This document shows, piece after piece, positions 1 to 64,000 of a stretch of 64,000 bases of DNA (positions within the stretch are counted from its first letter, which is position 1; each line of letters opens with the position of its first letter). Below the pieces are notes generated by a model. The model ran no database searches and had not been told where the DNA came from. It worked only from the letters and a program-made list of their open reading frames with translations. The position numbers and the translations under genes are program-made. The stretch is from contig NW_024704751.1 in NCBI RefSeq assembly GCF_018977255.1, forward strand, positions 8,618,001-8,682,000, in the 5' to 3' direction. Origin of the DNA: Callorhinchus milii (taxonomy: Eukaryota).

Positions 1-40
1 ATTGGACATTATTGCAGAGATAACAGAATACGAAGCTTCT
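1..40 (+). CDS. Uncharacterised EF-hand protein, partial internal exon (5' end outside window): LDIIAEITEYEAS
   Basis: Open frame from nt 2 ends at consensus donor TCT|GTAAGT (41). Phase 0 matches the next exon. Confidence 0.75.
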
Positions 41-139
41 GTAAGTCACACATCATCGCTCTTCCCAACCAGAACGGTCCCAAATCCCGGCCCATGACTA
101 TGTTGCGCACGAGTGGATCTCTGACTTTGCACGATCATG

Positions 140-486
140 GAGTCCCGTGTAGCTCAGTGGTTAGAGCACTCGCCTCGCAAGCGAGAGGTCCTGGGTTCGA
201 TTCCCGGGCGGGGCAAACCCTTTGGCAAGTTTCCTTACTCTGCACGCCTGTCTACCAGCAGTAAGTAGGAACGCGGTTGTTAGTGGATCACTTTTTGGGG
301 GGGTTATGATCCCTCAAGAAATAATTACCACTGTTTGTGGGACGCTGCTGTGCGCAATTGGCTGCCCCGTTTAACCCACAAAATACACAGTCAATCCACT
401 TTACAATACATTCTGTGAAGCGCTTTAAGACGTCTCACCAATGTGATAAGGCACTATATCAACTGCAAGGCTTATTATTCTTCTTC
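140..486 (+). mobile_element. tRNA(Ala)-headed SINE with Deu-domain-like core and L2-like 3' tail (long variant)
   Basis: A box TAGCTCAGTGG, B box GGTTCGATTCC, core GTGGGACGCTGCTGTGCGCAATTGGCTGCC, tail GAAGCGCTTT...TATATCAA..GCAAGG(TTA)n. Many copies occur in the window. Confidence 0.9.
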
Positions 487-498
487 AACTGTTTTCAG

Positions 499-589
499 AG
501 GGTGAGAATGCCAACGGTGCCCACCCGCCTGGCTCTCTCGAGGCAGATCAGCCGTTTCCAGCTGCCCATGGACATCAAGACACTGGAGA
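499..589 (+). CDS. Uncharacterised EF-hand protein exon: [30 protein letters not shown]
   Basis: Acceptor ttcttcaactgttttcag|, donor GA|GTAGGT; 91 nt, phase 0->1, frame-consistent with both neighbours. Confidence 0.85.
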
Positions 590-749
590 GTAGGTGCTCG
601 CCCAGTCAGCTCGCTGCAGCTCAGAACAAACACCAGCAAACACATGGTCCAAGGTGTCAGTCGGAGCCAGCACCTCCACGGTGTTTGACCTGCACTCTGC
701 TCCGTGCTCGTCATCAGTCCCTGGGGCCAGAGAGCTGAGAATTGCGTCA

Positions 750-870
750 ACCTGGCTCAGTCGGTAACACTCTCTCTCGCCTCTGAGTCAGAAGTTTGTG
801 GGTTCAAGGGCCCACGTCGGGACTTGGAATCACATATTCTAAGCTGACACTCCAATGCAGTGCTGCGGGT
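750..870 (+). mobile_element. 5' fragment of an older DeuSINE-like element (SacSINE1-like head)
   Basis: CCTGGCTCAGTCGGTAACACTCT..GCCTCTGAGTCAGAAG..GGGTTCAAG...GCTGACACTCCA; homologous to copies at about 56910 and 61590. Confidence 0.6.
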
Positions 871-1024
871 GGGGGTTTGCATTGATATCTATCTATCGAT
901 AACATATCGATGCAGAGAATGAGAATGTGTTCCATTCCTTGGCCTCGACTCTTCACGTTGGAACTGCACAGATCAATAGGAAACTGCAAAAAACATTCTT
1001 AAATCTTTTCTGTCTGTGTGCCAG

Positions 1025-1143
1025 CTCTGTCACCTCAGGACTACCTGATGAAATACTGCATTGTCTGCAAGAGACGGCAAGTTCACTACAAGAAATCGTT
1101 TGACAAGTTTGACAAGGACAGAGACGGAATTCTCTCGTTCCAG
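1025..1143 (+). CDS. Uncharacterised EF-hand protein exon: (T)LSPQDYLMKYCIVCKRRQVHYKKSFDKFDKDRDGILSFQ
   Basis: Acceptor tcttttctgtctgtgtgccag|, donor CAG|GTACTG; 119 nt, phase 1->0. Encodes the EF-hand loop DKDRDGILSFQ, completed by E from the next exon. Confidence 0.88.
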
Positions 1144-1754
1144 GTACTGTAGCAGTAACGAGTATTTGAATCCTTCTGACAGTGATAGAACCAAACAACG
1201 TCTAGTCCGTAAGCTTTGGCTTAAAGACGCTGCGTCAACACACAGAACATGAGTTTTAATGCTGTTGACCTAAACGCCTAAGGGAGTTTTTAAGGAGGAT
1301 TTGAGGATAGGGCAAAAAGCAGTAACTCCATTGTTGAAACTGTCATTTGCTGACAAATAGTCACTACACTTGACATGATGTTGGAAATGTTCCAGAGAAC
1401 TATGGGGTGAAGGTTGACGATGGTGGAGCAAAGAAAAAAAGACCTCAATAAAAAGAGGATTTCTCCCAGAGCCAAAGCCAACAGTCCTTCAACCAAGTTG
1501 GTCATTCGTCTCCTGGTTTTGTGTGGGATCTCACTATGTTGAAGCTGCCTGTCTTTTGCTGACAAATATTGCAGTCACAACACTTGACAGCAGTTATCGA
1601 TGGAAGCATTTAGACATTTTTTCCGGGTGTAATAATCACTCCATTGTCCCCATTTTACCGGACAATCCCGAGCCCTTTCGGGGGAAGTCAGTCTCCGCCA
1701 CTGGATTGGAAGCTCACACTCTAACTCTAATGCTATCTACCCCACCCCCCCCAG

Positions 1755-1918
1755 GAGATGGAGAAGGCACTGATCGACGTTTACTTCAACACCATCACCT
1801 CCCGGGACGTCAGGCGAGTGACGGAGCTCCTGCTCGCCGACGAGAGCACAAGATTCACTCACAAACTCTTCATCCCGCTCTGTGCTCTCTCCGAGCGCCT
1901 CCTCTACACAATGTTTGA
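1755..1918 (+). CDS. Uncharacterised EF-hand protein exon: EMEKALIDVYFNTITSRDVRRVTELLLADESTRFTHKLFIPLCALSERLLYTMF
   Basis: Branch-like CTAAC at 1721, C-rich tract and CAG| acceptor, donor GA|GTAAGT; 164 nt, phase 0->2, no stops. Confidence 0.88.
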
Positions 1919-2366
1919 GTAAGTTTAAAGCACATCCTATTCTGTCCCTAAAATCTTACAGCTAAGCTTCACCCCAACAGCTGTCAGCAAACACTGTAAT
2001 ACACTTGGACCACTGTGACCGAAGGTGCGATCAAGGAAGGTCTTGTAGGAGGCAAGGGAGGGATTATGAGATTGGAGTTCCAGAGGCTGGGGGCAGAAAG
2101 GCTGAAAGCCCAACCGCTGATAGTGGGGCGAATAACAAATGGGCGCGAGCGAATAAGCAAACCCCTGAGATACCTACCTTTATTCTGGGAAGAATCCCCA
2201 AGAAAGGGAAAGCACAGGGCATTGAAACTGTGAAATTCTTACCGCCTGGAGTGGGAGCAAGTCATTCACTCATCTCTGGAGTGATAGAAAAGCATTACAG
2301 CGAAGAATCTATGAAAAAGATAATTAAACTACACGTATGATCTGGGGAATGTGCTTCCTCCCCCAG

Positions 2367-2499
2367 GCCCGAGGACAGGGAAGACAATGAGTACAGGGAG
2401 AAGCCCACGGTGGAAGAGGCTGACGTGTGGGGCTTGAACTGGAAATTTCAAGGCTGCGAAATCAGTGATGATGTAAAGAGACTGATCTCCGTGCTTTAG
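2367..2499 (+). CDS. Uncharacterised EF-hand protein terminal coding exon: (E)PEDREDNEYREKPTVEEADVWGLNWKFQGCEISDDVKRLISVL*
   Basis: Acceptor tgcttcctccccccag-type pyrimidine tract ending at 2366; phase 2 matches; stop TAG at 2497-2499. Confidence 0.85.
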
Positions 2500-2599
2500 A
2501 AGCTGCGACTAATGCACCGTATGAGGAAACATGGCCAGTCCTGCCAATGGTGTTTCCAGTAACTGGGGAGACATGTGGATACAATATAATAATTTTGGC

Positions 2600-2880
2600 A
2601 TTTGTGGATTGAATGTGTATTTTGTGGCCAAAATGCAGCTGCCAATTAATTGCACACAGCAGTGCCCCACAAACGGTTATGGATTAAGTGACCACATTTT
2701 TTTTTATTGTCCCCACAAAGCGATCCACCAATCGACTAACAACCAGGTTAATCCTTCCATTCGATATAGCGCCTTATCGCGTCGTCAAGCCATCTCAAAA
2801 CACTTGATAGAATTACACTCTAAAGTGAATTGACTAATTTGCAGGTGAAACACAGCAGTCAATTGCACACAGCTGTGTAA
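2600..2880 (-). mobile_element. Two adjacent SINE fragments just 3' of the EF-hand gene stop
   Basis: Reverse complements of the SINE core (GCAGCTGCCAATT..GCACACAGCAGTGCCCCACAAAC) and tail (GATATAGCGCCTTATCGCGTCG). Confidence 0.7.
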
Positions 2881-3267
2881 ATGTAGACTGGGAATAACAG
2901 TGTGACACCCACTGCCCAAAATGTTATTGGAAATTATTCCTCTAAATAAGTCACTTGATTTTATTACAAACAATATACCCTACTCTCATCATTGCGTCAG
3001 TCTGGTGCTGAAATGTTGGTAGTAGCCCCACCACAGATGGGCGCATTACTCATCTACTAGTCTCGATTTTATAGCGACAACCCAGTTAACTTCCTTAATC
3101 TCCGGTTTTGACAAGGAAACAAATGTTAGCAACACCCTCTCCCTCTTCACTGAATGTATCTGAACACCATATTCCTTCCCCTCAAACTGCCTTTTGAAAG
3201 AACGAGATCACTCACACAATCACTTAATGACAGGATGAACAGCAAAACAGATCTTAATTTAGGTTCT

Positions 3268-3284
3268 TTTATTTTAAGTTTAAT
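3268..3284 (-). terminator. Probable distal poly(A) signals of YWHAE (ATTAAA 3284-3279, AATAAA 3273-3268)
   Basis: Tandem hexamers about 1 kb after the stop, followed on the minus strand by U/GU-rich sequence (tctgttttgctgtt). Confidence 0.7.
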
Positions 3285-3963
3285 ATTAATCCATGCTGTG
3301 TTTCAGTAAGAAGGATACAGATCTGTATCGGTGGCTCCAGTCAGATATATCCAGTAGTACAAATTAGCTTCAAGTTACACATACTGAACAAAGAGAGAGA
3401 GAGAGAGTAGGGGGAAGGGGAAGAGGTGGTGGAGTGGGTAAGAAAAAAAACTTGTTTTAACAAGCATGCAGGCTTCCAACAGCAGCTCGAACAGAACCTG
3501 CTCTGCCAGGATGGACAAAAAAGGCAAAGGACAGCATTCCATGGATTTTAACTGTCACCTGCTAGCTTCCAGGGTTATCAAACTGAAGGGGAAAAATGCC
3601 GTGCATACATACGTACAGGCTTCAGAAGGGTTCTTGGAGCAAGCTATTTAATGCTCACAGGGAACATATCAGTTTGTTTGACCACACTGGGTAAATGAGT
3701 GTAAAAAAACAAACTTTTTTTTTTAAAAAAAGAAAAGCAAACCAGAAGCATGCAGGTTACAGAGGGTTAGGACACTTCAGCACACTGTCAACGCAGCACA
3801 CATCTCAGTTGTGCTGACGGTTTCTCAGCGCACACACACGCACGCACACAGTTTGGCTCAGTTGTCAAATCACTGTGATTCACGGCCAAGCACCAGTTCC
3901 AATTTGCTGCTCAGATCTCGAATAAGTAAAAGTGTAACAGGACATGAATTATTCACAAGTTGG

Positions 3964-3990
3964 TTTAATATGTAGGTCGAACAGTTTATT
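3964..3990 (-). terminator. Possible proximal poly(A) signals of YWHAE (AATAAA 3990-3985, ATTAAA 3969-3964)
   Basis: Hexamer pair about 270 nt after the stop; usage is not demonstrable from sequence. Confidence 0.4.
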
Positions 3991-4262
3991 CAAGGTTCCC
4001 AAAGATTTGTGGTATTACTGAAAGAAAGCAGGTTCCAGTTAAGATATCCACAGATGGCCACAACATTGCCTTAAGATTTTTTTTAACAATAAAAAATAAA
4101 ATAAAAAACAAAAATAACCCTTGGAGCCCAAATGGGCACATAACTAATTCTGAGATCCAGCACCAACATCAAATTCACTGGCTCTCAGCTTGGACTAGGA
4201 CTGCGGGAAGGGCAGGAAGGGAAGGTGGGGGCAGACAGGGTCTTCTCGTTGGCCATGTCTTC

Positions 4263-4312
4263 TCACTGATTTTCATCCTCAACGTCCTGCAGCTCTTTAG
4301 TCTGCTCTTCAC
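4263..4312 (-). CDS. YWHAE: 14-3-3 epsilon exon 6: (G)EEQTKELQDVEDENQ*
   Basis: Acceptor ttttcttcctgcacag|; C-terminus matches vertebrate 14-3-3 epsilon (one residue shorter than human); TGA at 4265-4263. Confidence 0.96.
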
Positions 4313-7300
4313 CTGTGCAGGAAGAAAATAAGGCAAAGAGAAGGGTCACTTTTCAGCACATCAACAGTGCATCCATACACCCAATGGGTTCTGACCTCCG
4401 AAGCACAGACCCATGCAGCTTTCTGGAGAAATACCAGTTGCATTTCATTCCAGCCAACAAAATAATGGGACACAAATTTACTCCACAGAAATGCAACAGC
4501 CACACATTGATCATACACACACCTCATTCTGGAGCCACTACAATTTACTGAGAAGTACAGAAAAGGTAGAACGCCCCCTTCATGCTCAGCCACAGGCACA
4601 TACAATAAAAATTATTATTATTAAAAAGGACCATCACAATGGTTCACTACAACCCAGCATGCAGAGTATATCGGATGATACTGCAGTACTTAATGTGCTG
4701 GACAAAGATCATTTCAACCTTTCCCTCACTGAGAAGAGAATCTAAATGACAAAATGTTCTCTATAGCAGACAGTTTATAGAGGCTGACTTGAAGGGTTAA
4801 GTTGATCTCAAAGTACATTCATAAATGAAACGACCAATTACCAGAATAAATAATTGAGTCAACAATAAGGTAAAGTGCATAGAAAGTTATGCATTCTCAG
4901 CTTCTTCCCTCTGCTGAGGGAAGGGTGGAGTTCAGAGGTTGAATTTTTCACAAGATACCTAGGCACTCACTAACTTAACATTTGAAAGCAATTCTCCCAT
5001 TTTGTCCACAAATGCAACAATCCTTGCATTTGATATAGTGCTTATTGAAATGTCTTGATGTTAAGAGTTTTTTGTAAAGTGTTTTAATTATGCACTGCAA
5101 AGATGCAAATGTGGTTACACCACAAAGGTTCACAGCAAAGTCGTGGGTTGGATCTTAAGTTAACAGCTAACTTGCTTCATGTTATGTGCAAGAATACTGA
5201 ATGCATTGAAGGCCACAATGACAAATACCAGAATTACTATTGGTTTATATAAAGATCCACATTACAGGGAAGAGAAATGAATAGAGGTCAGACTTCAAAC
5301 ACCCACAAGTGATTTCACCAAATATTAATCCAAACCCTGCCAGACAGCAGGTAAGGATTATGGTTCCTGACACAATGGTGTTAAACATTAATTACTTCAA
5401 GGTTAGCTGGAGGTTGCACATTACTACATGCACGAATGCCAGATTCCTAAGAACTACCTTCCCTTAAAGCTGCAGGGAATGCTCTGTACACTATATTCCG
5501 GCAGGTTGATTAATGTGCCGCAATCTATTCACCCTCCCCAACCCCAACATCTCAGCCCAGTTTGGATCATAGTCTGTAAGTGGCTTGTAACTAGATAAAG
5601 GAAGGGTACTGCAGTGCTGGCCTTCAGGAGTCTGAAGAAAAAAACCATGTTAAACCACAATTAAATCACACTTTTGATTAAGCGTCAAAAGGCTTTGCCA
5701 TTAACTCATTTCCGAGCGAGTGCTTCATGAGTAGAGGCATGTGTGTACAGCTGATTTAACAGGTTCTCTGTGCAAGGGTAGGTTTGTGTAGCCAATGAAC
5801 AATTATTCCATCTTTGGAACCACTGATTCCTGCCCATACAGATGGATTTCTGCGATGTGAAAGTATTCTGCTAATTGAAATTAAGGGGAGCATCAATTAA
5901 AGTGGCCATAATTTAGTATCTTACTCACACCTAACAAATGGCTGGTATGTGGTGTAGTAATACAAGTCCTCTTCCAAGGCTGGGATCTGGGAGTGCAAGT
6001 AAGGACAGGAGTTTTATCCTACATGCAATGTACCATATCCTAAGTCTAATGTACAAGTGAGCGCATGCCTTAATAATTGTGGTCATAGCACCAATTAACA
6101 TAAACTCCCTGACACAACTAGTGAGGAGTCACTATAGCTTTAAGAGCGGTAAAGGAACATATCCAAATAGACAAAGAACCAACAAAAAACTTTCACTTGA
6201 GGATGCCCGGATTAAGGACACAAAGAGCAACCTCTCTGCATACACCAAGAGTCAAACAATCTAAATCCCAATGAAGGCTGATTCACTGGATTCTCTGGGC
6301 TGCTTGCATGGAGCATGCTTTAGATGAGACCACCACAAGAAGGTTGAAACCTTAACTCAGCACACCCAGATCCATTCCAGCGTCATGTCCAGGGTGTGTA
6401 ATAGTGGGTGACAAATCAGTAACATGGAGGTTAGTATATAGAGGCAGCAGATGTCACGATACTACCATAAATGGACAAAACCCACAAACGGATTTTGAAC
6501 CATTGTTCAAAACAAAAATCTTCCTTTGCACAGAACCTGCCAAATACCACAAAACTTCTCTACCAATGAAGCCAGAGGGTGTCTTTGGAGCTGTTCTATT
6601 AACTAGAAACCAGTGTACAAAACAAACGATCAAAGGCTTTCGATATAGGGCGTATGGATGGCAACCTTGGAAATGTGACCGATATCAAAAGCAGACTATG
6701 GCAGACTCTCTTTGAAGATGCACTGTCATTCAGAATGTCTGGCTTGCAAACCAGACAGGCCCTGAACAGAAAAACCAACACAACGCGAGGAAGGCAGGAT
6801 GTGCTTTTGCTTTTCTTCAAAGCAGCTTTGTGAAAGGTTTAATCAGGTTTAGGTTTAATCCATCAATTTCTATCAGACCACGAACTATGCGGTGGTGAAA
6901 TGTGGTCCGTTTCCCTCCAGCTGTCAGTCCATGTTAAAAGCATCTGCAAGCCCCAGGACGTGACTTCAGCAGCAACCTAATGATCCTTTCGTGTGTGAAA
7001 AGCCAGCAGGCATGGTGAAGCAAACCTGATTTATGCGCGCATTTTGGATTTTTTGTTAAATGTTGCAATCCACACCCCAAACATGTTAGAAGCAAACCAA
7101 CGTTATAAAAAAGCAAGTTATAACAGGATTTACCACAGTAACATTGACACACAGCCTCACAGTATAATTGTACACCTGGGCAACCAGCAGTTACATGGCA
7201 ACTTGCAAGCCAGAAATGCCAATACTTTCTTTTAAAAAAATAAAAGTATTGTGATATCGTTACGAGACAAAACAATTGCTTGGTGTTTTGAATGACTTAC

Positions 7301-7347
7301 AAAGGACAGATTACAAGGGAAATGAAGGGGTCAAATCCTTTAGGAAT
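7301..7347 (-). CDS. YWHAE: Alternative cassette exon of YWHAE encoding (D)S* (coding part 7347-7340)
   Basis: Long pyrimidine tract tgttttctcccttcccttctccttcctgaatag|ATTCCTAA..., donor TTT|GTAAGT at 7300. Joins exon 5 (phase 1) as G|AT TCC TAA. Confidence 0.75.
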
Positions 7348-7907
7348 CTATTCAGGAAGGAGAAGGGAAGGGAGAAAACAGGAAGAATGAATGCAAGGTC
7401 AAAAAGAGTCGAGTAAATTAAGCTATAAAAATAAAAAAAAAGGCAAATAAACAAAATGTGTCAGTGAAGTGGAAATGGGTGTTTTACAGTTATACAATGA
7501 GCCAAATTAGTTCACACGCCACTAGTGCTGCTCTGGGTTCTGTGCTCACGGGCAATGGTAAGAGGGCACCCCCACCAAACACACACAGTTGAATAAACAG
7601 GAGCTCGTGGCTAAGCACAGGGCACCAAATTTGGATTGTACGGATTCGTACTCAAGCTTCTCTTTTAAGAGTTTTGTCATTTTATCCCTCAGCTGGACAG
7701 TGTTACTCACACAGCTCAAATAATTTAAGATCTTTACCGGCAGTGGGATGGGGATGGGTGGGAGAACCAGGACACTTCAAATCAAATGACCCCAATCAGA
7801 TAAAGAGTTGCACTCTGCAGTAAACACCTTAACTACCAGGCCTAATGTGTCTATGTGCTCCCTGAATGCAAGTGAAAGTATTACTGAAAAATCAATGGCT
7901 TTTGTTA

Positions 7908-8066
<159 letters not shown>

Positions 8067-8471
8067 TTAGATACTTGAGCTTATTGCATTATTCTGCGGC
8101 ACCAATTTCTTCATTAAAAAACAACTTGAACGGGAGACAATACGATTGCAGCAGGTCCCGGTCCGCGCTCATGTTTTCCATACTCCTGCTGCACTAGTTT
8201 CTAAGGTTGTGGACTCTTAAGGTGACCCAGGGACTATAGTGAACCATCAATTATATACAGTGGAAAAAATCTGATTTCTCTCGAATAAGCTAGCACGCTG
8301 ATTCACTTAATTCCTGAACACGTTAGCACAGCGTCTTAAAAAAAATCTAGTTAGGCATATCAATACTTCACACCATTTAACAGCTTGAATGAGACATAAA
8401 TCTGTTACATCTCATCAAACGACTACCCCGCCACTCTCTTTCACATATGCGACACACACATACACACACAC

Positions 8472-8678
8472 CTGCAGGCACGGTCAGGAGAGTTGAGAAT
8501 TTCATAGTAGAATACGGAGAAATTCAAAGCAAGGCCTAAGCGAATGGGGTGTGTCGGCGGAAGTTCTGTCATTGCAATATCACTAGCTGCCTTGTATGCA
8601 ACCAGGCTGTTCTCTGCTGCCTCCTTCCTGTCGTTTCCTGTTGCAAACTCTGCGAGGTACCTGTGGTAATCGCCTTTC
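8472..8678 (-). CDS. YWHAE: 14-3-3 epsilon exon 4: [68 protein letters not shown]
   Basis: Hallmark 14-3-3 sequence; tag| acceptor, AG|GTGTGT donor; 207 nt. Confidence 0.98.
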
Positions 8679-9057
8679 CTACAATCAGAATACAGAAAGT
8701 CAGCGATGTTCACAAACACACTACAGTTGTATGGGAGTTACTGTTTGAAAAAGGGATAGACACTGTCTACACTATATTACCCTCCCCAGAATTCAGTGAA
8801 CCACTGAGAAAAACAAGCATGTATTTGACCACTTTGCGACATAGCCATTTAATTAATATGTCTAAATGATTTGCAGAGTAACTTGTGTGATGCAAGAAAG
8901 AGCAGCAGATAATTAGGCAAAATACTTCAACAAAAAAAGTAACATTGGGAGGCAGCAGTTTGCCGGGATTCTCAACCGAATAGAATAAAAGAAAAAAAAA
9001 TACATTCTGGTTGATCCCAGTCTCCCCCCTCCATATGCAGAAACAGTGAACACTTAC

Positions 9058-9164
9058 ATTTTATAGTAGAAAACCTTCGACTCCCCAGCAGTGGCAGCAG
9101 GAATGAGGTGTTTATCCAGTACATCCAAAATGTCGTTACAAATAGATTTCAGCTCGTTCTCAAC
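9058..9164 (-). CDS. YWHAE: 14-3-3 epsilon exon 3: [36 protein letters not shown]
   Basis: ttcag| acceptor, AT|GTAAGT donor; 107 nt; frame-consistent. Confidence 0.97.
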
Positions 9165-10440
9165 CTGAAATGACAGTTCATTTACTTCACACAATGGCCA
9201 TTCGTTACACCGAGAAAGAGATTGCTCAGAGATAGACTAAAGCAGTAGCAGTAAGACCCAGGGTGTCAAAGGCTTACCACATTTCATAGATTAACAGCAA
9301 GCACAAGCTTTACAGAGGGCTGTGAAAATGTGGAATATACTGCAATAGAAGGCTGTAAATGTAAAATTGATTGGGATCTTTAAAAATATACTTGGGAATG
9401 AAAGGTATTAAGGGACAGGAAGTGGCATTAAAAGATCTACAGTATTTTAAATAAGGGTAGAACAGCCTGGATGAGACCACCTTATGCTATGATGAATGCC
9501 ACTAAATTAGACCCTCTCTATTATCCAGATTAATGCAGCTCCAAAATAAATAGAGCTTAGTACCTCAAAGGTTCACAATGACTTTTAAACAGTTAGATGA
9601 TGTTGAGGAGAAAACTCCAGGGTGGTGAATTGATTTTTTTTAAAAAAAGGGAAGATATGCAGTGATCCTTGCAACAATCCCTATCCAGTGACTCACTTCT
9701 TGTAATTGAGGGTAAATGGGTGTTGAGTACAGAGTAGATTGGGTTTGGCTTTGGTGTTGTAAGTTTTTTAGTGGCCTCTCAACATGAGAAAGGATTGCTC
9801 CTGGAATCAGTAATCAAATGTGAAAGTGCACTCCAATGTATTCACCTTCAGCAAGGCAGGAGGGAAGTGAAAGAAAGTCACGTCATATGTAGCTGATCTC
9901 CATCTACACAAGGGAATTATACTGGGCTGAGAAGATTTGTAAAAAAAAATTGTCTGCTGTTTCAATATAACCCCTGGGGCAGACAGTTCTGTACTCCCAA
10001 ACAGTTGAGTTTAGCACAACATATGACTCAGATATGTACAGTATTCCAACCCTTCAGGGAATTATCACTTCTACATAAAGATGGAAATAAATGCCTGACC
10101 TCTATTACTAATCAAACACATTTTAAACATGGCCAAGTAATCATTAACAAGTTGAGTTTAAATTCAGTCACCAAATGGTTTCTCTCCACTAAATAGCATT
10201 TCACTGATGTCACAAGTTGGAACTTCGGCCAAGTTCCTCAAATACCAGTTCAATGAGATCACCAACATTTCACATGAGATCTTCAGGAATAAAATCCACC
10301 CAAATATGAACTGTAGATTTCCAAAGCAACAGTTGTAGGCCCAAACATTGGCTCACATCAATTGCCAATGTGGGGGCAAATTGATACTACAAACTGTCGG
10401 CCAAATACACTTAAAACGTAAGATCAATTTCTGCATTGTG

Positions 10441-10763
10441 GAGTCCTGTAGCTCAGTGGTTAGAGCGCTCGCTTTGCAAGTGAGAGACCTGAGTTCAATT
10501 CCCGGCAGAGGGCCAAACCTCGGGCAAGTTTCCTTACTCCACACAGAGCCTAATAATAATCCCTTCAAAACCAAAAACAATAATAAATTGGTCATTTTCA
10601 ATCTACGATTGTTTGTGGGACATTGCTGTGCGCAATTGGCTGCCGTATTCGCCCACAAATATACAGTCAATTCACTTTACAGTGTGTTCTGGGAGGCGCT
10701 TTGGGACGTCCTCCCGACGTGAAAAGCACTACATCAAATGCAAGGATTATTATTATTATTATT
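10441..10763 (+). mobile_element. Young full-length tRNA(Ala,TGC)-headed SINE (short variant) in YWHAE intron 2
   Basis: A/B boxes, Deu-like core, L2-like tail, (ATT)n end. Gap-free match to 57601-57916 with about 15 mismatches by manual count. Confidence 0.93.
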
Positions 10764-11064
10764 GTGAACATGGATCCACCCAGCAGAGTGTCCCGTTCCC
10801 CCCACCCCCCCAACCAATTACAACCTGAAGCATTTCCCAATCAATGGGCGTGACAGCAAGACAACCTTTTTTTTGTTAGATTACCAAAGAACAAGTTCCT
10901 GGGCTGCTCTTTTTAGAGAACCCTGCATCAGCATGGAATTTGAATTGATTGGGGCTGCCTACATTTAGACTACACTCACTGCAAATCACGCCTGCTCAAC
11001 CCTGACTTACATTACATATTGCAAGTGTACAGTATTGTGATTTTACTAGCTAAAGATTTTACGA

Positions 11065-11160
11065 AGGGCGGGTAATTGGAGTTGAGGTACAGATCAGCCA
11101 TGATCCTACAGAATGGCGGAACAGGCTTGTGGAGCTGAATGTCCTCCTCCTATTTGTATG
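11065..11160 (+). mobile_element. CR1-type LINE 3' end fragment
   Basis: GAGGTACAGATCAGCCATGATC...GAATGGCGGAACAGGCTTG..GCTGAATG..CTCCTCCT; same family as 36700-36860. Confidence 0.7.
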
Positions 11161-11924
11161 CTTTTATAACTGAACCGTGCATGCTCTCAACAATAGAAAA
11201 ATTGTATTTACTGGCACAGAACCACACCCGCTACATCATCCTCAAGAAAAGAGTTATTTTTGTGAACTGCAGTGAAGGTAGAAGGAAGATTAAACTGGTA
11301 AATAGTGCAAATCAAATCATTTCCTGTTGCTTGCCTCCCGATGCCAAGATAGCATAACAGCAGCACTGAATAGATTCTCTGACAAGCATCGACAGCTCTG
11401 AGGGGAACTGCTAATTCTCTGCTCAAAAGTGGTAGACACAAAACTCCCTAAACTGCAGCAGATGAGTGTGATAAACCTAACCTCAACATTGGTTGAAAAT
11501 TAAACCTCGACACTGGGCTTGATTTTTGTGTAAAATATCAACTTCCTCCAGGATCAAGTTATATTTTTCATTTTGAACACTTTTAGAAAATACTTGAAGG
11601 GTAAACATGTGATAAAGGTCTTCATGTTCTACCAGTCTGATGACAACACAAATCACTTCCCAAAAGAAAACCACCCGATGGAGCAACTTGCTTAGTACTA
11701 GACAGCCTCCTGTAGCAAGTTATGATCCTGCAAAACCAAACTAGGGGATCATAATTCTCCCTTCTAAACTCCAACCCCACCAGTGAATCCATGTTCAGAG
11801 TTACACTTGGTACCCGTGAGCATACTTTCGCCAAGTGGCAATTCTTCATGCTCTAGCCTCAGTCTGTTGCGGTCCACCACATTCTAGTGGTCATGAACCC
11901 AATTAGAGTTTCATTTCTGCTATG

Positions 11925-12025
11925 GTTCACGTCAGCTAAATCACAGATGAGGAATTGGATCAGAAACCTCTCTGGTCCATGCGTCTCAAATGCCACCGCA
12001 GACAATGCATTTTACTGAGCCTCCA
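11925..12025 (-). mobile_element. Degenerate head of an ancient tRNA-like SINE (related copies at about 24215-24310 +, 26125-26215 -, 40295-40380 -)
   Basis: Shared degenerate motif GGCTCAG...GACCAG..AGG..CCAGGTTCAATCCCTG..TGTG..TTAGCTG among several copies. Confidence 0.45.
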
Positions 12026-12667
12026 GGGAACCAGGCATGAGATTTGATTCTCAGTGCTGGTCTAGTTTTGCCACTAACAGCTCCATAACTCAGTATCTCA
12101 TTATTCAATATCCTGAATTATGAATCATTTCTACATACTTTAATCCTAAACAAAATACCATGCAATGTAGGAAGTGATCCAAAACATCCACAAGCACAAG
12201 TCATACAGCACCACCGTCTGGAGTTCAATTGCCTGTAATTGCTTTAGCAAAGCAAAGTAAAATTCAACATAAAAATTAGTGAAACCCTTTCTATTACAAT
12301 TCAGCATGTTGGATCACTCTGTAGAAAGGGAAAGCATTAGAAATTGATTTGTTTCAACCACTTTAAGGCAAAACACAACCTCTAGATTCATGGGTACTTT
12401 TAAAACAAAAAAACGTGTTACATTTTCATCTTGTTTCACCTTAACCTCCTTTAAAAGAAATGATTGCCTTGTATATTTTCAGGGTACCCATTATCCTCTC
12501 CAATGGACATAAATCCAGAGGATTATAAAGTTTGCATCAACACCATAGACTGCAATAATGGGATGTTCAATCACATTAGGTAACCTGCAGTTCCAAGTAC
12601 ATATGTAACTACATGCACTAACCACAGAGTAGTACCCAGGACCGGTGTTACATTCCTACAGTCTTAC

Positions 12668-12867
12668 CGTTTGCCTGTATTCACGAATCATTTTTAGTTT
12701 GTCCTCGCCACCCTTGTTTTCCTCCTTCTGCTCAATACTGCTGATTATCCTCCAGGACGCTCTCCGTGCTCCGATCACGTTTTTGTAGGCCACAGACAGC
12801 AAATTCCTTTCCTCAACAGTCAACTCCACATCCATACCAGCTACTTTTTTCATTGATTCCACCATTT
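12668..12867 (-). CDS. YWHAE: 14-3-3 epsilon exon 2: (E)[66 protein letters not shown]
   Basis: 14-3-3 signature [11 protein letters not shown]; cag| acceptor, ACG|GTAAGA donor; 200 nt. Confidence 0.98.
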
Positions 12868-12984
12868 CTGTTGGATACGAAAGAAAGATAATCAGCACAA
12901 TACTGATTGCTTTAAAAACAAACCGAGACGAACCATGGCTGCTGGAAAAGCACAAGAAGGTTAACATTTCACAGGAATAACATA

Positions 12985-13045
12985 ACATGTAGGAGCAGGA
13001 GTAGGCCATTCGGCCCTTCGAGCCTGCCCCGCCATTCAATCATGG
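12985..13045 (-). mobile_element. CR1-type LINE 3' end fragment
   Basis: TAGGAGCAGGAGTAGGCCATTCGGCCCTTCGAGCCTGCCCCGCCATTCAAT is the reverse of the CR1 terminal motif. Confidence 0.7.
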
Positions 13046-16000
13046 TAATACAAAATCCCAGAGAGTTTGCATCAATGCTCCTAAGATCCCAATCCTAAGG
13101 TAAACCAAAAAAACACTCCACAAGTCCTGTTAGAAATCAGTTGATAAGCAAACACAGCTAATTCAGGTGCATTCATTTTATCCAAGCTCTCATTTTCACA
13201 AAAACATATTCCCTTCCCTCAAAACACACAAAAGGGGGCAATTTTCAAATCACATTGACATTTCGTTTTCATGGGAGGCAGACAGGAACCGGCCAAAAGT
13301 TTGGTAAAAATGGTACTTTAAAAAGCATAGCCCGAATCAAGTTAGGTGTGGCTTTTGGGCACTTTACAGTGTGATCTTCTCTTGTGGAATTTTAACAGCA
13401 CCTCTGGTTTATTAGCGGCATGTTTGAGATGCATCAGCACACTTGGGTGCTTGTTACAAAACTGCAAGAATGCCACACCCTGTGTCTACAGCCACACCCT
13501 GTGACTGAAGCACCAACAGACACCTAACCTTCAACGAGCAAAACTGCTCCGCTTTTACTAAATCTCAACAAGAACACACAAATCTGATTTACGGAATGCT
13601 AGTCTGCATAAAACTAAATGCAAGAACAAGGCAGTGAGTTTGAACATACCCCTACTCTTTATCGTCGTGCAGACCCCTTCAAAACCATAGGATGGCTGTA
13701 AGAATTTACTAAAGAAATGGAGATGGGATGCACTAGTTATTCAGACAGGCACTCCCATAACTTTCCTCAAAAATGCAGGCTGAAACTTCTTGTAGGCTCT
13801 TTACATTTTGACATTTTTAGTTTCCTGCAACATCCTTGCCTGAGGGACAATCTGGAGACCCAGTTTCATGTCTCTAATATATCACTTAGCCAGACACCAG
13901 GCGATGCAAACAAGTCATTTCATTGCTGAATTTCCTGTAAAAGTGATTGATTGCTCCTGGTCTTAGATGGCCAGCAGTTGTGCAGATATTTGAACCACGT
14001 CCCCCTGATTATTTCGCTTATCACCAGAGAGAGCTTTATATAAAGACCTGCTGCCTTCAAGCAGAAAATAAAACAAGAATCAGTACCAACTTTTGAGTGA
14101 TAGATTTTGAGCACTTTAGATCAAGTCATGCACCAATGGATTGTCCTTTCCTCCACTTCAACATGGATAGTTCGGTAAGATTTAACCATTCAGTGGGATC
14201 TCTGCCAAAGGTAGCAGCTAGTCCATTCCCCAAAAATATTCGAATGTGGCAATATTCCATGCTCTAAAGTAACCATAGGGAAAAAAGAAATAAGAAACAA
14301 AACAGGTGATCAACTTAACTCCATGGAAATACTGAATTACACTTTTTGAATGTTTAAAGGTTCCACTGCAAAAATCTGGCACCGCAAATTTCTCTCTGCT
14401 TAGGCGAATTATTTCTTTCAAGCAACAAGTAATTGAGAGAATACATTCCACCTCGGGAGGAGATTACAGCAGCATAGTCCAGAATAAATTCATAACTGTT
14501 TTTTAGGATTAAAGCAGCCTTCTGGCTGAATTTGGTTGAAGCAAATTGAATACTTTTAAGGGGGTAATATTCCTGCAAAGTAATGCCCTTAATTACCACT
14601 TGGGGTCAGCAGCACATAACATTAGAACTTAACATGTAGAAACACCTGCACCAGACACTATGAATGTGCAGCATGTCTTAATTTCATATCCAAGGACTGT
14701 ATATCTCCCTTTTAAACTCAGTTGATTCTGCTTATATGGCTTTCTGGAGATTACCCACATTCTCAATTCTGTAAATTGTAAATCCTTCCAACTTTGCGAG
14801 CCTCAGAAAGTTTTTTTTTGTCCTGCATTCAACAGACACGAGCCACGGGCATCATAAAGGCACTAAATAATTCTCAGTGCACAGACCGCAATAATGATGT
14901 CAGAGGGAGGATTTGCCACACAAAATGTCTTGCTTCCTAGATTGCCTCTTACCAGCATAGAACAGGATGCTGGTAAGTTACAAGTACTGCTCTATATAAA
15001 TAGAATTCAGTAAAAGGACAAAAGACCATGATTGTAATGGATAAATTCTCAAAGGGAAACGAGATACAATATAGCCTCCCATATTTTAACATACAACTCA
15101 TTTACTAGTTGGTCAACAAAATAAAAACCCAAAGCGTTGAGCACTAGATTCGGCAACTCAGAGCTAGTAGAGGAGGTTGTATGACTCAGTACTAACTGGC
15201 AGAATTAAAAGTAATCCAATAGTCCAGACCTATTTCCTCATTTCACTGTACTGTAATCCCACTGAAGCCTGCCGAGACAATAATTCTATTATTAGTAAGA
15301 AGCAATGGCTTCCTGTCTCATTACTTTCTGTAGGATAGCTGGTAGCCCCGGTATTAAACCCCTCCTCTCTGCAAGCAGTAACCATAAACCCGATAAAGAG
15401 AATCAAAGGAGAGAACCAAGTGAATATGTGATCCCTGGTACTTTGTGGAATCAGAAGAGTTTGGTCACTAATTTCTTAAGAAAATAAGTTAACATCACCC
15501 ACAAGATACATTTCAAGTGGCTTCTCAACCTCCTACAACTCATGGCAAAATGCCTTCCACCCCAACTGTTACTATTTTAAAACTTATGGTAGGTGATAAG
15601 ACAGAGGGTCTGGAAGGGTATCAATTAAGTAAGATTACTCTGAACATTTGTTCAGCTGGGTTCTTAAGGATAATACATTATCCATCAGCAATTTTTATGC
15701 ACCTCATTTCAATCTCACCAAAGGGTGCAGTCAGGAATTCCTACACAACATGGCTCAGTTTCAGGAGGATTCACACCCCTCCCTTGGATCCTCAAATAGA
15801 GCCACATTTTTTGCAGACCTTGAGTTAAAGATTAAAATATGCCTGAATTTACATTTCAGGTATGGATGCCATTATCTCTCCTTCCCTCGGACATTTCAGA
15901 CGTATGCTGCAGAAGCCATTTTTATATTTTGCCACACTATGAATATAGAATGCAAGCATAATTTTCAAAAACCTGGGAACGTCTAGAATTGTGGTAGTTG

Positions 16001-18984
16001 TTCAGCTTATGAAACAATTTGCATTGTTGTGTAACTCCCTTTTTAATCCATTCATCTACAGGGACAAGAGTTGTACTTTGTTCAAATTTCTAAAGATATA
16101 TTTCATTACCAGCAAAAAATTCTCATTTACTTTCCAGTCCCCAAGACCTGCCTCCGCAGCAACTCTAGTAATTTCAAGGCGCAATTTGAAGTCAGAGAGA
16201 TTTCATTTTAATAGACAATCAAAATACTGCATCAATAGTCCATCTACCAAATACAGTCATAGTAAAAATGCCTTGAGGCATCCTCCCAACTTGAAAGGCG
16301 CTATATCAAGTGCAAGGATTATCATTGTAATACATTCTGCCAGCCAACAGAAAATCTTTCCTTTCTCTTAAGTTTCCCCAGGTTATACAATAGTCACCCT
16401 CTAAAATCACCAGCTGTCGTTCTCCAGCCAGGTTGCTCTTGCTCAAGAGGACAAAACCGGATTTCCTTTCCTGTGGGGAAGCACATTACTCTGGCTCAGT
16501 GCCTTAACAGCCAAGTGATCAAAAGCGGAACCTGCAGTCACAAGCCTTTCTTCCACCACAACAACGCTGGAATACCAATACACCTTAAACACATGTCACA
16601 GCAAACTCATTCTCCATTTCACAAAGGAACCATCGTACACCAAGAAGTTAATTCCTTGATGCTTTGATTTTAGAAAGAAAGGTAAAGGAAATCCAAAGAA
16701 AGATCAGCAACATCATGCAAATTGTTTGGCTGCTTTAGCCTCGTAGGAAGCAATATTCCGGTGTCCCTCCAGTAACCAATCCAAAATAGGTTAACAACGC
16801 CCAAATACAACAAGAGTTAATTAACAGGCATCTCTGAGCTCACATTCTGGCAGAGTAAATCAATCGCTGAACCAATTTCAGTCGGATCATCTTATAACCA
16901 AAACCAGTTTGAATGCAGGCAAATTCATAAACTAGCCAGACCTGGTTAGCGCAGGGCAGCCCTGTGAGACTTAAAATTCCTTTGCACAATTCTCTTGAGC
17001 CTTGCCATCCGAGATGTATCAAAAACTAACCTAATTCATTCAATTCGTATCGACACAAATGAAAGTAGGAATTGGAAGTCCAATTTAGATAAACATTTTC
17101 TTCAAAATGCAACTTTTTGGAAAAAACACTTGCACAAATAAGCCTCCGTTATGTAACCTTAACTTCCCAGAACCCTTTGAATAGGTGTGTGGATTAGCTA
17201 CACTTTAACCTTCACAAGTCGCAACTTGGGAATTAGGAGCCAGACTGCAACTGAACCAAACCCCCCTCAGCACTCCCCTCAAATCGCCACGTTCAAAATG
17301 GTTACCCTGACACAGTAAACAGATTAACATTTATTCATTTGCATTACCTCTATTTGCCATTATTACTTGGCAGGCAGTGGAAGATTTGAGATTCAAGGAT
17401 TATTACCAAAGATTAAAAGATGTGACATTTTCAAAGTTTTTTTTTAATATGATTCATAAGTCAATCTTGTACACAATGCACCTCAATCTCATACCGTTTC
17501 TTCATTTTTTTAAAAAAAACGTACAATTGTGGGCTAGTTAATCCCTTTAAGCATTTCAGGTTTCAATTTAAGGCACGTAACCATCAATCTAACAGACTCT
17601 AAATGGGAACCCTACACAGCCTTCCAATCAGTCAAGTGCAGACCACACTCTATACCAGTATATCTTGCAACATTGTGCTGCTCATACTAAGGAAGGAAAT
17701 GGCCGTTGAAAATAAGCGTTTAATTCCCAAGTGCCTCAGGCAAGTCAAAACTGCTTGGGATGGGTTCAGCTTCCCCAAATTACAACCATTGCAGCAAGTC
17801 TCAGCAGGTGAAGAGAAGAGATTCATTTGCATATTCAGACAATTTCATGCTTTATATGGAGAATCATTATTTGACTCTCCCATTTTGGTTGCCTGGCTCT
17901 TTACGGTTTCCGAATGACAGCTTTTCCCTTTTGAAAAGGAAACGGTTCACAACTTTCACAGGAGGCCCACATTGAATATATTGCATCATCAAAATTCAAA
18001 GACATAAATTGAACAAAGCCTCAGATAAATGCTGATTTCACTGCTGCTACAGCTCAAAAGAATGGAGATTTTTCTAATGTCAGGAAGAGTTCAGTCTCCT
18101 CTCTTTGCTACCTGCACAACTTTACATTTTCTTCAACCCCAATTCCCATTTGTCACCACCACAAAATAAAGTGTTATTGCCCTATGCAAAGCTGGCTCAG
18201 TAAAAAGGAGAAACAGCAAACCCAAACCACGATACAGATTCAGTTTCCCCAAATGACACACAGTGAATTAATTACAGCAAGTCTCATTAGCAACACAATG
18301 CCACTTTTTTTTACACACCACAGCACCCTCCAATCTTGCCCAGGCTCTGAATAGTCATGAAGCAACGATGTACAGAGAATCTTCCAATTACTGAATCCAC
18401 AATTGCTTTCCCCGCCAGAGTCCCCAATCCCCTCAGCAACTGAAGCACACATTAAAGATGGATATTGGGTTTAACAGATGGATACATAACCAATTTTCAT
18501 CCATGTTTGCACCAGACTGTCACAGATGCTCAACAGATAGTGAACAATTGCAGCCCAAAGACAATATGGTCAATTTATGAACCTCAACTATTGTCCAGAA
18601 GAGTTTACTTAATATTAACCATGAAATAGTAGCACCAAGTGAGGCAGGCCTATATAATGGCCTACAAGCTGCTCACTGGAGAAGAAATGGATTTTATAGT
18701 ATAAACGTTATGTTACAAGACAAAATACAAACAGCTGCATTCTAAATATCTACTGGTACTGAAACAGCTAGTCTAAACAACATGCTCTTTCCAATCTTGC
18801 TTCAGAAAAAAGTTAGCGAAACATCAAACGGATCCCGTAAATAATCTGAAACCAACTCAGACTAATGAGAATGTATTATCCATCATCTTCAACTGTACAC
18901 CCAATAACTGTGCCCTTTCCTGAGGAGGGATCTTTCACGGTAAATGGTTGGGAGAATCTTTTTTCACGGTAAATGGTTTTACCC

Positions 18985-19088
18985 CCAAAATATACAGTCA
19001 CTCCAACTAACAGCATATTCGTTGAAGCGCTATGAGACGTCTCAACAACATGATAATTCGCTTTATCAAACGCAAGGATTATTATTGT
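18985..19088 (+). mobile_element. 5'-truncated SINE tail
   Basis: AAATATACAGTCA...GAAGCGCTATGAGACGTCTC...TATCAAACGCAAGGATTATTATT. Confidence 0.75.
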
Positions 19089-22000
19089 CTCACAATTCAA
19101 AGCAAACAGTCCAGGATCTGGGCTCCCATTCAAAAAAGTGGGAAACCTGTTCCAATTTAAGTAGTCAGATGCAATGTGTTTGGTTAAGGTACAATAATGC
19201 CATTATGTAGCCACAATGTTGAAGACCATTCATTTCTCAGCTTGCTGGAAATGTAAGCTTGTTTTGTTTGGAGCTAAATTCCTCATGGTCTTCAGAATCT
19301 TATTTTCTATTGTGCTTGTAAATAATTACCATGGTTTCTAGGATTCCCAATCGGGGTGGGGGGGTGAGAGGGGGTAGAGAGACCTGAACCTACCTTCTAA
19401 TTCAATCTGAGCAATAACTATTACGCCCTGAAACATTCCCAGCGATGCAAATTTCTATTCCAAAAAACCACAGAGGGCTTTAATTTAGTAGAAGATCTAA
19501 AAGAATCACAAGATTAAGTTAGAGAAAATTATGCTCCATTGAATTCACAGTAATATTAACAGAAGCTGTTAAGAGGCTTCAAGTGATAGCAATGCTGAAC
19601 ATACTACTATGTATGCTTTGAAAGGATTTACAGTAATAAAGATTACACTTTATCTGGCCCCTTTCAGACTCTGAGTTCCAGCCTTCCATACCATCAGACC
19701 TGCTAAATATTGCATCACTTTTGACCAAGATTACAACAGGAAGAGCACTTTACAACATTAACAAGCGTTCAGAAGGTTTGATGCTGTAGGAATGTTCATT
19801 ACCGGTCATCCCAAATCAGTTACATTTAAAGAATTCACACAATTACTTAATGAAGCAATTTACCTGTAGGTCATGGGAACTAGTTTCAATGGTCTGACGC
19901 AATACTTTTGCTGTGATGCATCAGTTCATGGCAGCACAAGAGTTTGTATGCAGATTACACTGATGTTAATGTGTGGTGGCAGCTGAATGACAAAATGTCT
20001 GAACGTTTTAGTGCTGGTTACTAGGCAGCCAGACATGTATTTTGTAAATTGATAATTTCAATGAATTGACGTCTGTTTACCTAATGTTCCAGTGTACATT
20101 TCAGTACTGCATTCAACTATCGCTTTAAACCTCATTTACAACCACACATTGTTAGGCTTGATTCATTGGATCGGTTTTAAGCAAACAGGTTAGAATACTG
20201 CTGCCTGTGCTCCCAGCAAAAACATCATTGAAGAATTGGTTTAGAACATGAATGCAGACTCAACACATTTTGTTCATCTGAATTCAATTCTTAATTGCTT
20301 TGATTTGGCTTTGACATTACAATAAAAATCTCAAGACATCCAAAGCACAACTTGTGTGAACAATGGACATATACTAGTTATAACAGAGATGTGCATAAAT
20401 ATGTCCATTGAAAGCAGAGGAACTAATGTGCATTAAATCTGTAGCACTTAATTCTGACCCTTTATCTAAAAAGCGAATAAGAGTTCTAAACCTCTGTGTT
20501 GAAATCCTCAACTCTAATAAACAATTAAATCTGAGTATAACAAACCCTGCTAAACATTAAACCCTTTGAAAAGCAAAGGCTTGCTTCCCTGATAGATCAA
20601 CTGATAAAACGATTAACTAGTTGACCCTGCTTTTATAATCCATTGTACTAATGCGACAGTCAATGTAGATCTCTCCAAATTGGCTTACTGATCCAGTGCA
20701 CACTTGCAATGAACATTAATGTTCTCCTCAATTCTGAAATCATCAAAGTACTAATTCAATTCACACAACTTGTTGATAACCTACATTCATATCCATTATT
20801 TGCAAGACAATAAGCAAAATACAGTCACTACACTTCACAGTATATCCAGCGAGGTAGTGAAAGATGCCCTCCTGAAGTGAAAGACACTTTAATCAAAGGG
20901 TTATTAGAAGATTAATTGTACTAAAATTGTCGGGAGATATTTTATGAGTTTGAAATATTTACAATGGGATTGAAACTTTAAATGTCTGTGAGGATTGTGC
21001 CAGTGGTTCTCCAGGTAACCTGGTGCTAATTATTCAGTAGTCCTTATTAATCTGAAATTGATACCATTATACTCCAACTGCCTACAACCACAACCCTTTG
21101 GCCTTCCATATTTTCCCACTGTACAACAAGGTTAGGAATGACAAAAGTAGAAGCCACTCAGCTCAGATTGTTGGTTAACATGGCACCCGGTTAACGATCA
21201 AAGCTCCAGAGACGCATTAATTGAATATTCCACATATGAGAGGCATTCAGTTTTGTGTTGAGCCTTGCTACCCATCATTTTATACCAAAGCGAGGATATA
21301 TTTTCTCAATTTTCACATGGTTTAATTTTATGTGAAAAGTGATACATAATGTCAACTGTTACACTGTGTTTAGAGTCAACATTGAAAGAAAAAACAATCT
21401 TAAAATTTATGAATATCCAAGAAAACTTCCACTATTCCGAATATTAAATGAATGAATTTCATTTTGCCATTCAAGTCTTTATATGAACATATTCCATTAC
21501 GTAGGTTTGTGTAATATTCACAATCACTTGATTAAAGCACACGTTTAGGATTTGAATCTGTTGATTTCAGGATCGTATTGTGCACTAAAATTCATAACAA
21601 CTGTGTAGGATTTAAGAATTCAACGTGACTGATACTTTTCATTTCAAAATGCGTGGGAGGGCTTCACAATGATGTGCCATACAAACTGAAAGATGTCCAC
21701 CCACATTCCCCACACAAGGGGAAAACAGCAGGGGGAGAATACCCTTAACACAGACACAGAAAGAAAGAAGGCTTCAGAGTATGGTTACTCTCACAGTGCA
21801 GAGTGGTAAAAAAAAAGCAATCTAAATGAATTCCAAGCTTTACTTTCTCCCAAGGAATTTACGCAGCAAGCTGCGGTCAATTCCTGATCGCAGCAAATAT
21901 CACTGGGTTAACTTGATACCAAGGTGGCATACATATATTTCCCTGAATCTGGAATGTGCACTCACTCACTCCCTGAAAGGGCTCACCCCGCTTCCCAAAT

Positions 22001-22582
22001 TCCAGAATATCAGGTGGAGCAAGACCCAATGCTTGGGCACCCCAGATTATAGGCTTAGATATTTCTGGAATGTAACCAGCTAAAACTGCATAGCTCGCCA
22101 TTGAGAGCACTGTCTGGCAAGATCGCCCGCAGCTTGCCCGGCTTAGGACCACCTGACCCATTAGGGTTTGGACTTGCAGAGTAAACAGAAGTGGAGTGGG
22201 AAGAACGCCTGCCCTTCCAAGCCTGCCAATGAACCAGACTCACTGGTGTCAGCAGGAACTCCTGGGTCAGGCACTGCCACAGAACATTGACTTGATCCTG
22301 ACATTCTATTCCCAAGCACATCACTTTGGAACTAATTTAGTTCCAGGGAGACCCCAGTTAGCCCACCCCCCCCTCCTACCAAGGATAGTCACATTGCAAA
22401 TGGCCAGGCTATACCAATACCGTGATTTTTTTTAATATAAAGATTTTATGGAATTCCAGTTTTTCTAACATGAAACAAGTTCAAATCATTTGTTGGTTAA
22501 ATTCAGATTAAGCTTGGTTGAGGAAATAAAACAGCCCAATCTTGATACGCAAGATGTTAATGTTAGAACAACTCATTAGATA

Positions 22583-23135
22583 TACAACAACAAGATTAGA
22601 TTTATATAGCGCCTTTCACGTTGGGAGGACGTCCCAAGCGCTGGACAGTGTACAGCATTTCAGACTTGAGCTGGGGTCAGGGAGAAGGGAGGGGGCTTGG
22701 CCAATGGCGTGGTCGAAGAGGAGGGTTTTGAGGCGGGACTTGAAGGAGGCTAAGGAGGGGGCGAGGCGGAGTGATTGGGGGACAGAGTTGCAGAGGTTGG
22801 GGACAGAGTGACTAATATCTCTCCTGACAATGGTGGGGCGGGTGGGTCGGGTTAGGGTGGAGCGAGACCATCAAAGGCTTTGTAGGTGAGGACCAGGATT
22901 TTGAACTGGATGCTCTGAAGGATAGGGAGCCAATGGAGTCGGGCGAGAATGGAGAGATGGGGTCACGGAGTTTGGTGCGGGAGAGGACATGGGCTGCAGA
23001 GTTGGGAAGGCCGACAAGCAGGGCGTTTGCACAGTCAAGCCTGGAGGTGATGAAGGCATGAACAAGAGGTTCAGCGGCCTGAGAGGTGAGGCAGTGGGGG
23101 AGTCAGGCGATGTTACAGAGGTGAGGGAAGGCATA
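22583..23135 (-). mobile_element. L2-clade LINE 3' fragment (end of ORF2, 3' UTR and (TTG)n tail)
   Basis: Minus strand gives degenerate L2 ORF2 C-terminal sequence (HAFITSRLD, WLP..IQFKIL). The terminal GGGACGTCCTCCCAACGTGAAAGGCGCTATATAAAT is shared with the SINE tails. Confidence 0.8.
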
Positions 23136-26100
23136 TAACAAGTACAGAAAACATAATGGTCCAAAATTTACTTCCAAATCAATTAAATCTCAAAGTATTT
23201 TTTATTTTCCTTCCTAGTCTGAAGAGATTGACCCCTGAATATAACTCACTTTATAGGGAGTTACAGTATTTATATTATTCAGCCATTCTACCCCCTCTCT
23301 CTGGAACTTCATCCTAGAGAGCCTTAACCTCCCTGCCATCTTTTCAGTCTCTGTCCCTCCCACCCCCGGCTCTCAGTGAAGCACTTTGAAACATTCAACA
23401 TGAAAGGTGCTATATAAATGTAAACTGTTGCTGTTTATAGAAAATTTTAATTCATACTTTTCAATACTTTTATCCTTTTGTCTGATAGCATCAATAAAAA
23501 CCACATGGTGAATGACCTCCGGTAGAATAGACATACACCTATCTCTACATTTTAAATAGAGCTGCTAAAAAGGGAACAATGCAAGAAGGACCATTACAGA
23601 ATTTCTGTCTCAAGGTATAGATTTGGTTTAACATTCAATAAAGTATTTTGATTAATGTGTCTACCTTACATCTTGCATTTCCCATGCAGCCAATGGGAAG
23701 CTGGTAAGCCCTGCAGCATGTTGAACTCATCAATGAAGGTTCAAGTCATTCACTGCCTCCAGTATGAATTCTCAAACTCAAGAAAGAAATGGAAAGGTCT
23801 TCCAAAGTGCAATAAAACTCGATGAACAACCCAGACCATTCTTACTTAACACCCACCAGTATTTGTAGCATTCCTGACAGCAGATTGTCTGCTTAGTTGG
23901 GAATAGGTCACTGACTACTCTGTGGAGGGAAGGTGAAAACAAAATGGGTACAATTTGACTCTTCATCTCCAGACTATATGAACTCCTTACAATATTGTAG
24001 TAATAACCAAATAAAATTTTACCTACATTTTCAGATAGTCGTTTAGTTTTTCTAAATAAACAGAATATTAAAAGATTGAAAGCATGCTCATTATACCTCA
24101 ATAAAATATATTTGCTTCTTGTTTGGTATCACCTCATTACACTGCAGAAATGTTGTATCCAACAGTCATGCCTATTTATGCAGAGTTCAATTCTGTCCAT
24201 CAACATGCCTTTCCCTGCTGGCTCAGCACACTACTACGCACACAGCCATGAGCTATGCAGAGCAGGACGGCCCCAGGTTCAATCCCTGATGTGCGCTAAC
24301 TAGCATCGCAGCAATTGTGGTATTATGGTTGTGTGCTGGGTTCGTGAGCAGAAAAGCACGGACAAAGCATCCGATGGATGCATTTGCAAAACTGTATAGA
24401 AAAATAATTTTTCATCTTCTCAGCAGAATGGAAGAATTTGGAACAACCAGCACTACAAGTATAACAAAATTTTAATCCCAAATTTCCTCGTCTTCTTTTA
24501 AGTGCCTAAGATGGAACAAACCACATTTCTCCTTTAATATGGCTTGATCCAGAGGGAATACACCTCCCACTTAACTGTCACTTTCAATTAAGATGGCCAC
24601 CCGTTTGAAACTGATATACCCTCAAATACCAGGAATGAATGAGGATTTTCTTTTTTAAAAAAGGGAACAGGACAGTTGGTTGTACTAATGCTATCATTGA
24701 GCAGCATCCCACACAGAAAGTTAGGCAACAGATATCAACACTCACCTGCCATACTCAAACCGGATCAGATGCTTCTGCTCTGGAGCCAATCTCTTGCTTA
24801 TGCTCCATTTTCAATAACCTTGTGGAGTTTTGACTAGATTTCCTGTTTACCCTGTATTGCCTTACACTGGCTGTGGAGGTTCAAAAACACACACACAGTA
24901 GGATTTGTGGTTCCAGATAATAGACACTACACAATCACATGTCCAGAATTTCATACCATTACAGTATTGGCAGGACACACAGCTACAGGATTTAGAAATT
25001 GTTTGGTTTCTCACAATGAGGAACAAAATAGCTGAACACTCCACAGCAATTTGGAAATGTGAGCAAGCACGGCACAAAGGCGGGTGCTCAGTGATAAATG
25101 GACAGAAATTACTTAGCCACATGAGTGGCAAGCACAATCTCTGCAATACTTCCACTGCCATCACAAATTTGCAGAACATTTTCTCAACTGAAAAGACGAA
25201 CTAATAATTTTACTTGCTAAATGGCTTAAATTGTCAGTCAAGACATTGCTATCATCTTGGTTTATGATGGCTAACAGACCTTCCAACCTAAAAATTAAAA
25301 AGGGTCTCAAGAATATAATTATATAAGAGAAGGTTAACTCCCATTCCCTGGGTTATTCAATATGTACTGTGAAACTAGTGGGGAAACAGACTTTTAACTA
25401 TTTTCACCCCACTTCACAATGCTCCAAATCACATTATTATGAGTTTCTAAGTGCTTTAAACCAATGATGCGGAGCACCAAGTTACTTGACTCTCCCAACA
25501 GCAATTCCACAAAATTCCTACCAGCAGCTCAGTAACTGATGGTCTCCTCAATTTGATGGGCTACTACCACCATGACCTGACCTGCACATTACTGTTAACC
25601 AGCAGTAACAATAGACTTCTATGGAAGGAGTGAGAAGCACCGTGACTGAGTTTGTCAAGAATAGAAAGTAACACAGAAAATAAATCCTGAGTAAGCAAAC
25701 TAACAAACTAATTTCAAAAGAAAAGCAAACAAGCGGAATAAAAATAAGCGTTTCAGTAAAACTTATAATTACTGATCTGAAGACTAAAAGAAATCTGTAT
25801 ATCTATTTTTGCTTAGGTTTGAATTTCATTGGCCTGATCCTTTTCATTTCCTAAAGCCTTACCTTCCCAGCAGGGTGGGGTATGATTCCAAAGGGAGCAA
25901 TCTTGCAGTTTACCTAATTGGCTATATTCCCACATGCAAGCCTGGGCAGAGGAGTGATAGGCTATGACAGTAAGACTAACACAATGAGACCAAGTTTGAC
26001 CAATCTTCACCCAATGTTTAACACGTATACGTAAGCACAAGACAATGATGTGGAAACCTGGCCGATGTTTCCCCCACTCACAATCCTGGGATATTACATT

Positions 26101-29100
26101 TTACAAATATTATAATACTCAGTTCAAGCTAGCCAAGTCAGCACTCAGGGATTGAATTGTGAACCTTCACGGTCAATATGGCAGAGTGCCAGCCTATGCA
26201 GCACATTTCCTTAAGTGGTGGAGTACTAAATTGTTCAGAAAATAAACCTTGTAAATGCCCAGGAAATAGAAAATAAATCAGAAACCTAAAGAACCTCTAT
26301 GGATGTCACATATAGACCCATGACCAATCCTATCCCATGGCAGATGCACTAATCACAAATTTACTTCCCCTGTACTGTAGTTATTTTTTCAAATAAGAAC
26401 ATCAGACATGTTTCAAAAATCAGTTTTATTTGTAGGAAATACATTTTAAAACCCACACATGCATGATAATGTTTGTTCTCTTTCCAAGTCCTTTTACACT
26501 CAAGTTCAGTTTTGTGATTAGAACTGATATCTACAGCCCCCACCCCAAACACTTAGTTTTGATAAAATCAAAATATGTAGAATTAGATAGAGCAATCAAG
26601 GCAACAAAACAAAAGTTCTGAGTTAGCCAATAGAGGGCATGTGACAGCAGACAAGGAGATGATGCTGTACCTCCCCTGTGAGAGGTGTGACCTTGCCCTT
26701 ACAAGTTCTAAAATATTCAAACAAATTAACCAGAAAATACCCAAATTAAATCATATGGCTCCATCATTTACTGGAACCTACCAAGACCACATCGTGTTCT
26801 GGAGCACTATGATTTTAGGATGACTTGGGCCACAATAATCTTTGAACAATCTGCATCCTGCCCCAAGCTGGATGGGAAAAAAAACTCGAGTACTTTTTCT
26901 AAGATCAAATTCTAAAATACAATTTCAACCCCTACTACCGTTTTGTGGTCAGCGGTTGTTATACCTAAAATCAGAAAATAACTAGTTATATTTACACCAT
27001 ATACCCCACCCCATCTCTAAAAAAAAATCACGATCTGGAGTCTGGGCGCTCTTACAATGATCCACATGTCCACTTCCTGGAAGGTAGGGTGTGTAGGTAG
27101 GTAGATGCAGCTGTCCTTAGCTCGACATGCAGCCATGCAGGACCGTAGCCCTGTCACGGACAGCTAAGAGCTGAATTCTATCACCAACTCCCAATTATGA
27201 TGCACATCTTAAAAATGCTGGACAACCACTTTTGGTTAAAAAAAATGCAATGCTTAAATCATGTAGAGACAAGCACATACCCTGAGGCTGCCAGTTTAAT
27301 TATTAAAGCAGCCAAGGTGCTTTTCTTGTCAATCAGCCTCATGGCTTAACCAACAATTAAAATTTGTTTAGTTATCCAAGACACAGCTAGAATCCAATAC
27401 ACTAGACATTGCATTCAGAAAGCACTCACAAAGAACAAATTGTTATCACCATAAAAAGGTGGAACACTGTCAATTGTGGATTACTGCAATACGTAATATA
27501 TGAAAGAAAAAAAATGGTCCTTTCAAATCCCAGAAATCTGGCACAATCTCTGCAGGAAAAAATGAGCTAAAACAAGAAAGTTCATTTTTAAACCTGACCC
27601 CAAACAAAACAGCATTCAATCAGAATAGAATGAAACATTAATTTCCATTCTAAAATGAAACATCTAAACCTGTAACAAACGCTAACTTTTTTTTTAGAAC
27701 CCAGAAAGAAGCGATAAAATTAAAAAAAACAATCTTACGAAGTGAGGCATGGCAGGTTTTTTTTAAAAAAAGAGGGAATAAACAAATCGTGGTGGAACAG
27801 AAATGCAGGACATTTTAGATCAGGTATTCTGGCTTGTCAAACTCGAGATGCTGAAAATAGTTTAAACAGTACTGAATAGACAGATGCACTCGTTGCAAAT
27901 ACACCCAAAGGTAAGGCTGGAACGGTCAAGAAATGCCTGCGACTCTGAAAATGCAAACGCAAACCCCTCGTGGAAACATTTGCGGGTGTCGTGGATTAAA
28001 AAAAAATAAAAGACAAAAGGGAACCTTGACGCGGTCAACGGGGTGGGGTGTGGGGGGGGGGGGGGAAGAGAGAGAGAAAAAAAAACACCTTGAAAATCAA
28101 AATGCAAATCTCCGCCTTTCGCGACGAGCGAATTCCCTGTGCTCTGCTCTGCTCTGCTCCACCCTGCGTTTTCTCTCAACATGTGTGCGCTGGGGGTGAC
28201 CGGCGCAACTTCCGCCTCGGCGAGAATAAAAGAAAATCCACGCCGAAAGCCCACACTTGTGCAATGCAATCGTTCGCGACTCGTTCAACGGGGGGAAAAA
28301 AAATCATCGGGGGTTTGGACACCCCCCCCCCCCCCACCCACCCCGCCCGCCCAAACCGGATGGACCCTTTTCTTCTGCCTTAAACATCTTTTGTACGTCG
28401 GGGGACAAAACTGGAAACTGCTGCTACTGCAACAAAAAAAAATCGCCCACTCCCCACCCCCTCTCTCCCTCCCTCCCTCCCTCTTTTTTTGCGCGTTTTC
28501 ATTTAATTTTTGTTAAAAAAAACACGAAATCCTGAATCGTCCCGATCTTTCCGATGCTTGGGGGGGAAAAAACGGGGGCGGGGGGGGGAGGCGAGCAAGA
28601 CGGGGAGACTGCGCTTAGTTCGACGCGATAAAATCGGGGCCGGGGGGGGGGAGAGAGAGAGGGTGTTCCCCCCCTTTTTTTTAAATATGTCTTTAAAAAA
28701 AAGGGGGGGAGTGGGGTTGGGTGTGGGAGGGAAGCTGCCCGCTTTCACCGTATCCCTCCCTCCTCTCCTCCCCCCCCCCCCCCAAGCCTTTAATTGCCGG
28801 TAATTCAGGGTTATGTAGTAAAAAAAAGGGAGGGGTCGCTCGCTCGCTCACCCGCTGCCACAGAGCGGGTGGGAGAGAGAGAGAGAGAGAGGAGCCGCTC
28901 CCTACTCGGCGGGAAGACACAGACAGACAGACAGACGCTCCAACCAGCCCGCGTTTTAACACCAAAAACTCACTCTCTCTCTATATATATATACTATATA
29001 TATATTATATACGATAAAAAAACAATACAAAGGAGGGAGGGTGGGAGGGGGGGGGGTTGAAGAGAGGCGTGGCTCGCGCGCGGGTTTTGCGGCGCTGCCG

Positions 29101-29159
29101 CCAGGGCTGTGCTCCCCTCAGCGCCCGCCCGCCCGCCGGCCGCCATTTTGTATGGAGCT

Positions 29160-29360
29160 GAGGAGGGGAGAGGAGTGGGGGAGGAGGGGAGAGGAGTGAG
29201 AGAGAGGGGGGAGAGGAGTGAGAGAGAGGGGGGAGAGGAGTGAGAGAGAGGGGGGAGAGGAGGGAGAGAGAGAGGGGGAGGAGGGGAGAGGAGTGAGAGA
29301 GGGGGGAAAGAGGAGTGAGAGAGAGGGGAGAGGGAGGAAGGAGAGGAGGGGGTGGGGAGG
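29160..29360 (+). repeat. Polypurine (GA-rich) low-complexity tract in YWHAE intron 1
   Basis: About 200 nt of nearly pure G/A on the + strand. Confidence 0.9.
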
Positions 29361-29505
29361 TGAGGAACGGACTAACCAGCCCACACCCACCCGCCTACAC
29401 CGCCGAGCTCGGCCTAAACCCTCACCCCTCCCTCCCTCCCTTCACCCTCACCCTTCCCTCCCTCTCAGCCCCGCTCGCCCGCCATCCACTCACTCACTCA
29501 CTCAC

Positions 29506-29569
29506 CATCGTAGCGCTCGGCCTGTTCGGCCAACTTGGCTTGGTAAACGAGGTCCTCGCGGTCCTCCAT
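29506..29569 (-). CDS. YWHAE: 14-3-3 epsilon exon 1 coding part: MEDREDLVYQAKLAEQAERYD
   Basis: ATG at 29569 in good context (GACATGG); donor G|GTGAGT; 64 nt. The six exons total 765 nt, or 254 aa plus stop. Confidence 0.97.
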
Positions 29570-31319
29570 GTCTCCGTCAGAGGGGGGGAAAGGGGGGGCG
29601 GGTGAGCGAGAGCTTGTCTGGAGGCGGTCGAGTTAGTGAATAATGGCGGTGGTGGAGGAAGGAGGAGGAGCGGCTCTTTTTTCTCTCTCTTTCTCTCTCT
29701 CCCCCTCACACACACACTCTCTCTCTCTCTCGGCTCCTTTGGTTGGCGGGAGGGGGGGAGGTTGGCTTTCGCGGAGGGAGGCGACGAGTGGTGGTGGTGG
29801 TGGTGGGAAGGAAGGAGGAGGAGGAGGAGGGGGGGGGGGTGTTGGGGAAGCCGCGGGAAGGGAAGGGAAGGAGGAAAGCGAGACTCGGGAGAGAAAAGAG
29901 AATTGAGAGAGAGAGAGAGAGAGAGAAAGAAAAAAAGGGGGTGGGGGAAGGGGGGGACGTAGAGGGAGAGAGAGCGCCCGGCTCGGGAAATCTGCTGAGG
30001 ACCTGAGAGCGTCGCTCGTACCCGCCGCCAAGCAGCTGCCAAAATGGCGGACGCTCGGGATGTAGTGCCGGGCTCCGAGCGCTCCGCCCCCCCCGCCCTT
30101 GCTCTCTTTTCCTGGGCCGCCTGGCGGTGAAGCGGTCCCGGCGCTCTCTCTCACTCACTCACTCACTCTGTGTGTCTGTCCACCCGCCTCGCGCACCGAT
30201 ACACCACCGCCGCCGCTCGGCGGCGAAGAGGACAAAAGGTCTAGTGCCGGGCACCGCGCCCAGCGCAGGAGCATCCGCCTTCGGTGAGCCGGTCAGCGCA
30301 GAGGGGGGAGGGGCGTGTGTGTGTGTGTGTAAAAAAAAACACAGAGAGGCGAGGACACTGTCTCCTACCGCACTAGAGGGGAAATAGTTCGGCTTCTTCA
30401 AAGAGCATTGCACAGCCAGACAAGGGGAGGGGGAGGGTGGGGAGGGGTGGCTTTTTTTTTGTGGTTAATCCACATGCAATGCAACGTGCACACAGATTGT
30501 GTCCGGGGAATCTGCAGGGCCGGACATGGGGACGCAAGATCGAAAGGAAAGGGAACGAGAGTTAACCGTTTGAGCGCTCGGCGACTCGCTCGGGCTTTGG
30601 AGGCTAATTCCCTGGGCTTCCGGCGGCTGAGGGCATTGTCGCGGGGGTCAGCCGGGCCCCAGGGCTGACCTCTGCTCCGTGCTGAGTTGGCCGCTCTCCG
30701 GCGGAGGGGGATTGAGCGCCGGGGAACGAACGCAGCGATGTCTCGCGCGGACAGCGAAAGGGGCTCCGGAGTAGGGGGGGTTGGGCTGCGGATGCGCAGT
30801 CGCGTCTGGGTGGGGTGGCCGTGTGGGTGGGATGGGCGGCGGTGGCGGCGGCGGTGGTGGTGGTGGGTGGGTGGGTGGGGGGGTTAATAGGTAAGGTGTG
30901 CGGTCAGACAGGCAGACATTAAGACGCTCAGTAATGCGGAACTAATGAAAGGCGTATCCGCCTATTGTGTCGGCCGGGCAGTCGGGCAAACACTAACGTC
31001 TAACAAGACAGACCAGCATCGATCGGTGGTGTGGAGTGTCTCGAGTCTCCTTGTTGTCCGATCAATATGGACAAGTTAGCTAATATCAGCTGGCCCAGCG
31101 CGGGGGGGGGGGGGGGGGGGTTACCATGAGTCTCAGCTCCAACATGGAAAGAGGAATAATCTGTGGGATGAAAGCAACCTGTAGAAACTGGAGCAGGACC
31201 GGGTTCACGCCGTGTAATTATGGTGTCATTTTAGTGATCATTTAACGCTGAAATGTGGCAATTGTCAAATCCTTACGACATACATTATAACACATCGATC
31301 CGTCAGCAAGGACGCATTT

Positions 31320-31940
31320 GATAGTAATCCTTGCTTTTGATATTGCGTTTCAATCACATCGTCAAGACGTCTCAAAGCCCTTCCCAGGATTTACTCTGAA
31401 GTGTAGTGACTGTGTTTAGGAAGTGAACACGGCAGTCAATTTGCCACAGCAATGTCTCACAAACAGCTACGGAGTCAGTGACCAATTTTATTCGGAAGAT
31501 TGTTGGCTGGGACACTGCGAGAGAGAAACTCCCTTCTCTTCTCAAATAGCTTTGGGACGTCCACCCAACGTGAAAGGCGCTATACAAATGTAATTTGTTG
31601 TTGTTGTTGTTGTTGTTCCAGCACTGCACTGGAGAGTCAACAACCACTTGCATTTACATAGTGCTCCTCACGCACTGTAACGTCTCAGAGCGCTCGACAG
31701 TGGCAGAGTGGTGGGAGGTGACGGTAGGCATGGTCGAAGAGGAAGGTCTTCAGGCAGGACCTGAAGATGGGGAAGAAAGGGGCAAGCAGGAGGGATAGAG
31801 GAAGATTATTCCCTCTTCCTCTATCCAGGCATCAGCCTGGATTGTGAGCTCAAAGTCCACGTGTGCAGCTTGAAACCACAAGCTCATGACATGACTCAGA
31901 GGCAAGAGTGTTACCATCTGAGCTAGGCTGACACCTGGCT
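31320..31940. mobile_element. Cluster of SINE and L2 fragments in both orientations
   Basis: SINE tail/core reverse (31325-31545), L2 tail + (31548-31618), L2 reverse (31640-31800), DeuSINE head reverse (31830-31935). Confidence 0.7.
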
Positions 31941-33119
31941 GGTAACAATTGAATAAAATCTATTTAGCTTCTCATTACTTTATCTCTGACAATTCAGAAC
32001 ACTATTTGCAATCCTAATTTTTACGGCTTTCAAGTCGATTCCTGACAAATTGTCTCCATCCTGCTGAGGAGTAGGTAAAGAGAACAATCTCCATTGGTAG
32101 AGGGGAAAGCAAGCAGGGATTTCTAGGAAACTAGGGCTCGTCAGATCAAATAGAGAAGTCTCAGAGGGGATATGTTGGGACTTGGAGCTCACGTGGTCAA
32201 AGAGGAAGCGACCTGAGAATTGGGAAGGAGGGTACAAGGCGCACGGATTGAGGGAGACTGTTCAGAGTTTCGCCGTATGTAGGGATTGTATCAAATGCAA
32301 GGATCATGGTTAGTTGTTAATGGGATAAAGAAGACAAAGCAATACTTCCAGCTACGCCAGGCCAGGAGGACAAAGGATGTGAAGGGCAAGTTTAGGACAG
32401 CCACCAGCAAGTATTAACATTTGCATAGAGGGTACAAGCCGCTGGGCTGGGTTACCAGGAAGGTTGGCTGAGTCCACTGGATCCTTTTACAACACTATTT
32501 GATGCTGTAATGGGAAGATGGTGGGGTTGGTTTTCTGTCAGGACAAGATGAAATGGTACTTAGTGCTCTCAGTATCTGGGAACCGTGCCAGAAATCACTC
32601 GTCCCACAGTCTGCAGTGAGGGAGAAACCGTTTCTCCAGACATCCAGGTGCATCAGCAATGCAACTCCGAACCACGCAAACTCAAGTTCGTCTTCACCGA
32701 AAAGACGTAGACATTTTCAGAAAATATATCTTTGGCAAAAATACCGGGGGTCGAAAATTGTCTTTGGTGCTGATGCGAATTGGTGCTGACCCACTGAGAT
32801 ACACCCACGGTAACCCCCCTGCGCTCTTCCCAGCTCGACGTCAAACTCCACCATTGTTCAGCGCTCTGAGACGCTGCTCCGTATGAAGGCCGCCGTGTAA
32901 ATGCATTGCGTTGTTAGAGGTGCCGTGCTCTGTGTGAGATGTTGAACCTTCTTCACGTCTTTGAGACGTCTCAAAGCGCTTCACGGAATATAATGTGAAG
33001 CGAACTGACTGTACTTTTTGCCGTCTTCTGGCCAACAATCCTCCAGGTGGTTATTCAACTAAATTGGTTATTCACTTCATGGCTGTTTGCAGGACTTCGA
33101 TGTGTGCAAAACGGCTGCT

Positions 33120-33436
33120 GGAGAGGAGGGGATGGTGGTGGGGGAGAGCAGGGGATGGTGGTGGGGGAGAGGAGGGGATGGTGGTGGGGGAGAGGAGGGG
33201 ATGGTGGTGGGGAGAGCAGGGGATGGTGGTGGGGGAGAGCAGGGGATGGTGGTGGGGGAGAGGAGGGATGGTGGTGGGGGAGAGCAGGGGATGGTGGTGG
33301 GGGAGAGGAGGGGATGGTGGTGGGGGAGAGCAGGGGATGGTGGTGGGGGAGAGCAGGGGATGGTGGTGGGGGAGAGCAGGGGATGGTGGTGGGGGAGAGC
33401 AGGGGATGGTGGTGGGGGAGAGCAGGGGATGGTGGT
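33120..33436 (+). repeat. G-rich minisatellite, 23-nt unit GAGAG(C/G)AGGGGATGGTGGTGGGG, about 14 copies
   Basis: Directly visible tandem array; explains the repetitive ORFs at 32995-33624. Confidence 0.95.
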
Positions 33437-33879
33437 TGAGTGTGGGAGGTTCTCTGGACAGCAATGAGGAGCAGGAATCCTGGCTGTGCGTTGCCCTCGC
33501 TTACCCAGTTAGGCTTACTGTAAGCCTTGCCGCGAGCTGGGCACTCCGCCTGTACAAACTCTGCAGGCCACATTTCATGTAGCGCATGTTGAAACATCTC
33601 AAGTGCTTCACAAAATGGGTGCAAAGCAAAGTTCTGCCACTAGTAGGTGCTGCAATGCACATATTGCAATGAGGTCCCCCGGTAAGGGAATCAAAGCCAC
33701 CCGGCCCCTCGAACGGGCGCCGGTGTTTTCTCCACACGAGTCACCCGGTGTAACCTCACTCCCCAGGTCGGCGCTTGCTGGTTCCTTCTCCTCAGTGAAC
33801 GGGCTTCGGAGCAGCACAAACAGTCAAAGACTCCCGGCTGGCAGATTCTCATCACAAATAATAGGGATTATAAATAATG

Positions 33880-35070
33880 ATCCTTAAATTATCACGCCTT
33901 ATCGTGCCGTGGAGATGTCTCAAAGCGCTTCACAGGATATATTGTAAAGTGAATTGACTGTACGTTTTGTGGGCGAAATGCGGCAGCCAACTGTGCACGG
34001 CAGCGTCCCCACAAACAGTCGTGGATTGAGTGACATTTTTTATTTCAGGGATATTAATAACCGCTGGAAAGCGATCCGCCAGTCGATTAGCAACCGGGTT
34101 CCTACTTAAACCATCGGATCCCCCCCCCCATCTGTTCTAGCTCCGACTAATCGCCTTTCATCATACAGTCAATTCACTTTACAGTGTGTTCTGCGAAGCG
34201 CTTTGGGACGTCCTCCCGACGTGAAAAGCGCTATATCAAATGCAAGGATTATTATTATTATTATATGCTCGCCGTTGGCTGCCGCGTTTCGCCCACAAAT
34301 ATACAGTCAACGCACTTTACAGTGTATTCGGTGAAGCCCTTTGAGACGTCTAGAAGACGTGATACATTTTTGTATCAAATGCAAGGATTATTATTATTAT
34401 TATTATTAACTGTGGCTGCTCCATCCTGCCCCCTGCTGGAAGCCGAAGATATTTTGTGACACAGCCCAGAACGGGATTGGAGTGTAATTTAAGACCTGTA
34501 CGTGTGTATTGTGCGAAAGGCAACGATGGGTGGGAAATATAAATTGTAAAAAAAGAACTATTGTCATTTGATTCAGTATGTGAGATGTTAACTATATTTC
34601 AGATACGAGTCGCTGCTTCGGATTGCTATAGTACAACAGTTTTTGCGCTCGCCACAGTCCCTGCGATATCCAAACATCTCAAAGTGTTATTGTTTTTAGC
34701 AGCAGTCAATCAGCCACAGTAATAATCCTTGCATTTGGTGTAGTGCCTTGTCGCGTCGGAAGGAGGTCTCAAAGCGCTTCACAGGATTTACTGTGAAATG
34801 GGACGACAGTATTAGGCAAATGCAGCAATACAATTGTGCACAGCAATGTCCCGAAAAAAAACAGCCATGAAACAAGTGTCCAGTTTATCTGGAGGATTGT
34901 CGATTGGTACATTTTCATTTCTGGTGGAATCTTTTAACATCTAATCGAACAAGACAGGCGGGAGCTTGGTTTGATGTCTCATCAGAGGCTCCTCTGACAA
35001 TGCAGTAGTCCCTTAGCACAATGCTGGCGTGTCGGTCTGGACTGTGAGCTCCAAGCCCCCAGTTATTGCT
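33880..35070. mobile_element. Dense SINE cluster: reverse copy (33890-34110), two tandem forward tails (34163-34262, 34270-34408), reverse DeuSINE-like (34720-35060)
   Basis: Repeated matches to the core and tail of the 10441 SINE in alternating orientation. Confidence 0.8.
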
Positions 35071-35459
35071 CATTGGGGGGGGGGGCCCCCCCAAGGGTCA
35101 TTTTCTTGTTTATATGCCGTGTTCTCGAGGATGAAGCATGGAACCAACCTCTGCTCAGCTCAAGATTCTCAGGGCTCTGCGCTGTTCAAGTTAGCCTGAC
35201 CCCAATTAAATACAACCTCAAGGTGTCTGAAACAGGTCATAAAATAAATAAATCAATAAACATCTGTCGCTAGTGGGCGCTGCAGATCACAAACCCTGCC
35301 AAGGCTCCAGTTCAGGGAAGCAGAAGTGGGAGCGGTCGGTTGATATCATTCAGAGAATCGCAGAGCATCTTTTGAAAAGGAAGGCTCGTCCGTGGCTCTC
35401 TGTGGATAAGTAGACTGCCTGACGTGGTAGAGAATTTAAAAAGGAGCTGGATATAGTCA

Positions 35460-35640
35460 TCATAATCCTTGCATTTGATATAGTGCCTGATCATGTCATC
35501 GAGAGGTCTCAAAAGAGCCTCACAGAATATACTGGAAAGTGGAGTGACTGTGCATTTTTGGGTGAAACGCAGCAGTCAATTATGCACAGCAGCGCCCCAC
35601 GGTCGTGGATTATAGAGTGACCTTTTTTTTTTTGAGGGAT
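35460..35640 (-). mobile_element. SINE 3' half, reverse
   Basis: AATCCTTGCATTTGATATAGTGCC...GCAGTCAATTATGCACAGCAGCGCCCCAC. Confidence 0.8.
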
Positions 35641-36699
35641 TATTATTATTATTATTATGATATAATGCCGTGAGACTTCTGTCATTCCCATCCAAAGATA
35701 TAAACATTTGAAGAGGAATGAGAAAAATGGGTAAGTGGAAAGAAGAAAGAGTAGGGATTCAAGTCATTAGCTCCATTGCACGATTTAGTACCAGCTTAGT
35801 CCTGATGGGCTGAATGCCTCCTCTTATGTGTCATTTTTATTTTCACTGAGCGACAAGAGCCCAAGATAGTCTGAGGTCTGATATCTGGTCCCAGCACAGG
35901 CAGGAGCAGGCTGTAAAGGAACTGTGTGGTTTTAGCCAAGGTTTCAGTTTCTCATCAGACTCCAGTGATTCCCTACTGGGATGTGGATTGTGCTTTGCTG
36001 AGTTCTCTCTTCTCCCCCTTCTGTCCCCAGTGGAATAACCTGCTTGAATTCTATCCTTGGGTTAGTCTTACCAGAGAGCAGCTGCTACCCAAAACCAATC
36101 AGCCTCTTGTAGATGTGAGGGGAGAAATAGCCAAGAGCAATGCCAAGTATGTGATTAAGCCAGAAAGAATAAGGTCACAGGTTCAATCTCTGGCTGTGTA
36201 GTTTTTTTTTCATTTTTTAACCAGCATAGCAATGAAAGTACTGTAACATATTTGGTCTCAGCATCACTGAGTTAGGAAGAGAGAATTCTGATTTACTCTC
36301 CATTGCCTCACCCATGTCTGTGTGTGCATAGAGGTCGCATGAGGACAGAATCCAATCAAATCCGTCACTGACTTATCCCATTGTCTAAAAGAGCAAGGCT
36401 TTAGTATTTCAGTATGATTCAAGCTACATCCTTTGTGAAGCGGACAGTGAGCAGCTGCCTGCTGTCTGACCATGAAGCGATTTGCTCTAACCCCAGCCCA
36501 GAGTTTACCAATCGTGCACACACACACACACACACCTCCAGCAGGAGCTGGGAGGGAGATTAGGAAAGAAGGGGAGAAGGTCAGAGCCCCCTCTTATGCC
36601 AGCCATTGAGTGGCATCTGCTTTAAAGTGAACACGTGTATAATAATGATAATCCTTTGGATACAGAGCCTTTCAATAATAGTAATAATCGTTGCATTTG

Positions 36700-36860
36700 T
36701 TATAGCTTCAAGACTGAGGTGGATAGCTATTTGTTAGGTCAGGGTATAAAGGGGTATGGGGCAAGCGGGGGTAATTGGACGTGAGGTACAGATCAGCCAT
36801 GATCTTATTGAAGGGAAGAACAGGCTCAAGGGACTGAATGGCCTCCTCTTGTTTCTATGT
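36700..36860 (+). mobile_element. CR1-type LINE 3' end, embedded within a reverse SINE tail
   Basis: TTCAAGACTGAGGTGGATAG (FKTEVD) followed by the CR1 terminal motif; SINE tail halves flank it at about 36680-36703 and 36860-36940. Confidence 0.75.
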
Positions 36861-39800
36861 ATAGCGCCTTATCATGTCGTTGAGACGTCGCAAAGCGCTT
36901 CAGAGAACGTGAAGTGGACTGACTGTGTAATTTGTGGCACACCTTTCAAGTCAGGAGGTATCTGTTTTTACAGGATTTACAGTATAGAGCAGCGACTATG
37001 TTGTTGGGCTGGATTTGGTTCTGCTCTCATGTCCTCCACGCAAGAAAAACCCGCTGAGCTGTGCTGTTGAACCTCGCTGGTGAAGAATGGCTTTGTCAGC
37101 ACGTCTGGGGCTAGGGCTACCTTTGGAAGATGGGCAAGAGGAACAAAGTTGAATAAAATATTTGCTTTCTCACCCCAGGAAAATTGGACAATAAAGTCTC
37201 TCAGTAATCAAATAAACTAATGAGAAAGCTGGTCTCCTGACTGGAGGATACGGTGCAATAGAGTGTGGCTCCTTTCACCTCTGCGACTTCCTTGAATAAG
37301 TCTCCACAAGCCATCATTTCCCAGGTGATTTTATTGGCTAGGTATATTATAAACATACATTACACTACATGCTACAGAAAATAAAAGGTGGATTTCAATC
37401 ATCGTGGAGGATATAGTATTATAGATGGCACATCTCTTCATATTAACACAATGGATTCATACTTCCACAATAATAATCCTGATTTCACTCCTCCGTCAGC
37501 ACACGAACAGGACACGATACAATTACAAAAATAGCCTCTTGAATAGTGACTTGCATTTACTGTGAGGGAGACGGATGTTAAAAGTCACGGGTTCAACCTT
37601 CCCTTTATAAAAGAAAAACAAAACCAAATAGTTTTTTTTCCCCTGTTCAATCTTCCTCCCTCCTCTCACGAAGGCACTGCTGGAGCCCAGGCCCTCCACT
37701 AACCTCTGGCTGTAGCTATCCTCGGTGAGTGAGGTTGCTGGACAGTGAGTGTCGGCTAGCTATTCAAACAGACACGAAGGGTACCACAGCCTGGCATCAT
37801 CCCAGCTCCATTCACAAACATTTTCCAGCAGTGAACAGGAGCAAGCTCCCCTTTGGTTTCTCCCTCCTCTCTGTAGAGGCACCAAGCTCCATTGTAGAGA
37901 CCCTCCTGATCCCCGGGATTGAATCGGGTACCTTCCTCGTCTGTGGTCCTTACCCCCTTGCAGTATTCCTTGCCCACAAAGCTAGACATTCATTCCCCTT
38001 CCCGAGAAATAGGAATGTTCACTGTTTTCAGGAATTCAGAGTGGCTTGGGGTAGAGGAATGTTTAAGCGTAGGGATGGGGTAGAGGAATGTTAAGTGTAG
38101 GGATGGAAAAGCGTACACTTGTTGAACACCCAGAACCGTTAGTGGCTGTGCTCAGTTTGAAAGTGCAAGGTTACGTCCCAAAAACAAAGACGGACTTTTT
38201 CAGGCTCACGATTACTTTTAACGACACAGAAACAGAAATGAGACACCAGCAAGGCCATCCAGAAGAATGGTCTTGTTAACACATTATTTAGTAGCAGCTG
38301 ATTTCTGTACCCCCATCAAACTGAAGCATCATATCCATGCTCGCACTCTATTCGGAAAGTACCGTATCATTTAAATTTAGTGTCAAAAGTTGCAACCAGT
38401 CTTCTGATTTTAAGCCCTTTACAGAACAAGACTAAATCACCAGCTTCATTTTGATTTTACTGTATGTTCACTGTGATTCTTTATGGAAAAAAGGCATAAT
38501 TTTTCTTAAAAAATGCGATAAAATTGAAGAAATCTTTGTTTGCATCGAAGTACTGAGAACAAATTGGATTTTAATATTATTGAGACTGAGTGGCACACAG
38601 GAGCAGATCCTGCAACATTAAGTTGACCCATAAATGTTTCAGCAGTGTGCGAACACCGAGATCTTTCTCATAGTCACGAAACTTAAACCTTTTCCAACCT
38701 GAGCACTTTACAAGCAAGCTGTCGAGATATGGACAGATCGCTTGTGCAATACTCAAGACATTATCCCACAAAGCTGTCCCTACCCTTGCGCCAAATGATA
38801 GATCTCAGTATTTTCCTCACATTCAAATCTCTGCCAAGTGTTCTGACCACAAACTGCTGCATTGCAGAGAAATTCAGCTTGTTTTTGTCCACGTGAGTGC
38901 TGGATTTCCTCCTTTCTTCTGCTGACAATAGTGCCGTGAGTTCCCTGGGGAACAGACAATATTGCTAATGCAATTTCTTCTCAACCCGTCACATGGGCCA
39001 AGACACTTGGCAGAGAACTTTGTGCGCAAAGGGCTATTTTAGATATAGGTCGGAATGTTTTTTCTCTTCTCTTTAACCCACCCCACCCCTCTCCTTTGTA
39101 ATCATCAACCCTGCCCCGCGCCCCCACAGCCCCCGAACCTTCCCCTGTCTGGTCAGTTTTCGATTTTCACTGAGACAAATTCGCAGATTCATTTCAAAGA
39201 ACGTGCGTGAAAGTTGATTCTGAGCAATCCACGTGCAAGCAAGCAACCAAACTTCGGATTCAACCAATACGCATCGATGCGGTCGGCCATTCATTCACTG
39301 GTAGGGCGGCAAGTAAGAGAAATTTCAAATACCGAATCAAATAGAGGGCAACGCTGTGCAAAGCCACACAAGTTCTAATCCCCTACTGCCGAGCTTGCGA
39401 TCCGAAGGAAGCTTCTGCTGGGAGGTGGTGGGAGATCGAGGGAGGGAGAGAAGTGATCAAGTCATTGGGGCTTTCTCCTAGCAGCCAGTCAACTGCAGCA
39501 TGAGGAAATGGGCCCCCACCCACCACTCTCAGCTACAATAAATTGCATTTACACAGCGCCTTTCACGTCGGGAGGATGCCCAAAGGCGTTGGGACAGTCC
39601 GGGATATGGACACTGGGTACTGGAAGGAGCGACCTTGTTCTGCTGCTGGAGGTATTCTCTACACTCCCATTGCACCTAGTACACCGTCCAGACCAATCAA
39701 TGGGAAATTATTCAGTGCAGTGAGTGACTTCTGGTACCCAAAGCTCTTCGCCGATCCAGGACTGAAGTGCATTTGGTGTAGATGGGCGTCAAAGCTTTAC

Positions 39801-40889
39801 GGTAAGAGCTAATCACAGCCAGCGCAAAAGACCGAGTCAGCAGCAGCAAACGCATTGTATTTTGGAATCACCCCCATTCCAGAGTGTGGCCATCAAAACA
39901 GGAAATCAGGATTCCACTGTATCAACAGCTATTGATACAACAGAGAGAAAAAAAAGGGGACATCACAAGATCTTGATACAAGGAGCTACTGCTACAGGGA
40001 CGTGATTTTCGGAACTCCAGCGACCTTGCCCCGGATTCCTCACGTCAGATTATAATCCCCAATTTGCTTCTAAAAACGCCAATTGCGCTGGGACGAGTCC
40101 GTAGACACAAGGGAATCTCTATTAGACGGCATTGGCTGGAGGTTCAACTGTAGCCGACGTCAAAGCTGAATCCGGTCATGTCTACACTAGCATCGAACAG
40201 ACGTGCCCGGAGAGTAATAAAGGAGCAGCATTTTTATTTGATTCCTACCCATCCCCACTCCGATTCTCAGGCCAATTGTACTACCACAATGGCTGACATC
40301 AGCTAACCTACCATAAAGCTGGGATGTTCCTGGCTGAAAAGCACAGTGTGCGAATGCACTCTACTACTGAGCCACCGAGGCAGATGCATTATGCTTTTCT
40401 AATCCCACCTCCTATTACAAAGTCATCTGATGCTGCACTTTTTCAGTTGCTGCTCAACAGTGTTCGTGTCGCTGTGGACCTGGAGATCGCTAACTCGTCT
40501 TTTCAAGATTGTAAAAAACATTGCAAAAAAAAAGCATGAGAACTATAGATTAAAAGTCTGTGCCGTCTACCTTCAGAACACAACAGTACACATGAACTGT
40601 ATCTGGTCAAAGTAGTGTTTCAGAATCCGATTTAAGACTTTGCTTTTCAGGTAAACTATCCGATAAACAGAATGATTATTTATGTGCATTACAGAAATAT
40701 ATGGACAGCAGTCAGCTGTCAGTGCCGTGTACAGAAGTGCCGAGTACAGTAAAAACTGCGACAAAATGATTGGAATACATTAAAAAAATTAATAAGTCAG
40801 AAATAGAAACTAGCCAGTAATCTCCACAAGAACCACTGATAATGTCACAACAAAATAATACACATGGCAAACTACTTGAAATTGTTCCG

Positions 40890-40895
40890 TTTATT
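40890..40895 (-). terminator. Candidate distal poly(A) signal of CRK (implies a 3' UTR of about 5.1 kb)
   Basis: AATAAA on the minus strand followed by GU/U-rich sequence. I saw no young SINEs between 40900 and 46037. Another AATAAA lies at 41776-41771. Confidence 0.5.
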
Positions 40896-43800
40896 AGCTG
40901 TGCAAATCACACGGTAGTGGTTGAAAAAATTACAAAAAGCTTAATTGGAGCAAGCTGGGGCTTGCTTGTGTGTTTAGTGTTTTTGCACAGTGTAGTGTCA
41001 TCACACTGAGAACAAGCCCAGACTTCCACATCTACTTTAATCATCTCTAGAATTCACATAATGCTCGAATACAATACTCGATTGGCACCAATTAAAGGTC
41101 ATTAATTCTTCAAGTGTCAATCAAGTTGGGATATCAACAGGATTCCCTTCAAATATGATCAGAAGAGGCTGCTGTTAACACAAAATCATGCCCGGTATCT
41201 GTGTTTGCATAGATTTGGGATTGATACTTTTCTTTTACACAGACTACACACTTTCAAATACTGTCAGTATCGTTTGATCTGGGTAAGCTGAGCAATGCCA
41301 GGGAGCAGGATTTCAATGGTTCAAATCATCTCTATTCCTTCCTGCCCAATTTCTCGTTTTTCTTTTTAACATACGTGATTATTCTTCTCATCTCCCTCCC
41401 TGTTCAATATTAGTTAGGCAAATACAAGCTCTAAACTAAAGTGTTTACACAACTCACTGAATGGCAGGAACTCAACTTTACGTAAAAAGTATTTCCAAAC
41501 CAACTCAAAGAGAAGTTTTCTCTTCTGAACAGTAATGAAACCCAACCAATGACCCACTAAATGGCTAAGTGTGTGGCAGAAGTGACACTGGATCACCAGC
41601 AAAGAAAGCTCAGCAATGAAATTCCATCAGTCACACATGCATCTGTTGTGTGTCTTTAAACTGTGCATTGCACAGTGACAATATTCCAGACTGATGTCAT
41701 TTAAAAAAAAACACTTAGCTGAATTAGCACAGTTCGAGGTGAGAATTAGTGATAATTAATCTTTTAACCGTTTATTGACTAGAAAGACAGGTCTACATCT
41801 CACTTGCCTCGAGTTTCGTGTGCTGAGCTGAGCAGATCAGTCACTGATCCTACAGACAGTTTAAAGAGCAAGCAGTTAAAGCAGACACCGTATTTTAATC
41901 CCTTGGGAATGTAAACATCTAATAAGCAGTTATGTTATGAAATCTATTTGGACAACCAGGCTAATCGCTGCATCTAATGGATGATCTGTGAGCATGACGC
42001 ACCAGCTTAATCTGGGCCTGTGGTGCAATTTCTCTGTACAGGGTCTTCACCAAACAGTTTCATTATCAAGACATTCGATATTAAACCCGGGACAATATTT
42101 TGCCAGCCCACAGGTGAGATATAGGCCAGGTTACTTTCACACACATCCCAGTAGCAAAAAACAGAACTGGACTGATGCGGGCTATAATCTGGGAGGGGTG
42201 GTCTTTCCTATTGAGAGGTCAGCATAGACCTTGGGGAGGAGGGGGTGCAAAAATATTTGACTTTTAAAACAAATTCTTGCATTGTCTATTTGCCAACTTT
42301 AAGGACAGTCCATGATTCTGAGCAAAGCTGCACATTACAGTGGAATATCCACCAAGATTGCAGTGCGCCAATGATGCTACATCATAGCTCTAAGCCACTA
42401 ATGATTTTCTTTCCTGGTTTCACTTGCTGTGGCTACTTGCAGCTAAACTTGCTCTCTGGTTGATAAAGTGAAACACGAATCTCAAAATTGGTTTTGATGG
42501 GGCCTTGCCATTAATTCAAATCCTGAGCCACAGACACCAGCAGCCAGCTAATAAGAATAGAGTTCAGCATTTACAACAGCTTTAATGAATAGAGAACCAT
42601 CTACATGAAGAGAAGAGGATGCCATAGCTTCAGATATAGCTGCAGAAAAGGGAGCTTTTTCCAGGGTCACAAAAAAACAAGCATCAGCTGAGCATGGCGT
42701 AGCACTGAGCCGCACAGAAAAGGTGAGCTGAGTTGGGTCAGGTTTGGCTTGAGATGTTTCCTCTTCGAAGCCAGAACGAAAGCCTGAATTCTAATGCTTA
42801 TCCCGTTGAATAAACAAATTGCAAACACAACAATCCCAGGCATCAACATTTCAACACTTTCGAATTGTAAACCGTGATTGGTAGATGGTGCCAATAGGAA
42901 GGCAGAGGGAGTCGGTCACGATTCAATACATGATGATTAAAATACTGATCAGCATATAGATGATTACACACCTAGGGTCATTGTTAAGAGGAAGGTAATC
43001 CATACAATCACCAACAAAAAACTAAAGGTCCAAAACACTAACTGGCTGGAAATACTCATTGCTTAAGATTACGAGGTGATGAAAAATATAAAGCCATGTG
43101 CCCAGTTCACATTATCAGTGCCTTTAACCCACCACAGATTCCTACCCTGATTTCATACAGCATTGTGTGGCCTTCTGCAGCGATTCTCAATCAGCTCTTC
43201 TCTAAACTGGTGAAAGATCAATTTTTTTTTATTTTGGCAGTTAAATTATTTGGGCACGCTCAAAAACACTGCACATGCCAAGTTAAAACTGTATTATACG
43301 TAAAAAAGACCTTCACCACACCCCGCCTCTCCCCCACCAGCTTTGAACAGCTCAAGTTAGTGATTATTTTAATGATCATTGCTGACCTTTGGTACGTAAA
43401 GCAACACTTGTGCTTTGACATGGAATCTGTCTGTCGTCCTGCAGGCACACGTTTAGAAAGCTGTAACTGCCAACAGAAGGGAGATGCAACCAGTTAAAGT
43501 GCTCTCCACTCAAGGAGTTTATATCTGGCACAGAGCAAATTGTGTTCACTCACAACAGCACTAATCCCATTACATTTAAAATTCTCACACACTGTTTTGT
43601 CAAATCAATACCATCATGTTCAGCGCTGTCAGATAGAACCAATGGTATCCTTACACCCTCCTTTACATCTATAGTGTTTTAAAAAAAAAGCAATGAATGA
43701 AACTGCAGCCGTCAAACACTAGGCCCAAACAATTAATTGATACCGCGTGCAACAGAGCGGGGAACAGAAAGCCATCGACACTTCTGACCAGAGGCGAGCT

Positions 43801-46037
43801 AACATTACAAGACACCCATTCAGGAATTAACAGGTTACAGTTAATGTTTGGCACAATCAGTTACACTGATCTATACTGTAGTTACTATTCTAGCCCCTCC
43901 CCAATCTGTTGCATGCAGTCTTGGCGCTTTTCTGGGGGCACCGATTTATATATACAGGTGATGACGAGTGGAGCGAAAGGATACCACAGGTTCCAACTTG
44001 TATTTTACTTGCATAAAAGTGTGCTGTTATTGACATTGTGCCCAAAGGTAAGTGCAGGGGGACAACAACAATCCAGTTTCCACATGGCGAACAAAAATTT
44101 TGGTTTCAAACAGCCAAGATACAATTATAATCACAATGCTGTTCGAACACTGATTATTTTTTTTAAAAGCTAATTGGACCCTATCGATTAAAGGAATGAT
44201 CTTTCTCCCTCTCAACTAGGAGTCTTCTCCAAAGGCCAGCAAAAGCTGAAGCAATCCCCATGGACGACTTGATCATTTCCTCTTCCGGCTCTTTTTTCAT
44301 TTCCACATGAGTTGTCTTGGAGTGTGGTGAGTCAAGGTGTATTCTGCACCTTGTTGTACGTACCCAAATACTGGGACTAAAGTCATCATTTAGCAATTCT
44401 AGAACAATAAATACATCCACGTTCTTATTGTAGGTTACAGTTCTAAATCAGAGCAAAGAAAATACAGAATTAATCGCATTGGGAGTTTGAAAATCAAATG
44501 TACAGGATTGGGATAAATCAAAAAAATCAGAGCTGGACCTTGCAAAGAAAATGTTTAAAATTAAAAGTTAAAGTGAAGATAACTAGGTTACAATCTAACT
44601 GTGTTGTATGTTGTAAATAACATGAATAAGAGATTAAGACAACTAGAGATTACAGGCCAGTTCACAACAACACTTCAGAGCACTTGCTGTTCCATTGGAT
44701 CTCTCGAACAGGTGGCATCAATCGTGAAAAAACACACACACGTTTTAACAAGGGAGCACCTTTGGTTGGAAACAAAGGAAAACTGGATTCTCTCACTTCT
44801 GGTCCCCATCTGGCAGTTTAAGATCCTGACAGACTCGATGAGCAAACTAGGAATTACCCCAAGGTGTAGCGAGGCTAGTGCCAGGAGAACTTTAATCTCA
44901 CGTCTATTACATCGGAATCGCTTGTGTACAGAATACTCAATCCGCTGGTGTGAGACTATACACCACCATGGGAAGAAGTGAATATTACATGTGTCCTTCT
45001 TACCCACCAGTAATAGTTTAATCCAGCATTAACTGGCAGTGAACATAATTTGAAACCTTTGCGTCCCCTTTGTTTTCTTGTAGTGTTTCTGTTCTTAGTG
45101 TTTTGTTTTCCAGCAATGCCAGAGAGCTTCAGAATAGACACTGCTGGAGGGGAGAGGGGTTTATATAAAGACTTGGCATTTTTCAGTTTTTGAGAAAGTT
45201 ATCATTTGAGAGAAGGCTGCAATCACAACCAATCCGAGGTTAAATTGGCTGAAAGGTGAAAATGAAACCCCCCTCACCCCTAAGATTCTCTCAGTATAGT
45301 GTTCTTGTCAAAACCGTGTTGAATTACTTTACATGCATTAACGCTGAAGGTCACTCACTCATTGTCGAGATACCATGTCAGCCCATACACAAAATTAAAT
45401 TGTCTCTAAAGATTACAATTAAAAAAATTCTCCTGATTGCTAAATATGATTCACTGAGGCCATTGAAAGTACAGTATTAAGCTTATTAAAGCACCTGCAA
45501 TCAGGTCAATTTGGGCCCAAACCGGTAGCAAATGTTCCCCCATTCAGTAGTGTTTAGTAGTTACAACTGAGACCTGCCAAGTTTGTGTACGTGTGTGTAA
45601 TGAGGAGTGTGATGGATTAAACCCGTTCACTTTTTAAATACACATACACGTTCTAGTAGGCACAGCTTAACCAATCAGAATGCTGGCGTGGTTGTCAACT
45701 TAGGTAACGAGGCAACATTTTCAATGATGACACTGGAAGGAAAAAAAAACTGATAGACAAGGCTGCACACACGAGGTGCGCATCGTGTTCGACACACAAG
45801 CTAAAGGTTGATTTAGAGATCAGCGGCAGCACTGAACACCACACGTCATCAATATCCTCCTCTCCAATCCATACACTGCAGACACAAAGAGGGCTTTCTT
45901 TTGATGAGTCAAAAATGATCTTACAGGGCTAGTGTAAACATCAATGGGTCAGTTTGGGGAAATAAACAGCCAAGGAAAGCTTGCTCCCATCCATAATTCA
46001 AATCACTATTTTCTTCTGTTTTTAAAAACAAACGCAC

Positions 46038-46259
<222 letters not shown>

Positions 46260-48529
46260 TCAATCAGGGTGCTCTGTGTCAATTGTCCAATACATTGGGC
46301 ACAAGTAAAGATAATAATGGAGAGAATCTGAGATTCATATTTTTTCCCATTCATATTTTAGCAGTCTCCAAAATCCAGTGAATCTATGAGAAGTTTGCAG
46401 CTTAACAATTTTGGGTTGTCCCAACTATGAAAGGAATATCCTTCACGATCCGTGTGAATTTGAGGAAGTTATCAGCAGAGAAAATTTTATCCTTTTTTTT
46501 TGCTAGTTTTACAATGAACTAGAATTGGTCTTCAATCATTTTAACAAATTACAATGGGGTCTCAAGCACTGAAAATGAAATACCACCAAGGCATAGGCCT
46601 TTCAAGGTTTCGGGGTGTACGAAAAGAAAAAAAAAGACAGGAAAAAAGGGAAAAGCTTACAGAACAAAACAAAATAAAGGGAGACGTGGGGTTAAAGTCA
46701 AATCTTTTTGGTAATTGCACTAGCAATTATGTTGTCAAAATCAGGTAAACAACATCAGGAAGTGGAATGCTTACTGTTCTGCCTCCTCCAGAGATCGGTT
46801 ACATTATGAAGTTAGATTAAATTTGCCAGCTCTCTCTCTCTCTCTTCCTGCCTTGTAATTCTAATACTTGACGAGTACACAATGTTTCAAAAGTATTGGG
46901 ATTGGGTAGAATACAACTTTACAAGCCTTCAAAACATTACTGAAAACATCACATGCCGCTTTCATGTCACCTTAGGTACCAGTTACCCATCACAATCATT
47001 TAGCATTCAGCAATGATATTGGAGTAGCAGATCCTTCAGTTTAGCTCTGCTTCACTCTACCAAATCCACAGAAATGTTCGGCTTTGCTGTAGCTTGTAGA
47101 AAGTACCACTGATCTCTCAGCGTTACTGAGCTGTAGCCTGACACAATCAGCACAAAACAGGCTGTTGCTGGACCCTGGAAGAGATTCTGTCAAGGGACTG
47201 GCATCAATCCAAACCTAACTTCTGAATTAAGATTTAAACAAGAGCAAGGTTTCTTTTTCCACAACACAGACTAAATTAGAGTTAACAGCCAACTCTTAGA
47301 ATTCACAACAGCCATAATGAGAGTCAATGGCACATTCACTGGCATGTGGGAAGACGAAAGATTTCAGTCATTCACAAGAAGGGAAAGAACCTGTTGAACT
47401 GTGCCTCACACATCTCTGCCAAACTGTAATGCTGCATATTCTGGCCTCGTCTAAATAAACTACTGTAATCGCCAACCAGGCGTACAGAGACTGCCTTGCC
47501 TGCAGAAGACATTCACTCTATGTCAGAAGTCTTCTCTATATCCTGTACCACAATAGTGTATTGTATAAACTGATTATCCCTGGCTGTGGAAAAGCGTCTG
47601 ACAAACTGGAGTGGAACCACCCGATGCATGTGCTGAAGGAAATGAATTCTGGCAAAGCTTCGTCAAACGGTCATCCTCCTCTAGTCAAGCTCACTGTGCA
47701 ATGTTCTCCAAGTATTGTATCAACCTCCAACAGAACTAAAAGATTTGAAACATATAATTGCACAAATCCACTAAATATTTCTCTTTCCCCTTGCATTCGA
47801 TCCCTGAGGCAAATATTACCAGCAGTTATCAGTTGGCTACTTGGCTGCACTCTCCCCTCAGTCTTAATGGCGCGAGTTCAAACTCCACTTGGTACTATAG
47901 CATGTCTGGATGATTCAAAAACTTATTAAACGAGGAGGAAAGAATTCTCTCACGATTGCAGTCTTGATTGCAAATTAACTTTAGGGTCAGTGGCTTGAAT
48001 GAAGCAATCTAAAAGTCGTATGACTCATTATGAGCAGGAGCCGCTGAGGTCTGATGACCAAGAGCAGACTAACATTCTTTCAGGCAAAGGAGTCAGACAT
48101 TAGAAATTCGACAGGTTCAGACTACTGCATCAGGTCAGCGTTTATATTTTATAATTGGTGCCTTCCTCACCTGAGAAAATACTGTGCACCGTCTCATCGC
48201 TGACAGCCACAGATATCTAAAGAGTGACTCACTTCAGAAGAGAAGGAAATGTTATCATCACGGCAACACCCTACATCTCCCAGAGGAAATTTCAACACAA
48301 GTCCAAATGTTAAACTTTTCTTAAGATTTACCCCAAATGTCATCCCTTTTTAAAAAAAAATCAAAGCAGAACAAACAATGATTAACATGAACACCTATTT
48401 GTTTGTCTACGTCTTTCCCTCTTCGTGTTACTGTTTCAAGAGCAAATACAGACTGAATCCCACATGTGTATATTGGAATAGTTCCTCAAGTGAGCCAGCT
48501 GATAATAATAATAATAATCCTTGCATTTG

Positions 48530-48725
48530 ATAACTGCTCCCTCAATCCCAACACCTTGCCCCCTCTCTCCCCTCTTTCAAGTCCTGCCTGAAAACTTTCC
48601 TCTTCGACCGTGCTTATGGCTACCTCCCCCTCCCTCCAGCTTGAAGTCAGGCTCCGCCACCGTTAAGCGCTCTGAGACATTACCCTATGCAGAGGGCACT
48701 GTATAAGTGCAAATTGTTGTTGTTT
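48530..48725 (+). mobile_element. L2 LINE 3' end
   Basis: TTTCAAGTCCTGCCTGAAAACTTTCCTCTTCGACCGTGCTTA (FKS.LKTFLF) then AAGCGCTCTGAGAC...TATAAGTGCAAATTGTTGTTGTT. Confidence 0.75.
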
Positions 48726-51274
48726 GGTTATGGAGCCTGTCAGTTAGCTCTTAAATCACCTGCCAACTTTATGCTGAATCACACCGAGGTTTCAACAATC
48801 ACCAGTGACGTGAATTCGGTTTCTTCACAGTTAAGCTTATGGCGGCACTCCCTAACAACTTAGCAGTGATCACTCTTCAAACAAATAAAAGCTAAACATT
48901 AACAGAAGTGGGCATGGCAAAATGTGAATCAATAGTTGTTTTTATAATCGTTGGATTTCAAAGAGATCCGGTGGTAAACATTTTACAAACTACAGATCAA
49001 ACCATACAGTTGAGTGGATCCAAGTAAGCTTTGGTTCATCCGGGTTTTTCGAAGCAACCTGCACCTGTTTTTTCCAAGCTGTTAGCTTGGCTCAGTTGTT
49101 GATATCGTGGCTCTCAGAAGGAAGGTTGTAGGCTAAAGCTCCCCACTGACCCATGGCTCCCAAAACAGCTGTAATGCGCAGTCAAACACCCAATTTTCAG
49201 GAGCGGACAGTGGATAACACACACAGCATCCTCACATGGTTTGAGCCCTGATCATGCTCGCAGCAGAGGTACTGCATAGAATTAGGGTACTTCCTTCCAG
49301 TGGGCAGAAATGTGTACATGATGCGTCCCCCTAATTGCTCTATTGCTGCTTCATGAAGAGCCTTGAGATCTGGCAGCAGAGCACCTGCCTGGTATTCGAT
49401 GGGAAAATATACAGGAAACTGGGACGAAGGCAAGGGATTCAGAGGAAGCTTTTATTTTGAAAAAGTAATCAATTAACTAGTCCTTCCTGTAAATGATTTT
49501 CTTCCCTAATCCACTCTCCCAAAGTAAAAATTCAATTCTGAAAACAAGAGTGTAACTATAAAAGAGCTGCAACTCCCATTCATGTGACAACCGGATTTGG
49601 GTGAGATTACATCAGTGACCATGTTGCAGGCTATCAATATCCAAACTGGAACCTTTCCAAACAGATTTCAGAGCAATCTTATGGCTTCAACCCTGAGCGC
49701 AAGAAACTCGTATTATTCATTTCCCGGCTGTCAGGAAACACAACAGAAGCATAAGCACTACCCTGGAAGGGTCTCTGCACAGATATTCATGTAAAGGTTC
49801 AGTAAACCTTCTCAAATTCCCTTTTGGAATTCTCTAGGTGATATGAACCGCTTTCTCCATCATGGGCAGGCAGGAAAGGAGGGTATCTAAAAACACAAGT
49901 AATAGGAGAATCTGATTTATAATCAGGGCTCCCACTGGACACTATGGTACACCAGTGAATGCTATAGTGAGTGTAGCTTACAAAATGTGTTTATACATTT
50001 TGTCTAATAACGTGGAGCCATAAATACTACATGAACATTATGGTGCAATAGAGTTAGAGACTCAATCTGCTAAATTTAGTTTCATTGCCATCCCCCAGAC
50101 TAATTAAAAATGTATTTTGAACCAGAATACTATAGGGTTTTGAGGTCAATTCCTCATTTGTGTAATCCTATGGGATTTGTGTTGAAAAATTCAAACTCCC
50201 AGTTGGACTGAACCCTGTGACACACTCTCAGCAGCTCACACTTAGCTGTCAGTTTGTCAATGACACCTCGAATTTCTCGCAGCTGTTTTTGGATTGGCAA
50301 ATTATATTGAAAACAATATTGGTAGTAGTGAGATTTTAGTCTACGTGGGTGGCATGGTGCATTTATATTACAACATGTATTTGTGCATATTCTGGCTACA
50401 CAAAGAGCTCCAGGTCTCTGCTTAAAGAGGTGGGAATTTCTTACCCATTTTATTCAACAAGCAAGAGGCAAGAATCTGTTTCCCTTCCCCCAGACTAACT
50501 GGAGGGGACAGTTAGTCAGGATACAATTCTGCCCGATTGCTATTGTGCAGCCCCCGATGGAATATGTCTATATGGAGCCAACACAGTTCTATGACTAAAA
50601 CGTGAATAGCAACTTGTGGAAGGGATCAGAGAGTTGCTGGCACGAGTCACTGCTTTCAAATGGAGGAGAGAACATTCAAAAAGGCAGAGAGTCCTTTTGA
50701 AAAAGCTAAAGAATTAGAACATTGTTTTGTACTTTGTACAAAGTCAGGGCAGCATTGTCAGGGGAGTATGGAGAGAAGGGAGAGAAGAGAAAATGCTTGC
50801 TGTGAAGAGGGAATAACTAAGCCCCATGGTGCAGGCATTTGAATTGATGTGCACAGTTGAAACAATAGCAGCATTTTCAGGAGCAACAGAAATGTAAAAC
50901 TAATACAGTAGAATGCACCTTTACTTCTCATTTAAGATTGATTTGACACTTATGCAGTCATACTGAGGAGCAAGAACAAAGAAGGACTCCAACCTGGAGA
51001 GTCACCAGCCATCATGAGTAAATTACATCAAGATGTCAATTTTTTTTAGCATTGCAATTTTAGGGGAGGATAAAGTGGGTTTTATAATATTCGCTCTTTA
51101 AAATGAAAACCCACAGCAGCTCACATATCTCATATTCCTCATTTTTTAAACAAAGTTGCATGAATAAATATATCTTTAAAACTGAAAATATAAGAAAATA
51201 ACATACACTACCATTATTTATTTAAAATGCTCTCTTCTAAACCAATGAGTAATTTTGTCTCCCTTTATAATATT

Positions 51275-51410
51275 TCATTGTTTGGAAATTGGCTGCCATG
51301 TTTCTCCCACAAAATATACAGTTAGTCCACTTTACAATATATTTTGAAGTGCTTTGAGACATCTGACGACTTGATAAAGCACTATATCAAATGCAAGGAT
51401 TATTATTATT
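51275..51410 (+). mobile_element. 5'-truncated SINE
   Basis: AATTGGCTGCC...AAATATACAG...AAGTGCTTTGAGAC...TATATCAAATGCAAGGATTATTATTATT. Confidence 0.8.
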
Positions 51411-54400
51411 AATGACAAACCATTAGTACATTTTTAGACTAAACTGAGAAAAAAAAAAGACATTCGAACTCTGACATTGGGAAAATAAATTAAGTTTGGG
51501 TGGGAAAGAAGGCGAAACAAGATGAATTCAATCACAATTCTGAATTTACACAAAAGCAACAATATCGAATCGTCTAAAGGATGTGTTGTTTCAAAATTGT
51601 ATGGTATGAAATTACTTGCTTCATACCGCTTCCAAAAGTCAACGCAGAATAAACAGCTTCCAGGCACTGAGTGTGGCGTTGTCTAGCAACAGACGCTAAC
51701 TAAATGTCTGAGGGCGCTCAACAGAAAGCCGCAATATCTAAGGTCACATTTCTAGTAACAGTTGGAAATGAGAGATACATGCTAGCATTTTGCTTGAAGT
51801 TTCAACAACATAAAGGGTAGCAGGACAATGCAAACTGATGAATTGTTCCTCCTATACCCTCTGTACTTGGGGAGGAAGCAGGAACGAAGCATTCAAGAGC
51901 ATAAACAAAGCAATTGATTTAGAAGTACCATATATAGAAGCAGTTTCAAAGTAAAACCTGAAGGAGCTCTGCCAACCTCTCAGAAACAGGATACGGAGAA
52001 ATTATCGATCTGGGTGATGATTTCTAATTTATGGATTTAATCCCCTTTCCTACCCTACCATCTGGACATATCCAACAAGGCCATGTCAATCCGCACATGT
52101 AACCCGAAAGCATCATGGTAATTCACGTTCACGGTAAAATTCTGCAATATCATTGAAATGCAAGGCATGTTCTCAGTGTAGAGCCACCAATACAACAAGT
52201 CTAACCAATTAAAGAGCGTGAAACAAAACTATTTAAATCTGACCTGCCAATCTGTCCACAACTCTGAGCGTTTTACTTTCTCTCTTATCAAAGGCTATTC
52301 CTTGAAGACGCAGCAGGCTTCTTTCTGTTCGTCTGCCTTTGCTGCTTTGAAATGGCCACTAGATACAGACTATGCAGACTCATATTAACCTTGTATGGCA
52401 CCGAGTGCAGACATTCAACAAAACCTGGAAATTATGGCAGGGAAGCAGTGTCCAAACCCCTATGGTCCACCACATTAATGAATCAACACCTTCACAAATG
52501 ATTCTTTTAATGTGCAAAACAGTTTTTACCAATTGCCATAACCTAACCGGTCAGTTGATGATAAATGAAATTTCACAACACCTCCTTTTAACATTTGCTT
52601 TCAGCAAATTGTTTCCTTTAGGTACTTCCTTAGCTTTAAATACAAGGCTATTTGTAACAGGGAAATATTCAGTTGCGATCAGCAATATGAATTTCAAAGT
52701 AATATCTCCTAAATAGGGATTTTCCAGGTAGGCTCAGTCCTAGATATTGCAGACTTGGAAATCTCTGCTGCCCCTCATTGAGCAATCACGGTTTACATAA
52801 CAAGCGACACTGATTTTTGCTGCGACAATCTATTAAAATAGATTCTTTCTTTGAAGATGTAACTCTGTAATGACAATGAGATTTTGTGCGCATGGCAGTG
52901 ACTAATGACACTGTTATCATGTAACTAGCCCTTTACGAATTCTGCGTTAATCAACGAATACAATGCCTGGAATGTAACTTAAATTATGCGTCATGCTTGG
53001 ATCAGTATTATTTTTACATCTGGAAGAAATTTATTTAGAGTCAGCTGTAAAACCCCGGGGTCCATTTTACGTGATCAGACATTTTTCATTCCTTACTTTG
53101 TCTAACTTTTCCTCAAGTGGCTTTAACTGTTCCATTTCTCCTGCCTTTTGTTCCTAGTTCTCTCTTCTCCATTGAGAAAGTCGGGAAGAAGATATTGTTT
53201 CAGCATTCTGCGGCATAGCTTAAATTCACAAAGTAAGCTGCAGGCCATTTGACAACACACCTACAACAGTAGGTGTAGCCAAATACAAATGTTGCTCCAC
53301 AAACCACAATATCAGTCCACTAACATTACAGAAAACTGAAAGTATACTAACATGCCAAGTATTACTACAGGTATGTTAGGCACAAAGAATGCTCAGGCCT
53401 ACAAACATAATGCAAGGTTCACACCAGCACAAGTATCAGAAAATATCCAACCAGGTCAGCAGAACAGTCACTCACACGCATATCAAATTAGATTTAAATC
53501 ACAATTACCTTGAAAACTGAATGTTTCAGTATCTGTCAGTAGCAAGCATATAATATATATATTATTATAACTCTGGGAGACCTACTTACGAATTTATTTA
53601 GGAGCGCATAGAGTACTGTAGAGTCACTATCTAATCAGTGACGCCATTCAAAGTAGAGGAAAAGCATATAGACCCATCCCTGGGGTTCTGAATATTTTAG
53701 TAGAACATTCCAAAAACATTGCTAACCCTTTAACCCTTTATCTGATAACACATTTGTGGATCAGTCAACAACACTGGCCATTTCCATTGTTTAAGATAAA
53801 TTCGGCACCACCAGGATAGTAATTCCGAAACTTCGAAAGGGGATGATTTGAAAAGAAGCTGCATCACATCCGATGCAGTCTAAACAACGAGAGTAGCTTT
53901 CGTGCCTTTAAAGGCCAAACGATTAAAAAAAAAGTCATCACTGTTTCTGATAAGTTATAAAGGGGCCTAACTGAGCCAACAGTGCAAGCGGTTGTTAATC
54001 TTGGCAGTTAAAGCATATGTCAGGTCAGCCCCCTGCTCAGTCACTACAAGTAATGATATGTCAATGCAGTTTAAAGAAAACGTATTTAACAAATTAACAG
54101 AAATGTCAAAACATTCGAGTATCATGAGGCATTGGATTTTGAGAAAGCAGTTACTCTCAACATACTAAATCTAGTGAGAATAAATAAACCAACAGAAGTA
54201 AAAGGAACGGTATAAAGCACATTTCCATCAAGCGGATGTGTAAATTTAAAACGGAAAAGCATTAATCCAAGGCAGCTTCCTTCTGTTCTAAAATTGACTT
54301 TTAAACATTGTCAATAAGCAGTGGTGCTTGTCCAATAGTCACATTTCAGAGCAGAGTAATACTACCCACATTTGCTGCTACAACTTTCTATCATCCATTG

Positions 54401-56049
54401 ACTGAGTAATTAGGATGATCAGATTAGATCGCTGGTGACCAATGGAATTGTTACTCATGAAAAAGGACATAATCTGAAATTGTTGCAGCCTTACTCAGAG
54501 GGAATACACTGTTCCAGGAAAAAAAGAGAAGCTCCCTTCCTGTGCAATATCTTATTTTGTAATTTAAATTATCCATGAGGTTGCATTCCTCAGCTCTAGA
54601 AAAAGCATTTCTCTGTAGCACAACATGTTACTACACGACTTGGCTGCCCAAAGTTTTTCTGGGGACAGTTTTTCCAAAGTTTGCCATGAATCCCATTTCT
54701 TAGGATCAAAACCAACAGACACCAAATTGAGTACTCTGAATCAAGCTCGATCTGCAAACAATGCATTCAACAGACAGGCACGCATACGAAACATGAAATC
54801 AAAGGACAATCCACAAGTTTACTTTCAGCTGCTGTTTAGTTTACTTTCAGCTGCTGATTGACCTGTTCTGGATTTCCAGCATTTGCAATTGTTCTTGTTT
54901 AGTTCCACAAATATCTAAATCTTTGAATCCCAGTTACACTAAAAGTAATTTAGATTTTATTTCAATTATTATCATTCAAAATATTTATTAGCACTCCAAC
55001 AACTGTAAATTACTGATTAATCTTTGTTATAATTTGATATTAAAACTGCCTCGTTTTGTATTTTTTAAAACAATGGAATGGATCATCTCTAAGCATTATA
55101 AATATTGCAAATATAGATGCTGCAAATTATTTTCGTAGCTCCTCGTTTTTCTTTGATACTCCATTAGTCTGGACAGTGTTGGGTGCATTTCTTTCACTCA
55201 TACCCCCAAATTAGATTCTTTAAAATAAAGAAAACACAGTTTGTTTGCAAACAGGGCAAGGTCCGTTATCGTAAAACTTCTCTAATACAGAAAGCTAAGG
55301 AAATCACAACCAGGAGTGTAAGAATCCTTTATGTTCAACGCCTTGGGTCGTCCTCCCAACGTGAAAGGTGCTACATAAATGTAATTTCTTTTTGTTGTTC
55401 TGAAATTGCGATTCTTAGCACACAGGACAAGATTTGGACAAAATCAGATTACACTTTTTCCAGCAAAAAGCATCACTGAACTTAGGACCAAATTGACTTT
55501 ACAACAAGGGGACAAAATATGAGGCATTGCTGGGAAAAGCACAACACCTAATTGCACGTAAATCTGCAGCGTAATACTAGGTTGTCACATTAGGCTCCTG
55601 GAATTAGTTTCTAGACATCATTTAAGGTGTCACCTCTTTTTCAACCTGTATATGATTCGCATTAATAATTGCGCCAAGGGTTACAGTAATTGGTGCAATT
55701 ACTGTAGGTGACCTACAAATGCCAGAATTATAATGCTTAGAGATGCTCCACACCAAAAGGGCGTTGTTACAAACAAAAGCATTCAGTTATTTTCTTTGGT
55801 CAAAGTATAATTATATTATACAACGACCCAAGAAAAAGAAAAAGCAAATTAAATATGATGCTGAAATCTTTTGAGATACTTATTTACTCCAATGCCCTGG
55901 AATAATTTTGATGTAATTATACTTCAATCATTTTCTGTACATCCAGCTGAGCATGTGGGATCATTCAGGTTAGACCGCTGCCCTGTGTTTTGCTCAGTTT
56001 ATCCTGGATGGGGCATAAAAGTGTTGTAGAGCCATTCCTCAAAGGATTA

Positions 56050-56222
56050 AATGGATTGTTTGTCCACAACACGTCAAAGTATACAGTGTATGCGCACAAA
56101 TTGGTTGGCATGCTTGCCTACAAAATATGCAGCCACTGCACTTTACACCAAGTCCAGTAAAACACTTTGATGCATTCTCCTGATGTGAAAGTCCCTATAT
56201 CAAATGCAAGGATCATTATTAA
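56050..56222 (+). mobile_element. Diverged SINE 3' half
   Basis: TGCGCACAAATTGGTTGGC...TATATCAAATGCAAGGATCATTATT. Confidence 0.65.
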
Positions 56223-56544
56223 TTTAGTGCTTGCAGCTTACTCAACTGGGCGGGGTACCGTGATGAACTTAAATCATGTTCTCATCTCTTGTCCGCTTAT
56301 CGATGCTTTTCAGCAGTGGTTACTGGATGGTGATCAAAAACAGAAACTCCGGTTAATTTGCCTTTCCCTATCCAGCCACACTGAGGACAATTCGTAGCCA
56401 CCAACTTCTGCCCAGGCAGAGATCAGATAACTCGGCTTCAAACAAAGTTATGTTCGACATGGGTCACTATGGCACCTTTATGTACTGGATCATCAAGAGA
56501 GCAATCAATATCAAAAACAATGGACAAAACACAAACACCTCTTT

Positions 56545-56755
56545 AACCCATCATCCCTTGTCCTCTACCCCATTTTCTCCTTTGTCTTCCTTGTTCTGTC
56601 TCCCCCATCTCTGTTAGTCCTTAAAAGCCTCTCCCTCCCAACATGCCCCAGTTCTGACGAAGGGCCGTGGACCCGAAACGTTGACTCACTTTCCTTTCTC
56701 CATAGATGCTGCCTTACCTGCTGAGTGTTCCCAGCGACTTCGGTTTTTGTTATCA
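56545..56755 (+). mobile_element. Penelope-like retroelement terminal fragment containing a minimal hammerhead motif
   Basis: Pyrimidine-rich leader, CTGACGAAGGG..CCCGAAACGTTGACT, then AGATGCTGCC..ACCTGCTGAG..CCAGC..TTTTTG, which I recognise as typical of cartilaginous-fish Penelope-type repeats. Confidence 0.7.
56650..56686 (+). ncRNA. Putative minimal type I hammerhead ribozyme
   Basis: Stem I AGTT/GACT; core CUGACGA (56654-56660); stem II GGG..CCC; GAAAC (56675-56679); palindromic AACGTT; GUU cleavage triplet (56680-56682). Confidence 0.6.
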
Positions 56756-56909
56756 AAAACAATGGATCAACCTAGTATTGACATATATTCCATGCCATTT
56801 CAAAACTTAATATAAAGTATAAAATTAGTACAGGAATACCAAACTCTTTCTTTCCTCCCTCTCCTCCAACCCTGTCATCTTCAGACAATACAACTTGGGC
56901 CCTGATCTT

Positions 56910-57135
56910 ATCAGCCTGCCTCAGTTGGCAGCAATCTTGTCTCTGAGTCAGATCATTGTAGGTTTGAATTCAGTATCAGGAACTTTATACTCAATGTCTA
57001 GGCTGTCATTTCAGTACGGTGTTGAGGGAGGTGCCATCTTTCAGTTGGGAAGTTAAACCAAGGTCTTAGCTGGCTGTTAATGTGCATATTAAAGAACCTA
57101 TGACACTATTCCAGAAGTGAAGGAAATTTCTCCTT
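56910..57135 (+). mobile_element. Older DeuSINE-like element, 5' part
   Basis: TCAGCCTGCCTCAGTTGG..CTCTGAGTCAG...GAGGTGCCATCTTTCAG...TTAAACCAAGG...AAAGAACCTATGACACTATT. Confidence 0.65.
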
Positions 57136-57600
57136 TTGTGGAGACACTCTGAGTTGGAGTTTCAGAGAATGGAGCAGAACCACTGAAGACCATTGAGAGA
57201 TTTGAATGCGAGGACAAGAAATTTGAATCGATCCCCTGGCAGAGTCACTGGAACCAAACAATGATAGCCATGATAGGCTTGTGGATCCTGGTGTGGCAGA
57301 GGACACAAACTGCAGATTTCTGATGTTTTGGTAAAACAGATTCGCCTCAACTTTCAGTAACAGTCTAATTTATATTAGCAAACTGGATTCTTTACTGCCG
57401 AATTGGGGAGTTTGACATTACAGATCTGGAAAGTTACAGATTTTGTTCTAGTTTAACCTGCAGGAGGGGCACAATTGGTTTCAGCAATTCTTGCTAGAAA
57501 TAGAATATCAGGCAGTGTGGCATCTCCCGGAGGCTTTGGGGAGGGCATACTGGATGCTGACAAGACAGTGCTGTGTGGCACCGCAATGGTCAACATCCTG

Positions 57601-57916
57601 TAGTCCTGTAGCTCAGTGGTTAGAGCACTCGCTTTGCAAGTGAGAGACCTGAGTTCAATTCCAGGCAGAGGGCCAAACCTCGGGCAAGTTTCCTTACTCC
57701 ACACAGAGCCTAATAATAATCCCTCCAAAACCAAAAACAATAATAAATTGGTCATTTTCAATCCATGACTATTTGTGGGACATTGCTGTGCGCCATTGGC
57801 TGCCGCGTTCGCCCACAAATATACAGTCAATTCACTTTACAGTGTGTTCTGTGAAGCGCTTTGGGACGTCCTCCCGACGTGAAAAGCGCTATATCAAATG
57901 CAAGGATTATTATTAT
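57601..57916 (+). mobile_element. Young full-length tRNA(Ala,TGC)-headed SINE in the CRK intron
   Basis: About 95% identical, without gaps, to 10441-10756. Confidence 0.93.
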
Positions 57917-58035
57917 CCTTACAACGTTCACACAGCGTGTGAGCTAACAACGCCAGCAGTGTCTGTAGAACTACTCCAACAACACCAAGGCGCTGGACAG
58001 CCAGGGATCCGCACCTGAGCTGGTGGTCGGGATCA

Positions 58036-59136
<1,101 letters not shown>

Positions 59137-59479
59137 TCACCGCTTAGGCCTCAGGCCTCCGTGATGAGGCCCTCCCGCGTTTACCTCACAAGTCGCCCCC
59201 TCCTCCCTCCCTCCCCAGAGCGAAGCCAATCGATTTATATCGATGTCTCTCTCTCTCTCTCTTCCCCCTCCCGACACCCTCCTTCCCTCCCTCCCTCCTT
59301 CCCTCCCGCCCACACACACACACACACACGCTTCTCTCTGTCGGCCCAGAAACTTCACCCACACCGACCGGCTCTGGGGGCAGACCGTCCCCCTCCCCCC
59401 CCACACCCACCCACACCCCCCGAAAACGAATGAAATAAATTACAAATAAATATATCTTTTTTTTAAAAAAAAACGGCCG

Positions 59480-59790
59480 CGATATCTCTCCCTCCGGGAG
59501 GGAAGGCGGTGGGGGCGGGGTGGAGGGGGGGGAGGGGGGAAGGTCAGGCAAAGCCGCTGTAATTCTCGCTCCACAAACTCCAAATAAAATGGCGGCGGTT
59601 GGGCAGCGGACGGCAAATTAAAAACTTTCGGCCTTGGCCCTCACCCGCCGGAAGTGCGCCACCCGGAGCATGCGCCCGGGCCGCCGCCGCCAGCTCGGCC
59701 GCCATCTTGGTGAGGTCCGTGACGCGCGCGCGCACCGCTGGGACGTCGTTTCCATGGAGCTGCTACGTCGCAGATGTAAACTTCCGTAAA
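59480..59790 (-). promoter_or_regulatory. CRK CpG-island promoter motif cluster
   Basis: YY1-type AAAATGGCGGCG (59586-59597) and GCCGCCATCTTG (59698-59709), ETS/GABP CCGGAAGTG (59648-59656), NRF1-like GCATGCGC (59668-59675), GC box GGGGCGGGG near 59512. Confidence 0.75.
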
Positions 59791-59827
59791 GGTGTGCACA
59801 TGTGTTTGACACAACCTCTTGCTGCTT

Positions 59828-60085
59828 CCCACCACCCCCCCACTATCACCCCCCAAGCACCCCACCCCCCCCAACACCACCCCCACCACCCCCCCACTAC
59901 CACCCCCCCACTACCACCCCCCAAGCACCCCACCCCCCCAACACCACCACCCCACCCCCACCACCACCCCACTACCACCCACCAAGCACCCCCCCCCCCC
60001 ACCAACACCCCCACCCCCCCACTACCACCCCCCAAGCACCACACCCCCACCACACCACCACCCCACCCCACCCCCACCACCCCCC
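59828..60085 (+). repeat. C/A-rich low-complexity repeat ((CCA)n/C-runs; G-rich on minus)
   Basis: Directly visible degenerate tandem repeat. Confidence 0.9.
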
Positions 60086-60089
60086 GGAG

Positions 60090-60460
60090 CAGAGAAGGTT
60101 AAGAAGAGATCTTGTAGAGAAGGTTAAGAAGAGATCTTGTAGAGGTGTTCAAAATTATGAGGGCATTTGAGAGGGTGAACAGGAAGAAGCTGTTTCCGCT
60201 ATCGGGTGGGTCGGTAACCCGAGGACACCGATTTAAGATAGTTGACAAAAGACACAGAGGAGAGATGAGGAGCCTTTTTTTTCATATTGTTCGGATCTGG
60301 AATGAATGAAGAGAGAAGTGGGTAGATATTTGAGGAGGACAAATTTGCAAGGCTGTGGGGAGAGAGTGGGATTAATTTGGATAGCTCTTTCAAAGAGCCG
60401 GCACGGGCACGATGGGCCGAATGGCCTCCTTCTGTGCTGTATAATTCTATGATTCTATTA
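60090..60460 (+). mobile_element. CR1-type LINE 3' fragment with internal deletion and a 25-nt tandem duplication
   Basis: Encodes RRLRRDLVEVFKIMR..TRGH.FK; ends GATGGGCCGAATGGCCTCCTTCTGTGCTGTATAATTCTATGATTCTAT. AGAGAAGGTTAAGAAGAGATCTTGT occurs twice. Confidence 0.8.
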
Positions 60461-60499
60461 CCCCCCGGAAAAGCGATCCATCGATCGACGAACAACCGT

Positions 60500-60720
60500 G
60501 GAGCAAGGCAACCTGCCTCACATTTCGCGCCTTTCATGTCAGGTGGACGTCTCAAACTGGCGGGGCACATGGAGCAGGTCGGTGGTGCTGAAGGGAGGGA
60601 GTGATCTGGGCAGCAGGAGGCGGCGGAGCTCGGGTGGAGCGAGGCCTTACAGGGAATTGAAAGTGAGGATTTGGATCTTGAATCTGGACCACCATCGCCG
60701 AGAGGAAGTCCGGCTTCTCC
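60500..60720 (-). mobile_element. L2 LINE 3' fragment
   Basis: CATTTCGCGCCTTTCATGTCAGGTGGACGTCTCAAA tail and GAAAGTGAGGATTTGGATCTTGAATCTGG (FKIQILTF on minus). Confidence 0.55.
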
Positions 60721-61069
60721 CGGCCGATTCATCATCTTGGATTTGATGAAGGGGCGAATGAAGGTCCCAGCGATCTGGGAGGGGAGAGGCAGTGGCAGAA
60801 GCTAACGATATGGGAAGCAAATTTGCATCAGGAAAAATCGCCCCGAAATCAACGGGGATTGTTACCAAAATAACTTCTTTATACACCAGTGGGCGGCGCT
60901 GTGGTACAATCTACACATTTCAGGAGAGAAAAAAAATCTGTGCCTTTTGCAAAGTATAGTATTCTCTGATTGAATCGAAATCGGTTGATTTTTTTTTTGG
61001 GGGGTGGGGGGGAAATAATTTGTGAGCTGATTTTTCAATGACCACGACGCTGCGGTGGAAGAGGCAGGG

Positions 61070-61590
61070 TAATAGTCCCTTCCAAAAACTTTTTTAAAGA
61101 AATTGACACTAACCATAAGAGTTTGGTCACTTAATTCGTGACGGTTTGAGGGACGCCGCTGTGCGCAATTGGCTGCCGCGTTTCGCCCCCCCAAAAATAT
61201 ACAGTCAATTCGCTTGATAGCATATTCTGTGAAGCGCCTTGAGACGTCTTAATGATGTGATAAGGCGCTATATCAAGGATTATATCAAGAATTATTACTA
61301 TTATATGCTACAAACAGCCATGAAGTAAATGGCCAATTGCTTATTTGGCAGATTGTCGGCCAGGACTCTGGGAGAAACTCCCTCTTTTCGAATAGTGTCA
61401 ATGGGATCTTTCACGTCCACCTGAACAGGTGCACGGGACCTGGGTTTAATATCTCCTCCGCAAGATGGAACCTCTGACATTACAGAGTCAGCCTAGACTC
61501 AAAGTGAGCTCAAAGTCCCAACATGGGGACGTGAACCCACACCTGTGTGACTTAGAAGCGAGAGTGCTCCCGACTGAGCCAGGCTGACAT
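61070..61590. mobile_element. Forward SINE (61070-61300) tail-to-tail with a reverse DeuSINE-like element (61305-61590)
   Basis: Core GCTGTGCGCAATTGGCTGCCGCGTTTCG and tail, then reverse GGCCAGGAC..GGGAGAAACTCCC..GAATAGTG..ATGGGATCTTT..GTCCACCTGA..ACTGAGCCAGGCTGA. Confidence 0.8.
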
Positions 61591-61794
61591 TCCATCAGGG
61601 GTCACAGGAAACCGTAAACCACCGAGCTCCCCGAGTCAGAGTGGGCCCCCAATGTTGAATGTGAGACTAGAACAGGGCTTTTTTTTTGGTTGAATAATGC
61701 GGGGAGAAATGTCAATGCAGACAAGAAAACCTGAGAGTGGGAGGATTTCAAGTGCAAGTCTGGAACCAGGAGCACGAAACGCATCAATTATTTA

Positions 61795-62300
61795 ACGATT
61801 CCTATGATCTAACAGAGGGTTTTTCAAAATAATGAATTCATTTGATAGGCCAATGGGAGAGAAACTATTTCTACTGATCGGCAAGTCAGTAACAAGAGGA
61901 CATGAAATGAAATTTATCATCAGAAGAAAAAAGGAGGCGGAGAGCCTTGAAGAAATTATTTTACACAGAGGGTTGTTATAATGTGGGGAATTGTTGGACG
62001 GTCTTATCACGAATAGCAGCCGAAGCCTAGTCTGTAACAGGATTGGAAAGGCAACTGGATTAATTCAGGAGGAAAAATATCATTAAGGGTTATGGGGAGA
62101 GAGCACGGGAAAGGGATTTAGGGGAAAGGGATTTAGGGGAAAGGGATTTAGGGGAAAGCTCCAGTGGGGAAGTGAGGACCAGTACAGACATGATGGGTAA
62201 AGAGTGGGGTCAAGGGGATTAGAGTTGAGAGCTCCAGTTGGAGAGCGAGCATGAGTATGGACACTAAGCCCAAATGACCTCCTTCTATATTGTAAACTTG
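61795..62300 (+). mobile_element. Degraded CR1-type LINE 3' end with an internal 15-nt tandem repeat (GGGGAAAGGGATTTA x3)
   Basis: DLTE.FK..TRGH..K..F TQRV motif remnants; terminal AAATGACCTCCTTCTATATTGTAA. Confidence 0.7.
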
Positions 62301-63579
62301 CTATTAATTGAACAAGAGAGATCAGCTATGATGTGTGTCCCCATCTCTGCTGAAGACGGGATACAGTTGCTCAGGAACTGGGACTTCTGTCAGGCGTCCT
62401 GCCTTCACCTAACCTCTACTCTCGCACCTTTCTCACCATGAGCACCCAATATTGGGAGTCACACCTGAAACCCTGTTAGCCGTGGGTGGGGGTGCGGGGG
62501 GGGGGTTGTTGTGGGGGGGGGTGGGGAGTGGAGTGATGTGGGCACATCATTTGAGGCACGGCACCTCTGACCGTGCGGCGCTCCCCCCAGCGATGTGCGG
62601 GGATGTCAGAGCCGAAGCTGTGAGCTCAAAGTCCGCGACGTAGGGCTTGAACACACTCCAACCTGCTGACTCTGAGTTGGGAGCGTGACGGATTGAGTCA
62701 GATTGTGTTGAGGAAGCTGCCTGACCCCTCTCCACACCCCCCTCCCCCCCCCACCCCCACCGCCCCGGGTGGAGGGGGTGGGTCATGTACAGTGCAAAGC
62801 TGAACAACAGCCATTGCTATCCCCATCCACAAAGTTCCCTCCTGTAAATTACACCTTCACCTCCCTCTCGGACAGCTCTCTCTGGGGTTCGGGCTTGAAT
62901 CATCTCCTTTATATCAAAAAAATGCTGCTTTTCTGCTCTGTACCCTTCGCAGAAGCGAATGGCGGGGAAACGAACCACTAATAATAGTACTATTATTAAT
63001 GATTTATGACAAATTGCCTTTATACAGCGCATCGCACATCGGAAGACGTCCCAAGGCGCTGGACAGTGAAGGGTTTGCACCCGAGCTGGGGGTCGGAATC
63101 AAGAGGGTTGCTCTGCAATTACTGTGCGGTAGGAACAATTCCATTCGTATAGCGCCTTGCACTTCGGGAGGATGTTCCCGAGGCGCCGGAATCATAATAA
63201 TACCAATTATTATCACAACAATAAATGATACCAATTATTATCACTATAATGATAATAATAATAATAATAATAATGCCAATTCCTCGCCCCCTTATTTTTT
63301 CGCCCCAGAAAAACACACACAGTCACTGCACTACAGTTCGCAGTATATCCCCTCCAGGGAGGGAGAGGCAGAGAGTGAGTGAGAGAGTGAGTGAGTGAGA
63401 GAGTGCGCATTCCGTCCCAGTGGCCTTGAGCTGTGTGTGTGTTTTTTCTCTCTGGCCAAATTAAAGGGGTGGCGGGTGGAGCGCCGAGCGGCACCTCGCC
63501 TTTAAGGTGCGGGAGGAATTTCCCCTCTAAAGAGAAACAAGGCGACAAGAGACAGATACACAGACACAGGACCGGGGAG

Positions 63580-64000
63580 ACCCCCCCACACCCCCACACA
63601 CCAACACACACACACACCAACACACACACCCCCATACACAGCCCCACACACAGCCCCACACACACAGCCCCACACACCCCACACCCCCACACACACACCA
63701 ACACACACACAGCCCCACACACACACAGCCCCCCCCACACACACCCCCACACACAGCCCCACACCCCCACACACCAACACACACACAGCCCCATACACAG
63801 CCCCCACACACACAGCCCCACACACCTCACACCCCCACACACACCAACACACACAGCCCCACACACACACCCCACACACACCCCCATACACACAGCCCCA
63901 CACCCCCCCACACCCCCACACACACACACACAGCCCCATACACCCACACACCAACACACACAGCCCCATACACACCCCCATACACAGCCCCACATCAACA
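63580..64000 (+). repeat. Complex CA-rich microsatellite (CACACACAGCCC-type units), runs off the window end
   Basis: Directly visible; explains the C/V/G/W-rich ORFs. Confidence 0.95.

Follow-up and report, generated by a model that had tools for sequence, protein, structure and literature searches.

Structure and transcription of the gene

Which gene lies at the start of this region, and what might its product do? The window, a stretch of 64,000 nucleotides from Callorhinchus milii, opens with five segments that a preliminary description had joined into a hidden five-exon gene for an uncharacterised EF-hand protein. Coordinates without a prefix refer to the window, and those prefixed L002 to sequence upstream of it. 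The coordinates of the five segments were right, with four GT donors and four AG acceptors, and we reproduced the intron phases 0,1,0,2 and the spliced frame of 181 codons, which is followed by a stop; the other two frames contain 8 and 9 stops. The 54-residue exon at 1755-1916, used as a query, was 100% identical to RefSeq XP_007894697.1 (LOC103180571, Callorhinchus milii, 254 amino acids, "uncharacterized protein"), and residues 74-254 of this protein are, letter for letter, the spliced 181-residue peptide. The gene is thus not hidden, being annotated in RefSeq, and it has seven coding exons and six introns. Segment 1-40 is the end of exon 3; the beginning of that exon, and the whole of exons 1 and 2, precede the window by up to 1.46 kb. 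The borders of exons 1-3 are those of the sole combination giving the P0001 start, among the AG/GT combinations tried near the tblastn matches. The gene is laid out as follows.

L002:8543-8601, plus strand: coding exon 1, encoding with exon 2 the K/R-rich, low-confidence N-terminus
L002:9283-9400, plus strand: coding exon 2, encoding the remainder of that N-terminus
1-40, plus strand: 3′ half of coding exon 3 (81 nt in all, starting at L002:9960, 41 bases before the window)
499-589, plus strand: coding exon 4, residues 87-116, with the R-F-x-L-P-x-D motif that opens the family domain
1025-1143, plus strand: coding exon 5, residues 117-156, with the helix that leads into EF1 and loop positions 1-11 of that hand (about 1111-1143)
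1755-1918, plus strand: coding exon 6, residues 157-210, with the last residue of the EF1 loop, E12 (1755-1757), the degenerate loop of EF2 (about 1836-1871) and the A-L-x-E-R motif
2367-2499, plus strand: coding exon 7, to the stop, with an acidic linker, the E-x-A-D-F motif (D-V in this protein) and a final pair of helices
2583-2588, plus strand: possible variant polyadenylation signal AATATA, inferred from sequence

On the plus strand after the gene, no AATAAA or ATTAAA was found before 4088. When the catshark protein was compared with the window by tblastn, four of the five segments were matched separately, with E values from 2e-5 to 1.5e-21. These separate matches, together with the letter-for-letter identity to RefSeq, indicate that the gene model does not arise by chance. 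The four introns within the window are supported by RefSeq annotation and by homology, and it is nearly certain that LOC103180571 is a real and conserved gene.

No run recorded as RNA was listed for the stretch. Four sequencing runs whose kind is a guess (X1-X4; X3 taken to be RNA) were compared with L002:9150-10000. Run X3 yielded a 488-base contig placed on L002:9282-9402. This interval is exon 2 extended by one letter at its start and two at its end, letters that the adjoining exons have in common with the splice sites. In the intron that follows, the repeat-free part (L002:9411-9613) was uncovered. The contig ends at the predicted splice edges, which fits a spliced transcript, the exon 2-3 joint itself not being listed. 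Exon 2 was uncovered in runs X1, X2 and X4, and the depth peaks correspond to repeats. The sturgeon orthologue is represented by six Logan contig proteins of 247-252 amino acids on contigs of at most 1.1-1.9 kb, a size that fits a spliced mRNA in this relative.

An EF-hand pair within a conserved domain

The AF2 model, made with 74 sequences, had an overall pLDDT of 79, rising above 90 in residues 101-210. It predicts one confidently modelled domain, consisting of an EF-hand pair and flanking extra conserved elements; the domain common to the family spans residues 92-254, about 165 amino acids. The first 55 or so residues, which are basic, were modelled poorly, with a pLDDT of about 50, and the first 45 include 20 lysines and arginines in the shark protein and 14-20 across five vertebrate orthologues.

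The loop of the first hand (EF1) occupies residues 146-157, between helices 132-145 and 155-165. We tested it for D1, D/N3, D/N/S5, G6, a hydrophobic residue at position 8, and E12, and it has this canonical 12-residue pattern. It is assembled across an exon junction, as had been proposed, with just E12 coming from the next exon. The second hand (EF2), previously called probably degenerate, is indeed so: it is a helix-loop-helix in the model (172-210), with a loop that lacks D1, G6 and E12. The two hands are paired, since profile and fold matches span both. EF1 was the only stretch detected by Pfam EF-hand_1, at 25.2 bits against a cut-off of 25.4 (E 1e-5), and no model in the Pfam copy searched covers the family domain of about 165 amino acids. 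A Pfam scan of 52 members found EF-hand families in six and no family whatever in 44.

Conservation was counted, and a quick tree built, on 105 domain rows, 100 of them different; from an initial 175 proteins, 55 were left out for failing to span the domain and 15 for redundancy. Three residues (P109, R204 and E227) are invariant across the 105 rows, and R105 (95%), F106, L115, Y123, F195, E203 (91%), D230 (97%) and F231 (96%) are 90-97% conserved. In contrast to the 90-100% of these flanking residues, D1, D3, D5, G6 and E12 of the EF1 loop are 30-44% conserved. The loop is canonical-like in 26 of the 105 rows. Of 28 named vertebrate orthologues, 22 have a canonical loop, the test being failed by catshark, bamboo shark, sardine, lungfish and both Xenopus species, the last two through a missing E12. 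Canonical EF1 loops also occur in three of four paralogues and in amphioxus-like and coral rows, and the EF2 loop is canonical in none of 36 rows, most of which have F at position 12. In the alignment the calcium loop varies more than any other part of the domain, and conservation is concentrated in the motifs on either side of the hands. The earlier emphasis on the loop was thus misplaced, though the call of one canonical and one degenerate hand was right. The shark protein is likely a calcium sensor.

Many invertebrate members carry the domain at the end of a protein of 500-1000 residues, and in some of them it is preceded by a K run resembling the vertebrate basic stretch.

Comparison with known EF-hand proteins

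Structure prediction, which the preliminary description had recommended, gave an EF-hand pair whose best fold match was troponin C (Z 8.4, rmsd 2.4, 84 aligned, 17% identity). The family profile matched calmodulin over positions 134-200 with an E value of about 3e-9. By its loop and its fold the protein is a member of the EF-hand superfamily, and it has in common with a lobe of calmodulin, troponin C, centrin or CaBP1 the helix-loop-helix pair. Unlike calmodulin, troponin C and centrin, which have four EF-hands in two lobes, it has one pair, the second loop of which is degenerate. A further difference from a calmodulin-type lobe is that about 35 conserved residues before the pair and 45 after it lie outside those matches. 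We rejected membership of the calmodulin, troponin C and centrin group because there is one Pfam stretch and one modelled pair, and the matches extend over a single lobe.

Penta-EF-hand proteins (sorcin, ALG-2, the calpain domain) and EH domains, which have a pocket for NPF peptides, also combine an EF pair with further packed helices, as here. Fold matches to sorcin (Z 6.4, rmsd 3.3, 98 aligned) and to EH domains (Z 6.5-6.8, rmsd 3.6-4.3; 90 aligned at Z 6.8, rmsd 4.3) reach the C-terminus, but their Z scores are middling and equal to those of unrelated EF proteins. Sequence matches to ALG-2 covered the EF pair alone, and no PEF or EH Pfam family was found at E<=1. Penta-EF-hand proteins have five units after a Gly/Pro-rich N-terminus; here the N-terminus is K/R-rich and one pair is recognisable, and this assignment was also rejected. 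Two further candidates, DUF5580 (PF17743) and EF-hand_11 (PF08976), were Atlas leads with a score of 0.89, and were absent at E<=1 in P0001 and P0002 and at E<=0.001 in the 52 members. Foldseek gave no match against the PDB at E<=0.001, and VIA-align gave EF-pair matches only, a result that does not demonstrate a new fold.

What was known, then, is a gene in RefSeq and a place in the EF-hand superfamily; what is new is the domain around the hands, which is uncatalogued in the Pfam copy searched. Uncharacterised EF-hand proteins are common and the gene was already in RefSeq, so the value of the locus lies in the family: a compact, well-modelled domain, present from sponges to frogs, with no Pfam model of its own and with solved relatives that go no further than the generic EF pair.

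Distribution of the family

The preliminary description had suggested an old family lost in some lineages. A search with the full protein returned 11 clusters, from sharks, skate, bichir, sturgeon, Xenopus tropicalis (LOC100485552), amphioxus and one teleost, and the orthologue-like proteins of sharks, skate, bichir, sturgeon and Xenopus were 43-55% identical to the query. Neither the C. milii record nor those of orthologues such as LOC100485552 bears a functional name. For 12 database identifiers of family members, no paper was found in a full-text search of main texts, largely from outside the subscription journals; the label "uncharacterised" was thus apt.

A profile search of 1.84 billion representatives gave 744 matches at E<=0.001 and 202 at E<=1e-10, and among the best 150 matches listed were a few multi-EF-hand proteins that are not family members. 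Of twenty representatives sampled, 15 had a species name. The vertebrates and amphioxus among them were bowfin (two), two frogs, sardine, zebra shark and amphioxus, and the other invertebrates included Paragonimus, Tribolium, Cloeon, Fasciola, Seison, Priapulus, Taenia, the sponge Sycon and Elysia. No non-animal member was found among those named. Homology thus defines an unnamed, animal-wide family that extends from sponge to frogs, and this part of the earlier suggestion stands.

The loss is less firmly established. A word-indexed profile search led by frog sequences returned 32 clusters, 30 of them named, from chondrichthyans, bichir, gar, bowfin, two teleosts, lungfish, frogs of many genera and the coral Dendronephthya, and none of the 30 named clusters was from an amniote. 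The same search missed three proteins that its query had included (skate, sturgeon and Centroberyx), and no coelacanth, salamander or zebrafish was among its results. Since known members were missed, amniote loss is likely rather than shown, and the family has probably been lost in reptiles, birds and mammals. Among the named matches of the family searches there was no named mammalian gene, and of 48 partial representative matches a Pelobates protein was alone in lying nearest a frog. P0198, from Pelobates cultripes, is labelled "FK506-binding 5-like", apparently an automatic mislabel, as this protein aligns as an ordinary member.

A paralogue lies about 2 Mb away on the same contig.

G000:C10:6580457-6584869 (in L008), minus strand: paralogue P0094, 237 amino acids

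Three intron positions within the domain match between P0094 and LOC103180571. P0094 has a canonical EF1 loop and a less basic N-terminus (9 K+R). In the quick tree it falls in a second vertebrate clade (support 100), which includes zebra shark and bowfin proteins; the frog proteins lie apart from this clade and join those of chondrichthyans and holosteans (SH-aLRT 94). The position of the paralogue on the same contig, together with two bowfin genes that are apparently on one contig, points to an old local duplication.

Possible functions of the protein

A lead to the cell type came from the frog. In the accessible tables of PMC6158741, X. tropicalis LOC100485552-like has a log2FC of 1.95 in animal caps over whole embryos, and of 7.7 (stage 10 versus 16) and 8.9 (stage 10 versus 24), a rise of approximately 200- to 500-fold as the larval skin differentiates. 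Sheet "Briggs 2" of Supplementary Table 4 in the same source, which contains markers taken second-hand from the single-cell study of Briggs and colleagues, places the gene under "alpha ionocyte", 49th of about 80 rows. This list includes slc4a1, dmrt2, ca7, atp6v1b1 and atp6v0c, but housekeeping genes too. Table 4 also includes lists for other cell types and for core multiciliated-cell genes, and in it the gene appears once, under alpha ionocyte (PMC6158741). In 17 supplement files of PMC5245798, the gene number was present in a chromatin table only, and not in the Foxi1/ionocyte or ciliated-cell tables; it was not found in the supplements of PMC10081853 or in five supplement files of PMC12768278, and naming or truncated files may be the explanation. 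The literature searched yielded no uncharacterized EF-hand protein in gill ionocytes. The weak point of the ionocyte link is that it comes from a single second-hand list of about 80 genes that include housekeeping genes.

Our tentative best explanation is a calcium-tuned adaptor in the proton-secreting (alpha-type) ionocytes of skin and gill. The cell type is taken from the one frog marker list, and we infer ion binding, a partner, a tether and the link with life in water. The near-invariant motifs around the hands would form a fixed fold or a partner surface; EF1, where intact, would bind one Ca2+ or Mg2+ and merely tune the interaction with the partner; and the basic, disordered N-terminus may tether the protein to acidic membrane or cytoskeleton. 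The gene could have become dispensable after amniotes abandoned ion exchange with water through skin and gill. Ion exchange with water cannot be the sole setting, because the family is also present in land insects, flatworm parasites and sponges. Amniotes retain alpha-intercalated cells and airway ionocytes, so that amniote loss does not follow neatly either. A stronger version appears unlikely to us: a dedicated regulator of proton-secreting ionocytes, built on a Pfam-less animal-wide domain, duplicated in early jawed vertebrates and lost outright as amniotes left the water. Should the ionocyte lead be true, the gene would become a new candidate for the regulation of acid secretion among vertebrates living in water, and would mark a gene loss that accompanied the transition to land; should it be false, the domain would still merit cataloguing.

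A similar apparent vertebrate distribution is known for Ag1, Ras-dva and SOD4, which according to the accessible part of PMC10416458 are kept in anamniotes, lost in amniotes and tied to regeneration, in contrast to the ionocyte lead here. The terms "EF-hand" and "ywhae" do not occur in the main text of that source as accessible.

The protein may instead be a calcium-independent scaffold, in which the EF pair is a structural core and a conserved partner is bound through the invariant motifs at any ion level. This is compatible with an ionocyte location, and the pattern of conservation is in its favour: canonical-like EF1 loops are in the minority across the family, position 12 of EF2 is mostly F, the 100% conserved residues are all outside the loops, the proteins of Xenopus, lungfish, sardine and two sharks lack a canonical loop, and Pfam recognises EF-hands in few members. 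We nevertheless consider it somewhat unlikely, since the canonical EF1 of the shark protein, of most vertebrate orthologues and paralogues, and of amphioxus-like and coral rows suggests selection on ion binding in those lineages.

An accessory protein of motile cilia or sperm flagella, with its basic tail on microtubules, would fit a family range spanning ciliated animal phyla, from sponge onward. Axonemal EF-hand chains are among the fold matches, but these are generic EF pairs with Z under 8.2. The frog gene switches on at neurula, and in supplement file 3 of PMC10147948 it falls in cilia-defective SUV4-20H morphants (log2FC -1.8, padj 4e-4); 2,246 genes, however, fall in these morphants. 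The sole placing of the gene under alpha ionocyte in Table 4 of PMC6158741 also counts against a ciliary role, as does its absence, subject to naming, from the multiciliated-cell tables of PMC5245798 that were available. Amniotes, moreover, retain motile cilia, and the named members include none from outside the animals. On balance a ciliary function seems quite unlikely.

More doubtful still is a nuclear EF-hand regulator, whose K/R run would be a nuclear localisation signal and which would act on transcription in a differentiated epithelial cell. The K/R content of the N-terminus in five vertebrate orthologues, and the comparable K run ahead of the domain in some invertebrate members, are as expected for such a signal, but basic tails also bind lipids and microtubules, the N-terminus of the paralogue is less basic, and no DNA-binding family was found at E<=1. 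Finally, an annotation-only or decaying gene without function is virtually refuted: RefSeq XP models are predictions and exon 2 was covered by one of four runs, but the frame is intact, identity across jawed vertebrates is 43-55%, introns are common to the paralogue, and expression in the frog is regulated in the accessible tables of PMC6158741.

Genomic neighbourhood

The gene lies tail-to-tail with YWHAE, as had been proposed.

4263-29569, minus strand: coding span of YWHAE (14-3-3 epsilon), a neighbour with no functional link implied
142-215, plus strand: tRNA-Ala(CGC)-like sequence, intronic and non-coding, scored as tRNA by Rfam and ARAGORN

The stop of YWHAE, near 4263, is about 1.8 kb from that of LOC103180571. 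Polyadenylation signals were seen on the minus strand at 3273, 2965 and 2708, and the 3′ UTRs of the two genes may approach each other or overlap. We take the neighbour to be YWHAE from 14-3-3 motifs and from the preliminary description. Likewise by motifs, we take a gene at about 46-59 kb of the window to be CRK-like, and two on the plus strand 58-84 kb upstream to be INPP5K-like and PITPNA-like. In the CRK-like gene, SH2, SH3 and the motifs after them are packed into about 700 bases on the minus strand (58290-59000), and a further exon lies near 46,100.

The apparent gene order, from L011-L014 and window positions 4263-59000, is PITPNA-like (+), INPP5K-like (+), LOC103180571 (+), YWHAE (-), CRK (-). 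The human order is YWHAE-CRK-MYO1C-INPP5K-PITPNA on one strand, and this difference suggests that the block has been rearranged. No myosin-I gene was found nearby, Myosin_TH1 having no match on the contig; FYVE_2 had one match, 1.5 Mb away. A Pfam scan of 122 upstream reading frames gave no family above the cut-off. A low-complexity repeat without a Pfam family, at L004:6048-8489 on the minus strand, is open in three minus frames (538-814 codons). The sequence that follows the tRNA-like element at 142-215 resembles pieces of the upstream-intron repeats that have very high contig depth, and because of this adjoining repeat-like sequence the element is probably the head of a tRNA-derived SINE.
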